From an uncultured delta proteobacterium (GTDB lineage: Bacteria > Myxococcota_A > Polyangia > Polyangiales > Polyangiaceae): 64,000 bases of DNA. The position numbers and the translations under genes were made by a program. Shown one piece after another: positions 1-64,000 of this stretch. The notes below the pieces were generated by a model. That model was not told the DNA's origin and made no database searches. It saw only the letters and a list, made by a program, of their open reading frames with translations. The DNA is taken from NCBI GenBank assembly GCA_963782055.1, contig CAWAIF010000003.1:4320001-4384000 (forward strand), read 5' to 3'. The stretch's first letter is position 1, and every line of letters starts with the position of its first letter.

Positions 1-133
1 AGATGGCCTTCACCGGGCCGGTCACCACGTACTGCGCGGTCTTGTACTTGAGGTGGAGGCGTCCCTTGCGCTCCACGCCGAGGAGCGTCCCGCACTTGCG
101 GCACCGCCACTCCTTGTCGCCTTGCTCGTCCAT
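1..133 (-). CDS. Small Zn-ribbon protein, Mu Com-like (runs off the window edge)
   Basis: Manual translation MDEQGDKEWRCRKCGTLLGVERKGRLHLKYK...; CxxC-x2-LL motif; GAGGAG RBS upstream; too short for the ORF track. Confidence 0.6.
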   Translation of the reverse strand, partial: MDEQGDKEWRCRKCGTLLGVERKGRLHLKYKTAQYVVTGPVKAI

Positions 134-362
134 CGCTGGTCTCCTCGCGGCGGCGTTGTTGCCGTCGACGAGAGGCAGTCTCCGGATCGGGAGGGACGAC
201 GGAGGGTGATGGGAGGGCGAAGCGAGGACGCGCTACAATCTCACTTCGGCAGCTTTTACCGTGGAGTTCTAGGCGGTTCCACGCGTCGTTGCCCGAGGCA
301 ACAGACCGGCAACCAGACCGACCCTTGCGCGGGTGCCTGCGGCGACACATCTATTGACGTGC

Positions 363-1067
363 GTGATTGAGCTTACCCCTTTTCGTGACCGCCTGCGGGA
401 GATCCTGGCGGAGAAGCATCCTGGCGAGGGCGCCCAAGCCTGGCTCGCGAGGGCCTCGGGCGCGGAGCGATCGACGATCTCGCGCATCCTCCAGGGCCGC
501 GTGCCGTCGCGCGAGACGCTCGATCTGATCGCTCCCGTACTCGGGATCACGGTCGACGAGCTCGTCGACGGGACGGAGGCGGCGGCGAAGACAAAGATGG
601 GGCCCGAGTTCGTTCCGAACGAGCACTACACGGGCGCCGTCGCGAAGATGCTGGAGTTCGAGCGACGCGCCAACGACGCCGAGGCGCTTGCGCGCCAACA
701 CGCGCGCACTGGCGCCGAGGAGCTCGAGCGTCGTCATCGCGCGGAAGACCAAGTGGCGTCGCTCGAGCGCGATAACCGCGAGATTCGCGATGACGTCGCG
801 AAGGGTCAGAGCGAGATCTCGCATCTGCACCACCGCGTTCGCCGCCGAACGGAAGCGCTCGAGAAAGCGGTGAAGGAGCTGAACGAACTTCGCGCGCGCG
901 TCGCCGAGCTGAGGGCGATCGCGGAGGACGGACAGAAGACGGGGCGCATCGCCGCCATCCTGGCTGCCGTCGCCGCCTTCACTGGCGTCGTTACTGTCGC
1001 GACCTACCTCGGGAGAGACGATGACGACGATGAGGATGACAAAGACGCCGAAGGGAGCGCGAAGTGA
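363..1067 (+). CDS. XRE-family HTH protein with long coiled coil, C-terminal TM helix and acidic tail
   Basis: QAWLARASGAERSTISRILQG..PSRETLDLIAPVLGITVDELV (XRE HTH); heptad-rich middle; IAAILAAVAAFTGVVTVATYL hydrophobic segment; DDDDDEDD tail. Start uncertain (333 or 363). Confidence 0.8.
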   Translation: MIELTPFRDRLREILAEKHPGEGAQAWLARASGAERSTISRILQGRVPSRETLDLIAPVLGITVDELVDGTEAAAKTKMGPEFVPNEHYTGAVAKMLEFERRANDAEALARQHARTGAEELERRHRAEDQVASLERDNREIRDDVAKGQSEISHLHHRVRRRTEALEKAVKELNELRARVAELRAIAEDGQKTGRIAAILAAVAAFTGVVTVATYLGRDDDDDEDDKDAEGSAK

Positions 1068-1855
1068 CGACGCTGAAGAAACTGCGGAAGTGGTTGCAGG
1101 AGACGCCGAGCGAAGTGCCCGCGGAGCTCGCGATGGCTGGTATGACGGTTGAACACGTCGGCGGGCTCGCGGACGCGCTGGAGGCCGAGGAGAGCAAGCC
1201 GCCGTGTATCGCCCTGATCGGCGAGACGGGCGTCGGCAAGACGTCGACCATCAACGCGCTGTTCGGGAAAGGCCTCGACGTGAGCCACGCGCGCGCGTGC
1301 ACGCAGATCGAGACCGAGATCATCGGGGAGCGCGGGCAGCCGGTGCGCGTGTTCGACATGCCCGGGCTCGGCGAAGATCTCGACGTCGACGAAAGGCACT
1401 TCGAGACCTACAGGCGCGTCCTCCCCGACGTTGACGCGGTCGTGTGGATCTTGAAGGCCGACAACCGCGCGATGACCAACGTGCAGCGCTCGCTCGGTCG
1501 GCTCGTCAAGGAGAACATCCTCGACCCCAGTAAGTTGGTCATCGCCCTTAATCAGGTCGATCTCGTCCAGCCTGGCGACTGGGATCGGCAGATCAATCTG
1601 CCGTCGCCCGAACAGGAGCTCACGATCGCGAAGCGACGCGACGATGTGCTGGAGAAGACCCGGAAGGTAGTGAAGCTGCCGGAGCGACACGTCGTCGCGT
1701 ATTCGGCGCGCACGTTCTTCAACCTGGATGCCCTACTCGAAGCGCTGCTCGACGCGTGCGACGAGACCCGGCGCTGGATGCTTCACGACCGCGCACGTTG
1801 CGCAGATTTCAATTCGCTCGTCGACCTCTCGTTGGCGAGCGCGGAGGCGGAGTAA
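1064..1855 (+). CDS. TRAFAC GTPase, YfjP/YeeP/YkfA-like (MMR_HSR1-type)
   Basis: G1 GETGVGKT, G2 ACT, G3 DMPG, G4-like NQVD, G5 YSA; start overlaps upstream stop (GTGA). Confidence 0.85.
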   Translation: MTTLKKLRKWLQETPSEVPAELAMAGMTVEHVGGLADALEAEESKPPCIALIGETGVGKTSTINALFGKGLDVSHARACTQIETEIIGERGQPVRVFDMPGLGEDLDVDERHFETYRRVLPDVDAVVWILKADNRAMTNVQRSLGRLVKENILDPSKLVIALNQVDLVQPGDWDRQINLPSPEQELTIAKRRDDVLEKTRKVVKLPERHVVAYSARTFFNLDALLEALLDACDETRRWMLHDRARCADFNSLVDLSLASAEAE

Positions 1856-1860
1856 AAACC

Positions 1861-2052
1861 ATGGCTCAGTCATTCACCCAGGAACAAACGGCGCGTCTCG
1901 AGGAAGCCCGCCTGCGCCAACAGCAGACGCGCGACCGCATCGAGTCGATCGCGACGAACTCGATCATGGCGTGGCTCTCGCGCGTCCTCGCGCCGATCGT
2001 CCGCAACGCCGTCCGCGGCGTCGTCGATTGGTTCTGGAAGTTCTTCGGTTAG
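1861..2052 (+). CDS. 63-aa protein with amphipathic Trp/Phe-rich C-terminal helix
   Basis: ATG 5 nt after the GTPase stop with GGAG RBS; MAQSFTQEQ...WLSRVLAPIVRNAVRGVVDWFWKFFG. Confidence 0.7.
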   Translation: MAQSFTQEQTARLEEARLRQQQTRDRIESIATNSIMAWLSRVLAPIVRNAVRGVVDWFWKFFG

Positions 2053-2071
2053 GTCCTCGACCCGCCGGCCG

Positions 2072-3211
2072 TCATGGCCCCACTGGTATCGTGACGGCGA
2101 ACCTGAATTCGGCCGTGGGGTTGAACTGCCACCGCTTCGCCTCTGGCGTGTCGGCGGCGAGCGTGTGGATCGCGCGCCACCTGTAGCGCCCCTGCTTCAC
2201 GTCGACCTTGCTGCGCGCGCGCTCGACGACCTTGTCGATGGCGTTGACGCCGACGCTCGCGAAGTCGCCCGCGCGGAGCGCCTTGCGCGTCGAGATCAGC
2301 TCCACGAGCGCCGCCGCCTCGTGCTTCGTCAGCGCGGTCTCCTCCGCCACGCCGCGGTCGTCGCGTCGTACGCCTCGGTGGCCGCCGCCGTCGACCGTGA
2401 TGGTCGTGTCGATGAAGAGGTCGAGCTCGGCGGCGCGTGCGACGAGCGCCATGTACTCCTCCGCGATGAGGGCGCGACGCCCATCCTGGTCGACGACCAT
2501 GCACATCGGGGAATGCGCGCCGTACGGTTGCCCCGCCGGCTCGCGCAGCGACAGGAGCGGCTCCGGCAGCTCTCCGGCGATGGCGCCGGCTTCGAGCCGG
2601 AGGAGGTCGCGTAGGAGCACGATCTCGGCGCGCTGCCCGAGGCCGAAGCGATCGCGCGCCGCCGTCGCGAGTCCGAGGCCGAAGGGCACGATGACGAGCG
2701 CGTCGCCGCGCGCGGCGGCCCACGCCTCGAAGCCAGGGAACGCGGGCGACAGCGCGAGGAACACGGCACGCCCGGCCCGGTCGCCAATCCTCCGGGCATC
2801 CGGGAAGCCGGCGTCGCCTTGCTCGACCGCGCCGCCCACGCCGAGGGTGCGCCGCAGGACGCGCACCAGGCCGTCCACCGAGAGCTGGAGCGTCTCGCGG
2901 TCCTCTGGGCGCAGGAGGACCTCAGAGCACGAGCCATCGTCGCGCCCGCACACCGCCACGAACGGATGGGATGCGCAGCCATGGTTCGTGACGACGCGAC
3001 GCGGGCACCCGTCGCCCCACGGCCCGCCGCATGGGTGTGAGAGCGTCGCCTCCTTTTCGACGAGCACGCCAAGGCGCACGAGCAGCGTCGTGACCTCGGC
3101 GCCGATCCGTTCGCGCCACTGGGAGGCGAGCAGAGTCGGCGCCTTCGCCTGCTCGACCAGCCGGAGCAGCTCGTCGAGCGGACGACGGGGCGCGTTCCCG
3201 GTCGGCGTCAT
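2072..3211 (-). CDS. Hypothetical protein with Cys cluster and possible C-terminal winged-helix-like region
   Basis: 379-aa ORF with normal composition; C-x6-C...C-x5-C; overlaps upstream stop (ATGA). Confidence 0.7.
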   Translation of the reverse strand: MTPTGNAPRRPLDELLRLVEQAKAPTLLASQWRERIGAEVTTLLVRLGVLVEKEATLSHPCGGPWGDGCPRRVVTNHGCASHPFVAVCGRDDGSCSEVLLRPEDRETLQLSVDGLVRVLRRTLGVGGAVEQGDAGFPDARRIGDRAGRAVFLALSPAFPGFEAWAAARGDALVIVPFGLGLATAARDRFGLGQRAEIVLLRDLLRLEAGAIAGELPEPLLSLREPAGQPYGAHSPMCMVVDQDGRRALIAEEYMALVARAAELDLFIDTTITVDGGGHRGVRRDDRGVAEETALTKHEAAALVELISTRKALRAGDFASVGVNAIDKVVERARSKVDVKQGRYRWRAIHTLAADTPEAKRWQFNPTAEFRFAVTIPVGP

Positions 3212-4398
3212 CGCGCCCCCGCGCCGACCGGCGACGCTTGCGCCGGCATTCGCATGAACCCGCTCTCGAGCAGGTACTCGCGGACGATGTCGCCGCCGAA
3301 GCGCCGGTCGAAGCTCAGATGGTTCGGGACCTGGACGTCGACGCGCACTGCGCGCGGACGCCCGGAGAGCACCAGCGCGAGCTGGAATTGCAGCACGTCC
3401 CCGTAGAGCAGAACGAGACGACCGAGCGGGGTCGCGAGGAGCGGTCCGAGGTCGTTCGCCTTCCAGGTGATCACCCCGCCGCTCGCGAGATCGGACGAGC
3501 CGATCTTCATCTCGCGAAGCACCACGCCAGCGAGCCCTGGGACGCCGTGCGGCTGGAGCGCCGCGCCGCCCTCCTCGGCGAGCGGCTCGCCCGTGAATAC
3601 CGGCTGCGCGACGAAGTGCTCTTCGTCACCCCAGAAGACGCGGCCGAGCACGCGCCGGTAGAAGTCCTGCTCGCCGAAGAACTGCGCGTTCACCGCGAGG
3701 CGCCCGGTGCGCCGATCGAACACGAGGATGTCGTGCTTGTCGGGCACGTACGTCACGCGCGAGCGGCGGTCGTCGCTCTCGATGGCTCCGTGGTTGCGCG
3801 GCGGCCGTCCGTGGATGATGACGAAGCTCACCTCGTCGCCGACCTCGCTCACGCGCACGTCGCAGAACGCTGTGCGATTCCGATCGCGGAACCAAGCGCC
3901 GATGGCGCGCGCGAGCAGAGCGCGCTTCGCGACGCTGTCCTGGCCCGCCAGCGGCGACGCGTCCTTCGCGAAGAACTCCACGAACCGGCGCGCCTCCGTC
4001 GACTGCGTTCGGGCGTGCGCGCTGCGGAAGACGTCGCGGTGATCGAGGTACACCTCGAACGCGAGGTCCTCCGGCGTCGTGCGCGCGTTGACGGTGAAGA
4101 GCCCGAGCTGCTGGCTCTTCGCGATCGACAGCACGTGCTCGTGCGCGCTCTCGGTCGTCAGGTCGGCGACGTCGAGCAGTCCTTGTTGCAGCTCCCCGGG
4201 GAGCTCCGGGTCGACGGCGTTCAGCACCGCGTGCAGCGCCGCGATCCACTCCGTTGCGCAGGCGACGCCGTCGAGCGCGACGCCACGCGACGTGAGGTAG
4301 TCCTCGAAGGGACGAAGAAACCGGATCAGTAGCTCCGGTCGAACGGCCTCGAGCAGGTCGAGGCGAACCAAGTGCGCGGTCAGTGCGACGTGCTGCAT
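3208..4398 (-). CDS. Hypothetical protein of a type seen in recombinase-bearing integrative elements
   Basis: Long ORF; likely start MQHVAL at 4398 after a G-rich RBS. Confidence 0.7.
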   Translation of the reverse strand: MQHVALTAHLVRLDLLEAVRPELLIRFLRPFEDYLTSRGVALDGVACATEWIAALHAVLNAVDPELPGELQQGLLDVADLTTESAHEHVLSIAKSQQLGLFTVNARTTPEDLAFEVYLDHRDVFRSAHARTQSTEARRFVEFFAKDASPLAGQDSVAKRALLARAIGAWFRDRNRTAFCDVRVSEVGDEVSFVIIHGRPPRNHGAIESDDRRSRVTYVPDKHDILVFDRRTGRLAVNAQFFGEQDFYRRVLGRVFWGDEEHFVAQPVFTGEPLAEEGGAALQPHGVPGLAGVVLREMKIGSSDLASGGVITWKANDLGPLLATPLGRLVLLYGDVLQFQLALVLSGRPRAVRVDVQVPNHLSFDRRFGGDIVREYLLESGFMRMPAQASPVGAGAR

Positions 4399-4411
4399 CC
4401 CCCCGCTCCGC

Positions 4412-4594
4412 TCAGCGATCGCGCAGACGCGCTTGGGGACGAACCTCCTGGGCGAAGGCGGCGAGTACGGCCGCGGGGAACGGCGCCGCATGGCACCGCG
4501 AGACTGCGCGATCGGCAGTCGCTCGAGGGGTGAGCTCAGCGAGTTCTTGGATCGGGACCTTGGGGCGCTTCTTCTGGAACGTTTTCGTGCTCAT
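4412..4594 (-). CDS. Small basic protein, first gene of the operon
   Basis: GGAGG RBS then MSTKTFQKKRPK...; ends 13 nt before the next start. Confidence 0.45.
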   Translation of the reverse strand: MSTKTFQKKRPKVPIQELAELTPRATADRAVSRCHAAPFPAAVLAAFAQEVRPQARLRDR

Positions 4595-4642
4595 CGAGCC
4601 TCCTGGTTCGAGGGGTCTATGGATTTGCTCCATCGCGATGTA

Positions 4643-4659
4643 CTGCGCACGTGTTCAGG
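4643..4659. promoter_or_regulatory. Putative LexA (SOS) box
   Basis: CTGCGCACGTGTTCAGG matches the Myxococcus LexA consensus CTRHAMRYBYGTTCAGS at 16 of 17 positions. Confidence 0.6.
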
Positions 4660-4770
4660 TATCCACAGGCCGAAACGGACGTGGGTTCAACTGGTTCGGC
4701 GCCGCTCTCCACAGGTTTGCGTCCGGCGATCAGGAAGCGCGTGAAGGCGCGCGCAACGACCGGTCGTCCC

Positions 4771-5031
4771 CTCGGCGTCCAGCAGAGCGCCGACGAGGTC
4801 GAGGTTCTCTTCACCTTGATGGCCGAGCGCTACGAGCGTCGCTCCATCCTCATCACGAGCAACCTCGTCTTCGGCGAGTGGGATCGGATCTTCAAGAATC
4901 CCATGACCACCGCCGCCGCCATCGATCGCCTCGTGCACCACTCGGCGATCCTGGAATTCTCAGGACGCAGCAAGCGTGCCGACGACGCCGAGTCCCGCTC
5001 GAAGAAGGGACCCTCCGAGGCGACCACGTGA
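4771..5031 (+). pseudogene. istB: IS21-family helper ATPase IstB, C-terminal fragment
   Basis: QQSADEVEVLFTLMAERYERRSILITSNLVFGEWDRIFKNPMTTAAAIDRLVHH; Walker A region and istA absent. Confidence 0.9.
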
Positions 5032-5157
5032 CGACAACTACCGAGGGCCAGCGACAACTACGCGACGACTACAACTACACGAGGCACGAACCATGAACCT
5101 GGCGACCACCTGCAAGAATAGTTGTCGCCACCATGCAGGGATAGTTGACGTCCATCA
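4771..5157 (+). mobile_element. IS21-family remnant with right end
   Basis: istB tail, then repeats TGCAAGAATAGTTGTCG / TGCAGGGATAGTTGACG ending ...TCCATCA at 5157; inverted CGACAACTA copies at 5032 and 5052. Confidence 0.75.
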
Positions 5158-6122
5158 ACGTCGGCCGGATCATCGTGGAACGCGAGCAGCGCGGCGCCCG
5201 CCGTGCCGAGTACGGCGCTGCCGTCCTGGAGCGCCTCGCCGAGACGCTGACCGGGCGCTTCGGGCGCGGCTTTTCGCGGCGCAACATCGAGCAAATGCGC
5301 GCCTTCTACCTGGCCTGGCCAATACCGCAGACGGCGCCTGCCATTTTGCCCGCCAGAAAAGCGCAGACACTGTCTGCGCTTTCCGGCGCGCGTTCGTTCG
5401 CTCTGCCTTGGTCCCACTACGTCCGCCTGCTCTCTGTGAGCAACGCGAGCGCCCGCGCGTTCTACGAGACCGAGGCGCTGCGCGGCGGGTGGACCATCCG
5501 GCAGCTCTCACGGCAGATCGAGACGCAGTTCTACGAGCGCACCGCCCTGTCCAAGAACAAGGCCGCGATGCTCGCCAAAGGCGAGCGGCGTCGGTCCACC
5601 GATGCACTCTCGCCGGAGGAGGAGCTGAAGGATCCGTTCGTCCTCGAGTTCCTCGGCCTGCGCGACGAATACTCGGAGTCGGAGCTCGAAGACGCGCTCG
5701 TCCGGCACCTCAAAAATTTCCTCCTCGAGCTCGGCGGCGACTTCACGTTCGTAGGGCGACAGCGGCGTCTGCGCGTTGGCAACGCGTGGTACCGCGTCGA
5801 TCTCCTCTTCTTCCACCGCGCGCTTCGCTGCCTCGTCGTGATCGATCTGAAGCTCGGGGCGTTCACGCACGCCGATGCGGGGCAGATGCACCTGTACCTG
5901 AACTACGCGCGCGAGCACTGGACCCGGCCCGGCGAGAACCCGCCCGTCGGCTTAATCCTCTGCGCAGAGAAGGACGAAGCGGTCGCCCGCTACGCGCTCG
6001 ACGGACTCCCCAGCAAGATCCTCGCCGCGGAGTACCGGACGAAGCTGCCGCGCGAGAAGGTGCTCGTCGCCGAGATCGAGAAGACGCGACGACTGCTCGC
6101 GCAGCGTATGGGAGGCCGCTGA
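5158..6122 (+). pseudogene. yhcG: YhcG/DUF1016 PD-(D/E)xK nuclease-domain protein, 5'-truncated by IS21
   Basis: GRGFSRRN...LPWSHY...KDPFVLEFL...VDLLFFH...VVIDLK...GQMHLYLNY; homologous sequence begins right after the IS end. Confidence 0.85.
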
Positions 6123-6126
6123 GACG

Positions 6127-6242
6127 ATGGCGACCAAGCGACGCAGCCCGAAGCTCCCTGCTCCCGCGAATGACGTTCACCTCGCCACGACTCGTGGCGC
6201 GAAGGCGGCGGGCCACGCATGGGCGTTCCGCGCGCGCTTCCG
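6127..6242 (+). repeat. 116-bp imperfect direct repeat, copy 1 (stub of the 11153 gene start)
   Basis: TGGCGACCAAGCGACGCAGCCCGAAGCTCCCTGCTCCCGCGAATGACGT identical at 6128 and 11154; similarity continues to ...GCGCGCTTCCG. Confidence 0.9.
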
Positions 6243-6299
6243 GATGGAGCGGCCAGGATCGTCGAACCCACTCGGGGTCGTTCGAGGTACAAAGCGCGC

Positions 6300-7184
6300 G
6301 TGAAGACATTGACACAGGCTGGCCCGATCGCCACCCGTCTCGTCCACGCGCTGAGTACCGTGAAGGGCGCGCAGGTAGTGGATCTCCGTGCGTTCCGCGA
6401 GGGGACGGCGCGCGCTGCGGAGCTGCAGAAGACCGTCGCGAAGCGCGAGGACCTCGCCGACTTCCACCCCGCGCACGCGCTGTACGTCTACGTGCAGAAC
6501 CAGGTCTCGGTGCTGGCCGAGCAGCTGACGGCGCTGCCCGAGACCGCGAAGCTGGCCGACCGCATCGAGTCCGCGCAGGACGAATACATGCCGGGCGGGC
6601 CGCCGATGAGCCCGCTGACGACTTCGTACTTCACTTGCTGGGCGTTCTTCAACGCTGCGGTCGGTCAGCGTCGCGAGACGCTGGGAACCTGCGTCGTGGC
6701 CGTCGGCAAAGTGCTCGGCATGGATCCCAGCTTCCTCGCGCTCGTTCAGGCCATGCAGGACTCCTGCATGCGCGTGTACGTGCACGAGGGCTTCAATGCC
6801 GATGGCACGACCAATCTGCGTGACCTCGTGAGCGGTTCTGGCGTGCCCTGCATCGTCCCGAGTGGCTGGCGAGGTGCCCGAGGCGAGGTCTGCCTTGCCC
6901 GCGTGCTGCCGCCCCCGCTTGGCGCGGCAGAGGTCTCGGTGGTCTTCACGACGCCCTACGTTCTACGTGGCGCGAGCGAGCAGGACTGGGCCGCCTACCT
7001 CGATCGCACGCTCGGGGCCGCGAAGGGTGATGCGAACAAGACGATCGCTGCCTTGAAGTTCGGCATCGACTGGAGCGAGTACATCTTCGCTGGCTACGCG
7101 GGGCACGTCACCGAGGCCATCTTCCTCGAGGGCCTGCCCGACGTGCCGGCGTCGCTGCCCCACTACAGCCCGAGGGCGCGGTAG
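6300..7184 (+). CDS. Hypothetical protein (YMPGGPPMSPLTTSYF motif)
   Basis: ORF with normal composition; GTG start at 6300 likely. Confidence 0.7.
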   Translation: MKTLTQAGPIATRLVHALSTVKGAQVVDLRAFREGTARAAELQKTVAKREDLADFHPAHALYVYVQNQVSVLAEQLTALPETAKLADRIESAQDEYMPGGPPMSPLTTSYFTCWAFFNAAVGQRRETLGTCVVAVGKVLGMDPSFLALVQAMQDSCMRVYVHEGFNADGTTNLRDLVSGSGVPCIVPSGWRGARGEVCLARVLPPPLGAAEVSVVFTTPYVLRGASEQDWAAYLDRTLGAAKGDANKTIAALKFGIDWSEYIFAGYAGHVTEAIFLEGLPDVPASLPHYSPRAR

Positions 7185-7186
7185 TC

Positions 7187-7852
7187 ATGGGCTGGCGCTC
7201 CGACCGCTGGCAGCCGTACCAGCCGCGCCCGAAGGTGGCGAAGCTCTCCGCTGAGCAGCTTGGGCGGCTCCGCGACACGGCTTCACGGTTCGTCGCGCGC
7301 TCGAAGGTACTGGGCACGCTCGTCGAGCGTGTCGAGCTCACTCGCGGCCGCGTGTATCTCTGGCGCGACGAGACCGATCTGATGGCACGCATCTCGCCCC
7401 TCTCGTCGGCGACGTTCATCATCGAAGCCCAGCGCGGAAACGGTTGGTCCGAGCACGCTCGCGGCACCCTTCGCGTCGTTCTCGGTGCCCTGGAGCGCGA
7501 CCGGTTTGGCGGCTTCCACGGTCTCGGCGCCCTCGCGAGAAGGCCCAAGACCGGCGACTCGAGCGTGCTGGCGACTCTGCACCGCACGTTCGGCGTTCCG
7601 CTCCCCGTCGTCGCTGAGCCGCGTGAGTGGTATGCGCTTCGGCGGCAGCCAGAGATCGTCGAGCACGATGCCAAACGGGGACGCGTGCTCGTCCGCTTCT
7701 CCGCCATCGGGCCCTTCGGCAGCTTCGGCGGAACGTGCCTCTACGCGCTTCGCGACGGTGAATGGGGTTGCTACGTCATCAAGCCGAGCGCATCGGCCTC
7801 CCTCTCCTCGGCAGAGGCCTGGCTCGCCAAGCGATCGTGGCAGGGGTGGTGA
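7187..7852 (+). CDS. Hypothetical protein
   Basis: 221-aa ORF tightly coupled to neighbours. Confidence 0.65.
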   Translation: MGWRSDRWQPYQPRPKVAKLSAEQLGRLRDTASRFVARSKVLGTLVERVELTRGRVYLWRDETDLMARISPLSSATFIIEAQRGNGWSEHARGTLRVVLGALERDRFGGFHGLGALARRPKTGDSSVLATLHRTFGVPLPVVAEPREWYALRRQPEIVEHDAKRGRVLVRFSAIGPFGSFGGTCLYALRDGEWGCYVIKPSASASLSSAEAWLAKRSWQGW

Positions 7853-8251
7853 GCCTGGTGCCGTCTGGAGACGCTCAGCGGGTCTGGTTTCCCGAGATGT
7901 TCGCCGTCCTGACGGCCGCATGGTCGCCCTCGACCACCTGGGACGACCTTGTTGACCTGTGTGGCCGCCTCACCCATCTTCGAACGGATCTCCGACAATC
8001 GCGAGGGATCCAGGCGCCGCTGATGAAGTGCTCGAAGTGCGGAAGCGTCTCGCGAGGGGACATCAAGGGCGTGTCGATCAGAATCGGCGCTGTTCGCGCT
8101 CCGGAAGGTCGGCGCGATCTCTGACACCGACTTCCAGCGCCTCGACCGCGACTGGAAGAACCACAGAGCCTCGCGCCGGCTCGATGCGCTCGGCAAGAAG
8201 AACGATGCGTCGTCGGCCACGGCGACCAGTGCTCCATCTGGGTGCTGCTGA
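7849..8251 (+). pseudogene. Zn-ribbon (CSKC) hypothetical protein with a frameshift near 8083
   Basis: VSLVPSGDAQRVWFPEM...CSKCG...VSIR continues in the +1 frame as SALFALRKVG...GCC*. Confidence 0.6.
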
Positions 8252-8289
8252 ATCATGAACACGCACGACTCGATCCCGTCCGAGTGCGG

Positions 8290-9085
8290 TGGCGCCGTCG
8301 GGACGACGACCGGCGTACACGGGGTTCTGCAGGAGACGCAGAACGGCGCGCGCCGACCACTCGCCTCGCTTGCCGTTCTTCGCGACAAGCCGCAGCGCGT
8401 TCGCTCGCGCCACGAGCTCGGCGGTCGACTTGCCGCTCCCGGCCGCCGTGAAGAACCAACGCACAACGGCTGCCTCCGACTCGACGATGACGAGCTGCTT
8501 CGTCTTCGGATCTGCGGCGTAGCCAAGAGGCACGCGACCCGCGGCGCGTTCTCCGCGGGCCTTCTTCGCGGCGCGCGCGTCGGCCAGGCGCTCGCCGATC
8601 ATGTCGCGCTCCAGCTCGGCGAAGGTCGCGAGCAGGTTGAGCTGCAGCCGCGCGAGGGAGCCGGCCTCGGCGTCGATGGCGCCGTGCACGATGGTGAGGC
8701 CGACGTTGAACCGCTCGAACACCCGCGCGAACAACGCCCAGTCGGTGAGCTTCCGCGTGAGGCGATCGAGCCGGTAGACGATGACGCGCTGGATGTCGCC
8801 GTCCTGGATGCGCGCGATGAGTCTCTCGAGGCCCGGACGCTCGATGGTCGCGCCGCTGTAGCCCTCGTCGTCGAAGCGCTCGCCGATCGGGTACCAGCCG
8901 CGCCAGGCCATGGAGCGGATGAACTCAGTGCAGAGGGTGCGCTGCACCGCGCAGACGCGAGGGCGGGATCGTCCCCGGCGCGCACCACCGACTGGCGCGT
9001 GTACACGGCGCAGCGGATGAGGGGCAGGTCGTCGGGCTCGGTGTCCAAGTTCGTGAAGATATCGCGGGCGGACGGGAGCGGGATG
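8290..9085 (-). pseudogene. Large serine recombinase, frameshifted (~8955) and 3'-truncated
   Basis: RCAVYTRQS in one frame; DDEGYSGATIERPGL..VYRLDRLTR..FAELERDMIGER..PLGY..LLQNPVYAG in another. Confidence 0.85.
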
Positions 9086-9145
9086 AGTGGTCGGGCATCG
9101 CGCGTGGCAAACGCGGGATCCCCGACCGAAGTGGGACACGCGGGG

Positions 9146-10345
9146 CTACGTCCTGGTTCGCGGGGCGCCGTCGAGCTCGGTGCCGACGCGGAGTCGATCG
9201 AGGTAGCCCCGGTACACGAAGGAGCGGTCGCGCTTCTTACCGGTCGTCTCGACGAGAACGCCCGCGGCCACGAGCAGCTCGATCGCCCGTCCCGCGGTGG
9301 GCTTGGTCGTCTCCACAAACTTCATCACGGATGCGACGGTCACGACCGGGTGGCGCGGCAGCAGCTCGAAGAGCCTCAGCGCGACGACGGACATCCCTTC
9401 GTGCGCGAGCACGCGCGCGCGGTCCGCGGCCACGAGCGCGAACAGCTCCCGTGCGGAGGCGACCGCTTCGTCGGCGATCGTCGCGACCCCGTCGAGGAAG
9501 AAGTCGAGCCAGCCCTCCCAATCGCCCTCGACCCGCACCGCGTTGAGGCGACGGTAGTAGTCCTCGCGGTGCCGCTTGAAGAAGAGGCTCAGGTAGAGGA
9601 GCGGCTTGGTCAGCAGCTTCCAGTGCTCGAGCAGCAACGTCACGAGCAGGCGCCCGATGCGGCCGTTGCCGTCGAGGTACGGGTGGATGGTCTCGAACTG
9701 CACGTGCAGGAGCCCGGCGCGCACGAGTGGCGGCAGCGAGTCGTCTGCGTGAAGGTACTTCTCGAACGCGCCGAGCACCTCGCCGAGTGCGTGCGGAGGC
9801 GGCGGCACGTACGCGGCGTTGCCAGGTCGGCTTCCGCCGATCCAGTTCTGACTGCGACGCACCTCGCCTGGAAGCTTCTCGGCGCCGCGCACGCCGCGCA
9901 TGAGGCGCGAGTGCGTCTCGCTCAGGAGGCGCATCGAAAGGGGCAGACCCTTCGGGTCGCCGAGCTGCGCGCGCGCGTAGGCGAGCGCGTCGAGGTAGTT
10001 GCACACCTCCTCGACGTCAGCGTTGGGTGCGGCGCTCTGCTCGGCGCCGTCCTGGGCCTCGAACGTGAGCAGGTCGACGAGGGTCGCTTGCGTTCCCTCA
10101 ATCTGGGAGGACAGCACGGCCTCTTTGCGGACGAACGCGTAGATGAACCAGTCGAGTGATGGGACCATCTCCCCGGCCAGCTCGAGGCGAACGAGCGCCT
10201 GCTCAGCTGCACGGAGTCGCTCAGCCAGGGCGGCGTCGACGACGATGGGCGGATCCGCGGGCGGCAGCCCGTGCGGGACGAAGGCCGCGACCTCCTCCCC
10301 ACCCACGGTGGTCCGCTCGTATCGTCCGGTCGCTCGCTTGGGCAT
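9146..10345 (-). CDS. fic: Fic family protein (AMPylase-like) with C-terminal HTH
   Basis: HPYLDGNGRIGR catalytic motif; N-terminal SSQIEG inhibitory-type motif. Confidence 0.92.
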   Translation of the reverse strand: MPKRATGRYERTTVGGEEVAAFVPHGLPPADPPIVVDAALAERLRAAEQALVRLELAGEMVPSLDWFIYAFVRKEAVLSSQIEGTQATLVDLLTFEAQDGAEQSAAPNADVEEVCNYLDALAYARAQLGDPKGLPLSMRLLSETHSRLMRGVRGAEKLPGEVRRSQNWIGGSRPGNAAYVPPPPHALGEVLGAFEKYLHADDSLPPLVRAGLLHVQFETIHPYLDGNGRIGRLLVTLLLEHWKLLTKPLLYLSLFFKRHREDYYRRLNAVRVEGDWEGWLDFFLDGVATIADEAVASARELFALVAADRARVLAHEGMSVVALRLFELLPRHPVVTVASVMKFVETTKPTAGRAIELLVAAGVLVETTGKKRDRSFVYRGYLDRLRVGTELDGAPRTRT

Positions 10346-10574
10346 GTCGGCTCCGCTCGGAACGCCCGCTTGACCTGGCGCGCAGGCTGGGAAAGCCGGC
10401 GTGACTAGGCTCGCGCGCTAGGAACGAATCCTTTACCAGTGCGCATCACTAGTCAAGCGTGCGTTACTAGCGATACCGAGTCGTCCGCCGCCTGAGTCGC
10501 GCCGTGCGCATGGGTGACCCGCTGGTTAGCAGTAAAAACCGATACATTTCGACGACCTGTGCGTGTTCGACTGA

Positions 10575-10685
10575 CGATACAAGGCAGACAGTTTTTGAGC
10601 CATTCACGCGGGGTCGCGGAAACGCGACCCCGCACTGTTTAACAGCGGCCTCGGAGAGCGATCTCCGGGGCCGTTGCGTTTCTCC
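10575..10685 (+). ncRNA. Candidate structured RNA or attenuator with two GNRA-capped hairpins; the second is terminator-like
   Basis: GCGGGGTCGCG-GAAA-CGCGACCCCGC (10608-10633) and CAGCGGCCTCGGAGA-GCGA-TCTCCGGGGCCGTTG (10643-10676) followed by CGTTTCT. Confidence 0.5.
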
Positions 10686-10709
10686 CCCACGTTTCCGCGA
10701 CCTTCGACG

Positions 10710-10865
10710 CTCGGCGAGGTCTCGCGCGACGAGCGCAACGAGTACCACGGCATCGCGGTCGAGCGCGTGAGCAAGATCCTCGACGCCCTCGGAGTGAGCC
10801 TCAAGAGCCAGTTCGAGCAGCCGATCGTGCGCGGCGACGACGATCGGCAGCGGCATGCGGGATGA
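10710..10865 (+). pseudogene. C-terminal remnant of an XRE-type HTH protein
   Basis: VSRDERNEYHGIAVERVSKILDALGV resembles HTH helices 3-5; no N-terminus. Confidence 0.5.
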
Positions 10866-11152
10866 CGTGCGTCCCACACGATGTCGAAGCTACCGGTGCC
10901 CGTCGCGGAGTGAAGACGCGCGGCGACGTCGATGCGCGACGTGCCCGGGAATCGAGAGCCCGATGATGAACGGGCCCGCCTTCGACACGCGGCGAGCTCG
11001 AAATGGTGATTCTTGAATCGCCAGCGGCAGCGCGGTGAACGCCACTCCCGACGTGGCGACGCCATCGAGAAATCGTTGCACGACGTCTTTGAGAAATGCC
11101 TGACCGGGCCTACTGGACGGAGATTCTCGTTCAGCGTAAGCCAAGCGCCTCC

Positions 11153-12439
11153 GTGGCGACCAAGCGACGCAGCCCGAAGCTCCCTGCTCCCGCGAATGAC
11201 GTCGAGCTCGCCCCGCCGCGCTCCGCGAAGGCGGCGGTCCACGCGTGGGCGTTCCGCGCGCGCTTCCGTCGCGACGCGTTCGGCTGGAAGTCGCAGCCGG
11301 CGATCACGCGCGTCCGCCAGGCCGTCGCCGAGATCAAGAAGGTCGCCAAGAAGGAGCCGCTCGTCGCCGCCGAGGGCGCCGTGCTCTTCCTCGAGCGCGT
11401 CTCGCCGGCGTTGACGCACGTCGACAGCTCGTCCGGCGCGATCGGCTCCGCCGTGAACCACGCGATCGACGAGCTCACGCGCTTGATCGCCGAGGCGCCA
11501 GCCGACGCGAGGATCCGCGACGCGTGGCTCGAGCGCCTCTACGAGGCGCACCAGAACGACGACATCCCGTACATCGAGGCGCTGGCCGACCACTGGGGCG
11601 AGCTGTGCGTCACGAAGGAGATCGCATCGCGCTGGGCGGATCGCCTCATCGGCATCACGTCGAGCGCCCTCTCCCCCGACCCGGAGATGCGCGGCCACTA
11701 TCACGGCACCACGATGTGCCTCACAGCGCTCTACCGCGCCGAGCGGTTCGATGAGCTGCTCACGCTGCTCGAGCACGAGAAGTTCTGGCCGTACAAGCGC
11801 TGGTCTGTGAGGGCGCTCGCGGCGCTCGGCAAGAAGTCCGAGGCGCTCGCGCTGGCAGAGGCGTTGCGCGGGCCTTGGACGAACGAGGCGGACGTGGCGC
11901 GCCTCTGCGAGGAGATCCTGCTGTCGTCGGGGCTCGTAGACGAGGCGTTCGAGCGCTACGCGGCCGACGCGAACCGCGCGGGGACATACCTCGCGACCTA
12001 CCGCGCGGTGGCGAAGAAGTACCCGACGAAGTCGGAAGAAGACGTGCTCGCGCGGCTCGTCGCGTCGACGCCCGGCGACGAGGGCAAGTGGTTCGCGGCC
12101 GCGAAGGACGCCGGGCTCTTCGCCGAGGCGATCGCGCTGGCACGGCGGACCCCAACCGATCCGCGCACCTTGGCGCGGGCGGCACGCGATCATGCCGACG
12201 AGCAGCCGGCGTTCGCGCTGGAGGCCGGCCTCGTGGCCCTCGAGTGGCTGGCGCTAGGCTACGGGTACGAAGTGACCGGTGCCGATGTGTGGGCTGCGTA
12301 CCTCCCCGCGAAGTCCGTGGCGGAGCGCGCCGACGCGACCGCGGCGCTGCGTTCACGCGTCCGCGAGATCGCGGCGCGGTATCGCGACGGGAAGAACCTC
12401 GTCGCCGAGGTGCTGCGTGGCGAGCTGCACGACGCGTGA
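11153..12439 (+). CDS. All-helical (TPR-like) hypothetical protein
   Basis: 428-aa ORF from GTG 11153; VDSSSGAIG and GDEGKWFAAAK motifs; its 5' end is repeat copy 2. Confidence 0.75.
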   Translation: MATKRRSPKLPAPANDVELAPPRSAKAAVHAWAFRARFRRDAFGWKSQPAITRVRQAVAEIKKVAKKEPLVAAEGAVLFLERVSPALTHVDSSSGAIGSAVNHAIDELTRLIAEAPADARIRDAWLERLYEAHQNDDIPYIEALADHWGELCVTKEIASRWADRLIGITSSALSPDPEMRGHYHGTTMCLTALYRAERFDELLTLLEHEKFWPYKRWSVRALAALGKKSEALALAEALRGPWTNEADVARLCEEILLSSGLVDEAFERYAADANRAGTYLATYRAVAKKYPTKSEEDVLARLVASTPGDEGKWFAAAKDAGLFAEAIALARRTPTDPRTLARAARDHADEQPAFALEAGLVALEWLALGYGYEVTGADVWAAYLPAKSVAERADATAALRSRVREIAARYRDGKNLVAEVLRGELHDA

Positions 12440-12935
12440 TCAGGCGGAGGCCGACGCGGACATCGAGAGCACGCTCCTGCACGCCTCCGTCGTCGGCATG
12501 GACGAAGGCGATCTCCGCGTGCTCGCCCTGGCGCTCGCAATGCTGCGTAGTGAGGGGCCCTCCGCTGGGATTGGTGAGGCGCTGGTGACTGGCTTCGCCG
12601 CCAATCGGTATGTCGCGCCCATGCTCCTCGGAGAGAGCTGGGAGCGTCTCGACGCGTTCCACGGCACCAACATGGCTGAGCCCGAGTGGGCACACGACGT
12701 CATCGCCGCGCACGCCGACCTCTGGCAAGCGGTTGCGCGCGGCGCCGAGCTGCTCCGCTTCTGGTGGATGGCTCCCCCGATCGCGACCTGGCGACGCAAA
12801 CTCGACGAGATCATGGTCCGTCTCGGGGACCTGCCAGCCTCGGGCGAGCGCTCGGCGTTGGTCTCCGAGTGGGCCGCCCTGCGGTCAGAGGTAGCGATTC
12901 GCGACCTGGTGCGGACCGTACGAACGGCATCCTAG
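12438..12935 (+). CDS. Hypothetical protein, probably 5'-truncated
   Basis: Protein-like composition only downstream of ~12438; no clear start. Confidence 0.4.
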   Translation, partial: DQAEADADIESTLLHASVVGMDEGDLRVLALALAMLRSEGPSAGIGEALVTGFAANRYVAPMLLGESWERLDAFHGTNMAEPEWAHDVIAAHADLWQAVARGAELLRFWWMAPPIATWRRKLDEIMVRLGDLPASGERSALVSEWAALRSEVAIRDLVRTVRTAS

Positions 12936-13153
12936 CCGGGCCGGCGCTCGCCACGTCACCGCCGCACGCTTCTCGGTCAGGGAGGCGACCCCGGTGGACC
13001 GGCTATAGGCCGTCCCGGACGGCGTCTTCGTCGTCGTCAGCTGGCGCTCATCGAGGTCGTCGTCGTCCTTCCGTGCCGATTCAGATCACGGTAGAACAGG
13101 CCGCGCACATCGAGTTGCTCCGCTTGGCGACGGGGCGAGGACCGCGGGCGACT

Positions 13154-13655
13154 ATGGCTGCGAAGAAGAAGTCAGCGGGGGCCGAGTGGGTGGGGGGCCT
13201 CGCGGCGATGCCGGCATACGTGACCGGCGAGGGCGAGCCTTATCGACCGGAGGTGCTCCTCTGGATCAGCGGGGATGGCCTCGTCCTCGGGACGACGACG
13301 GCGAAGCCCGGCGAGGTTGTCGGCGCTGCGGCCGAGCACCTGCGAAGCACGATCGAGCGACCGATGATCGGCCGTCCCCATGCGCCCACGCGTGTGGCTC
13401 GAGGCGGCGCTCTCCGACTCGAGCAACTTCGGGATGGCGAAATCAGCCTTCATGGCGGGGCGCGATGCCGGCTTCGACATGGAGTCGAAGGAGGGGCTCG
13501 AGGCGTGGATGCGCGCGATGCAGTCGAGGCCACTGCCCGCATCGGTCGGGTTCCCCTCGTTTGGCGCAGCGGCGCGCCCCATCGCTCCCGCTGCCGCGCG
13601 CGCGAAGAAGAACCAACGAAAGGCTGCTCGCAAGGCGCGCAAGAGGAACCGATGA
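13154..13655 (+). pseudogene. Chimeric remnant: N-terminus of one gene joined out of frame to the C-terminus of another
   Basis: MAAKKK...PHAPTRV switches frame at ~13395 to WLEAALSDSSNFGMAK...KKNQRKAARKARKRNR*. Confidence 0.55.
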
Positions 13656-14449
13656 AGCAGTCGAAGAAGGCCTGGCACGCCCTCCTCCCTGGCGGGCTGT
13701 CTCCCGCCGCGTTCTCGCTCGACGAGCTTCGCGCAGCGAAGGGCGCGCACGCGTTCCTGACGGAGGACATCCCGGGGCCCAAAGACATCGCCCAGGCGAT
13801 CCGCGCGTTCCGCTACCTCATGTTCTTCGGGATCGGCTGCGTCGCGGAGGACAAGTACCCGCCGCTCACCCGCTGCTGGCGGGAGCTCGAGTCGTTCTTC
13901 ATGGGCGATGCGGCCTTCGACGACGGCGTCTTCGTCCAGAGCTGGGCACTCTTGGACTTCCCCTTCGGTCCCAAGGGCGAGACGGCGCTCGACTACTTCC
14001 AGCAGTTCCTGAGCGGCACCGAGGGCGCTGAGCGCTGGCAGCCGTTCATCGCTGCGGCGCGCACGAGCCGTCTCGGGCTGTACCAGGACGTGAAGCGGAC
14101 GAAGACCACCGGTACGTTCCGCGAGCTCTTCACAGGACGCGATCTCTCGGTGTTCCGATCCGTCGAGGACTATGGCCCCGGAGAGATCTTCCTGACGCGC
14201 CTGATGAGGGCCGGCGAGCACACGTTCATGTTCGGCAACCCGAAGTGCTTCCCGCGCGATCGCAGGCGTCAGATCGAAGAATTGGTCCGCGACAAGATGT
14301 GCTTCTTCGAGCCCGCACCGATACCGGCCGCGTACGAGACGTTCATGAAGCTCGCGGGGCCGTACTGGATGTCGTGCGTCACGTCGGACCAAGACGCTCC
14401 GATCCTCGACCCGGATCACCACCGAACGTACCTCGCGCCCAAGTCGTGA
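13652..14449 (+). CDS. Hypothetical protein, possibly distantly related to 6300..7184
   Basis: GAGG RBS and ATGA overlap; W..LDFPFG..GET, SRLGLY, GEIFLTRL parallel the 6300 protein. Confidence 0.7.
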   Translation: MKQSKKAWHALLPGGLSPAAFSLDELRAAKGAHAFLTEDIPGPKDIAQAIRAFRYLMFFGIGCVAEDKYPPLTRCWRELESFFMGDAAFDDGVFVQSWALLDFPFGPKGETALDYFQQFLSGTEGAERWQPFIAAARTSRLGLYQDVKRTKTTGTFRELFTGRDLSVFRSVEDYGPGEIFLTRLMRAGEHTFMFGNPKCFPRDRRRQIEELVRDKMCFFEPAPIPAAYETFMKLAGPYWMSCVTSDQDAPILDPDHHRTYLAPKS

Positions 14450-14745
14450 GCGCTGCGCGGTCTCGGCGACATAGCCGAGCGGCAGTTGGCCGGCGACGCG
14501 GAGCCCACGTGCGCGTCGTGCGGCGCGCGGATCTCGAAGGCGCTCGGCGATCATGTCGCGCTCGAACTCCGCGAAGATCGCGAGCGTGTTGAGGCGCAGC
14601 TGCGTGATCGCGTCGTTGGTGCCGTGGAGATCGCCCTGGACGACGCTGATCGCGACTCCGTGGGCGCGGAACGCGTGCTGGATGCGCGCCCAGCCACTCG
14701 CGCGATGCACTACTAACCAGCAGGTCGCTCCAAAGGCAGACCGTA
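14450..14745 (-). pseudogene. Second serine recombinase fragment
   Basis: LRLNTLAIFAEFERDMIAERLRD..AARRARG..GQLPLGY; catalytic N-terminus and C-terminus missing. Confidence 0.8.
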
Positions 14746-15019
14746 TTTGAGCCAGTTCATCGGTCGTGCGCGTGGACAGCGTTCGCGCTCTCTTGGCCAG
14801 CGGGGAGACTCTGCGCACCGTGCAGCGACGGCTGCACAAGCTGGTCAGCGACGGGTGCTCGCCAAGGGGGGGCCGCGGGGAAACGCGGTCTACACGCTGG
14901 CCGGGCGAGATGAAAGCGGGGGATCGGCGGGACGGCGCGAGCGCAGAGAGGGCGTCCCGCGGTCGAGCGGAAAGACTCGCCCTGTCGCGCGGCGTCCAGG
15001 AAACGTGGCTCGCGTTCGA

Positions 15020-15655
15020 CTACCCGCCGAGCTGCACGGCCTTGCCGACGAACGTCGGCGACTCGCACGCCTCGACCATGAAGTCGGCGACGTCGGCGCG
15101 GGAGATCGCCAACGGCACGCTGACCAGCTCCGTCGTGCGCACGTACTTCCCCTTCGCCTTGCCGTTGGTCAGCCGCGTGGGGCGCGCGATGACGAAGTCG
15201 AGGCCGCTCTCGCGCGTCATGCGCTCCTGGACGTCGTGATCGAGGAAGACGCCCTTCAGGAGAAGGTCGATGAGGAACGTCCTCTGCAACCAGCTCGCCG
15301 CGAGCTTGCTCTCTCCGACGCCGTGCGCGGTGAGAACGACCAGGCGCTTCACGCCGTGCTCCTTCATCGCGTCGATGCAGTTCTTGGTGCCGCGCGAGAA
15401 GTAGTCGGGCTTGTCCTTGATCGTGCCCAGCGAGCTCGGCGACGCGGAGATGATCACGGCGTCGTGACCGGCCACCGCGGCGCGCACCGAGGCCGCGTCG
15501 TGGAAGTCCCCCGCGACCTTCGTCAGCGCGGGGTGCGCGAGGTCGAGCTTGGCGGGCGTGCGCGAGAAGGCGGTCACCGAGTGCCCCTTCGCGAGCGCTG
15601 ACCCGACGCAGTGGGCGCCGGTTCCCTGCGAGGCGCCCAGGACGAGGATCTTCAT
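15020..15655 (-). CDS. NAD(P)H-binding oxidoreductase (flavin/biliverdin reductase B-like)
   Basis: MKILVLGASQGTG Rossmann motif; ARPTRLT; ISRADVA. Confidence 0.9.
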   Translation of the reverse strand: MKILVLGASQGTGAHCVGSALAKGHSVTAFSRTPAKLDLAHPALTKVAGDFHDAASVRAAVAGHDAVIISASPSSLGTIKDKPDYFSRGTKNCIDAMKEHGVKRLVVLTAHGVGESKLAASWLQRTFLIDLLLKGVFLDHDVQERMTRESGLDFVIARPTRLTNGKAKGKYVRTTELVSVPLAISRADVADFMVEACESPTFVGKAVQLGG

Positions 15656-15697
15656 GCGCGCACCATACACGGCCGCGGCGGGACGCTCGACCGCCGG

Positions 15698-16621
15698 TCA
15701 GTTCGGGTTGATGGTCCCGCCGCCGTCGGCGCAGCCGTCCGCGGACTGCTGGATCGCCGCGAGCGCGGCGATGAAGGCGTCGGGGTTGCCGTCGCCGACG
15801 TTCCAGTGCCGGCAGGGGCTGGGGCTCTTGCCGCACGCGCCCGTCAGCTTGCCGACGGTGTCGGGGTGCAGCGGCGCGTTGCCGCCCTGCGCGAGCTTCT
15901 CCAGGTTGGCGTCGTTCGCGCCGGTCATCCCGATGACGTACGTCCGCAAGCTCGTCGCGGTGTAGTGCGCCTGCAGGAGGTTGGAGAGATCAGTGAGGTT
16001 GGTGTCGCACTTCACCGGCGCGCCGTCGGTCACCAGCATGCCGATGGTCACGCGGCCGCCCCGCCGGTTGCCGGCGGTGAAGGCGGTCAGGCCGCGGATG
16101 GCTGCCTCGGTCGGCGTGATGCAGGGGGTGCTGTCCGTCGTCGCGTTGAGCAGCGCGTCGAGGGACTTGGTCGGCAGCGTGGTGTACGCGGGCGGCGGCG
16201 TGGGCGCGGCGGCGACGTCGTAGCCGGCGCCGGTCGTGCAGGACGCGGCGGTGTGGTTCACCAGCGGGAAGAACTGGAGCGCCACCGCGTTGCCCGCCGC
16301 GCTCGGCGAGTTGAAGTAGCCGGAGAGCGCGTTGACGGCGTGGCACCACTTCGAGCTGGTCGCGTCGCCGATGTTGCAGTCCTTCCCCATGCTGCAGGAG
16401 CGATCGAGCATGATGTACATGTCGACCGGCGCGTAGCACCCGCTCCCGTCGCCGCCCGCGTCCGTGGCGCCGTCGGCGGCGGCGCCGTCGCCGAAGGGGT
16501 TGGTCGTGGCGTCGTCGGGGCCGCCGCCGTCGATGCCGTTGCCGCCGTCATCCCCGGTGCTCCCGCACGCGCAGAGCCCCACGACCGCGATCGTCATCAA
16601 CCAGGCAGGGAGCGTCTTCAC
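15698..16621 (-). CDS. vWA-domain lipoprotein
   Basis: Lipobox LCAC; MIDAS DRSCS, TPT, LVTDG; many Cys. Confidence 0.85.
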   Translation of the reverse strand: MKTLPAWLMTIAVVGLCACGSTGDDGGNGIDGGGPDDATTNPFGDGAAADGATDAGGDGSGCYAPVDMYIMLDRSCSMGKDCNIGDATSSKWCHAVNALSGYFNSPSAAGNAVALQFFPLVNHTAASCTTGAGYDVAAAPTPPPAYTTLPTKSLDALLNATTDSTPCITPTEAAIRGLTAFTAGNRRGGRVTIGMLVTDGAPVKCDTNLTDLSNLLQAHYTATSLRTYVIGMTGANDANLEKLAQGGNAPLHPDTVGKLTGACGKSPSPCRHWNVGDGNPDAFIAALAAIQQSADGCADGGGTINPN

Positions 16622-16747
16622 GGGGCACCTCGTTCGGGGCGTTGCGTGACGAGAGTACCACGGACGCGCCGGGCGACGCCCTGCAAGGGCCCCCCCGACG
16701 GCCTGGACGAGGGAAGGGAGCCGGGGCACACTCGGCTCCTCGACCGC

Positions 16748-18037
16748 ATGAGCAAGCGACGGCGCCAGGGGAGCGACAAGTGCCGCAACTGCGGTGCCGA
16801 GATGACGGCCGTCCCCGCCCCGTCAGTCCTCGGCGGGTTCGACGTCGTCTGCGCCTACTGCGGCCATCGCGATCACATCGACGCCAATCCGCCGGCTGCC
16901 GCTCAGCCACCACGCGCCCCCCGGCCACCGCGCCCGGCGATCCCGCAGGGCGAGCCGGCGCCCCGCCCGGTCCGGAGCACCCCTCGCGCGCCGCTGATCA
17001 TCATCCTCGCGGGCGTGGCGATCGTGAGCGTCGCGCTGTTCTTCGTCAGCCGCAAGACGGCGGCGATCACCTCCAGCAACGCCTGGGACTCCGCTCCGAT
17101 CGTCGCGGCCATCGCCGGCAACGAGGCGATCGTCGGCCGTCTGCGGCAGACGGGCTCGAAGGACGCGCTCTTCGTCGCCGCGTTCGACGCGACGACGTTC
17201 GCGCAGCGCTGGAAGGCGGGGCCCTTCGGCAGCTACCACGACGGCAACGTCTACACGAACGTCACCGTCGCCGGCTCGCACGTCGTCGTCACCGATCTCC
17301 ACGCGAAGGTCCACGTCCTGGACCTGCAGACCGGCAAGGAGCAGCGCGTCGTCTCTCTCACCGACAAGGTGGAGGCCGATCTGGACAGCGAGATGCGGAT
17401 CGAGCGGAGCATCTGCCCCGCGGACGCCGAGCACGTCTGGCTGGCGCAGATCGACAAGCGGACGGTGCTCGTCGACCTCACCTCCGGCGGCGTCGCCGAC
17501 GCGCCGCGACCGAAGGCGTGCGACCGCGGCTTCGTCCAGACGCGGAACCTCGCGGGCGTGAGCGACACCTACGCGCTCGGCGCCTCCTTCGAGTGGGACG
17601 AACCGCACTTCACCGCGGACAGCATCCCCTTCGAGGCGAAGAGCATGTTCGTGGTGCTCGGCAAGAAGACGCCCGGCACGCCCACGCCGATGGTCGCCGG
17701 CGTCGACAAGAAGGATCGCGCCGTCCGCTGGCAGGTGCCGCTGGCCGCCGTGGACGCCGCGACGGTGCGCGACGGCTCCGCGAAGAAGAGCCGGGCCGCG
17801 GTGTGCGGCGACCGGTTCATCGGGTCGTACGGCGTCGGCGACAAGGGCTGGCACATGACCGCGCTCGACGCCACGAGCGGCGCGCGGCAGTGGGACGTCG
17901 TGATCGCGCCCCGCTCCGGGAGCAGCTCGGTCGGGACGGTCGTCTGCTCGCCGGCGCGCGTGTACGTGGTGCGGAAGCGCGGGGTGGACGTGCTGGACGC
18001 GTCGACCGGAAAGGCCCTGGGCACCGTCACCCCGTGA
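16748..18037 (+). CDS. Zn-ribbon + TM + PQQ-like beta-propeller protein
   Basis: CRNCG...CAYCG, Pro-rich linker, TM helix, repeats LDLQTGKEQR / LDATSGARQW / LDASTGK. Confidence 0.8.
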   Translation: MSKRRRQGSDKCRNCGAEMTAVPAPSVLGGFDVVCAYCGHRDHIDANPPAAAQPPRAPRPPRPAIPQGEPAPRPVRSTPRAPLIIILAGVAIVSVALFFVSRKTAAITSSNAWDSAPIVAAIAGNEAIVGRLRQTGSKDALFVAAFDATTFAQRWKAGPFGSYHDGNVYTNVTVAGSHVVVTDLHAKVHVLDLQTGKEQRVVSLTDKVEADLDSEMRIERSICPADAEHVWLAQIDKRTVLVDLTSGGVADAPRPKACDRGFVQTRNLAGVSDTYALGASFEWDEPHFTADSIPFEAKSMFVVLGKKTPGTPTPMVAGVDKKDRAVRWQVPLAAVDAATVRDGSAKKSRAAVCGDRFIGSYGVGDKGWHMTALDATSGARQWDVVIAPRSGSSSVGTVVCSPARVYVVRKRGVDVLDASTGKALGTVTP

Positions 18038-18076
18038 GTGGTCCTTCCCCGGCGGGCGCTGCTGTACAGTCGTCCG

Positions 18077-18250
18077 GTGGCGCGCACCGACCGCGGGATC
18101 TACGAGACGCTGATCACCGGGGCGCTCGACGCCGAGCTCGGCGCCCTCGGGGACCGCCTGGAGGCGCGCCGCTCGCCCCTCCACGAGGCGGAGGCCGCCG
18201 ACCGGATCGCGCTCCACCTCTCGCGCGTCCTCGAGCGGGCGGTCGCGTAG
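18077..18250 (+). pseudogene. N-terminal stub resembling DUF3427 PLD/helicase proteins
   Basis: GIYETLIT..L...L...LHEAEAADRIALHLSRVLERA then stop after 57 aa. Confidence 0.55.
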
Positions 18251-18304
18251 CGCGGGACTCGTGCGCCCGTCGGACTTTGCTGGTGTCGGCCCCGGCTACC
18301 GTCG

Positions 18305-19090
18305 TCACGCCTTCGTGAGCCCGTCCCACCACGAGGCCGCCATCTCGACGAACGCGTCGCGCGCCTCGGGCATGTCCTCGAACCCCGGGTAGGCGTTCAC
18401 CTCGAGCAGGACCGCGCCTTCCTCGTTCACGATGTAGTCGACGCCGGCGATGGCGAGGCCGAGCTTCTCGGTGGTACGTCGCGCGCGCGCCACCAGACGC
18501 GCGTCCTCCTCGACCGTCGTGACCGTGGCCCTCACGTTCTTCCGCCAGTCCGCGCTCTCGTAGTGAAGCTGCCACGCGCGCTCGCCGACGATCAGGACTC
18601 GCACGCTGCGACCCTCGACGAACGGCTCGATGACCGCGTCGCTGGCCATCTCGACCGAGCCGGTCACGCGCTCCTTGTCCTCACCACAATGCCGGTTTCC
18701 CCACTTCACGACGTGCTCCCGGTCCACCTTCAGCGGCGTGCCGCGCGGTACGAAGCCGCGACCCGGGCCGGGCTCGTCGGCCCGCGCCGCGAGCATCAGG
18801 GCCATGGCCCGCTCGTCCAGCGGCAAGGTCGCCCGGACATCGGGGAGCGTCGGCGTCGCGCCGAGGGCAAGGGCCCGCCGCGCCGGACCTGCGTCGTCGA
18901 AGTACCCGTAGAACACGACCCCGCGGGGCTCGAGCCACCGACCGACCACGCTCGCGCTCTCGACGAGAACGCGGCCATCGACGGAGTACAGCCGCGGCAC
19001 GGCCGGGTAGGCGACCAGGCGCGCGTCCACGCGCCCGCGCAGCTGCTCCACCACGTCGGCGTCCAGGCCGACGGCGACGAGTAGGTCCAT
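18305..19090 (-). CDS. ATP-grasp (RimK-like) protein
   Basis: VVKWG..G, IEPFVEG, WRKNV, AGVDYI, LLEVNAYPG. Confidence 0.8.
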   Translation of the reverse strand: MDLLVAVGLDADVVEQLRGRVDARLVAYPAVPRLYSVDGRVLVESASVVGRWLEPRGVVFYGYFDDAGPARRALALGATPTLPDVRATLPLDERAMALMLAARADEPGPGRGFVPRGTPLKVDREHVVKWGNRHCGEDKERVTGSVEMASDAVIEPFVEGRSVRVLIVGERAWQLHYESADWRKNVRATVTTVEEDARLVARARRTTEKLGLAIAGVDYIVNEEGAVLLEVNAYPGFEDMPEARDAFVEMAASWWDGLTKA

Positions 19091-19176
19091 GCCGGGAGCT
19101 TACCCAAGACGGATGGCCGGGTCCCTGGTGGACCACGTCACCTGAAACGGACGCCCCGGCGTGTCATGCTCTAAGC

Positions 19177-20169
19177 ATGGGCCGACCGACCGTGCTCGCG
19201 CTCTCGACGGGCCTCCTGCTTGCTCTCCTTGCTTGCAGCGCTCCGGCCACGTCCAGCCGACCCGCTGCGCCCTACCCTCCCGCGCCGACCGGCGCCGTGG
19301 TCCTGCGGGTCTGGCAGCCGACGCACGTGGTGACCGACGGCACGTACCTGTACGTGACCGCCGCCAGCACCGGGCCGGGGCGCGTGGAGCGATGCGGACT
19401 GGACGGCAGCGATCCGGTCACCCTCGCGACCGCGGCCGAGCCCTGGGGCCTCGCGCTGGACGGAGACCACGTCTACTGGTCGGAGCAGACCCCGAAGAAC
19501 GGACTGCGTCGCGTGCTGAAGTCGGGCGGCGCGCCGGAGACCCTGGCGACCGATAGCGATTGGCGCTCGGAGGTCGCGGTCGACGACAGCCGCGTCTACT
19601 GGGTGGGCTCCTCGGGCGCGGTGATGGCCGTGCCGAAGGACGCGCCGGCCAGCTCGCCCACGGTGCTGGTCGACCAGCACGCCGTGGTGGGCGGCATCGC
19701 GCTGGACGCCACGGACGTGTACTGGACCGACGCCGACTCCGCCGGCGGCGCGCGCGCGCTCGGCCGCGTCTCCAAGGCCGGCGGCCCGGCGGAGACCGTC
19801 CTCGCCGGCTACACCTTCCTCGGCATGACGCCCACCTCCGACGGCGCGAGCGTGTACCTCGGCGTACTGGACACCACGACGACGGCGCACCCCACGCGCA
19901 TCCTGCGGCTCGACACGAGCACGGCCGCCGTCACGCAGCTCGGAGAGAGCACCCTCGCCGGCGCCTTCTTCTCCGACGGCCAGTACGTCTACTGGACCGA
20001 CGACGAGTGGGGTGTGCTCGCGGTGCCCGCCGGCGGCGGCAAGACCGTGCGCCTCGCGTCCAACGCGCCGGGCGCCTCCCCGGGCGGGCTCACCGTGTCG
20101 AAGGGCGTCGTGTACTGGGCGTCGAGCGACGGCACCATCCGCTCCGTCCGCGGCCCGGCCGCGCCCTGA
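19177..20169 (+). CDS. Lipoprotein with YWTD-type beta-propeller
   Basis: Lipobox LLAC; repeated IALDATDVYWTD-like units. Confidence 0.85.
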   Translation: MGRPTVLALSTGLLLALLACSAPATSSRPAAPYPPAPTGAVVLRVWQPTHVVTDGTYLYVTAASTGPGRVERCGLDGSDPVTLATAAEPWGLALDGDHVYWSEQTPKNGLRRVLKSGGAPETLATDSDWRSEVAVDDSRVYWVGSSGAVMAVPKDAPASSPTVLVDQHAVVGGIALDATDVYWTDADSAGGARALGRVSKAGGPAETVLAGYTFLGMTPTSDGASVYLGVLDTTTTAHPTRILRLDTSTAAVTQLGESTLAGAFFSDGQYVYWTDDEWGVLAVPAGGGKTVRLASNAPGASPGGLTVSKGVVYWASSDGTIRSVRGPAAP

Positions 20170-20199
20170 GGGCTCGATCGTCGCGAAGGGGGCAGGCCT

Positions 20200-21090
20200 C
20201 TACAGGATCGACGGGCGCCCGTTCATCCGCACCGTGTCCACGAGCCACGACCCGCCCTGCTTCGTCAGCCCGTACCGGAGCTTGTCGCCGAAGCGCGCGC
20301 GCGTGGTGTCGATCGCCACGCGGCGGGGGCCGACCTCGCGCACCGCGACAATCTTCTCCTGCCGGGGATCGTACTCCGGCGGGCGGGCGTAGCTGCCGGA
20401 GCGGCCGTACTTGCGCTCCTTCGGCGTGCAGAACTCCTCGAAGATGGCGCGCAGGGCGTCTCCGTTCATGTGCACCGCGCTGGCCCGCGAGCCCCGGTGG
20501 GTCCGGTCGATGCGCGCGCACTCCTTCTCCCACTGGTTCATCGCCGCGATGAAGCCGCGCAGCACCTCCTCGGGCGTCCGCTCGGGCTTCGGCTTGGCCA
20601 GCGGGACGAACCCCGTGAGGTCGATGCGATCGCTCCGCTTCAGGCTCGCGACCGCCTGCGCGAAGACGCCCTCCCCCTCGCGCACCGCGCGCTTCCTGTC
20701 ACGCTCGAGGGCCGCGGGCTCGTTCACGCTGCGCCAGTGATCGCGGACGACGTTCGGGAAGATGCCCCACGGCGCGGAGGAGTTGCACGGGCGCGCGCGG
20801 TCGTCCTTGACCACCACCGCTCCGGCGAGCCGGAACGTCTTCGGCGGCGCGCCGCGCACCCAGAAGAGGACCGGCCCCCGCGACGTCGCGCGGAGCATCC
20901 GCTTCGCCTGGGGGGACGCCGCGGCGCTCGCCGCGGTCTTCGCGTCGCCGAACCACGTCGTCGCGCACACGAGCACGTGCCCGCGGTACTCCGACTCGCC
21001 GGCGCGCGGCCCGCGCACGACGCGGCACGCGCCGCGCAGGCCGCCCTTCATGGGGAAGGTGTAGATGCTGCCGGGTCTGGGCTCTGTCAT
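20200..21090 (-). CDS. Putative polymorphic-toxin immunity protein (C-terminal NTF2-fold immunity domain)
   Basis: PEEVLRGFIAAMNQWE...IFEEFCTPKERKYGR...PPEYDP..EKIV; Imm26-like N-terminus PGSIYTFPM..G..GACRV. Confidence 0.65.
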   Translation of the reverse strand: MTEPRPGSIYTFPMKGGLRGACRVVRGPRAGESEYRGHVLVCATTWFGDAKTAASAAASPQAKRMLRATSRGPVLFWVRGAPPKTFRLAGAVVVKDDRARPCNSSAPWGIFPNVVRDHWRSVNEPAALERDRKRAVREGEGVFAQAVASLKRSDRIDLTGFVPLAKPKPERTPEEVLRGFIAAMNQWEKECARIDRTHRGSRASAVHMNGDALRAIFEEFCTPKERKYGRSGSYARPPEYDPRQEKIVAVREVGPRRVAIDTTRARFGDKLRYGLTKQGGSWLVDTVRMNGRPSIL

Positions 21091-21112
21091 GGCGGGGGGG
21101 CTCCTGGGCGCT

Positions 21113-21520
21113 TCAGTGGCGCGCCTCGATCATCTTCCAGCCGTTGCCGGACGGATCGCGGAAGCCGGCGTCCACGCTGCCGAAGCGCGCCACGGGCTCC
21201 TGCGTGAACTCCACCCCGCGCTCGCGCAGCCGCTCGAAGGCCGCGCGGCAGTCGTCGACGGCGAGCACGAGCGGCGGCATGGCGCCCTTGGCCACCAGCT
21301 CGCGGAGCGTCTGCGCGGTCGCCGCGTCGAGCATTGGCGCGCCGGGCGTGAAGAGGCCGAGCTGGAAGGACGGCTGGTCGGGGTGCTGGACCGTCAGCCA
21401 GCGATAGTCGCCGTTGCGCACGTCGGTGTGCACGCGGAAGCCGAGCTTCTCGACGTAAAATCCAAGCGCTTCGTCCTGATCGCGAACGTACAGACCGACC
21501 ACCTCGACATTCTGGCTCAT
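21113..21520 (-). CDS. VOC/glyoxalase family protein
   Basis: VRDQDEALGFYVEKLGF...FRDPSGN. Confidence 0.92.
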   Translation of the reverse strand: MSQNVEVVGLYVRDQDEALGFYVEKLGFRVHTDVRNGDYRWLTVQHPDQPSFQLGLFTPGAPMLDAATAQTLRELVAKGAMPPLVLAVDDCRAAFERLRERGVEFTQEPVARFGSVDAGFRDPSGNGWKMIEARH

Positions 21521-21993
21521 GGGACCTCCGTTTGGTTGGGCCGGTTCGTATCGTGCGCCTGCTGTCGTCGCTTCTCCGAAACTGCGATCGTGAGGTCCGG
21601 CCGGTGGGAGGCGCTGACGAAGCAGGCCGGCACGAGCTCGCGGGCATGGGGCGCGGCCCTGTCGCGCGCCCGGAGCTCGCCCGGGCTCGCGCCGGTGACG
21701 TCGCGGAAGGTGCGCCCGAAGGTGCCCAGGCTGCTCCAGCCCGTCTGGAAGGCGATCTCGGTGATGGTCAGGTCGGTGTCGCGCAGCATCGCCCTGGCCC
21801 GCTCGATGCGGCGCGTGAGCAGGTAGCGGTGCGGCGGGACGCCGAAGGCCTCCTTGAAGGAGCGCGCGAAGTGAGCCTCCGAGACACCGCTCACCCGCGC
21901 GAGCCGCCGGACGGGCCACTCCTCGTCGGAGGCGGCGTCCATCCGGTCCTTGGCGCGAAGCAGGCGCCGCAACAGCTCGGGATCCTGGCTCAC
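21517..21993 (-). CDS. AraC-family HTH regulator
   Basis: LLRAKDRMD...SEAHFARSFKEAFG..PHRYL...ITEIAFQTGWSSLGTF. Confidence 0.92.
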   Translation of the reverse strand: MSQDPELLRRLLRAKDRMDAASDEEWPVRRLARVSGVSEAHFARSFKEAFGVPPHRYLLTRRIERARAMLRDTDLTITEIAFQTGWSSLGTFGRTFRDVTGASPGELRARDRAAPHARELVPACFVSASHRPDLTIAVSEKRRQQAHDTNRPNQTEVP

Positions 21994-22078
21994 GTACCCT
22001 CCTTCCTCTCGGTCCTGGCCGGAGAGGATAGCGCGATGGCCGACGATTTCTCGCCCGTCCGCGATACCCTGGCCGGAC

Positions 22079-22204
22079 ATGGGCAAGGTCCTCGTCCTGG
22101 TGATCGCGGTCGTCATCGCGGTCGCCATCGTCCTCAAGTTGAGCGCGCGCAAGGCGGCGCCGGCGCCGGGGTCCTCGCCCGCCACGTCACGCTCGGCGCC
22201 CTGA
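22079..22204 (+). CDS. Possible 41-aa single-TM peptide
   Basis: MGKVLVLVIAVVIAVAIVLKLSARK; fills the intergenic gap. Confidence 0.35.
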   Translation: MGKVLVLVIAVVIAVAIVLKLSARKAAPAPGSSPATSRSAP

Positions 22205-22228
22205 GCCTGCGCCCGGAGCCGGGGCCCT

Positions 22229-22657
22229 TCAGATGCACCCGACGCCCACGCATGCGCCGCTCTGGCACTGCTGGTGCGCGGGGCAGTCGTCGCTCGTCCC
22301 GCACGCCGCGCCCTCGCAGGCGCCGAAGGCGCCGCACTTCTGACCGGAGGGGCAGGCGCCCGCCTCGGCGGCGCAAGGGATGCTCGGCACGATCGGGTCG
22401 GCGCACCTCGGGGCCTTGTCGGTCCCGCCGAGGCACTTGTCGTAACAGTCGCAGTCGCTCCCGCACGTCGAGCCGTTGGGCTGCGGGCAGTAGCCGTGGC
22501 ACTCCGGGGTCGGCGCCGAGCCGTCGGCGTCCGCACCTGCGTCGCCGCCGCCGGAGCTCGGGCCCACCTGGCCGCCGCAGCCGACGGCGACGGCGACGGC
22601 GGCGAGCGCGACGATACGGGGGAGGATGGGGGACAGCAGCGGAGAGAGTGCCTTCAT
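22229..22657 (-). CDS. Cys-rich lipoprotein
   Basis: Lipobox AVGC; many Cys in short repeats. Confidence 0.75.
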   Translation of the reverse strand: MKALSPLLSPILPRIVALAAVAVAVGCGGQVGPSSGGGDAGADADGSAPTPECHGYCPQPNGSTCGSDCDCYDKCLGGTDKAPRCADPIVPSIPCAAEAGACPSGQKCGAFGACEGAACGTSDDCPAHQQCQSGACVGVGCI

Positions 22658-22772
22658 CGGTGAACCTTTCGCGCGTCCCCTCGCAGGATGCGTGCCTGCC
22701 GCCTGGGAAGGGATTCCAGGCGGCGAGCGTGTGCCAGACGGTGCCACGCCCCCGCCAGACCGGACCTCCTCA

Positions 22773-23858
22773 TCACAGCGCCCCGTGCAGGATGAGCTCC
22801 CTCTGGCCGACGATCCACACGTCGGAGAGCGACGACCCCCACACGCCCACCAGCGCGTCGGTCACGGGGGACGCTACGATGGACACGCCGTTGGTCGCGG
22901 CGTCGTAGGTCTCGATGCGGCCCTGATCGCCGACGAAGACGAAGCGCGTGGACGTGCCCCAGATGCCGTAGATGAACTGGCTGGCCGCGGCCGCGTTCGA
23001 GCGGTCCTGGAAGAGGTTGTACATGCCGTCCAGCACCACGCCCGCGTCGGGCGGGCCCGCGCCGGCGAGCCAGGTGGCGCCGAGGTAGTTGGTGCCGAAG
23101 AGGTACGAGGTGGGCTGGCTGCCCGGCACCGCGTAGACGGCGCGGAAGTCGATCGTCCGGTCCACGACGGGGTCCAGGTTGACGAAGCCGGCGTCCTCGT
23201 AGACGAAGACGCGGTCCAGGCCCGCGGCCATCGCGAAGTCCGCGCCAACGCTGCGGCCGGCGATCGACCACAGCACCGGATCGCTGGCGCTCTGCGTGAC
23301 GCTGGTGTTGGCGGGCAGACCCTGCGCGAGGCGGGGCGCCCAGTCGGTGGTGCCCTCCGCCTTGCCGTAGATCATCCCCTGCGCGCCCACCGCGAGCACC
23401 AGCGTGCCGTCGCCCCAGACCGCAGAGAGCGGCGTCGGCGCGATGTACTCGTCGCTCCACCCCTGACCGTCGAAGTGCTCCACGATGCCCTCGCCGGTGC
23501 TGTGGATGAAGCCGACGGCGTAGACGTCGGTCGCGGAGGTGCCCCACACGCACTCCAAATCCTGGCCGGGGATGATGGGCGAGAAGGGTTTCCACACGCC
23601 GCCGACGTACGCGTAGCGCAGGTTGTCCGAGCCCACGGCGAAGACGTGCTCGGCGTCGGCGCCCCACACCGAGTAGAGCGCCCGGCCCTCCGGCACCGCG
23701 TGGACGACGGTGAAGGGGCTGCCGGCGTCGGCGGCCACCGCGTCGTCGCCCGCGTCCGCGCCGGGGGCCGGCCCCGCGCGGAAGTCGCTGCACGAGGAGG
23801 AGGAGACCGCCGCGAGGGAGAGCGCCGCACCGACCGCGAGCGCGATCCGGAACCTCAC
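22773..23858 (-). CDS. Lipoprotein with VWG(T/S)S..DVYAVG propeller repeats (paralog B)
   Basis: Signal peptide + Cys; repeated VWGxxxxDVxxVG. Confidence 0.85.
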   Translation of the reverse strand: MRFRIALAVGAALSLAAVSSSSCSDFRAGPAPGADAGDDAVAADAGSPFTVVHAVPEGRALYSVWGADAEHVFAVGSDNLRYAYVGGVWKPFSPIIPGQDLECVWGTSATDVYAVGFIHSTGEGIVEHFDGQGWSDEYIAPTPLSAVWGDGTLVLAVGAQGMIYGKAEGTTDWAPRLAQGLPANTSVTQSASDPVLWSIAGRSVGADFAMAAGLDRVFVYEDAGFVNLDPVVDRTIDFRAVYAVPGSQPTSYLFGTNYLGATWLAGAGPPDAGVVLDGMYNLFQDRSNAAAASQFIYGIWGTSTRFVFVGDQGRIETYDAATNGVSIVASPVTDALVGVWGSSLSDVWIVGQRELILHGAL

Positions 23859-24955
23859 AGCGCACCGTGGAGGATGGTCTCATCGGAGCCGACAATCCAC
23901 AGGTCGGACATGGACGATCCCCACACGCCGCCGAAGCCGACGCCGTCGATGGGGGACGGCACCGTCGTCGCCTCGTTGGCGACAGGATCGTAGAGGCCGA
24001 TGCGGCTCGCGTCGCCGACGAAGACGACGCGCGCCGACTCGCCCCAGATCCCGCGGATGAAGAGGCTGGACGCGTCCGGCGAGCTGCGATCCTGGGTGAT
24101 GTCGAACATCGCGCCGTTGATGATGGCGGCGTCGGGCGATCCGGTGTTGGCGAGCCAGCTGAGGCCGAGGTAGTTGGTCCCGAAGAAGTACGTCGTCGGC
24201 TGGCTGCCGGGGACGGCGAAGACGCACTGGAAGGCGCGCGTCGTGTCGACCACCGGATCGAGCGGGACGAAGTTGGGCGGCTCCCAGTGGAAGAGGCGAT
24301 CGCGCCCGGCGGCGATGGCGAAGTCCTTCGTCGCGCTGCTGCCCGCGATGCCGGAGAGGACGGGATCGTCGGGGCCCTGCACGACGTCGGGGTTGGGCGG
24401 GAGCGGCTGGTTGCCCAGGCGCATCGCCCAGTCGGTGGTGCCCTGCGCCTTGCCGTAGAGCCTGCCCTTCGGACCGACGGCGAGCACCACAGTGTCGTCG
24501 CCCCACACGGCGTAGAGGGGGGTGGGCGCCACGTACTCGTCGCGCCAGGCGGAGCCGTCGTAGTGCGACACGATCCCCTCCCCCGTGGCCGTGATCGCCC
24601 CGACGGCGTAGACATCGGTGGGAGACGTCCCCCAGACGCCGTGGAAGTCGCGCCCGAGGATGGTGGGGTCCTGGCGGCTCCACGCGGTGCCGTCGTACTG
24701 GTAGCGCAGATCGTTGGTGCCGACGGCGAAGACGTGGCTCGCGTCCGCGCCCCAGATCGCCAGGAGCGACTCGCTCGACTGACCCGTCTGCACGATGGCG
24801 AAGGGGCTGGCGGAGGCGTCGGCGGAGGTCGCGGCGTCGTCCGCGCCCGGGCCGTCGCGAAAGCCCCCGCACGCGAACGCCGACGCCAGGATCGCCGCGG
24901 TGAGCACGGCGCCCGCGAGCGTCGGCACTGACCTACCGGAGAATGGGAGCGCCAT
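23855..24955 (-). CDS. Lipoprotein with VWG(T/S)S..DVYAVG propeller repeats (paralog A)
   Basis: Lipobox AFAC; colinear with paralog B; both end ILHGAL. Confidence 0.85.
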   Translation of the reverse strand: MALPFSGRSVPTLAGAVLTAAILASAFACGGFRDGPGADDAATSADASASPFAIVQTGQSSESLLAIWGADASHVFAVGTNDLRYQYDGTAWSRQDPTILGRDFHGVWGTSPTDVYAVGAITATGEGIVSHYDGSAWRDEYVAPTPLYAVWGDDTVVLAVGPKGRLYGKAQGTTDWAMRLGNQPLPPNPDVVQGPDDPVLSGIAGSSATKDFAIAAGRDRLFHWEPPNFVPLDPVVDTTRAFQCVFAVPGSQPTTYFFGTNYLGLSWLANTGSPDAAIINGAMFDITQDRSSPDASSLFIRGIWGESARVVFVGDASRIGLYDPVANEATTVPSPIDGVGFGGVWGSSMSDLWIVGSDETILHGAL

Positions 24956-26447
24956 TGGCGGGCCTCGTACCGGAGCTCGCGCTCGACGCCGGCGGTGGGG
25001 CCGCCGTGGCCGAAGGCGAGGGCCTGACGCGCGGGTGCTCCTTGCGGGGAGCGGCCGACGCCGACGGCCGGGGCGCGGGGGTCGGCGTGGCGGAGGCTGG
25101 CGGTGGGGCCGCGCTGGACGCGCTGGACGACGGCGGCGGGCTCGCGACGCTCGCCGGCACCGCCGGGGCGGGCGGCGACGAAGGGGTGGGCTCGACCGAG
25201 CTCGTGGGCACCACAGCGGGCGACCCCGCGCCCTCGGTCGGCCCGGTACGCCCGAGGGTGGCGATCGTCAGCGCGCCCCCGGCCACGGCGCCCAGACCGA
25301 CGGCGATCCACACGCCACGGCCGCGCCTCCGCGCCTCCTGCGGGGGGCTGGCCTGCGGGTCCGGCTCGGTGAGGCCCCAGGGGACCGGCGTCGCGGTGAT
25401 CGACCGCGAGCTGAACGCGGGGGGCGGGTGCGAGGTCGCCGTCGACGCCGTCGAGAGCTCCGCCGCGGGCGGGATGCTGGAGCCGCGCTCGGCGGGCGGC
25501 CTGGACAGGTTGGCGATGCGCAGCAGGCGAGGCGTGGCGTCCGTCTCTAGGAAGGGGGCGAGGGCCTCCGCGAAGGCGAGCACCGTGGGGTGGCGGATGG
25601 CCGGCTCGGCGGCGAGGGCCCTCGCGATCACCGCCTCGAGGCCCTCGGGGATCGTCGCGCCCGCCTCGCGCAGGGTCGGCAGGTTGCCGTGCAGCACCTT
25701 GGCGCAGATCTCCGGGAAGGTGTCCATCGCGAACATCGGGCTGCCCACGAGCATCTCCCACAGGACCATCGCGAGCGACCAGATGTCGGAGCGCGCGTCC
25801 ACGTCGCGGGAGGCCCGTAGCTGCTCCGGCGGCATGTAGCCGGGCGAGCCCAGCACGGCGCCCGTGGTCGTCGTCGCGTGCTCCGCGTCGGCGACGCCGT
25901 TCACCTTGGAGATCCCGAAGTCGAGCACCTTCAAGAACGGCTTGCCGTCGGGCCCGTCGACCAAGAACAGGTTGCTCGGCTTCAGATCGCGATGCACGAC
26001 GCCGAGCGCGTGCGCGCTCGCGAGGGCCTCGCACGCCTGCAGCACCAGATCGATCGCCTCCGCCTGCGGCACCGCGCCGGAGGTGTCGATGCGCCGCCCC
26101 AGCTCTTGCCCATCCAGCAGCTCCATCACGATGTAGGGCAGGTCCCCGCCCGGCGTCGAGTGCACGTCCACGTCCAGCGTGCGCACGACGTGCTCGCTGC
26201 GCAGCTTGAAGCCCGTCTTGGCCTCGCGCAGGAAGCGCGTCAGGATCTGAGGGTCGGAGGCGCGCTTCGGGTGGAGCACCTTGATGGCCACCCGCTCGTC
26301 GAGCGCCACGTGCAGCCCGACGAACACGATCCCCATCCCGCCCTCGCCGAGCAGGCGCTCGAGACGGTACTTGCCGCCAAGTACGTCGCCCGGGTGGACG
26401 GAGAGGCCACCGTCGGCGAGGGGTCCTTTCGGCGCATCGGATCGCAT
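24933..26447 (-). CDS. Membrane Ser/Thr protein kinase
   Basis: GEGGMG, VAIK, HRDLKPSN, DFG, GSPGYMPPE; TM helix and Pro/Ser-rich tail. Confidence 0.95.
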   Translation of the reverse strand: MRSDAPKGPLADGGLSVHPGDVLGGKYRLERLLGEGGMGIVFVGLHVALDERVAIKVLHPKRASDPQILTRFLREAKTGFKLRSEHVVRTLDVDVHSTPGGDLPYIVMELLDGQELGRRIDTSGAVPQAEAIDLVLQACEALASAHALGVVHRDLKPSNLFLVDGPDGKPFLKVLDFGISKVNGVADAEHATTTTGAVLGSPGYMPPEQLRASRDVDARSDIWSLAMVLWEMLVGSPMFAMDTFPEICAKVLHGNLPTLREAGATIPEGLEAVIARALAAEPAIRHPTVLAFAEALAPFLETDATPRLLRIANLSRPPAERGSSIPPAAELSTASTATSHPPPAFSSRSITATPVPWGLTEPDPQASPPQEARRRGRGVWIAVGLGAVAGGALTIATLGRTGPTEGAGSPAVVPTSSVEPTPSSPPAPAVPASVASPPPSSSASSAAPPPASATPTPAPRPSASAAPRKEHPRVRPSPSATAAPPPASSASSGTRPANGAPILR

Positions 26448-26480
26448 CGAAACAGCGCGACAGAGGGTACGATGGCCCGC

Positions 26481-27458
26481 GTGCGGCGTCCAATGGCATC
26501 CGCCCTCCTGCTCGCCGGGCTCCTGCTCGGCTGGCCCGCGCGCGCGCGGGCGGACGGCGCCGACGCGCTGATCGACCAGGGCCTGGACCTGCGCGAGCAC
26601 GGCAAGGACGCGGAGGCGCTCGCGCTGTTCGAGCAGGCCTTTCGCGAGACACCGTCGCCGCGCGCCAGGGCCCAGATCGCCCTGGCCGAGCAGGCCCTCG
26701 GCCGGTGGGGCGTGGCGGAGCGCGATCTCACCGCCGCGCTCGCCTCCGGCACCGACCCGTGGATCGCGAAATACGAGGAGGCGCTCCGCGGGGCGCTGAC
26801 CACGGTCCGGACCCACCTGGGCGATCTGATCGTCAACGGCGGCGTGGTGGGCGCCCAGGTGAGGGTGGACGGCGTCGCCGCGGCGGTGCTCCCTGCCGCG
26901 GGCCCGCTCCGGCTGGCGGTCGGCATGCACACGGTGGAGATCCGCGCCGCGGGCTACTACCCGTTCTCGCAGCCGGTGACGATCCGCGCCGACGCCCCGG
27001 CGGCGATCACCGTGGAGATGCGGGCGCGCGTGGAGGAGCCGGCGCCCAAGCCGGTGGTGGCCCCGCCGCAGGTGCTGGCGCCGGCCGCGCCTCCGCCCGC
27101 GCGTCCGCCGGACGCCGTGCCCGTCGGGGGCACGCAGCGCGTCGTCGGCATCGCGCTCGCCCTCTCCTCGGTGGCGCCGCTCACCCTCGGCTTCGTCGGG
27201 CTCGGCGCGCACGCGTCGGAGGTCTCGGCCTACAACGGCGACACGACGTGCCCCGGGGTCTCGTCGCCGGCGCAGCCCGCGGGCTGCCAGTCGCACATCG
27301 ACGCCGCTGACACGTGGCAGACGGTCTCCATCATCGGCTTCGTCGCCGCAGGCGCGCTCGCCGCGACGGGGATCGTCATCGCCGTGACCGCACCCCACGG
27401 CTGGCGCGCATCGGTCGCCATGACGCCGTGGGGCGCATCGTGGACGGCACGGTGGTGA
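26481..27458 (+). CDS. TPR + PEGA domain protein
   Basis: Signal peptide, TPR helices, GAQVRVDG...GMHTVEIRAAGY, C-terminal hydrophobic segments. Confidence 0.88.
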   Translation: MRRPMASALLLAGLLLGWPARARADGADALIDQGLDLREHGKDAEALALFEQAFRETPSPRARAQIALAEQALGRWGVAERDLTAALASGTDPWIAKYEEALRGALTTVRTHLGDLIVNGGVVGAQVRVDGVAAAVLPAAGPLRLAVGMHTVEIRAAGYYPFSQPVTIRADAPAAITVEMRARVEEPAPKPVVAPPQVLAPAAPPPARPPDAVPVGGTQRVVGIALALSSVAPLTLGFVGLGAHASEVSAYNGDTTCPGVSSPAQPAGCQSHIDAADTWQTVSIIGFVAAGALAATGIVIAVTAPHGWRASVAMTPWGASWTARW

Positions 27459-27477
27459 GCCGGACCTGCGCGGGACA

Positions 27478-28890
27478 TCACAGCACGCGGGGATGCTCGC
27501 GCGCCGCGTCGCTCCGGCCGTCGCGCCCGGCGAGGATGGCGTGGCTGGCGCGCATCCGCGAGCTGACGATCGGCCGCGGGAGCAGGCCCCCCACGACGAG
27601 CAGCGCCGTGACCGCGCCGAAGGCGACGACCTCTCGCCGGAGGAGCGTCTGGCGCAGCGAGGTGGAGCGCGCGCCGCAGAAGAGGGAGAAGTACATGCGC
27701 AGCACCGCGAGGCCGGTGAGCGCCGCGGCCACGACGACGAAGAAGCCGAGGGCGGGGAACTCCTGCACCGCGCCCTCGATGAGCATCTCCTGGCCGATGA
27801 AGCCGAGGGTGCCGGGGAAGCCGGTGCACGCGAGGCCGAGGATCAAGAAGCTCACGGCGAGCTGCGGCATCTGCTCGTAGCCGCCGTGGAAGCGGGTCAG
27901 GTCCAGGCGACCTCGCCGCACCTCCAGCGCGAGCACCGTGCGCGTCAGGCCGGTGAAGGCGAGCGCCGAGGAGAGCCACAGCACGAGCGACCCCGCGAGG
28001 GCCTGCGGCGAGGTGCTGTCGAGCCCCGCGAGCACCAGCGCCGACTGGCTGATGAAGAGGTAGCCGCACGCGCGGCGCGCGTCGCGCTGCACGAGGGCGA
28101 GGGCCGCGCCGTAGACGGCGGTGAGCAGCGAGAGGACGGCGAGGGTGTGCAGCATCGCGGGGCTCGCCCGCGGCACCACGAGCACCAGGGCGACGTACGA
28201 GCCGAGCTGCGGCGCGCTGAAGCGAACGATCGGGCCGATGCGCCCGGTGTCGAACACCTCCGGCAGCCACGCGTGGAAAGGCAGGATGCCCTTGCGCACG
28301 AGCACCGCCGCGACGACGAGCCACAGCCCGAGGTCCCCGGCGAGCGTGCCCGGCCACAGGGCGGCGAGGGTCGCGCCCGCGAACAGCAGCGCCGCGCTCG
28401 CCCACAGGTACGCCCCGGCGACGCGGCGCGCGCCGGCGTGCTCCTGGCCGGAGAGCGCCTTCAGGAAGAGCAGGTTGGAGGCCATCCAGAAGATGACGAG
28501 CAACGCCGGGCTCTCGGTGAAGAAGGCGAGCGTGGCCGTGAGCGTCGCGAGCGCGGTGCGCGTGAGGCCGGCGCCGTCGAGGCGGCTGCGCGGGGTGACG
28601 GCCACCGAGACGAGCCAGAGCGTCGACGGGAGCGGCAAGAGCGGCGCGGTGAGCTCCGAGACGCGGAAGAGCGAGGGGCCGAGCAGCCGGTGAGCGGCGA
28701 CGGGCCACGCGACGCGCAGCGCGCCGAGGCCGGGGACGACGAACACCGCCGCGCAGGCGAGCATGCAGGCCGCGGCGCACGCCGCGGCGACGGCGCGCAG
28801 GCGCTCGAGCGGCATGCGCGTGCGCGAGAGCCCCGCGAAGACGAGCGGCGGCGCGGCGATCGTCGCCAGCCAGAGCAGACCCGGGCTCAC
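27478..28890 (-). CDS. NuoM/MrpD-like proton-translocating membrane subunit
   Basis: RKGILPFHAWLPE, GFPGTLGFIGQE; multiple TM helices. Confidence 0.85.
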   Translation of the reverse strand: MSPGLLWLATIAAPPLVFAGLSRTRMPLERLRAVAAACAAACMLACAAVFVVPGLGALRVAWPVAAHRLLGPSLFRVSELTAPLLPLPSTLWLVSVAVTPRSRLDGAGLTRTALATLTATLAFFTESPALLVIFWMASNLLFLKALSGQEHAGARRVAGAYLWASAALLFAGATLAALWPGTLAGDLGLWLVVAAVLVRKGILPFHAWLPEVFDTGRIGPIVRFSAPQLGSYVALVLVVPRASPAMLHTLAVLSLLTAVYGAALALVQRDARRACGYLFISQSALVLAGLDSTSPQALAGSLVLWLSSALAFTGLTRTVLALEVRRGRLDLTRFHGGYEQMPQLAVSFLILGLACTGFPGTLGFIGQEMLIEGAVQEFPALGFFVVVAAALTGLAVLRMYFSLFCGARSTSLRQTLLRREVVAFGAVTALLVVGGLLPRPIVSSRMRASHAILAGRDGRSDAAREHPRVL

Positions 28891-30194
28891 CGGCGGCCCC
28901 CGCGCGAGGCGCCGGCGAGGACCCGGTCCAGCCTGTCGAACCAGCCGGTGACGATCTGGAAGGGCCGGACGACGAGGCGGTCGAGCAGCGCGTCTACGAA
29001 GCCGCGCTCCAGCGCGAAGAGGTAGAGCGCCGGCGCCGGACCCTGGGCGCGCCCGCCGCCCCCGAAGTGGCCGCCCACGCGGTCCTCCAGCTCGTGGACG
29101 TCGTGCAGGATGTTCGGCGCGCTCAGGAACTGGAGCAGGCGCAGCGACGCGTGGCCGACGATGTGCACGAAGGCGAGCGTCGTCCACCCGAGGGAGATCT
29201 CCACGACGATGAGGCCGACCTGCGTGAGCGCGGCGTACGAGAGGCTGGACTTCACGTCGGTCTGGGCGCGCGCGACGATGGTCGCGTAGACCGCCGTCGT
29301 CGCCCCCGCGAGCGCCGCGAGCGCCCGCGCGACCCAGAAGCCGGCCAGCAGCGGCTCGGCGCGCAGCAGGAGGAAGCACCCTGCGTGGATGGAGAGCGCC
29401 CCGTAGTAGACCGCGCTGGAGGGCGTGGGGCCCTCCATCGCCCGCGGCAGCCAGCCGGAGAACGGCAGGAGCGCGCTCTTGCCGGCGACGGCGACGAGCA
29501 GCAGCAGCACGATCGCGAGCGAACGGTCCGGGCCGAGGCCGGGCACCTTCGCGCCGGAGAAGACGAGCTGGAGGCTCCCGCTCCCCGCCCAGTGGTGCAG
29601 CAGCACCGCGGCGCTGAGCATCGCCGCGTCGCTCGCGCGGTAGACGGTGAGCACGCGCATCGCGCTCACCACCGGCGCGCGGCGCTCGTGGAAGAAGGCG
29701 ACGAGCAGCACCGAGCTCAGGCCGAGCAGCTCCCAGCCGGCGAAGAGCACCTCCACGCTGCCGGCGAGCGCGATGAGGGTGATCCCCAGGGCGAACATCG
29801 CGAACTGCACGAAGTAGCGGTGGAAGCCGGGCTCGCGGTGCAGGTAGCGAAGCGAGAAGACCGCGGTCACCCCGCAGATGCCGACAGAGAGCATCGCGAA
29901 GCCGAGCGACATCCCGTCGGCGACGAAGTCGAGGGCGAAGGCGTTCTCGCCGGAGGAGAACCACGAGCCGAAGGAGAGGAGCGTGGGCGCCGAGGGGTGC
30001 GCGACGCGATCGCCCAGGGCCACCGCCGCCGCCACGAGCGCGACGAGGAGCGCGAGACGCGTCAGCACCGCGACCGCGGCTTCGTTCAGACGGCGGCCGA
30101 CGAGCGACGAGACCGCCAGCGCCCCCATGAGCAGGAGCGGGGCGAGGCACATCACCAGCACCGAGAGCCGGAGCGTCGCGGTCGGGCCGATCAT
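28887..30194 (-). CDS. dabB: DabB / NuoL-like membrane subunit
   Basis: GWELLGLSS, GKSALLPFSGWLPRAMEGPTPSSA, TDVKSSLSY. Confidence 0.88.
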   Translation of the reverse strand: MIGPTATLRLSVLVMCLAPLLLMGALAVSSLVGRRLNEAAVAVLTRLALLVALVAAAVALGDRVAHPSAPTLLSFGSWFSSGENAFALDFVADGMSLGFAMLSVGICGVTAVFSLRYLHREPGFHRYFVQFAMFALGITLIALAGSVEVLFAGWELLGLSSVLLVAFFHERRAPVVSAMRVLTVYRASDAAMLSAAVLLHHWAGSGSLQLVFSGAKVPGLGPDRSLAIVLLLLVAVAGKSALLPFSGWLPRAMEGPTPSSAVYYGALSIHAGCFLLLRAEPLLAGFWVARALAALAGATTAVYATIVARAQTDVKSSLSYAALTQVGLIVVEISLGWTTLAFVHIVGHASLRLLQFLSAPNILHDVHELEDRVGGHFGGGGRAQGPAPALYLFALERGFVDALLDRLVVRPFQIVTGWFDRLDRVLAGASRGGRR

Positions 30195-33034
30195 GCGCCC
30201 TCCGCCGCGCGCGCGTCGATGCACGCGAACGGGAGGTGACCGCCGCGCCCGGCGTAGTGCGCGCGGGACGAGACGCGCACGACGGGCGCCTGCTCGGGGG
30301 CGTAAGGGCGCGGACCCGACACGTCGATCTCGAACAGGCGACCATCTTCCGGGTGGAGCGCCGCCAGGAAGAGCCAGCGCTTCGCGACGAGGCGCGCGAG
30401 GCCCGGGTCGCGCTCCAGCAGCCGCATCACCACCTCCGGCGTCGCCTCCACCGCGACGGTGAGGCGCACCGGCTCGTGGATCTCCAGCATCTGCCACGGC
30501 AGGCCGGTGCGAAGGTCGCTCTGCGCGCCGTCCATCACGCCCAGCATGCCGGTGACGTTGTGCGGGAGCTTGGTCCCGCAGCCGTAGCCGACGGGGTCGA
30601 TGTACCCGAAGAAGTACTCGAGGTTGATCCCCGCGACGACCGGGACGACCGCGGCGAGGAGGCCACCGAGGTCGGTGCCCTCCGGATCACGCGCCGGGTC
30701 GTACGAGACGAGGAAGGCGCGCCGGTCGAGGAAGAGCCCGCGGGTGCGCGCGCGCCGGCCGACGACGCACACCGCGTTCGACGCGTGGCCGTACTCCGGG
30801 CGCGGCTGCGCCATGTCGGCCGCGCGCGTCTGCACGTGGAGCAGCGCCGCGGCGTCCGGGAGCCACGGGGGCGGGGCGGCCTCGAAGCGCCGGCAGCGCT
30901 CGTGCGCCTCGCGGCGGCGCGCGGTCTCCAGCACGGCGCGCGCGAGGGCGAAGTCGTCGCGCCGCTCCTCCGGCACGCGGTCCACGTCGTAGAGCTCCAC
31001 GTCGTTGCTGGCGGTGTTGCGCTGCCCGCCCACGAACCACGTACCCTCGGGGACGGACACACCCAGCTCGGCCACGCGGGCGCGGACGCGGGGGTCGTTC
31101 GCCATCTGCGCGAAGGCGCGGGCGTTGGGACCCCCGCGCCCGCCGCCGCACGCGCCGCAGTCGTGCGCCGACTCCTGCGGGTTGTTGAGGCTCGTCGAGC
31201 CGTGGCCGAGCACGAGGACGAGCGGCGCGAAGCGGCCGTCGATGCCCAGCGGCGCGAGCTGGCCGCGCACGATCTCCGCCATCTCGTCGAGGGTGAAGCC
31301 GACGTGCTCGCCGAGCGGGGGCGTCCCCTCGACGCGCTCGAGCGTCATGGGCGCGTCGCCTCGCTCCGCGAACGCGGTGCGCAGCCGCGACATGCCGCGC
31401 CGCGACCAGGGGAGGACCACGCGCAGCACGAGCGGCACGACCCAGAGCGCGCCGAGCAGCGCGGTGATGACCGCGCCGCGCCCGAAGGTCCGGCTCCCGA
31501 CGTGGATGTTGCGGTCCACCGTCGCGGCGACCCGGCGGCGGACGGCCTGGAGCGTCGACGGCTGCTCGTCCACCTCGCCGACGAAGTGCGACGGCTTGAT
31601 CGAGACCGGGCAGAGCGGGCGCGCGTGCGCGGCGTGCGCGCCCCGGTGATACATCGCGACGCCGAAGAAGCCCGCGGTGCCGAAGGTCTCGACGCGCGGC
31701 TCCACCTCCTCCATGTGCCGGCGGAAGGACTCCTCCCGATCGTCGATGCAGAAGATCGCCTGGAAGGCCGGCAGCGCGGGCGCCGGCGCCACTTCCGGGG
31801 GGTGCTGCGCGAGCGCGTCGTAGAAGCGGTGCCGCAGGCGACGCTCGTAGGCGAGGTGCAGCAGGCGCCGGCGCGTGACGCCATCGAGCGCCGCCAGCTC
31901 CGTCTCCAGCGCGGCGACGTCGGCCGGCGCGAGCGCGTCGACCCGGGACGCGTCCGTCTCCAGCAGGCGCGCGAGCTGAAAGAGCGCCCACACGCGCTCG
32001 TCGACGCCGGGCGCCTCCGGCGCGGGGGCCACGAGCTCCGCGCGGAGCCGGCGCAGCGGCAGGTCCAGCCGCGCGCGCCGGACGGCGTGGCGCAGCGCCG
32101 CCCGCGACAGCAGGAGCTGCACCGCCAGGTAGTCGGCGAGGCGCGCGGGCGGAGCGTGCACCGGCACGCGGTCGGGGCGCGTCTCCATCTGGCGTACCAT
32201 GCCCGCCCAGCCGCGGAGCCAGAGCGCCTCGGCGCGCAGGAAGGGCTCCCGCTCCGCCGGCGCGACGCCGAGATCGGCGAGGGAGGCCTCGAGCGAGGCG
32301 AGGGCGTCCCGATCGCGGGCGAGGTCCTCGGCCACGAGGGCGACGAGGTCGGCGGCCCACGGACCGATCGCGCGCGCGCCGCCGCCCCCGTACAGCTGCA
32401 AGAAGCAGCCGTGGAGGCCGCGCTCGCGCCCGGGCATCGGCCAGTGCGCGAAGCTCTGATCGAGGTACGCACCGACGAAGCGGATGAGCACCGGCCGGAC
32501 CCACTCGTCCGGGTCGACGTTGCACGCGTCGACGAGCACGTCGCGATGGCGCGGCGACGGGCACGCGGGGGCGCGCGGGGCGAAGGCGGAGCGCGGGACG
32601 GCCCGGACGCAGGCGCGGTGCAGCGCCTCGTGGCCCGCGAGCGCCGGCGTCTCGCCGACGAGCCAGGCGAGGGGCGCGCCGCGAGCCTCGCGGATCCCGT
32701 GGACGAGCACGCGGCGCCAGAGATCCGCGCGGGGGACGACGCTGGCGACGACCTGCGCGCCCCGCGCCCCGAGCTCCGCCTCGAGCACCGCGTCGACGTC
32801 GCGCTGGGCGATGCGGCCGCGCGCGAGGTCCGCGCGGTACGCGTCCTCCGCCAGAAACGGCTCGCAGCCGAGGCCCCGCGCGGCGTGCACGACGGCCTCC
32901 TCGAAGGGCTCGTCCTCGAAGGCGTGGAGCGTGTTGTGGTGGACGAACACGCCGATCGGCCCCTGGGCGGGCAGGTAGTGCGCGACGCGCTCGACGGCGT
33001 CGGCGAGGTCCGCGTGAGACGGTCCAGGTGGCAT
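30191..33034 (-). CDS. dabA: DabA (DUF2309) inorganic carbon transporter subunit, beta-carbonic-anhydrase-like
   Basis: FVHHNTLHAFE, FCIDDREES, GHGS, DCGACGG, RPEYGH, NLEYFF, DLRTGLPWQ, HEPVRL. Confidence 0.95.
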   Translation of the reverse strand: MPPGPSHADLADAVERVAHYLPAQGPIGVFVHHNTLHAFEDEPFEEAVVHAARGLGCEPFLAEDAYRADLARGRIAQRDVDAVLEAELGARGAQVVASVVPRADLWRRVLVHGIREARGAPLAWLVGETPALAGHEALHRACVRAVPRSAFAPRAPACPSPRHRDVLVDACNVDPDEWVRPVLIRFVGAYLDQSFAHWPMPGRERGLHGCFLQLYGGGGARAIGPWAADLVALVAEDLARDRDALASLEASLADLGVAPAEREPFLRAEALWLRGWAGMVRQMETRPDRVPVHAPPARLADYLAVQLLLSRAALRHAVRRARLDLPLRRLRAELVAPAPEAPGVDERVWALFQLARLLETDASRVDALAPADVAALETELAALDGVTRRRLLHLAYERRLRHRFYDALAQHPPEVAPAPALPAFQAIFCIDDREESFRRHMEEVEPRVETFGTAGFFGVAMYHRGAHAAHARPLCPVSIKPSHFVGEVDEQPSTLQAVRRRVAATVDRNIHVGSRTFGRGAVITALLGALWVVPLVLRVVLPWSRRGMSRLRTAFAERGDAPMTLERVEGTPPLGEHVGFTLDEMAEIVRGQLAPLGIDGRFAPLVLVLGHGSTSLNNPQESAHDCGACGGGRGGPNARAFAQMANDPRVRARVAELGVSVPEGTWFVGGQRNTASNDVELYDVDRVPEERRDDFALARAVLETARRREAHERCRRFEAAPPPWLPDAAALLHVQTRAADMAQPRPEYGHASNAVCVVGRRARTRGLFLDRRAFLVSYDPARDPEGTDLGGLLAAVVPVVAGINLEYFFGYIDPVGYGCGTKLPHNVTGMLGVMDGAQSDLRTGLPWQMLEIHEPVRLTVAVEATPEVVMRLLERDPGLARLVAKRWLFLAALHPEDGRLFEIDVSGPRPYAPEQAPVVRVSSRAHYAGRGGHLPFACIDARAAEGA

Positions 33035-33136
33035 CGGGTGTGGCCGGGCGGGTTACTACACGATGTCGCCCCACCGCGCACGCTCCGATGCTCGCCGGAG
33101 CGCCGTGGCGCCGACGCCTTCGGCCGATTTCGCTTC

Positions 33137-34021
33137 TCAGCGGGGGTAGCAAGCCGGGTCGAGCAGCTCCGGGCGGTACTCGAAGTGCATGGTGTCGAAG
33201 TGGTACCAGCGGCCGCCCCAGATGAAGCCCTCCGCCTCGAAGGCGTCGACGATCGCCTGCGGGTAGCGGTTCTTCCATACCAGCGGCGCATCGTCGCGCG
33301 TCGTCTGGTTGCGCCAGTAGTCGGCCCGCCTGGTGTCCAGATCGATGGCGATGCCCCAGGCGTGCATGCTCAGCGTGTCGGTGCCGGCGATCTTGCGCCA
33401 GTTGAAGGTCCCGCCGGGCGACTGGAAGAAGCGGGCGAGGGAGGGATCGCGCTTCATCGCCGCCGCGACGCGCGCGGCCACGCGGCGCAGCGGCGCGGCG
33501 ACCTTGCGGTGAACGCGGAAGACCCTGCCGCCCACGCGGACCGACACCAGGGAGGCGGCCACCTCCTTCGCGCTCTTGCCGTACGTCGCGGACATGAGCG
33601 GGTCGATGCGGACGCGGCCGGGATCGAAGTCCACCTGCGTGATGGGGCGGATGGGGCCGTGCGGGTAGCGGAGCTCGTAGACGTCCTTCACGTCGGGCGA
33701 GACGAAGCGCTGGTAGGCGTCCTTCGCTTGCCCGTCGTCGTAGGGGATGGCAGGCCCGTCGGGCAGCACCAGCGACCAGCCGCCCGCGTCGTGGCGGGCG
33801 GTCGCGTCGTAGTAGCGGGTGAGGCACGCGAGGGGCGCGGGCACCGCCGGTGGCGTCGTCGCGATGACCGGCGGCGACGTGGGAACGACGGCCGGCGCGG
33901 GCGCCGCGGTCACGGCGGCGACGGCCACGGGGACGCGCGCCGGCCGGGGCGGCTGCGCGGGCTGCGTCGTGCAGGCGGCGAGGCTCAGCGCCGCCGCGAG
34001 GGGACGAGCTCGCCGGACCAT
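33137..34021 (-). CDS. M15-family peptidoglycan peptidase, lipoprotein
   Basis: Lipobox LAAC; SMHAWGIAIDL; WGGRWYHFDTMHFEYRPEL. Confidence 0.92.
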   Translation of the reverse strand: MVRRARPLAAALSLAACTTQPAQPPRPARVPVAVAAVTAAPAPAVVPTSPPVIATTPPAVPAPLACLTRYYDATARHDAGGWSLVLPDGPAIPYDDGQAKDAYQRFVSPDVKDVYELRYPHGPIRPITQVDFDPGRVRIDPLMSATYGKSAKEVAASLVSVRVGGRVFRVHRKVAAPLRRVAARVAAAMKRDPSLARFFQSPGGTFNWRKIAGTDTLSMHAWGIAIDLDTRRADYWRNQTTRDDAPLVWKNRYPQAIVDAFEAEGFIWGGRWYHFDTMHFEYRPELLDPACYPR

Positions 34022-34056
34022 ACCCGAGCTTACGCCCCGCGGGCCCCGAGTGCCCC

Positions 34057-34506
34057 TCAGCGGAAGCTCAGAAAGCGCCCCAGATCCTCGTTCAGCCCTT
34101 GCATGAACTCGGTGCCGTCGAAGCCGACCTTCATCTGACCCTTCGCCAGCAGGCCGAAGGCGAACTGGCCGAACGAGGTGGCCCCCAGGCCGAACTGCGC
34201 GACCACCGCGATGAGGCCGATGGAGAACTGCCCCACGGACACCAGGCCCACCGTGAGCTGGCCGCTCGCGAAGAAGAGACCGCCGCCGTATATCCCGAAC
34301 TCCACGATGCCGAAGCCGGCGCCCAGCGCCAGAACCCCGATGCCACCGAAGGCGAGCCACGACGGGTCCGGGGGCTTCTCGAAGCCGGAGCTCACCGCCC
34401 GCATCCCGAGCACGCGGACGTCCCCGGCGCCCATGCCCCACACCTCGAGTCCGAGGAGGATGGACACCGCGAGCATGATTCCGCATACGATCCCGAGCTG
34501 CTTCAT
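34057..34506 (-). CDS. Gly-rich membrane protein
   Basis: Hydrophobic GQ(L/F)xxG repeats. Confidence 0.65.
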   Translation of the reverse strand: MKQLGIVCGIMLAVSILLGLEVWGMGAGDVRVLGMRAVSSGFEKPPDPSWLAFGGIGVLALGAGFGIVEFGIYGGGLFFASGQLTVGLVSVGQFSIGLIAVVAQFGLGATSFGQFAFGLLAKGQMKVGFDGTEFMQGLNEDLGRFLSFR

Positions 34507-34511
34507 CCGCC

Positions 34512-35441
34512 GTGAGAGTACCGATGGATCCCGGCCCGCACCACAAAGTCTTCCTGCTGCAGGCGGAGCTGCGCGGCAGCCGCGCCGTCGCCATGGAGCG
34601 CGTCGTGGCGCGCGCGCCAGGCGTGGGTACGTCGCTCGCGTGCGTCGCGCCGGGAGCGCGCGCGGTGGCGGTGCTCGGCGCGGCCCAGCGCTTCAAGGAG
34701 GGGCTGGGCAGGTTGCTCAAGCAGGCGGCGCGGCTGCTCTACGTCTCCCCTGCCCTGTTGATCCTCGCGCCCATCTCCAGGAGCGTCCACCCGTCCGCGC
34801 CGGCGTATCTGCTGGCCGCCTTCGTCATCGCGGTGGTGATCTTCTTCGCGCTCTTCGACCTGTTCCTGGTGGCGGCGATGATCGCGTGGGCGCGGCGCAA
34901 CCGCGGCACGCACGTCTCCATCAAGCGCCCGCAGCTCAGCGACTCCGCGGGGACGCCCACGACCGTGGCGCCCGGCATGATGCACCGGCTGGTCCGGTGC
35001 GTGGGGCGCGCCACGCTGCTCTCCACCGGGTCGGGGCCGATCCTGCGCGCCGCGGCGTGGAGCTCCGGGCCGCCCATGGAGCTCGTCGAGTGCTCCACCT
35101 TCGCCGTCGTTCTGGATGAGGGCACGCCGGTGGTGGTGCAGCACCTCCACACGCCAGAGGTGATCTTCCCGCCCGACCCGGCGGCGGCGCCGGAGCCGTC
35201 CAGCCTCGCGCTGGCCGGGCGCGACGACGTGCCGGAGGCCTCCGTGGTGATCCGCGAGGGGGACCGCGTCGAAGTGCAGGGCGTGGTGGGCGCGTTTTTG
35301 GAGAACACCGCGCACTTCGACGTCGACGGCGTCACCTCCGGCGTCCCGCGGCCGGGCGGCGACGACGACGACCCTTACCGCGGCGGGCCGGGCGTGCCGG
35401 GGCTGCTGCTGACCGACGCCGTGGTGATCCGCAAGGTGTGA
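34512..35441 (+). CDS. Hypothetical membrane protein
   Basis: Two TM helices; C-terminal IREGDRVEVQG and DPYRG; start uncertain. Confidence 0.65.
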   Translation: MRVPMDPGPHHKVFLLQAELRGSRAVAMERVVARAPGVGTSLACVAPGARAVAVLGAAQRFKEGLGRLLKQAARLLYVSPALLILAPISRSVHPSAPAYLLAAFVIAVVIFFALFDLFLVAAMIAWARRNRGTHVSIKRPQLSDSAGTPTTVAPGMMHRLVRCVGRATLLSTGSGPILRAAAWSSGPPMELVECSTFAVVLDEGTPVVVQHLHTPEVIFPPDPAAAPEPSSLALAGRDDVPEASVVIREGDRVEVQGVVGAFLENTAHFDVDGVTSGVPRPGGDDDDPYRGGPGVPGLLLTDAVVIRKV

Positions 35442-35538
35442 CGCCACGGCGCCCGTCGCCCCACGAGGAGGTTACACTCGGATACCAGCCTCGTGGCCGT
35501 CCTCGGCTCGCGCGCTGGACACTGGCAGAGGCCCGCTC

Positions 35539-38500
35539 TTGAACACGCATCCTCTCTCCGATCGATTCCAGGTGGAGGCCCCTGCCGGGAGCGGGGGCAT
35601 GGGGAGCATCTACCGCGCGCGCGACGCGCAGACGGGCGAGCTCGTCGCGCTCAAGGTGCTGCACGAGCAGATGGCGATCCACGCCGAGCGCTTCGAGCGA
35701 GAGGCGCTCGCCCTGCGCTCGCTCGACCACCCGGGCATCGTCCGGTACGTCACGCACGGCGCGCTGCCCAGCGGCGCCACGTACGTGGCGATGGAGTGGG
35801 TGGAGGGCGAGACACTCTCGGCGCGGCTGCGGCGCGGCCCGCTCGCCGTCGCCGAGGTCGTGCGCCTGGGGCAACGGCTGGCCGACGCGCTGGGCCACGC
35901 GCACGCGCGCGGCATCGTGCACCGCGACGTGAAGCCCTCCAACGTGCTGCTGGAGGATGGCGACGTCGACCGCCCGCGCCTGGTCGACTTCGGCGTGGCG
36001 TGGGCTCCGTCGTGGCAGACGCTCACGCGCGCCGGCTTCCTGATCGGCACGCCCGGTTACCTCGCCCCGGAGCAGGCGCGCACCGGCGATCCCATCGACG
36101 GTCGCACCGACCTGTTCGCGCTGGGGTGCGTGCTCTACCACGCGCTGGTGCGCCGCCCCGCGTTCCGTGGCGAGAACCTCGCCGCGGTGCTGGCCAAGAC
36201 GCTCTTCGAGGAGCCACCGCCCCCCGCCGAGCTGGTGGCGGAGCTGCCGCGTGCCCTGGACGCGCTCGTCATGAGGCTTCTGGCGAAGGACCGCGACGCG
36301 AGGCCCGCCGACGCGGCGGAGGTCGCCGCGGAGCTGCGCCGCATCGAGGGCCGCCTCGACGCCAGACCCTCCAACATCCCGGCGCCGCCCTCGCTGACTC
36401 GTCGCGAGCGGCGCATCGCCAGCGTCATCGTCGTCGGCGCGCCGGCCGACGACTCACGCACGCTCACGCTCGACACCATCCCCGGGCAGACGCCGCTGCC
36501 CACGCTGGAGCCCATCCGGGCGGCCGCCGCGCCGTTCGGTGGACGCGTGGAGCGCCTCGCCGACGGGACGCTTGCGGTCACGCTGGAGGGGCGGATGGCG
36601 ACCGATCAGGCGGCGCAGGCGGCGCGCTGCGCGCTCGCGCTGCGGAGCGTGCTGCCCGAAGCGCCCATCGCGCTGGCGACCGGACACGCCCTCGCCGGCG
36701 CCCGGGCCCCGGTCGGCGAGGCGATCGACAGGGCGGTGCTCGCGCTCGGCGGCGCCCCCCACGTCATGCCGGCCGTCGCCGTGGACGACGTGACCGCCGG
36801 GTTGCTCGACGCGCGCTTCCAGGTCGAAGCGAGCGCCGGACCCATGGCCCTCCGCGCGGAGCGCGGCACCGACGGCGCGCGCCGGCTGCTCGGCCGCCCC
36901 AGCCCCTTCGTCGGGCGCGAGCGCGAGGTCGGCACGCTGCTCGGCCTCTGGGACGAGTGCGCGTCCGAGCCCGCCGCGCGCGTCGCCCTGGTCACGGGCT
37001 TGCCCGGGATGGGCAAGTCGCGCCTGCGCCACGAGCTGGTGGGCGCGATCCGCAGCCGCGACGCGGCCGCCCGCGTGTGGATGGCGCGCGGCGACCCGAT
37101 GACGCAGGGCTCGCCGCACGGTCTGGTGGCGCAGCTGGTCCGTGCCGAGGCCGGCGTCGCGGAGGGTGAGGGGCTGGAGGCCGCGCGGCGGAAGCTGCGC
37201 GCGCGCGTGCGGCGACACGTGGCGGACGCCGACGCCCCGCGCATCACCGAGTTTCTGGGAGAGCTCGCCGGCGTGCCCTTCCCCGACGAGGAGAGCGTGC
37301 GGCTGCGCGCCGCCCGCCGCGACAAGCAGCTCGTCGCCGACCAGGTGGGCCGCGCCTTCGAGGACCTCCTGCTCGCGGAGGCGGACGCCGGCCCGGTCGT
37401 GATCGTGCTGGAGGATCTGCACTGGGGAGACGCGCCCTCCATCCGGCTCGTCACCAGCGCGCTGCGCGAGTGCCGCGACAAGCCGCTATTCGTGCTGGCG
37501 CTCGCCCGGCCGGAGGTACAGCAGACCTTCCCTTCCCTCTTCGCCAGCCGCCCGCTCACCACCCTCGCCCTCGCCGAGCTGGGCCGCCGCGCCTCCGAGC
37601 GGCTGGTGCGCGCCTCGCTCGGCGCCAACACCAGCGAGACGCTCGTCTCCCGCCTCGTGGCGCAGGCCGACGGCAACGCCTTCTACCTGGAGGAGCTGAT
37701 CCGCGCCGCGGCCGACGGCAAGGGGGACGCCCCGCCCACCGTGCTGGCGATGGTGCAGGCGCGCCTGGAGCGGCTGGACGACGACGCGCGTGCGGCGCTG
37801 CGCGCGGCGAGCGTGTTCGGGGAGTCCTTCTGGCGTGGCGGGGTGGCGGCGCTGATCGGCCTGGGCGCGGAGGCGACGGACCACGCGCTGCGCGTGCTCG
37901 AGCAGGAGGAGCTGGTGGTGGGCCGCGCGCAGTCGCGCGTCGCCGGCGACACCGAGCTCGCCTTTCGCCACGCCTTCGTCCGCGACGCCGCCTACTCGAT
38001 GCTCACACCCGACGATCGAGAGCTCGGCCACCGGCTGGCCGCCGGGTGGCTCGAGGGCGTGGGCGAGCGCGACGCGCGCGTCCTCGCCGACCACTTCGAG
38101 CGAGGCGGCAACCGCGGCCGCGCCGCCGCGCTCTTCGCCGCGGCAGCCGAACGCTCGCTCGCCGCACACGATCACACCGGCGCCCTCGACTGCGCGGAGC
38201 GCGGCCTCTCGTGCGGCGCCGCGGGCGAGGCGCGCGGCGTGCTGCTGGCGAGCGCCGCGGAGGCCCACAACTGGCGGGGGGAGTACGCCCTCGGCATCGC
38301 CCGGGCGCGCGAGGCGATCTCCCTGCTGCCGGAGGCGAGCACCCGCTGGTACCGCGGCATGGCCGAGCTCGGCGTGAGCCTCAGCAGGTCCGGCGAGCGC
38401 GACGCGATCGCCGAGCTGTGCGACGAGCTGATGCGCCCGCCACCCGGCGCCGAGGTGGTCCTGGACGCCATCACGGCGGTCGCGCGCATCGCGCCCAACG

Positions 38501-39399
38501 CGCTGCGACTGGGCCTGGCCGGTCGCGTCAAGGCGATCGCGGCCTGGATCGATCGCCTCGCGCCGGAGGGCGTCCGCGACCCGCACGTCGCCGGCCACGT
38601 GCTGCACATGCAGGGCACGCGGGCCTTCTTCTCCGGCGACCCCGAGGGCGCGGCGGGCGCGGCCCTCGCCGCCGGAGAGCAGTTCTTGCTCGCCGGCGAT
38701 CTGCGCAGCGGCACCATCCAGCGCTTCAACGTCTCGGCGAGCTACCTGGAGATCGGGCTGGGGGACGAGGGGCGCCCCTTGCTGGAGGAAGCGATGCGCG
38801 ATGCGGCACGGCTGGACATGGGCCACACCGTGCGCCTGGCGCAGTTCAACGTGACGGTCATGCACACCCGCGGTGGGCGCCTCGCGGAGGCCCGCGCCGC
38901 CGGCCGGGCGCTGGCCGAGGAGTGCCGCAAGAGCGACGCGAAGCACTTCGGCGCGATGGCGCTCGGCTACCTCGGCTACGTCGAGCTGCTCGACGGTCAC
39001 CTCGACGAGGCGGAAGCCTGTGCGCGCGAGGCCCTCGTCGCGCTCGACGGGACGCCGCTGGTGGTGGCGCCCCTGGCGGTGCTCGCGCAGGCTTCCCTCG
39101 AACGGGGACGTGTGGACGAGGCGCGCGCGCATGCCTCCCGCGCGATGGAGGTCATCCGTGCGTCGCCCGACGCCATCGAGGAGGGCGAGATGTTGCCGAG
39201 GATGTTCGCGCGGGCGACGTGGATCGAGGCGCGCGAGCGCTCCGGGGATCACGCCGGCGCGACCGCCGCCGCCGGCGAGGCGGCCGAGCTACTGCGCGCG
39301 CGGGCAGGGCGCCTGAAAGAGCCGCGCCACCGGCGCGCGTTCGAGGCCATCCGTGAGCACGCCCGCGTCCTCGCGCTCGTGCGGCGGCTCTCACCCTGA
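35539..39399 (+). CDS. Ser/Thr kinase + degenerate cyclase-like + AAA/STAND ATPase + TPR protein
   Basis: HRDVKPSN, DFG; FVGRERE, GLPGMGKS, LEDLHW, GNAFYLEE, FRHAFVRD. Confidence 0.92.
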   Translation: MNTHPLSDRFQVEAPAGSGGMGSIYRARDAQTGELVALKVLHEQMAIHAERFEREALALRSLDHPGIVRYVTHGALPSGATYVAMEWVEGETLSARLRRGPLAVAEVVRLGQRLADALGHAHARGIVHRDVKPSNVLLEDGDVDRPRLVDFGVAWAPSWQTLTRAGFLIGTPGYLAPEQARTGDPIDGRTDLFALGCVLYHALVRRPAFRGENLAAVLAKTLFEEPPPPAELVAELPRALDALVMRLLAKDRDARPADAAEVAAELRRIEGRLDARPSNIPAPPSLTRRERRIASVIVVGAPADDSRTLTLDTIPGQTPLPTLEPIRAAAAPFGGRVERLADGTLAVTLEGRMATDQAAQAARCALALRSVLPEAPIALATGHALAGARAPVGEAIDRAVLALGGAPHVMPAVAVDDVTAGLLDARFQVEASAGPMALRAERGTDGARRLLGRPSPFVGREREVGTLLGLWDECASEPAARVALVTGLPGMGKSRLRHELVGAIRSRDAAARVWMARGDPMTQGSPHGLVAQLVRAEAGVAEGEGLEAARRKLRARVRRHVADADAPRITEFLGELAGVPFPDEESVRLRAARRDKQLVADQVGRAFEDLLLAEADAGPVVIVLEDLHWGDAPSIRLVTSALRECRDKPLFVLALARPEVQQTFPSLFASRPLTTLALAELGRRASERLVRASLGANTSETLVSRLVAQADGNAFYLEELIRAAADGKGDAPPTVLAMVQARLERLDDDARAALRAASVFGESFWRGGVAALIGLGAEATDHALRVLEQEELVVGRAQSRVAGDTELAFRHAFVRDAAYSMLTPDDRELGHRLAAGWLEGVGERDARVLADHFERGGNRGRAAALFAAAAERSLAAHDHTGALDCAERGLSCGAAGEARGVLLASAAEAHNWRGEYALGIARAREAISLLPEASTRWYRGMAELGVSLSRSGERDAIAELCDELMRPPPGAEVVLDAITAVARIAPNALRLGLAGRVKAIAAWIDRLAPEGVRDPHVAGHVLHMQGTRAFFSGDPEGAAGAALAAGEQFLLAGDLRSGTIQRFNVSASYLEIGLGDEGRPLLEEAMRDAARLDMGHTVRLAQFNVTVMHTRGGRLAEARAAGRALAEECRKSDAKHFGAMALGYLGYVELLDGHLDEAEACAREALVALDGTPLVVAPLAVLAQASLERGRVDEARAHASRAMEVIRASPDAIEEGEMLPRMFARATWIEARERSGDHAGATAAAGEAAELLRARAGRLKEPRHRRAFEAIREHARVLALVRRLSP

Positions 39400-39428
39400 C
39401 CGGGCCCGGGAGTTGTTACACTGATCGC

Positions 39429-41576
39429 GTGCGCGAGGTGTCCTGCAAGGCGACGCGGATGATCCTGGAGGCGCTCGACGAGGCGGGCGTCGCCACCGAT
39501 GGCCTGACCGACGGCCTGCCGATCTCGCCGGAAGAGCTGCGCGATCCGCGCGCGCGCGTCGACTGGGACGTCTTCGTGGACGTCCTGGCGCGCGTCGAGG
39601 AGCGCTGCGGCGAGGCGCTGCCGCCGGAGGAGATCGGCGCGCGCATCGTGAAGGTGCCCTCCTTCGACCTGTTGCGCCGCACCGGCCGGCTCGTCATCAG
39701 CCCGCCCCAGCTCTACGAAGTGGCGGCGCGGCTGCTGGCGCCTGCCCTCTTTCCGAACGTCGTGGTCAAGCTGGAGTGGCTTCGGTCGGGGCGGCTCGTC
39801 GTCTCCGCCGACCTCCTCCCCGGGTACCGCGAGTCGGTCACCTTCTTCCGCCTCTGCCACGGCAACGTCGCCGCGACGCCGCGGCTGCTCGACCTGCCGA
39901 GCTCCGTGATCGAGGAGCAGACCTTCAGCGGACGCCACGGGCGGCTGGTGCTGCTGCCGCCGGCCTCGCACACGCTGGCCGTCCGTCTCGCGCGCGGCGT
40001 GCGCGCGGTGGCCGCGCTGCCGGCGGCCTGGCGCGGGGTCGCGCGGCAGCAGCGCGAGCTGGAGGCGAGCCTGGCCGCGCTGCGCACGTCGCGTCACGAG
40101 CTGCAGCAGCTCGTGGAGCGGCTCCCCGACGGCGTGCTCATCCATCGCGGCGGCGTCGTGCTCTGGGCGAACGCCGTGCTCGTCGAGGTGCTCGGCGGCC
40201 GGTGCCTGCAGGACGTGGTGGGCCGCCACGTCATGGACTTCGTCCCCCCGGACGATCGCGCCCCGCTCGCCGAGGCGATGGGGCGCGCCGCGCCCAACGA
40301 GATCGCCGCGGGTCGACTGGAGTACCGCGTGCTGCGGCCGGACGGCACGGTGAGGCGCCTGCAGGCGGGGACGGCGCAGGTCGTCGACTACCAGGGCGAG
40401 ACGGCGCGCCTCGTCGTGCTGCGCGACGTGACCGAGCACCACAGGCTGCGCGAGCAGGCCGCCATCTCCGACAGGCTCGCCTCCATAGGCGCGCTGGCTG
40501 CGGGCGTCGCGCACGAGATCAACAACCCGCTCGCGTACGTGCGACTCAGCCTGGAGAACGCATCCCGGCAGGCCCGTGCGGCGGGCGCGCCGAGCCCCGA
40601 GCTCGAGGACTCGCTCGTCCTCGCGAGGGAGGGGACCGACCGTGTCATCGGCATCGTGCGCGATCTCAAGATGCTCTCGCGCGTGCAGGACGAGCCGAAC
40701 GAGGCGGTCGACGTGGCCGCCGTGCTCGAGTCGACCCTGGCGCTGGCCGAGCGCACCTTCGCCACCAGGGCCCGGGTGATGCGGAGCTACGGCCCCACGC
40801 CGCCGGTGCTCGCCACGCGCGGCAAGCTGGGGCAGGTGTTCCTCAATCTGCTCTCCAACGCCGCCGACGCCATCCCGGAGGGCGCGCCGGAGTCGGAGAC
40901 GATCCACGTCGTGACGCGGACCGACGAGCGGGGGCGCGCCGTGGTGGAGATCTCCGACACCGGGACCGGCATCCCGGCCGAGGTCGCGCACCGCGTGTTC
41001 GATGCCTTCTTCACGACCAAGCCGGTGGGCGTGGGCACCGGCCTGGGGCTGGCGATGTGCCATCGGATGGTGACCGAGCTGGGCGGCGAGATCGACTTCC
41101 AGTCATCGCACGCCGGCACCACCTTCCGCGTGGCGCTCTCCCCGGCCGAGGCGCGACCGGCGGCAGGCCGCCCGCCCGCAGAGCCCGCGTCCGCCGGCAA
41201 GCACCGCGGGCGCGTGCTGGTGGTGGACGACGAGCCTGCGCTTCTCGGGTCGCTGGTGCGCCTGGTGTCCGACGCGCACGACGTGGTGGGCGCGGCGAGC
41301 GGCCGCCAGGCACTCGACATCCTGAACGACGACAGCCGCTTCGACGTGGTGCTCGCCGACGTCATGATGTCCGAGCTGGACGGCATCCAGCTCTACGAGG
41401 CGGTCCGCGCGGGCCACCCCGGCCTGGAGCGGCGGTTCGTCTTCATGACGGGCGGCGCCTTCACCGAGAGCATGCAGCGCTTCCTCGCGACCGTGCCAAA
41501 CCGCTGTCTCGCCAAGCCGTTCCAGGGCGGCGAGCTGCTGGAGGCCCTGGACGCCGCGGTGGCGCAGCACGCGTGA
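39429..41576 (+). CDS. Hybrid sensor histidine kinase (N-terminal sensor, PAS, HisKA, HATPase, REC)
   Basis: AHEINNPL, NLLSNA, DTGTG, FFTTK, GTGLGL, VLVVDDE. Confidence 0.93.
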   Translation: MREVSCKATRMILEALDEAGVATDGLTDGLPISPEELRDPRARVDWDVFVDVLARVEERCGEALPPEEIGARIVKVPSFDLLRRTGRLVISPPQLYEVAARLLAPALFPNVVVKLEWLRSGRLVVSADLLPGYRESVTFFRLCHGNVAATPRLLDLPSSVIEEQTFSGRHGRLVLLPPASHTLAVRLARGVRAVAALPAAWRGVARQQRELEASLAALRTSRHELQQLVERLPDGVLIHRGGVVLWANAVLVEVLGGRCLQDVVGRHVMDFVPPDDRAPLAEAMGRAAPNEIAAGRLEYRVLRPDGTVRRLQAGTAQVVDYQGETARLVVLRDVTEHHRLREQAAISDRLASIGALAAGVAHEINNPLAYVRLSLENASRQARAAGAPSPELEDSLVLAREGTDRVIGIVRDLKMLSRVQDEPNEAVDVAAVLESTLALAERTFATRARVMRSYGPTPPVLATRGKLGQVFLNLLSNAADAIPEGAPESETIHVVTRTDERGRAVVEISDTGTGIPAEVAHRVFDAFFTTKPVGVGTGLGLAMCHRMVTELGGEIDFQSSHAGTTFRVALSPAEARPAAGRPPAEPASAGKHRGRVLVVDDEPALLGSLVRLVSDAHDVVGAASGRQALDILNDDSRFDVVLADVMMSELDGIQLYEAVRAGHPGLERRFVFMTGGAFTESMQRFLATVPNRCLAKPFQGGELLEALDAAVAQHA

Positions 41577-41665
41577 CCGGACACCGCCGTCCCTGAGGCA
41601 GTCCTCGTGGCCCGCCTTCGCGGGAGGGCCGGCGGTCTGGTACGGCCCATGCGTGACTCCCCTGG

Positions 41666-42322
41666 ATGCCCAGCGCCGATGACATCCTCGCAGGACTCAC
41701 TCGCGCGGCGAACGACGGGCTCGCCGTCGCCGCGGCGTGGCACGTCGTCCTCGCCCTCGCCATCTTCGCCCTAGGCGCGAAGATTCGGCGCCCGACGGCT
41801 CGCTCCGCGGCCATCGCGACGGCGGCGCCGCTCGTGTCGGTGTCGGTGCTCGCCTGGCACGTGCACAACCCGTTCAACGCCGTCGTGTTCGCGGGCGCGA
41901 CGTTCGCGCTCGTCGCGCTCGGCTTGCGCGTCCCGACCCGCCCGCCGAGCTTCGGTCCTGGCTGGGCGGTCGCCCTCGGCACGGTGCTGCTGGTGCTCGG
42001 ATGGACCTACCCGCATTTTCTGCCGTCCCGACCCGCGTGGCTCTACGCCGTGGCCGCGCCGCTCGGCGTGGTGCCGTGCGCGACGCTTTGCGTGGTCCTC
42101 GGGGTCGCCCTGTGCATGGGCGCCTTCGGCTCGCGCGCGTGGGGACTGACGGCGGCCGGCGTGGGCCTCGTCTATGGCCTCTTCGGCGCGCTGTACCTGG
42201 GCGTGTGGCTCGACCTCGCCCTCGCCGGCGCGGCCGTGGCCCTCATCGTCCTGGAGGCTCGGCGTCATCCGCGACGGCACCGTGCTCACCCGAGCCACCT
42301 CGTCGAGGTGACGTCGAAGTAG
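41666..42322 (+). CDS. Multi-pass membrane protein (DUF6064-like)
   Basis: NPFN, YPHFL, APLGVVPCAT motifs; about 7 TM helices. Confidence 0.7.
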   Translation: MPSADDILAGLTRAANDGLAVAAAWHVVLALAIFALGAKIRRPTARSAAIATAAPLVSVSVLAWHVHNPFNAVVFAGATFALVALGLRVPTRPPSFGPGWAVALGTVLLVLGWTYPHFLPSRPAWLYAVAAPLGVVPCATLCVVLGVALCMGAFGSRAWGLTAAGVGLVYGLFGALYLGVWLDLALAGAAVALIVLEARRHPRRHRAHPSHLVEVTSK

Positions 42323-42400
42323 GTCACCACTCCACCGCGAAGCCGGGCCCCGAGGACGGCGGCTCACGCGGCGGAGTCGGCCCCAAGACGACCGCCGGCG

Positions 42401-42898
42401 CTACATGGCGGACGGCGCGACGGGACACTCGCCGTAGGAGAGGCGTGTCGCCCACGCGCCGATGTCATGCTGGAGCAGAGACAGCTCCGCGGACCGCGCC
42501 GCCCGGAGGACGAGGCGCGCGCCACCGGGGATCTCGGTGACCGACGCGGAGGACAGCGGAAGCGTGACGCTGCCGAAGACCCACGCCTGACCCGGCACGC
42601 CTTCGCTCATCATCATGAGCCCGCTCGGCGCGCGGTTGTGCGCCACCGCCATCGCGTTGACGCGATCGCGCAGCTCGGTCACCTCGCCGGCGGTCGTGGT
42701 GAAGTCCAGCGCGGCCTCGCCCTTGGTATCGACGAGCGCGACGCTGGCGTCCGGCACGTCCATCGGACAGGCATATCCGGCCGCCGGCCGGACCTGTGCC
42801 GCGGTGGTGGTGGTCTCGGTGCTGCCCGTCTCGGCACACCCCGCGAGCGCGGCGCCGGCGGCGAGGACCGCCGCGGCGAGGATGGTTGAAGTTCTCAT
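42401..42898 (-). CDS. Hypothetical lipoprotein
   Basis: Lipobox LAGC; AAGGAG RBS; CPM..P and GGARL motifs. Confidence 0.75.
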   Translation of the reverse strand: MRTSTILAAAVLAAGAALAGCAETGSTETTTTAAQVRPAAGYACPMDVPDASVALVDTKGEAALDFTTTAGEVTELRDRVNAMAVAHNRAPSGLMMMSEGVPGQAWVFGSVTLPLSSASVTEIPGGARLVLRAARSAELSLLQHDIGAWATRLSYGECPVAPSAM

Positions 42899-43277
42899 GA
42901 CGTTCTCCTTTCGATGGTGTCGGCGCGTATCTTTTGCGACGATCTCCGTTCACACCTCCGCCCTGGCGTGGCGCGAAGGGACTGACTCGTCCGTGAGCGC
43001 GGCGCGCCTCCAGCTTGGATGGTGCGGCGCCGTCCCGATCGACGGGCGCGACGCACTGGCACTTTGGGTACATGCACCTACAGCAAGGGCCGTGCCGCCG
43101 TGCCTCGAGCGGTCAATCGCCTGCGTGCGACGAGTCGCGGCCCACCGCCGCCTCGCGGCGCAGTCGAAATGCGCACGCGAACGCAGCGCGTGCCGGGTGG
43201 ACCTGCGGCACGGACCACGCCGCCCGAGCCACGCGCGCGGCACGTGACGTGCAGCCTCTGCCGCCACGGAGGCACCC

Positions 43278-43739
43278 ATGAACCGGCACGTGAGCCTGCG
43301 GAAGGTCCTGAAGGTGGGCGGCATCGCCACCGGCGCGCTGCTGCTGGTGATCCAGCTCGTGCCGTACGGCCGGGCGCACCAGAACCCGCCTGTGGTGCGG
43401 GAGCCTGCGTGGGACACGCCCGCCACGCGCGCGCTCGCCGTGCGCGCCTGCTTCGACTGTCACAGCCACCAGACGCGGTGGCCGTGGTACTCACACGTGG
43501 CGCCCGCGTCGTGGATGGTGCAGCACGACGTCGACGAGGGGCGGAGCGTGCTCGACTTCTCCGACTGGACACGCCACTACGAGGAGGCGGGCGACGCCGC
43601 GGAGGAGGTGCGGGAGGGGGACATGCCGCCGGCGACCTACCTCCTCGCGCACCCTGAGGCGCGGCTGTCGCCGGAGGAGAAGGCGGCGCTCGAGCGAGGT
43701 CTGACCGCCACGCTGAGCGCCCCGCGCGCGGCGGAGTGA
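43278..43739 (+). CDS. Haem-binding (Haem_bd) c-type cytochrome
   Basis: ACFDCHS..T.WPWYS.VAP.SW...DV.EGR; MPP..Y. Confidence 0.9.
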   Translation: MNRHVSLRKVLKVGGIATGALLLVIQLVPYGRAHQNPPVVREPAWDTPATRALAVRACFDCHSHQTRWPWYSHVAPASWMVQHDVDEGRSVLDFSDWTRHYEEAGDAAEEVREGDMPPATYLLAHPEARLSPEEKAALERGLTATLSAPRAAE

Positions 43740-43769
43740 ACGGCGCGCGCGGAGCCGGATGGGCGGCCG

Positions 43770-44390
43770 TCAGCGCCGGGTGCGCCGCGACCTCGTCTCG
43801 ACCGTCGCCTTGCGCGCGCGACCCGCGCCGGGCGCCGCGGGGAGCGCGGGGCCGGCAAGACGCCGGAGCTGCGCGCGCACGTCCTTCGGCCAGCGGCGGA
43901 CGAGGGCGTCGAAGCGCGCGCCGTCGCGGGCGAAGAGCGCGCGAGACGCCTCCTCGAAGCCGGGGCGGTTGCCGGCGAGCGCCGTCATCACGCGGCTGGT
44001 CGCGTCGATCGCCATGCGCGCGCGCTCCCCTTCCGGATCGCGCTTGCGCGCCTCGTCCACGAGGCGGCGGAGCGCCGCCGAGATGCCGCTCGGCTGCGAC
44101 TCCAGCCACTCCCAGTGGCGCGGCAGCAGGGTGACCTCCCGCGCGACGACGCCCAGCCTGGGCCGGCCGGGGCCGGCGGGCACCGGCGTGGTGGCGCGAG
44201 CGACGACCTCCTCAGGCGTGCCGCGCAGGTCGAAGTCCACCTGCCGGCCGGTGTCGTCCTCGAAGAGGAGGACGAGCTGGCCGGCGTCGCGATCGTGCCG
44301 CCGCTTGGCGGCGAGCAGGACCGTGGCCAGGCTGCCAGCGGCGACGCAGGCGTCCCCGGCGAAGGCGGCGTAGGTGCGCTCGGTGTTCAT
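43770..44390 (-). CDS. DUF2239 family protein
   Basis: GRQVDFDLRG, GRPRLGVVAREVTLLPRHWEWL, AGNRPGFEEA. Confidence 0.9.
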   Translation of the reverse strand: MNTERTYAAFAGDACVAAGSLATVLLAAKRRHDRDAGQLVLLFEDDTGRQVDFDLRGTPEEVVARATTPVPAGPGRPRLGVVAREVTLLPRHWEWLESQPSGISAALRRLVDEARKRDPEGERARMAIDATSRVMTALAGNRPGFEEASRALFARDGARFDALVRRWPKDVRAQLRRLAGPALPAAPGAGRARKATVETRSRRTRR

Positions 44391-44391
44391 G

Positions 44392-44465
44392 CCCGGAGTT
44401 ATACCCGGGTCATTCAGAGGGTCAATATCTCCCGGGTAATATTTCGACAAATCACCCGGGTACTA
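44392..44465. promoter_or_regulatory. Three CCCGGGT palindrome-core boxes in an AT-rich divergent promoter
   Basis: ATACCCGGGTCAT, CTCCCGGGTAAT, CACCCGGGTACT with cores at 44404, 44431, 44455. Confidence 0.65.
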
Positions 44466-44561
44466 TTTCCGGCCCCCGCCGCCGGCGCGCCAGCCCCTCC
44501 CTCGGCCGCGGGAGGTGTCAGGAACGTCGTACGCTCCCGTCGTCACTCCCGGAGGACCCCG

Positions 44562-45158
44562 GTGCTCGATCGTCCCCAGCTCGATGCTCTCGACCGCGAC
44601 GGATACGTCGTGCTGCCCGCGGTGCTCGAGGCGAGCGTCGTGGATCGCCTGCGCGCCGCCTTCGATGGCGCCACCAGGCAGGACGCGGGCACGCAGCACG
44701 TGGTCCTCTCCGACGCCACGCCGGAGGTGGGGCTCTGGCGCGCGCTCGCCGATCACCCCGCCGTCACCTCTGCGGCCGCGCACGTGCTGGGGCGACCCGC
44801 GCGCGTGCGTGATCTGCACGGCCGCAACCCCCTCCCCGGCTTCGGCCAGCAGGGCCTGCACACCGACGCGGTGCCCCGCGCCCCCGGCGCGCCCTTCGTG
44901 GTGGTGACGGCGATCTGGATGCTGGACGACTTCACGCCGGACAGCGGCGCCACGCGCGTCGTGCCCGGCTCGCACCGCGTCGCGCGCCCCCTGCCGAAGG
45001 CGCTCGCGCAGCCGCTGGCGCACCACCGCGACGAGATCGTGATCACCGGCCGCGCGGGGAGCGTGCTCTGCTTCAACGGCCACCTCTGGCACTCCGGCCG
45101 GCGTAACCAGAGCGCCGGCCCGCGGCGCGCCGGCCAGATGCTGCTCGTCCCCGCGTGA
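44562..45158 (+). CDS. PhyH-like 2OG/Fe(II) dioxygenase
   Basis: LHTD, DDFT..GATRVVPGSH, LWHSG..N...RR. Confidence 0.9.
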   Translation: MLDRPQLDALDRDGYVVLPAVLEASVVDRLRAAFDGATRQDAGTQHVVLSDATPEVGLWRALADHPAVTSAAAHVLGRPARVRDLHGRNPLPGFGQQGLHTDAVPRAPGAPFVVVTAIWMLDDFTPDSGATRVVPGSHRVARPLPKALAQPLAHHRDEIVITGRAGSVLCFNGHLWHSGRRNQSAGPRRAGQMLLVPA

Positions 45159-45217
45159 CGCCCCTCTTCTCGCGACGCGTGGGGGGCACTGCGCTCGACC
45201 TGTGCGTACAATCCGGC

Positions 45218-45799
45218 GTGCGGCCCCTTCCGCTCGTGATCACCCTGGCGGCCCTGCTCGCCTGCAACCCGCCACCCCCGGCGCCGAGCGCCGGGCCGGT
45301 CGCCTCCGTCGGGCCCGATCCGGCCACGCCGATGGCATCGACGGCATCCGGCCCCGCGCTCTCCTCGGCGCCGATCGCGTCCTCTCCGCCGGCGTCCTCC
45401 GCCGCGCCGGGCTCCGCCGCGTCGACCAGGAAGCCGACGACCACCTTCATCTACGAGCAGGACGGCGACACCCTCTCCTTCTTCCGCCCGCGCACGCTCC
45501 GGCTGGTCCGCCACGCCGACGGCGGCACCCGCGTCTGCCAGACCGAGCTGTCGCAGTCGCAGGACAACATGTGGACCGCCGACAATCTGGAGGCCGCGCT
45601 CCGCGATCCCGACGTCGTCTCCGCGCTCGCTGCCCACGCGAGCAACACGGCGCTGGACGCGGGCCGGCTGAGCGCGGGCCGCGGTTCGATCACCTGGCAG
45701 AGCCGCTGCACCGGGTGCACGCCGGAGAAGCCTGGCGTCGAGCGCCTGCACCAGATGCTCCGCGGCGTGATGATGAACCGCCGCCTGCTATGCCCCTGA
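45218..45799 (+). CDS. Hypothetical lipoprotein
   Basis: Lipobox LLAC; Pro/Ser/Ala linker; globular C-terminus. Confidence 0.7.
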   Translation: MRPLPLVITLAALLACNPPPPAPSAGPVASVGPDPATPMASTASGPALSSAPIASSPPASSAAPGSAASTRKPTTTFIYEQDGDTLSFFRPRTLRLVRHADGGTRVCQTELSQSQDNMWTADNLEAALRDPDVVSALAAHASNTALDAGRLSAGRGSITWQSRCTGCTPEKPGVERLHQMLRGVMMNRRLLCP

Positions 45800-45817
45800 C
45801 GCTCCCGCGCGACGCGG

Positions 45818-47074
45818 TCAGGACGGCCCGAGCCCCTTCGCCCGCGCCAGGAGCAGATCGCGCTCGCGCGTGTTCTTCGCCATCGCCGCCGCGCGCTGCA
45901 GCTCGACCCGCGCCTCGTCGCGGCGGCCCAGCTTCGTCAGGAGGTCCGCCCGCACCGCCGGCAGCAGGTGGTAGGCGCGCAGCGCCGGCTCGTCGGCGAG
46001 ACGATCGACCAGCTCCAGCCCGGCGGCCGGACCGAACGCCATGGCGACGGCGACGGCGCGGTTGAGCTCGACGACGGGCGAGCCGGTGATCTCGGCGAGC
46101 GCGTCGTACAGCGCCACGATACGCGCCCAGTCGGTCTGCTCCGGCGCGGCCGCGCGCGCGTGGCACGCGGCGATCGCCGCTTGCAGCGTGTACGGACCGA
46201 GCGGCGCCCCGAGCGACTCGGCGCGGGCGAGCGCCTCCAGCCCGCGGCGGACGAGCAGCTGATCCCAGCGCCCCCGGTCCTGCTCCAGCAGCAGCACCGG
46301 CTCCCCGCCCGGGCCGACGCGGGCGCGCGCGCGAGAGGCCTGGATCTCCATGAGCGCGACCAGACCGTGGACCTCGGCCTCGCCGGGGACGAGCGCGGCG
46401 AGCACCCGGCCGAGGCGCAGGGCGTCCTCGCAGAGGGCAGGCCGCATCCAGTCCTCGCCGCGCGTGGCGGCGTAGCCCTCGTTGAAGATCAGGTAGACCA
46501 CCTCCAGCACCGACGCGAGCCGCGCGGTGAGCTCGGCACCGCGTGGCACCTCGAAGGGAACGCGCGCCTCGGCGAGGGTGCGCTTGGCGCGCACGATCCG
46601 CTGCGCAATCGTCGGCTCCGGCACGAGGAAGGCGCGGGCGATCTCCTCTGTCGTCAGGCCGCCGACGAGCCGCAGGGTGAGCGCGACGCGCGCCTCGGGG
46701 GAGAGCACCGGGTGGCACGCGCCGAGCACAAGGCGCAGCACGTCGTCGCCCACGTCCTCGTCGAGGGCCTCGGCGAGATCGCGCTGCTCCGGCGCCGGCT
46801 CACGCTCCAGCTCGTCGTGCTTGCGGTCCTGCATCCGCCGGCGGCGCAGCTCGTCGAGCGCGCGGTTCTTCGCCGCAGTCATGAGCCACGCGCCGGGGTT
46901 GTCGGGGATCCCCGACTCCGGCCACCGCTCCAGCGCGGTGACCAGCGCCTCCTGCGCGAGCTCCTCGGCGAGCCCCACGTCGCGCACCATGCGCACGAGA
47001 GCGCCGAGGAGCCGCGCCGACTCGATGCGCCAGACGGCGTCGATCGTCCGGCGCGTGGCCTCCGACGTGCTCAC
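45818..47074 (-). CDS. ECF sigma factor, ECF42-like with TPR extension
   Basis: WRIESARL, AEELAQEA, CHPVL, QRIVRAKR, YLIFNEGY. Confidence 0.92.
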   Translation of the reverse strand: MSTSEATRRTIDAVWRIESARLLGALVRMVRDVGLAEELAQEALVTALERWPESGIPDNPGAWLMTAAKNRALDELRRRRMQDRKHDELEREPAPEQRDLAEALDEDVGDDVLRLVLGACHPVLSPEARVALTLRLVGGLTTEEIARAFLVPEPTIAQRIVRAKRTLAEARVPFEVPRGAELTARLASVLEVVYLIFNEGYAATRGEDWMRPALCEDALRLGRVLAALVPGEAEVHGLVALMEIQASRARARVGPGGEPVLLLEQDRGRWDQLLVRRGLEALARAESLGAPLGPYTLQAAIAACHARAAAPEQTDWARIVALYDALAEITGSPVVELNRAVAVAMAFGPAAGLELVDRLADEPALRAYHLLPAVRADLLTKLGRRDEARVELQRAAAMAKNTRERDLLLARAKGLGPS

Positions 47075-47084
47075 CGCCTGCCGC

Positions 47085-47492
47085 CTACCGGTTCGGGGTG
47101 CTGGCGAGGCCCGACACCGCCTTCCTCACGTCGGCGGGGAAGTCAGCCATCTCCTGCACCTGCCGCACCTCGATGGTCTCCGTCTCCCTGCCCGGGCAGC
47201 GACGCGCCCACTCGATGGCCTCCTCGCGCGACTTGACCTGGATCATCCAGTAGCCGCCGATCACCTCCTTCGCCTCGGCGAAGGGCCCGTCCACCACCGT
47301 GGACTTGCCGCCGGAGAAGCTCACCCGCGCGCCGGACGAGGGTGGGTGCAGCCCGTCGAGGGCGAGCAGGACGCCCGCCTTCTGGAGCTCGGCGTTGTAC
47401 TTCATCATCTCGGCGACGTGCTCGGCGTCCGGCATGGTCCCCGGCGCAGCCGCCTCGTAGCCCTTCGGGATCATCAGCATCATGAATCGCAC
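47085..47492 (-). CDS. YciI/DGPF family protein
   Basis: DGPFAEAKEVIGGYW. Confidence 0.92.
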   Translation of the reverse strand: MRFMMLMIPKGYEAAAPGTMPDAEHVAEMMKYNAELQKAGVLLALDGLHPPSSGARVSFSGGKSTVVDGPFAEAKEVIGGYWMIQVKSREEAIEWARRCPGRETETIEVRQVQEMADFPADVRKAVSGLASTPNR

Positions 47493-47510
47493 GGTCAGCC
47501 TCCTTCCCGC

Positions 47511-47969
47511 TCAGCGGCTCGCGAGCCGCGCCCGCAACTTCTCCTCCCGCGCCCTGGCCGCCGGCGTGAGCTCCTTGCCGAACTCCTCCATCTCGAAGAC
47601 GGGCCGGATCTCGATCTCCGCCCCGCCCGCGGCCTGGCTCTCGGTCGACATGTCCGACGGCATGTAGTCGCCCATGCGCCTGATCCACCGCACGGCCTCG
47701 TCCACCGACTCCACCTTCCAAATCCAGTAGCCGGCGATGAGCTCCTTGGTCTCGGCGAAGGGCCCGTCGATGACCTTGACGCCGCTCGCGGACATCTGCA
47801 CCCGCTTGCCCTTCGCGCTGGGCGTCAGCCCGTCGGCCGCGAGCAGCACGCCCGCCTCGACGAGGGCCTCGTTGAACTTGCTCATGCCCGTCAGGATCTT
47901 CTCGCTCGGCATCTTGCCCGCCTCCGAGTCGGCGCTCGCCTTCATGATCACCATCACGCGCATCGTCAT
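47511..47969 (-). CDS. YciI/DGPF family protein
   Basis: DGPFAETKELIAGYW. Confidence 0.92.
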   Translation of the reverse strand: MTMRVMVIMKASADSEAGKMPSEKILTGMSKFNEALVEAGVLLAADGLTPSAKGKRVQMSASGVKVIDGPFAETKELIAGYWIWKVESVDEAVRWIRRMGDYMPSDMSTESQAAGGAEIEIRPVFEMEEFGKELTPAARAREEKLRARLASR

Positions 47970-48271
47970 CTTCCTTCCTCTGAGGCCGGAGGTGGTCCGG
48001 CCGGGGTGACACGTACTGCGGGCCCGGTGGGCCGCGCTTCGGCATTCATGCAGACGACGAACTGGCGCCGGGCCGATCGACAGACCCCACACGATTTTCT
48101 TGCGCCGACCTGGTAGCTCCCGCCCACGGCGTAGCACGAGCTGGTGGGGGTTCACGAGCCGGGTCGAAGACCGGCCGGCGGCGATCAGCGCTCGGAGCCC
48201 TCCACGCGACCACCGGCCCCCGGCGTCGAGAAACGGCGCGCCGCGTCATGCATCGAAGTACCATGCTCGCG

Positions 48272-48670
<399 letters not shown>

Positions 48671-48686
48671 CGCCGCCGCGCCGGCG

Positions 48687-49637
48687 TCAGCCGAGCCACA
48701 GACCCACCGCGAAGAGGACGGCGTACAGCATCAGCACCTGGCCCGCCTGCGGTGTCATGGGGATGAGCTGCTCGTGCGTCCTTGCGCGAGAGACGCGCCG
48801 GGCGACGACGAGCGCGTACGGGGCCGACGCGAGCGGCGCGAGGACAACCGCCCCGAAGCCGCCCGCCGCGAAGAGCCACAGCGGCACCGCGTAGGCGAGG
48901 CCGAGCAGCAGCGCGTACTCCACCCGGCTGGCCCGCGGGCCGATGAGGACCGCGAGCGTGCGCTCGTCCTTCTCCCGGTCGAACTCCAGATCGCGGATGT
49001 TGTCGATGACCAGGATGTTGGTGGTGAGCGCGGCGATGGGGAGGCTCGCCGCGAAGCCCTCCCAGGTCACCGCGCGCGGGGCGAGCGCCATCGTCATGCC
49101 CGGCGAGCCGAGCGTCGCCGCCGCCTCCACGTAATAGGTGGCCATCACCGAGACGAGGCCGAAGAAGACGAAGAAGAGCGGGTCACCCAGGCCGAGGCGA
49201 TCCCCGAGCGGAAACGGCCCGGACGAGTAGAGGAGGCTCGCGGCGATGCTGGCGAGCCCGACGATCAGCACCGCCAGCCCGCCGACGTGCACGAGGTAGA
49301 GCCCTGCGAGCAGGGCGACGGCGTAGCAGCCTGCGATGGCCAGACGGAGCTGGCCGAAGGTGACGACGCCCTCGCGCAGCGCGCGAACGAAGTCGGGGTG
49401 CTCCAGGTCGTCGCCGTGGCGTCGCAGGTTGTTGTAGTTGTCGGTGACCACCCCGCCGAGCTGCACCAGCCACCCGGCGAGAAACGCCAGCAGCGCGGGG
49501 ACGAGCGCGAAGACGCCGTCGTGGTGCGCGAGCGCCGACGCGACCAGCACCGGGGCGGCGGCCGTCGGCAGGGTGTGGCGCGGGTACAGGAGCATGCCGC
49601 CCCAGACCTGGCGGCGAGTGACGGTCGTCATGGGCAT
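48687..49637 (-). CDS. menA: 1,4-dihydroxy-2-naphthoate prenyltransferase (UbiA family)
   Basis: LYSSGPFPL, GLGD..FVFFG, NILVIDNIRDLEFD....RTLAV. Confidence 0.8.
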   Translation of the reverse strand: MPMTTVTRRQVWGGMLLYPRHTLPTAAAPVLVASALAHHDGVFALVPALLAFLAGWLVQLGGVVTDNYNNLRRHGDDLEHPDFVRALREGVVTFGQLRLAIAGCYAVALLAGLYLVHVGGLAVLIVGLASIAASLLYSSGPFPLGDRLGLGDPLFFVFFGLVSVMATYYVEAAATLGSPGMTMALAPRAVTWEGFAASLPIAALTTNILVIDNIRDLEFDREKDERTLAVLIGPRASRVEYALLLGLAYAVPLWLFAAGGFGAVVLAPLASAPYALVVARRVSRARTHEQLIPMTPQAGQVLMLYAVLFAVGLWLG

Positions 49638-50695
49638 GCCGGGTAATCGGTGTAGCCGTGGGCGCCCCCTCCGTAGAACGTCGACGGGTCGGGCGCGGCG
49701 AAGGCGACGCCCGCGGCGATGCGCTCCACCAGATCGGGGTTGGCGATGTACGGGCGGCCGAAGGAGACGAGGTCCGCCTCCCCGGCCTCGATCCTGGCGC
49801 CGCCGGTCGCCGCGTCGTACCCGCCGTTGGCGACCAGGGGGCCGTGGAACCTCTCGCGCAGCGCCGGCGAGATGCGCGCGCCCGGGCCGACCGGCTCCAC
49901 GACGTGAAGGTACGCGAGGCCGAAGGCGTCCAGGGCCGCCGCGGCGTGACCGAAGGTGGCGCCGGGATCGGAGTCGCTCATCCCGCCCAGCGTGCTCACC
50001 GGCGAGAGCTGCACCCCCACGCGCCCCGCGCTCGCCTCCGCGCACACCGCGGTGACCACCTCGACGAGGAAGCGTGCGCGCCCCTCCACCGACCCGCCGT
50101 GCTCGTCCTCGCGCCGGTTGGACCCGTCGCGAAGGAACTGGTCGATGAGGTAGCCCTGCGCAGCGTGCACCTCCACCCCGTCGAACCCGGCAGCGAGCGC
50201 GCGGCGCGCCCCGGCGGCGAAGGCGTCCACCAGCCCGGCGATCTCCGTGGCCTCCAGCGCGCGCGGCACGACGAAGGGCCGCGGTCCGCTCGCCGCCTTG
50301 ACGTCCCCCGCGATCGCGATGGCGGAGGGCGCGACCGGCAGCGCGCCGCCGAGCATCTCCGGATCGGAGAACCGCCCTGCGTGCCAGAGCTGCGCGAAGA
50401 CGCGCCCGCCCTTCGCGTGCACCGCGCCGGTGACCGCGCGCCACCCGGCGACCTGCGCCTCGTCGTACAGGCCCGGGGAGCCGGGGTAGCTCGCGCCGCT
50501 CGCCGCCACGAGGCAGGCCTCGCTGACGATGAGCCCCGCGCTGGCACGCTGCGCGTAGTAGGTGGCCGCCAGCGGGCCGGGGACGTTGCCCGGGCCGGAG
50601 CGCCGCCGCGTCATGGGCGCCATCACGACGCGGTTGGGCAGGTCCAGCGTCCCCAGCCGGACCGGTCGCAGCAGCGGGTGGCTCGTCGCCTTCAT
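49628..50695 (-). CDS. nemA: Old yellow enzyme alkene reductase
   Basis: NRVVMAPMTR, QLWHAGR, GFDGVEVHAAQGYLIDQFL, YTDYP. Confidence 0.9.
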   Translation of the reverse strand: MKATSHPLLRPVRLGTLDLPNRVVMAPMTRRRSGPGNVPGPLAATYYAQRASAGLIVSEACLVAASGASYPGSPGLYDEAQVAGWRAVTGAVHAKGGRVFAQLWHAGRFSDPEMLGGALPVAPSAIAIAGDVKAASGPRPFVVPRALEATEIAGLVDAFAAGARRALAAGFDGVEVHAAQGYLIDQFLRDGSNRREDEHGGSVEGRARFLVEVVTAVCAEASAGRVGVQLSPVSTLGGMSDSDPGATFGHAAAALDAFGLAYLHVVEPVGPGARISPALRERFHGPLVANGGYDAATGGARIEAGEADLVSFGRPYIANPDLVERIAAGVAFAAPDPSTFYGGGAHGYTDYPACP

Positions 50696-50767
50696 GGTCC
50701 GGTGGATGCTAACTTTTCGCGCCGGCGGGTGCGAGCGCCGCGCGCGCCTTTGCCGTAGGCTCGGCGG

Positions 50768-51718
50768 GTGTCCGACTCGCTGCCGCGCATCGTCTTCGTC
50801 GTCGGGAAGGGGGGCGTGGGCCGCAGCACCGTCTCGACCGGGCTCGGGTTGATGCTGGCGGAGCGCGGCGAGCGCGTGCTGGTCCTGGAGTGGACGGTGG
50901 CGGAGGTGATCGCCCCGTGGTTCGACGAGCCGCCCGCGGGCACCGCGCCGGTGGAGGTGGCGCCGCGCCTCTCCGTCGCCAACTACCGGCTGGAGGAGGC
51001 GCTGCGCGCGTACTTCGTCGACCACCTGCACCTCCGGCTCTTCTACCGCCACGTCGTCGACGGGGCAGCGATGCGCCGGCTCATCGAGGCGGCGCCCGGC
51101 GTCGCCGAGCTGCTCTTCCTCGGGCAGCTCTGGTGGCTCACCTCCCTGGCCGAGAAGGAGGCCGGGCTCGCCTTCGATCGCATCGTGGTGGACGCGCCCG
51201 CCACCGGGCACGGCGCGTCGCTGCTGGACATGCCGATGACCCTCGCGTCGATGGGCGCCACCGGCCTGCTCGGCCGCGAGGTGGAGCGGGTGACCACGAT
51301 GATGCGCGACGCGGCGTGGACGGGCGCGCTCGTCGTGTCGCTGCCGGAGGAGCTCGCCGTCGAGGAGACGCTGGAGCTCGTGCCCCGCGCGACCCGCGGC
51401 ATGGGGCGCCCACCGCTCGCCCTGCTGGTCAACCGCAGCGTGACGCGGGTGATGAGCGACGAGGAGCGGCCCTCGTGGCTCGGCGCCCTCCGCGAGCACC
51501 TCTCACCCCCCGCGCGCGACGCGATCACCACGCTGCATGCCGGCCTGCGCGGGCGCGTGGTGCGCGAGGCGGGCCTGCGGCGCGCGCTCGCGGACGCCAC
51601 CCGGTGGGGGACCTTCTCCCTCGAGGAGCAGCTCGCCGTGTCGGGCAAGACGCGCCCGCGCGAGGTCGTGGAGGCGGTCGCCGCGGAGCTCGCCGGTCAC
51701 CTCGGGGGACGCGCGTGA
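50768..51718 (+). CDS. ArsA/Get3-like ATPase, subunit 1
   Basis: GKGGVGRST, PGVAEL, VVDAPATGH, LPEELAVEET. Confidence 0.88.
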   Translation: MSDSLPRIVFVVGKGGVGRSTVSTGLGLMLAERGERVLVLEWTVAEVIAPWFDEPPAGTAPVEVAPRLSVANYRLEEALRAYFVDHLHLRLFYRHVVDGAAMRRLIEAAPGVAELLFLGQLWWLTSLAEKEAGLAFDRIVVDAPATGHGASLLDMPMTLASMGATGLLGREVERVTTMMRDAAWTGALVVSLPEELAVEETLELVPRATRGMGRPPLALLVNRSVTRVMSDEERPSWLGALREHLSPPARDAITTLHAGLRGRVVREAGLRRALADATRWGTFSLEEQLAVSGKTRPREVVEAVAAELAGHLGGRA

Positions 51719-52770
51719 CCGCGCGCCTGCACGTCCTGCTCGGCGCCGGCGGCGTCGGCAAGACCACCCTCGCCGCGGGCTACGCCCTCGCCCTCGCGCG
51801 GCGTGGCGGGCGCGTCGGGCTGCTGGGCATCGACCCCTCCCGTCGCCTGCAGGGCGCGCTCGGCGTGGAGCTGCCCGACGTGGAGGTGCCTGTGCCGCAT
51901 GCCGGAGAGCTGCGCGCCGCCATCCTGCGGCCGGAGAAGGCGATGCGCCGGTGGGCCGCGGCGACGTGCACGGACGCCGACGCGCGCGACAGGCTCCTTC
52001 GCAACCCCTTCTTCCTCGCGCTGGCCGACCGCCTCGCCACCGCGACCGACCTGCTGGCGGCGGTGCGCGTCGCCGAGTGGGCGGAGGACGACCCCGCGCT
52101 CGACGATCTCGTCGTCGACACCGCGCCCGGGCTCAACGCGATCGAGTTCCTCAGGCGACCGCAGCGCCTCAGCGCTTTCCTCGAGGGGCATCTCGTCGCG
52201 TGGCTGCGCCGCCTCGCCGACGCCGACCGGGGCGGTCCGCTGGGCGCGGTGCTGCGCGGCGGCGCGCGGCGTGTGGTCGGCGGGCTGGCGCGTATCGGCG
52301 GTACGCGCATGCTCCTGGACCTCGCCGACTTCCTGTCTCTCGCGCGCGATCTCTTCACGCAGATGCTCGAGCGCGTGGAGGCGATGCAGCGCTGGCTCGA
52401 GGACCCGTCGACGGAGATCGTGCTCGTCACCTCGGTGAGCGACGACGCCGCGGTCGCCGCGCGGCAGATCGGCGAGGCCCTGACGGCGGTGAACCTGGCG
52501 CCGCGCGCCACCGTGATCAACCGCGCCATGCCGCCCGGGCTGGGGAAGGAGCTGGGGCGCATTCCACAGGCGGCGCTCGGTCCCGAGGCGGAGGCGCTCG
52601 TTCGCTACGTGAAGGCGTACGCGGCGATGCAGGAGCGCGTCGTGCGCGCGGTGACGCCGCTCTCGTCGAGGGTCGTCGTCATGCCCGCGAGCCCCGGCCT
52701 GGACGAGGCGGACCGCGCCGAGGCGCTGGCGGGGCTCGGGGCGCGTCTGCTCGACGCCCTCGTGCCGTGA
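51715..52770 (+). CDS. ArsA/Get3-like ATPase, subunit 2
   Basis: GAGGVGKTT, IDPSRRL..ALG, VVDTAP. Confidence 0.88.
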   Translation: MTARLHVLLGAGGVGKTTLAAGYALALARRGGRVGLLGIDPSRRLQGALGVELPDVEVPVPHAGELRAAILRPEKAMRRWAAATCTDADARDRLLRNPFFLALADRLATATDLLAAVRVAEWAEDDPALDDLVVDTAPGLNAIEFLRRPQRLSAFLEGHLVAWLRRLADADRGGPLGAVLRGGARRVVGGLARIGGTRMLLDLADFLSLARDLFTQMLERVEAMQRWLEDPSTEIVLVTSVSDDAAVAARQIGEALTAVNLAPRATVINRAMPPGLGKELGRIPQAALGPEAEALVRYVKAYAAMQERVVRAVTPLSSRVVVMPASPGLDEADRAEALAGLGARLLDALVP

Positions 52771-52814
52771 CCGCGCCCGGCGTGCAGGCCAGCGGGCGCC
52801 CGGCGGCGCGGCCC

Positions 52815-53291
52815 CTACCCGCCCGCGCGCGCCAGCAGCTCCTCCCGCGTCATGCGCGTCGGGTCGGCGGGCAGCGCGGCGCCCCCCAGCGCCACCCCGC
52901 TCGCGTAGCGCCACGCGCCACCCTCGCGGACGAAGGTGGATAGCTCGGCGAGCGACCGGTCCGCGCCCTTCTCGAAGATGCGCGCGTAGAAGAGCACCTC
53001 CCCCGTGCCGCCCTCCTCCGATGCATGCATGATACACAGACCGAGGAAGCGCTGCCGCACCCGCGCCTCCGCCAGGGCGCGGGCCAGCTCGGCCTCGGGC
53101 AGGACGCGGTCGGGGTGCTCCCGCGCGAGCGTCCGGACGAGGTACTCGCCGAGCCCGAGCGCGAACGCCGCGTAGCGCGATCGCATCAGCTCCTCCGGCG
53201 TCGCCGCCTCCCGCTCGGCCCGGTGCAGCGGCCCGCAGCACGCCGCGTAGCGGCGCCCGGAGTGGCAGGGGCAGTCACGCGGAGGGGACAC
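52815..53291 (-). CDS. ychJ: YchJ family protein (SEC-C + NTF2-like)
   Basis: CPCHSG..Y..CC.PLH; TPEELMRSRYAAF; E.S.F......W.Y. Confidence 0.9.
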   Translation of the reverse strand: MSPPRDCPCHSGRRYAACCGPLHRAEREAATPEELMRSRYAAFALGLGEYLVRTLAREHPDRVLPEAELARALAEARVRQRFLGLCIMHASEEGGTGEVLFYARIFEKGADRSLAELSTFVREGGAWRYASGVALGGAALPADPTRMTREELLARAGG

Positions 53292-53326
53292 GCCGCCAGC
53301 ATAGGTGATACGCCTCCGGTTCGACC

Positions 53327-53803
53327 ATGGCGCTCTCCAAGCCCGCCCTCAAGGACGAGCTCGCCGCCCTGCTGCGCGGTGATCTCGCCGCCGTCGAGCA
53401 AGCCCACCGCACGACGCGCGAAGGCGTCACGCACGAGGAGGCGCGCCCGGAGAACGACAAGGACACCCGCGCCCTGGAGCAATCGTACCTCGCGCGTGGC
53501 CAGGCGATGCGCGCGCTCGAGCTGCGCACCGCCGTCGCGGAGGTCCAGGCGATGCCGCTGCGCGCCACGCCCGAGGGTCCCGTCACCCTGGGCGCGCTGG
53601 TGACGGTGGAGGAGGAGGGCGCGGAGCAGACGCTCTTCATCGCGCCGCAGGGCGGCGGGAGTCGCCTCGCGGGGGGACGGGTGCAGGTGGTCACGCCCCG
53701 CTCCCCCCTCGGCCGCGCGCTGCTCGGACACCGCGCGGGCGACGACTGCACCGTCACGCTCGCCGGACGCGTGCGCGAGCTCGTCGTCGTGCGCGTGGAC
53801 TGA
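53327..53803 (+). CDS. GreA/GreB-domain protein
   Basis: ENDKDTRALE.SYLA.GQ; VVTPRSPLGRALLG. Confidence 0.85.
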   Translation: MALSKPALKDELAALLRGDLAAVEQAHRTTREGVTHEEARPENDKDTRALEQSYLARGQAMRALELRTAVAEVQAMPLRATPEGPVTLGALVTVEEEGAEQTLFIAPQGGGSRLAGGRVQVVTPRSPLGRALLGHRAGDDCTVTLAGRVRELVVVRVD

Positions 53804-53834
53804 CTCAGCTCGCCTGAAGCGGCGGAGGGACGCC

Positions 53835-54266
53835 TCAGGTGGAATGACGCGGCCGGCGGCGCACGTGGGCCCCGTCGGAGGTCTCGCTGCGCAGCTTGCG
53901 GCCGCTATGCAGCGTCCCCACCGCGGAGACGAAGATGAGGATCTCGGTGGCGACCTTCACCGACGCGTGCGACGGCGTCATGTGGAACACCAGCTCGGAG
54001 AAGCGCACGGTGAACCACTCGTCGACATGGGCCGCCGGCGCCCCGGAGGAGTGCTGCCAGAGGAAGCGCGCGAGGGTGGTGAGCACGCACTCGTTCAGCA
54101 GCCACTGCGACAGCACGTTGACGATGATGAACCCGATCGCGAACACGCCGTAGACGCGGGTGACCCGCGGCCAGCGGTGCCAGAAGAGCAGCGGCATCCC
54201 GACCACCCAGAGCACCATCAGCAGGGCGTGCATGGCGTCAACGGCGGAGGCGAGGAGGGCGACCAC
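53835..54266 (-). CDS. DUF2784-like membrane protein
   Basis: H in TM1; ECVLTTL motif. Confidence 0.6.
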   Translation of the reverse strand: MVALLASAVDAMHALLMVLWVVGMPLLFWHRWPRVTRVYGVFAIGFIIVNVLSQWLLNECVLTTLARFLWQHSSGAPAAHVDEWFTVRFSELVFHMTPSHASVKVATEILIFVSAVGTLHSGRKLRSETSDGAHVRRRPRHST

Positions 54267-54396
54267 GTCCGGTGTAGGTGCAAGATGGCGACCAGCCGTG
54301 GAGCACGCCCGGCAGCGCGTGGCGCGCCGCGGCACGCGGCTCCGGTCGCATTCCTTGCGCCTGGATGCACCCCTCGCGCGTGTGCGAAGGGCCGCC

Positions 54397-55194
54397 TCAG
54401 CCGTGCGCGAAGCGCTCGAAGCGCGTCATCAGATCGCGGCCGCCGCGCTGGAACAGATCGCCGTGGTGGCCCCCGCGCACCTCGACGAGCGTCGCGCCGG
54501 GGATCGCGCCGGCGACGCGCTGGCCCATCCAGAACGGGACGATGCCGTCGTCGTCGCCGTGGATGACGAGGGTGGGCACGTGGATGGAGCTCGCCTTGGA
54601 CAGCGTGGCGAACTGGTCGGGCACCAGCAGGCTCGCGGGGACGATGGGCGCGCGGTCGGTCACCAGGTCGGGGATGGAGGTGTACGGCGCCACGAGCACC
54701 AGCGCGGCGCACCGCCCGCGGCGCGCCATCTCGGCGGCGACGCCGGTCCCGAGGGAAGTGCCCCAGAGCACCACGCGGTCCGGCCCCACACCGCGGGCGG
54801 CGAGCCAGTCGAGCGCGGCGGCCGCGTCGAGGTAGACCCCCTGCTCGTCCGGCGACGCCTCCCCGCGCGACATGCCGTAGCCGCGGTACTCCACCAGCAG
54901 CACCCCCATCCCGTTTGCGTGCAGCGCGCGCGCGGGCGCGAGATCGCCCGTCATGCTGTCGGAGTTGTTGTGAAAGTGCACCACGACGCGCGCGCCCGGC
55001 GGTCCGGGCAGCTCCAGCGCATGCACCGGGACACCGTCGCGCGCGATGAGCGTGCGGAGGATCGCATCCTTCGGCACCGCGCTCGCGCGCGCGCGGTCGG
55101 CGCGGAAGAGCAGCCTGCGCGAGACGTCGCGCGTGCACGCCACGAGCCCCAGCACGACGAGCAAGAGGGACAGGGTGATGCGAGCGCGACGCAC
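54397..55194 (-). CDS. Alpha/beta hydrolase
   Basis: EYRGYG, GTSLG, IHGDDD, GHH. Confidence 0.9.
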   Translation of the reverse strand: MRRARITLSLLLVVLGLVACTRDVSRRLLFRADRARASAVPKDAILRTLIARDGVPVHALELPGPPGARVVVHFHNNSDSMTGDLAPARALHANGMGVLLVEYRGYGMSRGEASPDEQGVYLDAAAALDWLAARGVGPDRVVLWGTSLGTGVAAEMARRGRCAALVLVAPYTSIPDLVTDRAPIVPASLLVPDQFATLSKASSIHVPTLVIHGDDDGIVPFWMGQRVAGAIPGATLVEVRGGHHGDLFQRGGRDLMTRFERFAHG

Positions 55195-55326
55195 TCATCA
55201 TTTCTAGATCGGCGCGCACGCCTCGGCCACGCCGAATCGCGTCGGGGGGGAAGGCTCACCCCCTCCGGGCGCACCGGGCGCGGACCCGGCGCTTGATTCG
55301 CGGCGACATCGGCGCACACTGCCGCG

Positions 55327-55761
55327 ATGCGTCTCGTACGGGCCGCGCTCGCCCTCGTGCTCCTCGCCTGCGGCGGCGCGAGCGCGCCCGCCCCGCGCAC
55401 GACGACCGCGCCGCGCCCCGATCGCTGGTCGCGGCTGAGCTGGGACGATCGCCACGACCTGATGACCTTCCTGGTGCTCCCCAACATGGCGCCGCTCTTC
55501 CAGCGCGAGCAGCGCCACCCCTTCCCCGACATGACCTGTCGCACCTGCCACGGCCAGGACGCCGAGGCGGTGCACTACGCGATGCCGCACGGGCTGCCCG
55601 CGCTCGATCCCGCGCACATGCCCGACCGCCGCTCGTCCGACCCGAAGGTCGCGCGCATGGCGGCCTTCATGGCGGACGAGGTCACGCCGCGCATGGCGGC
55701 CATGCTGGGCAAGCCGGACCTGGGCTGCTTCGACTGCCACACCAAGGGAGGCGCGCGATGA
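55327..55761 (+). CDS. Dihaem c-type cytochrome lipoprotein
   Basis: Lipobox LLAC; CRTCH and CFDCH. Confidence 0.8.
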   Translation: MRLVRAALALVLLACGGASAPAPRTTTAPRPDRWSRLSWDDRHDLMTFLVLPNMAPLFQREQRHPFPDMTCRTCHGQDAEAVHYAMPHGLPALDPAHMPDRRSSDPKVARMAAFMADEVTPRMAAMLGKPDLGCFDCHTKGGAR

Positions 55762-56642
55762 GTGGGCCTGTCGGGCGGCGTGCCGTCCTCGCCGGCGCGG
55801 TGGGCGCCGCCATCGCCGCCGCCTCCCGCCCTGCGCGCGCCGAGGGTGACGGCCTGCCGCCGGTGATCTTCGTCAGCCACGGCGCCCCCATGCTGCTCGG
55901 GGACCCCTCGCGCATCGAGGCGCTGCGCGCGTGGGGCAAGCGCCTGAGCCGGCCGCGCGGCATCCTCGCGATGACGCCGCACTACGGGAGGCGCCGGCTG
56001 GAGCTCGGCACCGTCGGCCGCGGCCACGCCATGCTCGATCTGCCAGGGTGGATCCGCCGGCAGCTCCCGCGCGGCCTCACCTACGCCACACCCCCCAACG
56101 ACGCGCTCGCCGCCCGTGTCGACGCGGTGCTCGGCGGCGTGCGGCGCGCCGGCCGCAGACCCGGCTTCGATCACACGACGTGGATGCCCCTCACCGGCCT
56201 CTTCCCCGCGGCCGACATCCCGGTGCTGGAGCTCTCCTATCCCTTCACGCCCGAGGCGGATCAGCTCGCCCTCGGCCGGCGCCTCGCGCCGCTGCGGGAG
56301 GAGGGCATCCTCCTTTTCGCGAGCGGCGGGATGACGCACAACCTGGCGTCGTTCCCCTTCGGCGGTGAGGGCAAGCCGGTCGCCGTCCCGCCGTGGGCGC
56401 GCGCCTTCGACGCGTGGGCCGCCACCGCCATCGAGCGGCTGGACGCGGAGGCCCTCGTCGACTGGCGCCGGCGGGCTCCGCAGAGCGATCTCGCCCACCC
56501 CGACGAGGGCGGCCACTTCCGCGTCATGCTGGTGGCCATGGGTTTTGCCCTCGGCGGGGCGCGACCACCGCGCCACGTCACCTTTCCGGTCACCGGCTTC
56601 GAGGCGACCCTGTCCAACCGCTGCGTCCAGCTCTCCGGCTGA
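55758..56642 (+). CDS. LigB/DODA-type extradiol dioxygenase with Tat-like signal
   Basis: FVSHGAP, GFDH..W.PL, SGG.THNL, AHP..H; N-terminal GRRAVL...ARA. Confidence 0.85.
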   Translation: MSGPVGRRAVLAGAVGAAIAAASRPARAEGDGLPPVIFVSHGAPMLLGDPSRIEALRAWGKRLSRPRGILAMTPHYGRRRLELGTVGRGHAMLDLPGWIRRQLPRGLTYATPPNDALAARVDAVLGGVRRAGRRPGFDHTTWMPLTGLFPAADIPVLELSYPFTPEADQLALGRRLAPLREEGILLFASGGMTHNLASFPFGGEGKPVAVPPWARAFDAWAATAIERLDAEALVDWRRRAPQSDLAHPDEGGHFRVMLVAMGFALGGARPPRHVTFPVTGFEATLSNRCVQLSG

Positions 56643-56724
56643 GCTGGCCGGGGATGCAGGGCTTGTGCGCCGGGCCCCGGGGGGCGCTAAGCTGGGCGGC
56701 GTTGGCTCGCGAAGCGGAGGGCGC

Positions 56725-57930
56725 ATGAGCACGCACGTCGGGGTGGGCACCAGCGTGAACCGTAAGCCTGCGCTGGCGGGGCGCGAGGCGACCCGCGCCG
56801 CGCTCCAGCCGCTCGCCGGGGAGCATCCGGCGCTGGTGCTCGCCTTCGCGACCACCGGCTACGATCAGCAGGCGCTCCTCGAGGCCATCGCCGCCGAGCT
56901 GCCGCCGGGCACCACCCTCAGCGGATGTAGCGCGGCCGGCGTCATCACACGCGCGCGCTCCGACGAGGGCTCGCACGTGGTGGGGGTCATGGCCATCGCA
57001 GCCGATGGCGTGCGGGCGCGCACGCTCGTCGCCGGGAACGCGTGCACCGACCCGCTCGCGTGCGGTCGCGATCTCGCACGGCAGATCCGCGCGTCGTCCA
57101 CCGGAAGCGACAGGGCGGTGCTGCTCTTCTCCGAGGGCCTGCGGGCCAACGTCTCCGGTGTCGTGCGCGGCTTCCACGAAGTCCTCGACGCGCTCCCGGT
57201 CGTCGGCGGGTGCGCGGGCGACGCCCTCACCTTCCAGCAGACCTACCAGTACGACGGCGCGCGCGCCGTCAGCGGGTCCGCGGCCGCGGTCGTGCTCTCC
57301 GGCGACCTGGAGGTGGAGATCGGCGTCAGCCACGGCTGCGAGCCCTTCGCGCTGGAGGAGCCGATCACCCGCGCCGAGGGCGGGTGGGTGCACGAGATCG
57401 GCGGGCGCCCCGCGTGGGACTTCTTCAAGGAGTACCTGGGCAACCTGGACACGCTCGACGCGCTCGCCATCTCCTACCTGTGCCTCGCCGAGCGCCTGGA
57501 CGAGACGTCCGGAGCCTACGGGGACTTTCTCATCCGGGTGCCGCTGGAGCTCGACAAGGAGACCGGCTCCCTCTTCTTCCCCGGCGGTCTGGAGCCGGGC
57601 ACGCGCGTGCACGTGGCCCGCCGGCGGGCCGAGCGCATCGTCGAGAACGCCAGGACGCTCTCCGCCGACATGGTCGCGCACCACGGCCGCCCGGACCTCA
57701 TGCTGCAGTTCGACTGCGCCGGCCGCGGGCGTCTCATGTTCGGGGAGGGTACGAGCGAGCGGCTCATCACGCCGGTGCAGCAGGTGGTCGGCGCCGACGT
57801 GCCGTGGCTGGGGCTGCACACCTTCGGGGAGATCGCCCCTGTCGCCGGCAAGACCCACTTCCACAACTTCACCGTCGCCTTCTGTGGCATGTACCTCGGG
57901 CGCGGCGAGGGGGGCGTCGGTGGGGGATGA
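56725..57930 (+). CDS. FIST (NosP-like) sensor protein
   Basis: GCSAAG, VGGCAGD, SHGC.P, DCAGR, G..TFGEI, HNFT. Confidence 0.9.
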   Translation: MSTHVGVGTSVNRKPALAGREATRAALQPLAGEHPALVLAFATTGYDQQALLEAIAAELPPGTTLSGCSAAGVITRARSDEGSHVVGVMAIAADGVRARTLVAGNACTDPLACGRDLARQIRASSTGSDRAVLLFSEGLRANVSGVVRGFHEVLDALPVVGGCAGDALTFQQTYQYDGARAVSGSAAAVVLSGDLEVEIGVSHGCEPFALEEPITRAEGGWVHEIGGRPAWDFFKEYLGNLDTLDALAISYLCLAERLDETSGAYGDFLIRVPLELDKETGSLFFPGGLEPGTRVHVARRRAERIVENARTLSADMVAHHGRPDLMLQFDCAGRGRLMFGEGTSERLITPVQQVVGADVPWLGLHTFGEIAPVAGKTHFHNFTVAFCGMYLGRGEGGVGGG

Positions 57931-59278
57931 CGCGCTGAAGCGACGGCTGGACGCCCTCAACGATCAGCTCAAGGAGCTGGTCCGGACGGAGCGCGACCTG
58001 TACGTCTCGCAGCGGGCGCTCGACGAGCAGCTCCGGCGGCTGCGCATGCTGGGCGCCTACTCGGTGGCGGCCAGCGGCGCGTCGCCGTCGGAGACCGTCA
58101 CCCTCGCGCTGGAGCTGCTCATGGGCATCTTCGCGGTGGAGCAGGGCGCGGGCTGGCTCGCCGCGGATGGCGGCGTGCGGCTCGTCGCCGTCCGCGCCCA
58201 GCCGGGGTGCGAGGCGGACAGCGCGCGGCACGTCGGCATGCGCGCCGCCGTCTCCCTCGCCGATCTGGATTTCCGCCCGCAGGTGACGGACAACACCCCC
58301 GCCAGGGGGACGACAGCGTGCCTGATCGATCTCACGGCTCGCGCCTTCGAGGAGGCGGGCGCCGCGCCGCCTCTCGCCTCGCTGGTGCTGCCGCTCGCCG
58401 CTCACGGCGAGGGGATCGCCGGCGCGCTCGTCTTCCAGCGCTTCACCGACCTCTTCATCTTCCACGAGCGGCTCCCCACGACCGCCGACGCCGACTTCCT
58501 CGATCTGGTGGCGCGGCAGGTCTCGGTGGCCATCGCCAACGCGCGCCTGGTCGAGGACCTTCGCCGCAGCTACCACGACCTGGCGCAGGCGCAGCGCGGG
58601 CTGGTGGAGAAGGAGCGCCTCGCCGCGGTGGGCGAGCTCGCCGCGCAGATGGCCCACGAGGTGCGCAACCCCCTCGGCGCCGTCTTCAACTCGCTGGCCC
58701 GGCTGCGCACCGTGCTCCGACCGGAGGGCGAGGCGGACCTCCTGCTCGGCATCATGGAAGAGGAGTCGCGCCGCCTCAACCGCATCGTCGACAACCTGCT
58801 CGCCTTCGCGCGGCCGCGGGCGCCGAGCCTGGCGCCTGTGCGGATCGACGCGGTGGTGCGCGGCGCCCTCGCGCACGCCACTCGCTCGGAGAGCTTACAA
58901 GCGCTGCAGGTGTCGGTCGAGAGCGAGGACATCGGCCCGACGGTGATGGACGCGCACATGATGGAGCAGGCCATCCTCAACCTGCTGCTCAACGCCGCCG
59001 AGGCGATGCGCGGCGGGGGGCTGCTGCGCGTGCGCTCGCTGCGCGAGTCGGTCGCGGGCGCCGACTTCGTGCGGATCGACGTCGCCGACACCGGCGCGGG
59101 CATCTCGGAGGAGGACCGCGCGCGGCTCTACCAGCCCTTCTTCACGACCAAGGCGACCGGCACCGGACTGGGCCTGGCCATCGTCAAGCGGGTGGTCGAT
59201 GCCCACGGAGGCGAGACCTTCTTCGACTCCACGCCGGGGGGCAGCACCTTCTCCATCCGCCTCCCCTTCCAGCCCTAA
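57920..59278 (+). CDS. GAF sensor histidine kinase
   Basis: VAIANARL, AHEVRNPL, NLLLNA, DTGAG, FFTTK, GTGLGL. Confidence 0.92.
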   Translation: MGDDALKRRLDALNDQLKELVRTERDLYVSQRALDEQLRRLRMLGAYSVAASGASPSETVTLALELLMGIFAVEQGAGWLAADGGVRLVAVRAQPGCEADSARHVGMRAAVSLADLDFRPQVTDNTPARGTTACLIDLTARAFEEAGAAPPLASLVLPLAAHGEGIAGALVFQRFTDLFIFHERLPTTADADFLDLVARQVSVAIANARLVEDLRRSYHDLAQAQRGLVEKERLAAVGELAAQMAHEVRNPLGAVFNSLARLRTVLRPEGEADLLLGIMEEESRRLNRIVDNLLAFARPRAPSLAPVRIDAVVRGALAHATRSESLQALQVSVESEDIGPTVMDAHMMEQAILNLLLNAAEAMRGGGLLRVRSLRESVAGADFVRIDVADTGAGISEEDRARLYQPFFTTKATGTGLGLAIVKRVVDAHGGETFFDSTPGGSTFSIRLPFQP

Positions 59279-59401
59279 TCTCGCGCTCGCGGGCCGCCAG
59301 CGGTCGCCGCTGACCCGACCGAGCGTTCGAGGCCCCAGCCCCGGAGAAAATGGGCCTGGGGCCCCCGATCCCCCTTGAAACGGCAGCGCCGCGGAGCAAT
59401 A

Positions 59402-59419
59402 TTATCATACGAATGATAA
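59402..59419. promoter_or_regulatory. Inverted repeat TTATCAT-ACGA-ATGATAA, likely TetR operator
   Basis: Perfect 7-bp arms over the -10 and start of the efflux operon, which ends in tetR; TTGAAA at 59375. Confidence 0.7.
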
Positions 59420-60381
59420 ATAACTCCCGACTGGCCCTGTCCGTGCTCGCCGGCGCCCTCGCCCTGGGGCCCGGGTGCGCCCGGCACACCAAGGTGCCCC
59501 CCGGCTACCAGGGCATCGTGGAGTACGACGAGCGCGTCGTCTCCTTCGAGGTCCCCGGCCGCATCGCGAAGGTGGAGGTCCACCGCGGGGACGTGGTCAA
59601 GGCGGGCAATCCCCTCGCGCAGCTCGACGACACGCTCGAGCGCCGCATCCGCGACGCCCGAGACGCCGAGGCCGACGGCGCCCGCGCCGACGTCGCCCTC
59701 CTCGAGGCGGGCTCGCGCCGCGAGGACATCGGCTCGGCCGCGGCCAACCTGCGCTCCGCGCTCGCCGCCGAGTCGCTCGCCAAGAAGACCTACGAGCGCT
59801 CCCTTAGCCTGTTCAACGACCACGCCATCCCGGAGGCGGAGCTGGATCGCGGCAAGGCGGAGCTGGACCGCGCGAAGGGCGCGCGGCAGGCGCTGGAGGA
59901 CCAGCTCTCCGCCCTGCGTCATGGCGCGCGCCCCGAGCAGATCGCCGCCGCCAAGGCGCGCCTCGCCGCGGCGGAGGCAGGCGTCGCGCTGGAGGACGAG
60001 CGCCTCGCCCGGTACACGCTCGCCGCGCACGAGGGCGGGGCGGTGCTGGACGTCCACGTGGAGCCGGGCGAGCTGGCCGGCGTCGGCACTCCCGCGGCAA
60101 CCCTGGCGGACGTGAACCACCCCTACGCCGACGTGTTCGTCCCCCAGGGCGAGATGGACGGCGTGAAGATCGGCGACGCCGCCACGGTGCACGTCGACGC
60201 GACCAGCGCGCCATTCCACGGCACGGTGGAGTACGTCGCGCACCGCACCGCCTTCACCCCGCGCTTCCTGTTCAGCGAGCAGGAGCGTCCCAACCTGGTC
60301 ATCCGCGTGCGCGTCCGCATCGAGGACCCCACCCAGCGCCTCCACGCGGGCGTCCCCGCCTTCGCCACCATCGCCCGATGA
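59413..60381 (+). CDS. HlyD-family membrane fusion protein
   Basis: VSFEVPGRI..V.V..GD.V..G; coiled coil; FTPR. Confidence 0.9.
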   Translation: MINNSRLALSVLAGALALGPGCARHTKVPPGYQGIVEYDERVVSFEVPGRIAKVEVHRGDVVKAGNPLAQLDDTLERRIRDARDAEADGARADVALLEAGSRREDIGSAAANLRSALAAESLAKKTYERSLSLFNDHAIPEAELDRGKAELDRAKGARQALEDQLSALRHGARPEQIAAAKARLAAAEAGVALEDERLARYTLAAHEGGAVLDVHVEPGELAGVGTPAATLADVNHPYADVFVPQGEMDGVKIGDAATVHVDATSAPFHGTVEYVAHRTAFTPRFLFSEQERPNLVIRVRVRIEDPTQRLHAGVPAFATIAR

Positions 60382-61349
60382 GCCAGCCCGCCGTCGCCGA
60401 GCAGGCCGACACGGGCGAGGAGCCCATCATCCACACCGAGCACCTCTCGAAGAGCTTCGGGGACCTGGTGGCGGTGCGTGACGTGTCGCTGCGCGTGCGG
60501 CGCGGGGAGATCTTCGGCGTGCTGGGCCCAAACGGAGCGGGCAAGTCCACCACCATCCGCATGCTGTGCGGCATCCTCGACCCGAGCGGCGGGCACGGCA
60601 CCGTCGTCGGCTTCGACATCGCCCGCGACGCCGAGCGCATCAAGGAGCGCATCGGCTACATGACCCAGCGCTTCAGCCTCTACGAGGACCTCACGGTGCT
60701 GGAGAACCTGCGCTTCTACGCCGGCATCTACGGCGTCCCGCGCAAGGGGCGCCGCGCCCGGGTCGAGGAGGTGCTCGCCATCAGCGGCCTCGCGCCGCGC
60801 AGGGACCAGCTCTCCGGCACCCTCTCCGGCGGGTGGAAGCAGCGCGTCGCGCTGGCCTCCGCCACCATCCACCGCCCTCCCCTCCTCTTTCTGGACGAGC
60901 CCACCGCCGGCGTCGACCCGGTGAGCCGCCGCGATTTCTGGGAGCAGATCCACCAGCTCGCCGCGCAGGGCACCACGGTGCTCCTCACCACGCACTACAT
61001 GGACGAGGCGGAGCGCTGCCACCGCCTCGCCTTCATCTTCCGCGGCCAGCTCCTGGACGTGGGCACGCCCGACGAGATCGTCGCCCGCCGCAACCTCGCC
61101 GTCGCCGAGCTCGACGTCGACCGCGCGACGGAGGCCGCCACGCTGCTGCGCGCCGACCCGCGCGTGGAGGAGGTGGCGCACTACGGCCACGTGCTGCGCC
61201 TCGCCGCGCGCGACGGCAGGGACCCGATCGCGCTCGCCCGCGAGGTGCTCGGCGAGCACGGCGTCGCGGTGGAGAGCGGCCGCCGCGTGCGCACGACGGT
61301 CGAGGACGCCTTCGTGGCGATGGTCCGCGCCGACGGGAGGGACGCGTGA
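60378..61349 (+). CDS. ABC transporter ATP-binding protein
   Basis: GPNGAGKS, LSGGWKQR, LDEPT. Confidence 0.95.
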   Translation: MSQPAVAEQADTGEEPIIHTEHLSKSFGDLVAVRDVSLRVRRGEIFGVLGPNGAGKSTTIRMLCGILDPSGGHGTVVGFDIARDAERIKERIGYMTQRFSLYEDLTVLENLRFYAGIYGVPRKGRRARVEEVLAISGLAPRRDQLSGTLSGGWKQRVALASATIHRPPLLFLDEPTAGVDPVSRRDFWEQIHQLAAQGTTVLLTTHYMDEAERCHRLAFIFRGQLLDVGTPDEIVARRNLAVAELDVDRATEAATLLRADPRVEEVAHYGHVLRLAARDGRDPIALAREVLGEHGVAVESGRRVRTTVEDAFVAMVRADGRDA

Positions 61350-62473
61350 GCCCGCGTGTCTTCATCATCGCGTGGAAGGAGCTGCTGCAGCTCCGGCGCG
61401 ATCGCATGACCCTCGCGATGATGACGGCGCTGCCCGTCGTGCAGCTGTTGCTCTTCGGCTACGCGATCAACACCGACGTCCGCCACATCCCGACGATCTT
61501 CTTCGACCAGGACCGGAGCGCCGAGTCGCGCGATCTGGAGCAGAGCCTGCTCGCCACCGGCTTCTACGACGAGGTGGGCGCCGTCGAGGGCTACCCCGAG
61601 GTGGAGCGCGCCCTCCGCGCCGGCGACGCGCGCGTGGCGCTCGTGATCCCTCCCCACTACGCCTCCGACCTCACCCGCGGGCGCACCGCGGAGGTCCAGC
61701 TCGTCGTCGACGGCTCCGACCCGCAGATCGTCGCGAGCGCCACCAACACCGCCGCCTCGCTCGTCGCCGCGCGCTCGAGCGAGCTGATGGTCTCGCGCCT
61801 CGCCGCCTCCGGCGTCAAGACCGCCGGGCAGCCCATCTCGCTCGAACCCAACACCTGGTACAACCCCGACCTGCGCACGGCGGTCTTCATCGTGCCCGGC
61901 ATCGTCGGCGTCATCCTGACGATGACCATGGTGATGCTCACCGCCATGGCCATCGCGCGGGAGCGCGAGCGCGGGACGCTCGAGCAGCTCATCGTCTCGC
62001 CCGTGCGCAAGATGGAGCTCGTGGTGGGCAAGATCCTGCCGTACGTCGCCATCGGGTACGTGCAGATGACGCTCATCCTGCTCACCGGGCGGGTCGTCTT
62101 CAACGTGCCGGTGGTCGGCTCGCTGCCGCTGCTCTACGCGCTGGCCTTCCTCTTCATCGCCGCCAACCTCGCCATCGGCCTCTTCTTCTCCACGCTGGCC
62201 AAGACGCAGCAGCAGGCGATGCAGATGTCCTTCTTCTTCCTCTTGCCCAACATCCTGCTCAGCGGGTTCATGTTCCCCTTCGAGGCCATGCCCAAGCCGG
62301 CGCAGTGGCTCTCGCAGGTCCTCCCGCTCACCCACTTCTTGCGCATCGTCCGCGGCATCGTCCTGAAGGGCAGCCACTTCGACGATCTCAGCAAGGAGCT
62401 GCTCTGGCTCAGCGCCATCCTCGTGGGCATCGTGGTGCTCACCTCCAGGCGCTTCACCAAGAAGATCGTCTGA
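61346..62473 (+). CDS. ABC-2 permease (YbhR/S-like)
   Basis: LLFGYAIN.D, ARERERGTLEQL, LLSGFMFP. Confidence 0.95.
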   Translation: MSPRVFIIAWKELLQLRRDRMTLAMMTALPVVQLLLFGYAINTDVRHIPTIFFDQDRSAESRDLEQSLLATGFYDEVGAVEGYPEVERALRAGDARVALVIPPHYASDLTRGRTAEVQLVVDGSDPQIVASATNTAASLVAARSSELMVSRLAASGVKTAGQPISLEPNTWYNPDLRTAVFIVPGIVGVILTMTMVMLTAMAIARERERGTLEQLIVSPVRKMELVVGKILPYVAIGYVQMTLILLTGRVVFNVPVVGSLPLLYALAFLFIAANLAIGLFFSTLAKTQQQAMQMSFFFLLPNILLSGFMFPFEAMPKPAQWLSQVLPLTHFLRIVRGIVLKGSHFDDLSKELLWLSAILVGIVVLTSRRFTKKIV

Positions 62474-63168
62474 TGGCACGCCCCCGCACCGACATCGAGC
62501 CCCGCATCCTGCACGCCGCCCGCGCGGCGTTCCTCCAGAGCGGCGTGGACGGCGCCTCGCTGCGGACCATCGCGCGGGGCGCGGGCACCAGCGTCGGGAT
62601 GATCTACTACTACTTCCGCACCAAGGAGGACCTGTTCGTCGGCGTCGTCGAGGAGGTGTACGGCAAGCTGCTCGGCGAGATGGCGGCCATCCTCCGGGCG
62701 GAGGGCGCCGTCCGCGACAAGCTGCAGAAGGTCTTCGTGCGCGTCGGCGCCGCGAGCGAGGAGGAGATCGCGGTGGTGCGCCTCATCGCGCGCGAGGCGC
62801 TCTCCTCCACCACCCGCTTCGAGCGGCTCTTCGAGCGCTTCCAGCGCGGCCACGTGGCGCTGCTGCTGGGCGCGCTGGCCGAGGGCGTGGCCGCGGGAGA
62901 GGTGGACGAGGCCATCCCCCTTCCCCTCGCCATGTTCGGCGCGCTCGCGATGGGCGCGCTCCCGCAGTTCGCCAAGCGCGTCGCGGGCGACAGGCTCCCC
63001 TTCAGCGTGCTGCCCGGCGGCGAGGCGCTGGCGGCGGCGTCGACCGACGTGCTCTTCCACGGCGTCGCTCCCCGCGCGGACCGCCGCGCGAAGGCCGAGC
63101 CCGCGGGCGCGGCTACGCCACGTGCGCCTCGGCGGCGTCCTCCAGTCCCTGGCGGATCGCGGTCGTGA
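62473..63168 (+). CDS. TetR-family regulator
   Basis: ILHAARAAF...G...SLRTIA..AG.S.GMIYYYF.TKEDL. Confidence 0.92.
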   Translation: MARPRTDIEPRILHAARAAFLQSGVDGASLRTIARGAGTSVGMIYYYFRTKEDLFVGVVEEVYGKLLGEMAAILRAEGAVRDKLQKVFVRVGAASEEEIAVVRLIAREALSSTTRFERLFERFQRGHVALLLGALAEGVAAGEVDEAIPLPLAMFGALAMGALPQFAKRVAGDRLPFSVLPGGEALAAASTDVLFHGVAPRADRRAKAEPAGAATPRAPRRRPPVPGGSRS

Positions 63169-63622
63169 CCCACACGTAGGTCACGGCCCACCCGTGCGCG
63201 GTGTCCACCGTCCAGTTCGGCCCCTCGAGCTCGCGCAGCGCGGCGAGCAGCGCCCGGCCGATCGCGTCGAACGACTCCGCGCTCGTGCCGCGCGCGAAGC
63301 CTCGCTGCGCCATGTGCTCGAGGAGCGGGAACAGGTGCTGCGGCGAGCACAGGTTGGCCATCACGAACCCCACGAAGGACAGCGCGATCTGCCGCTGGTC
63401 GGCGTCGTCCCGCGGGAAGCGGGAGCGCAGCGCGGGCGCCGCGTCGAAGACGTACTCGTAGAAGGCGATCGCCCCCGCGCGCAGGCGGTCCTCGAGTCGC
63501 GCGTACGACGCCAGGACGAGCGAGACGGCGTCCTCGGGGAGTGGATGTGTGCGGAGGCGCACCTCCGAGGTGGCCGGAGCAGGGACGGCGGACTGCATGA
63601 CCTCGAGCGTTGCAGCGACCAT
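63113..63622 (-). CDS. Single-domain globin-like protein, proximal His apparently missing
   Basis: FYEYVF..AP.LR..F, F..IG.ALL..L, WT.....W...Y. Confidence 0.75.
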   Translation of the reverse strand: MVAATLEVMQSAVPAPATSEVRLRTHPLPEDAVSLVLASYARLEDRLRAGAIAFYEYVFDAAPALRSRFPRDDADQRQIALSFVGFVMANLCSPQHLFPLLEHMAQRGFARGTSAESFDAIGRALLAALRELEGPNWTVDTAHGWAVTYVWVTTAIRQGLEDAAEAHVA

Positions 63623-63735
63623 GCCGCCCTGCCGCGACGCTCAACCGCGCGAGATCGCGCCGGCGAGGCCCGCGGCATGCGCGCATGCCCGCCGCCGCCC
63701 GCAGCGCGTGCGGGCGGACGCGCAACAAGGCATCC

Positions 63736-64000
63736 TCACTGCGGTGTCCACGTGGGATGCGCGAGGAAGAGGCCGTCGACGAAGCCCAGCCTGTAGAACA
63801 GGAACAAGCCGAAGCCGAGGCTGAGCACGCCGGTGAGCGTGGCCATCGTCCGCGGCAGGGTGCGCAGGCGCCGTGCGGCGAGGGCGAGCGGCGCGAACAT
63901 CGCCACCGTCAGGCCCATCATCCCCACCACGGTGCCCAGGCCGAACACCGCCAGAAAGAGGAACGCCGCGCGCGAGTCGCGCACCGTGGTGAGGACCAGC
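63736..64000 (-). CDS. High-affinity Ni/Co transporter-like (HupN/UreH-type) C-terminus, partial
   Basis: LAVFGLGTVVGM; GVLSLGFGL; GLF...PTWTPQ. Confidence 0.7.
   Translation of the reverse strand, partial: LVLTTVRDSRAAFLFLAVFGLGTVVGMMGLTVAMFAPLALAARRLRTLPRTMATLTGVLSLGFGLFLFYRLGFVDGLFLAHPTWTPQ

Follow-up and report, generated by a model that had tools for sequence, protein, structure and literature searches.

The window examined here is a stretch of 64,000 nucleotides from the genome of an uncultured delta proteobacterium, and near its start lie three genes on the forward strand: ORF1 (363–1067, 234 aa), ORF2 (1064–1855, 263 aa) and ORF3 (1861–2052, 63 aa). A previous reading of the DNA alone (hereafter the sequence-only reading) had described these as tightly coupled and intact, and they are: all frames are open, ORF1 and ORF2 overlap at a GTGA, and the gap between ORF2 and ORF3 is 5 nt. 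ORF1 encodes an XRE helix-turn-helix, a 108-residue coiled-coil helix, an Ala/Gly-rich hydrophobic helix and a variable tail, and is a probable autorepressor. ORF2 is a TRAFAC GTPase with intact G1–G5 motifs and short N- and C-terminal helices, and ORF3 is a helical protein of an unannotated family, with an S-Φ-x-x-W motif and an amphipathic C-terminal half, that is predicted to bind ORF2. Upstream of ORF1 is a palindrome, GTTGCC-N3-GGCAAC (288–302, with an extra half-site at 308–313), which is a candidate operator of the ORF1 repressor. The trio is framed by genes of its host element on the reverse strand. Divergent from ORF1 is a small zinc-ribbon gene (1–133, extending beyond the window), which we take to be Com-like; it shares 70% identity with its positional counterpart at another locus, L074, and that homologue gives weak zinc-ribbon Pfam matches. 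Convergent on ORF3 are two core genes (2072–3211 and 3208–4491) that have no match in Pfam, PADLOC, NCBIfam or PHROG and are 60% and 73% identical to genes of L074, with their order kept.

The trio sits in a lower-GC stretch of about 40 kb, the start of which lies near a tRNA-Asn gene 25.7 kb upstream. Other genes of this island include a large serine recombinase with DUF2924, a Druantia-E-like helicase, a split SNF2 helicase, a type IIG restriction-modification gene, an LmuB-like protein, an HNH nuclease, PDC-S02 and SoFic. The contention that most island genes are broken describes some of them, namely a recombinase fragment near 8300–8950 and the SNF2 helicase, which is divided into two ORFs, but it does not extend to the two genes downstream of the trio, the main recombinase or the SoFic-like gene, all of which are whole. 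The last 14–40 nt of the tRNA-Asn gene, sought as an attachment repeat, are present only once on the contig, so the right end of the island is not fixed. At the locus itself, a scan for sigma-70 promoters returned no sites and a scan for terminators returned one terminator-like site, which is chance level. The trio is best explained as one operon among the cargo that a serine-recombinase integrative element carries. Among short contigs from four DNA runs, one spans ORF1–ORF2 and one spans ORF2–ORF3; we place no weight on them.

ORF2 matches Pfam MMR_HSR1 (E 5e-12, 46 bits against a cut-off of 21.9), and the complete set of GTPase motifs that had been noted from the sequence can be located at residues 53–60 (G1), T80 (G2), 98–101 (G3), 163–166 (G4, NQVD) and 213–215 (G5). 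Across 76 aligned GTPase sequences, comprising ORF2 and 75 of the 120 homologues among the matches listed, G53, G58, K59, T80, D98, G101, N163 and D166 are invariant. The AF2 model (pLDDT 88.7) has the G-domain fold of a TRAFAC-class GTPase. By Z score its best structural match is EngB (Z 17.1, rmsd 2.8, 163 residues), which covers the G domain only, and matches that include the N-terminal helices are found with LeoA (Z 16.2, rmsd 5.5, 223 residues), BDLP (Z 15.4, rmsd 5.6, 216 residues), mitofusin 2 (Z 14.8, rmsd 6.0, 220 residues), IniA, EHD4 and SynDLP; the Z scores of EngB and LeoA are a tie within the spread of the method. The alignments to LeoA, BDLP, mitofusin 2, IniA and SynDLP run from ORF2 residues 1–4 to residues 236–239, with Z of 13–16 and rmsd of 4.9–6.9. 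With Foldseek, the top query TM-scores among the matches listed belong to the IRGs (0.56–0.62), and a profile match to Irgb10 spanning positions 18–237 (E 1.3e-12) covers the longest stretch among the matches listed. These comparisons suggest a fold that, in the model, runs along the neck of LeoA and BDLP and the helical domain of the IRGs; counting against this are the top rank of EngB, a G-domain match, and the rmsd of 5–6 Å to the dynamins.

YeeP is counted with YfjP and YkfA among the GTPases of the CP4 cryptic prophages of E. coli K-12, and a YfjP model exists in CDD. The proposed kinship of ORF2 with these proteins is borne out by a 136-residue alignment with YkfA at 33% identity (E 1e-19) and about 30% identity to enterobacterial YfjP/YkfA copies over residues 8–217, and both groups have ACT at G2, Q in G4, short N-terminal helices and carriage on mobile islands. 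However, in a 32-row tree the YkfA/YfjP clade (7 rows, 100/98) leaves ORF2 outside, with the deeper order not settled by the tree, and W238 of ORF2 is missing from YkfA/YfjP. The nearest named relatives of ORF2 are from Myxococcota, and it belongs to a clade (support 100/96) made up of the window and the loci L003, L007, L004 and L056, all of which carry the trio. In this clade and its sister, 48–52 residues follow G5 (49 in ORF2), compared with 91 in YkfA/YfjP; the chain of YkfA/YfjP includes an amphipathic C-terminal tail, which the trio clade lacks, and the trio clade and its sister have a separate partner gene. As judged from sequence, ORF2 is thus a sister lineage of YfjP/YkfA and not YfjP proper. 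It is tempting to regard ORF3 as a split-off YfjP tail, but the profiles gave this idea no support. Comparison of the profiles with hhalign gave probabilities of 3.4% and 3.9%, the score of 15.6 exceeded all 60 column shuffles but a reversed control reached 15.1, and a long post-G5 tail (75–138 residues) is retained in 6/16 partnered GTPases; a split tail hence stays an inference. No function for YfjP-type GTPases was found in the literature searched. In the accessible part of one report yfjP is a mere row in a transposon screen (PMC13031359), the accessible part of a 2026 survey of NTPases in immunity does not mention it (10.64898/2026.10.19.760177), and relevant GTPase text is absent from the available portions of two further manuscripts (10.1101/2025.02.28.640651 and 10.1101/2024.03.22.586370).

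ORF3 has no Pfam or PHROG match and no usable Atlas match; its homologues among 1.84 billion representatives are six small proteins (a seventh match, to a repeat protein, was set aside). The existence of homologues indicates that ORF3 is a true gene; the partner genes of L003 and L007 differ by five synonymous and three non-synonymous codons. Its amphipathic character, as originally described, is evident in a best 18-residue hydrophobic moment of 0.70, a value reached by 24 of 1000 shuffles. Apart from the window, the GTPase subfamily was followed to 18 loci (L003–L008, L010–L015, L034, L037, L038, L055, L056 and L082), defined by identity of at least 37% with the addition of L015. Left out of these counts were the unpublished G1449, the distant GTPases of L058, L083 and L081, and L009 and L018–L032, which are weak partial matches with no match to the partner profile. 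The expectation that both neighbours would accompany the GTPase held for the small amphipathic gene and failed for ORF1: a helical partner gene of 60–95 aa adjoins the GTPase at 17 of the 18 loci, in several phyla, whereas ORF1 precedes it at only four. The sole locus without a partner, L006, is one where the GTPase ends prematurely after residue 213. A partner profile built from 9 of the 17 partnered loci, leaving eight outside the training set, retrieved seven further loci (E 1e-24 to 0.025), and the partner gene of L004, which is frameshifted, was found by tblastn. All 30 profile matches among the collected loci lie at GTPase loci, although the loci had been picked by GTPase or ORF1, and the genome of the window contains one match.

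Within the partner family S34 is invariant, inside an S-Φ-x-x-W/F motif, and the charge of the final 29 residues varies between −7 and +4. The partner occurs as tandem paralogues in L014 (two) and L015 (three), and L011 and L012 encode an additional cysteine-rich protein that ends with the same motif. Because a partner gene stands beside the GTPase at 17/18 loci, the conserved core of the locus is ORF2 plus ORF3. The two make up a genuine GTPase module that has borrowed its repressor; a description of this pair was not found in the literature searched, subscription journals and bioRxiv supplements aside.

It is informative to consider the distribution and neighbourhood of this module in light of its possible function. 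The GTPase was found in 2/401, 3/251, 2/250, 3/251 and 5/280 genomes, with the centre genome counted each time, and the only other GTPase match by tblastn in the window's own genome is 27% identical and 1.46 Mb away. The module is therefore rare, patchy and mobile accessory cargo. A phage origin was rejected, as the GTPase has no relative in IMG/VR or INPHARED and ORF1 has none in IMG/VR; the single ORF3 match (22 residues, L084) was put down to chance, as its reading frame is unrelated and no GTPase lies close by. An Atlas search with ORF2 returned generic GTPase clusters only. That the module would have defence-island neighbours agrees with what was seen at nine Myxococcota loci (the window, L003, L004, L005, L007, L034, L055, L056 and L082; L006, being broken, was omitted), five of which have strong PADLOC matches to CBASS, Mokosh or Druantia-like genes within about 7 kb, a raw count with no background set in which L003 and L007 come from one genome. 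Specifically, a type I Mokosh system begins 37 nt downstream of the partner gene in L003, CBASS lies immediately upstream in L007, CBASS and an LmuA-like gene are nearby in L004, a type III CBASS with HORMA and TRIP13 is nearby in L082, and the island of the window has the Druantia-E-like helicase, the type IIG system and SoFic. The flank proteins scanned or read at L005, L034, L055 and L056 include no strong defence match; the neighbours of L056, L055 and L005 are toxin-antitoxin, integrase or IS genes only, and those of L008, L034 and L038 are ordinary genes.

These observations can also be accommodated by an accessory role on mobile elements that has nothing to do with defence, such as exclusion of related elements, element upkeep or a response to envelope stress, as might be imagined for YfjP/YkfA on CP4. 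Relatives of the GTPase are carried on integrative elements and plasmids, L055 adjoins an integrase and a primase-like gene, and several partnered loci lack defence neighbours. Islands of this kind are rich in defence genes in any case, and three of seven loci that have ORF1 with no GTPase are likewise near them; with no background set and with L003 and L007 being kin, the proximity may mirror general island life. Against this, flanks differ at every GTPase locus, yet L003 and L007 lie right next to defence systems that have names; the pair is not bound to a single element type; and more distant relatives of the GTPase lie inside a type I restriction-modification operon and beside viperins. 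We consider a non-defence role unlikely, and the chance that the module serves in defence to be slightly better than even.

How the two proteins might act together is suggested by structure prediction, which had been proposed as a check on the trio and which gave a clear result for the ORF2–ORF3 pair. ESMFold2 docks ORF3 on ORF2 with an ipSAE of 0.87, whereas the best of the three controls reached 0.01. For calibration, 116 of 157 solved complexes attained the mark used, as did 2 of 215 mismatched pairs, although these counts are only rough for ORF2–ORF3 because custom alignments and a GTP/Mg ligand were used. At least 90% of the contacts agree between runs and the pLDDT of ORF3 is at least 83. 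As no solved structure of this GTPase family is among the structure-database matches listed, the model is less likely to be mere recall of a similar complex. In the model, ORF3 lies along the post-G5 helix (222–230), helix 234–242 and the N-terminal helices (2–42) of ORF2 and makes no contacts with residues 43–173, and the helices that it touches appear to superpose on the neck of the LeoA and BDLP dynamins. S34 is predicted to contact R237 and W238 of ORF2, and W238 is present in 16/16 partnered full-length GTPases and 0/14 unpartnered ones, a distribution that tracks clades. ORF2 and ORF3 probably form a complex.

The model bears directly on the idea that ORF3 is a free membrane-disrupting peptide. 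Of the 17 large hydrophobic residues between positions 30 and 63, 13 are in the predicted interface, with M36, V51, V55 and W59 outside, and this burial makes the free-peptide claim doubtful. At least at rest, ORF3 seems to serve the GTPase as a structural helix, and since most of its hydrophobic face is buried in the model, amphipathicity alone is no proof of membrane binding. The same burial can be read as antitoxin-like: the GTPase could sequester a membrane-damaging ORF3 and let it go once a phage signal or falling GTP levels altered the nucleotide state of the GTPase, so that the infected cell dies. The lack of a partner at the one locus with a broken GTPase and the tandem partner paralogues would suit such a held toxin. 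However, the most conserved residues of ORF3, R12, S34, W38 and F62, all lie in the predicted interface, as befits a fixed subunit, and the variable charge of the family's last 29 residues is unlike that of a conserved cationic lytic peptide; we regard the held toxin as rather improbable. A membrane target for the module as a whole is a reasonably likely proposition.

ORF1 appears to belong to a different story. Residues 11–68 match Pfam HTH_26/HTH_3 above the cut-off, as expected of an XRE helix-turn-helix, residues 86–193 are one unbroken helix in the AF2 model, and residues 196–214 are a 19-residue hydrophobic stretch (Kyte–Doolittle mean 2.24) where AF2 confidence is only about 60. To this extent the anatomy given in the sequence-only reading is correct, and the hydrophobic helix is kept among homologues, but the acidic tail is a variable feature that is absent in L004, L056 and P0139. 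That reading also cast ORF1 as a sensor or scaffold for the GTPase, and this is not supported. ORF1 precedes the GTPase only in L003, L007, L004 and L056 and was not seen at the other 14 of the 18 loci (three of which have less than 650 nt of upstream DNA). A profile search for ORF1 led to nine other loci after removal of duplicates, seven of which have neither GTPase nor partner gene (three of the seven are short contigs, each with at least 2 kb downstream). L074 represents the same element slot as the window, with flanking genes 47–73% identical, an ORF1 that is 35% identical, and then an unrelated 107-aa gene; other ORF1 copies are followed by a transglutaminase-like gene, an 88-aa gene or a PDC-M51A radical SAM gene. 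The family is present in 0/4 other genomes of the same genus.

The upstream palindrome recurs with ORF1. Of the 12 ORF1-family loci, 8 have the form TTGCC-N1..3-GGCAA in the 200 nt upstream, among them four of the eight loci that played no part in spotting the motif, against a genome background of 10 sites, or 0.00026 per 200 nt; the longer GTTGCC-N2..3-GGCAAC has a single match in the 7.58-Mb genome, at 288–302 of the window. The shorter form is absent ahead of the GTPases of L005, L055 and L082, which have no ORF1; L005 and L055 have the GTPase and partner pair only. ORF1 also matches PHROG repressors. One example of a repressor heading a defence operon is phage cI followed by cargo genes, lambda cI-rexAB being a case in point. 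CapH-type repressors resemble ORF1 in having an XRE domain at the operon head, a divergent small gene and a palindromic site, and ORF1 gives a weak PADLOC match to capH (E 0.018). ORF1 differs in that the 108-residue coiled coil and hydrophobic helix stand where such repressors have a peptidase or CapH C-terminal domain, and no CapP or WYL partner was seen at the trio locus. Because ORF1 is separable from the GTPase, heads other cargo and is preceded by a recurring palindrome, it is most likely an autorepressor and not a membrane sensor; we are fairly confident of this repressor role at the head of interchangeable cargo operons, with the 288–302 palindrome as its candidate operator. The coiled coil and hydrophobic helix may serve in oligomerisation, as a membrane tether or in sensing.

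The pattern of ORF1 loci must be weighed against signs that the three genes travel together. The five trio loci are one clade that moved jointly into differing flanks, the window's ORF1 is 56% identical to the copy in L003 and only 35% to the same-slot copy in L074, ORF1 and ORF2 are translationally coupled, and the hydrophobic helix is conserved. A three-part system, in which ORF1 would be anchored in the membrane as a scaffold or sensor, or would stand in for the missing dynamin stalk and paddle, and would act in physical contact with the GTPase and the peptide, could explain these points. Nonetheless, the many GTPase loci with no ORF1 seen, the GTPase-free ORF1 loci with unrelated cargo, and the operator-like palindrome render it highly unlikely. 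Similarly improbable is the notion that ORF3 is a GDI- or GAP-like regulator of a soluble GTPase with a non-membrane target, for example the ribosome as for Era/EngB-type proteins, because the matches to Der and Era (the top sequence matches among solved structures) and to EngB are limited to the G domain, ORF2 has no KH domain, the predicted interface is away from G1–G3 and the gene is patchy, not housekeeping.

Comparison with known systems places the ORF2–ORF3 module near the dynamin-like and immune GTPases but outside any named system, as had been anticipated: PADLOC 2.0 gave no full-length component match for the trio, with only partial G-domain matches for ORF2 and E values of 0.002 or weaker for ORF1 and ORF3. 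The likeness to Eleos is seen in PADLOC matches of ORF2 to LeoA (E 1.7e-9) and LeoBC (E 2.8e-7), in the structural match to LeoA (residues 2–239) and in the defence-island neighbours. However, Eleos consists of two large dynamin-like proteins, LeoA and LeoBC, whereas the module has one 263-aa GTPase with no stalk in the chain; the PADLOC matches span 150 of 559 (LeoA) and 160 of 601 (LeoBC) profile positions, all in the G domain, the NCBIfam LeoA score is 16 against a cut-off of 325, and a second consecutive dynamin-like GTPase gene, as is typical of Eleos, where the first gene may be split, was not found in the island. Given its single short GTPase and matches restricted to the G domain, the module is not Eleos. 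In the available text on a two-gene dynamin system, both P-loops are needed for defence (Millman et al., 10.1101/2022.05.11.491447). More generally, bacterial dynamin-like proteins have a long stalk and a lipid-binding paddle, and ORF2 has neither, only short helices after the G domain. The IRGs (Irgb10, Irga6, Irgb6 and GM4951) are eukaryotic single chains of about 410 aa; ORF2 is shorter, 17–19% identical to them, and its amphipathic helix is a separate gene, not part of the chain. The IRG comparison is a working analogy and not a statement of family membership. It is a useful one in that IRGs reach target membranes through amphipathic C-terminal helices, which Irgb6 needs for membrane loading, according to the accessible part of the source (PMC6925386).

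Taken as a whole, we tentatively favor, with a probability of roughly 0.42, a minimal split dynamin/IRG-like GTPase, made of ORF2 and ORF3, that acts in defence at the membrane and is kept behind the ORF1 repressor. Under such a scheme, ORF1 would repress its own promoter through the upstream palindrome. ORF2 and ORF3 are predicted to constitute a heterodimeric enzyme in which the long C-terminal helical element is supplied as a separate polypeptide, ORF3 packing on the post-G5 and N-terminal helices of ORF2. By analogy, derepression or infection could lead to GTP binding and pairing of G domains, which may bring the helical bundle to the inner membrane with W59, V55 and V51 of ORF3 and its basic residues exposed; the complex might then coat or damage the membrane and so limit a phage or other invader. 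A bolder and more doubtful version is that ORF2 and ORF3 are the smallest counterpart that bacteria have of the IRG/dynamin immune GTPases. The helical subunit, which would be exchangeable and comes singly, as tandem paralogues or fused to zinc fingers, would then determine the target and, upon GTP binding, bring a membrane-active helix to it.

YfjP-type GTPases are common island cargo, and in the ORF2/ORF3 lineage their helical and perhaps membrane-facing part seems to stand apart as a 63-aa gene of its own with a confidently predicted interface. With the helical part in a separate gene, the GTPase, partner and regulator can be tested one by one. The XRE-coiled-coil repressor family and its candidate operator provide a possible bait for more defence candidates in the myxobacteria. 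If the module is phage-protective, it would be a minimal two-chain addition to the immune GTPases of animals (IRG, Mx) and bacteria (Eleos). Should the counterpart reading be true, Myxococcota, Acidobacteriota and Cyanobacteriota would share an antiphage family that has no name, and the YfjP/YkfA genes of E. coli would gain a testable function.

In islands of myxobacterial genomes, variable cargo genes are headed by members of an unannotated family of proteins that join an XRE domain, a coiled coil and a hydrophobic helix, accompanied by the palindrome TTGCC-N1..3-GGCAA. The family includes ORF1 of the window (363-1067) and its relatives at loci L070-L076 and L006:1401-2153, and the cargo genes headed by such proteins (L074:2091-2414, L075:8014-8277, L072:8676-9197 and L006:1038-1397) are further candidates for a role in defence. 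Within the window, the recombinase element has two core genes that are conserved (2072-4491; 379 and 427 aa), and neither has a match in Pfam, NCBIfam, PADLOC or PHROGs.

Defence-related genes lie close to loci that carry the trio of ORF1, GTPase and small helical partner. Upstream of the window, L001:1903-14723 holds a type IIG restriction-modification gene, an SNF2 helicase split over two ORFs and a Druantia-E-like helicase of 1845 aa with an MrfA zinc domain; this cluster is related to DISARM, Dpd and Druantia. At another trio locus, the adjoining divergent operon (L003:1456-5099) consists of a 185-aa gene and QatC-like, RmrA-like and PDC-S70-like genes, which do not make up a complete named system. 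The same genome has a second intact trio, behind which the Mokosh kinase-helicase gene is shortened (L007:7060-7300), whereas the copy at L003 is not.

The partner gene itself varies in number and context. At L015:5444-8169 lie a TerB gene, a gene for a 61-aa protein, two GTPase genes and three partner genes in tandem; one GTPase is tail-less and the other is permuted, its G4-G5 half preceding G1-G3. L019 also has TerB, with a double GTPase arrangement similar to that of L015. Cysteine-rich, zinc-finger-like proteins encoded 3′ of the partner gene (L011:1625-2032; L012:1787-2218) end in the partner motif, S-Φ-x-x-W/F, and match the partner profile at an E-value of about 0.001; they may be sensor fusions. 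In protein P0128, a partner-like sequence is joined to an addiction-module antitoxin domain (PF09720), which could be a true fusion or a gene-calling artefact.

A distant GTPase clade occurs as pairs, one member with a C-terminal tail and one without (L017:120-5315; L054:1-7516; L052:2438-4151), adjoining viperin-like genes at L017 and within a type I restriction-modification operon at L054. In genome G654, a tandem array of three genes (L058:4062-7633) encodes GTPases that are more distant from ORF2 and whose tails are hydrophobic and rich in glycine. Tailed YfjP-like GTPases are also found on small mobilisable E. coli plasmids of 4.8 and 5.9 kb (L040:506-1387; L041:387-2778), where the cargo is the GTPase alone or the GTPase with EcsC and a cysteine-rich protein. 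These plasmids are convenient material with which to probe the function of the GTPase family.
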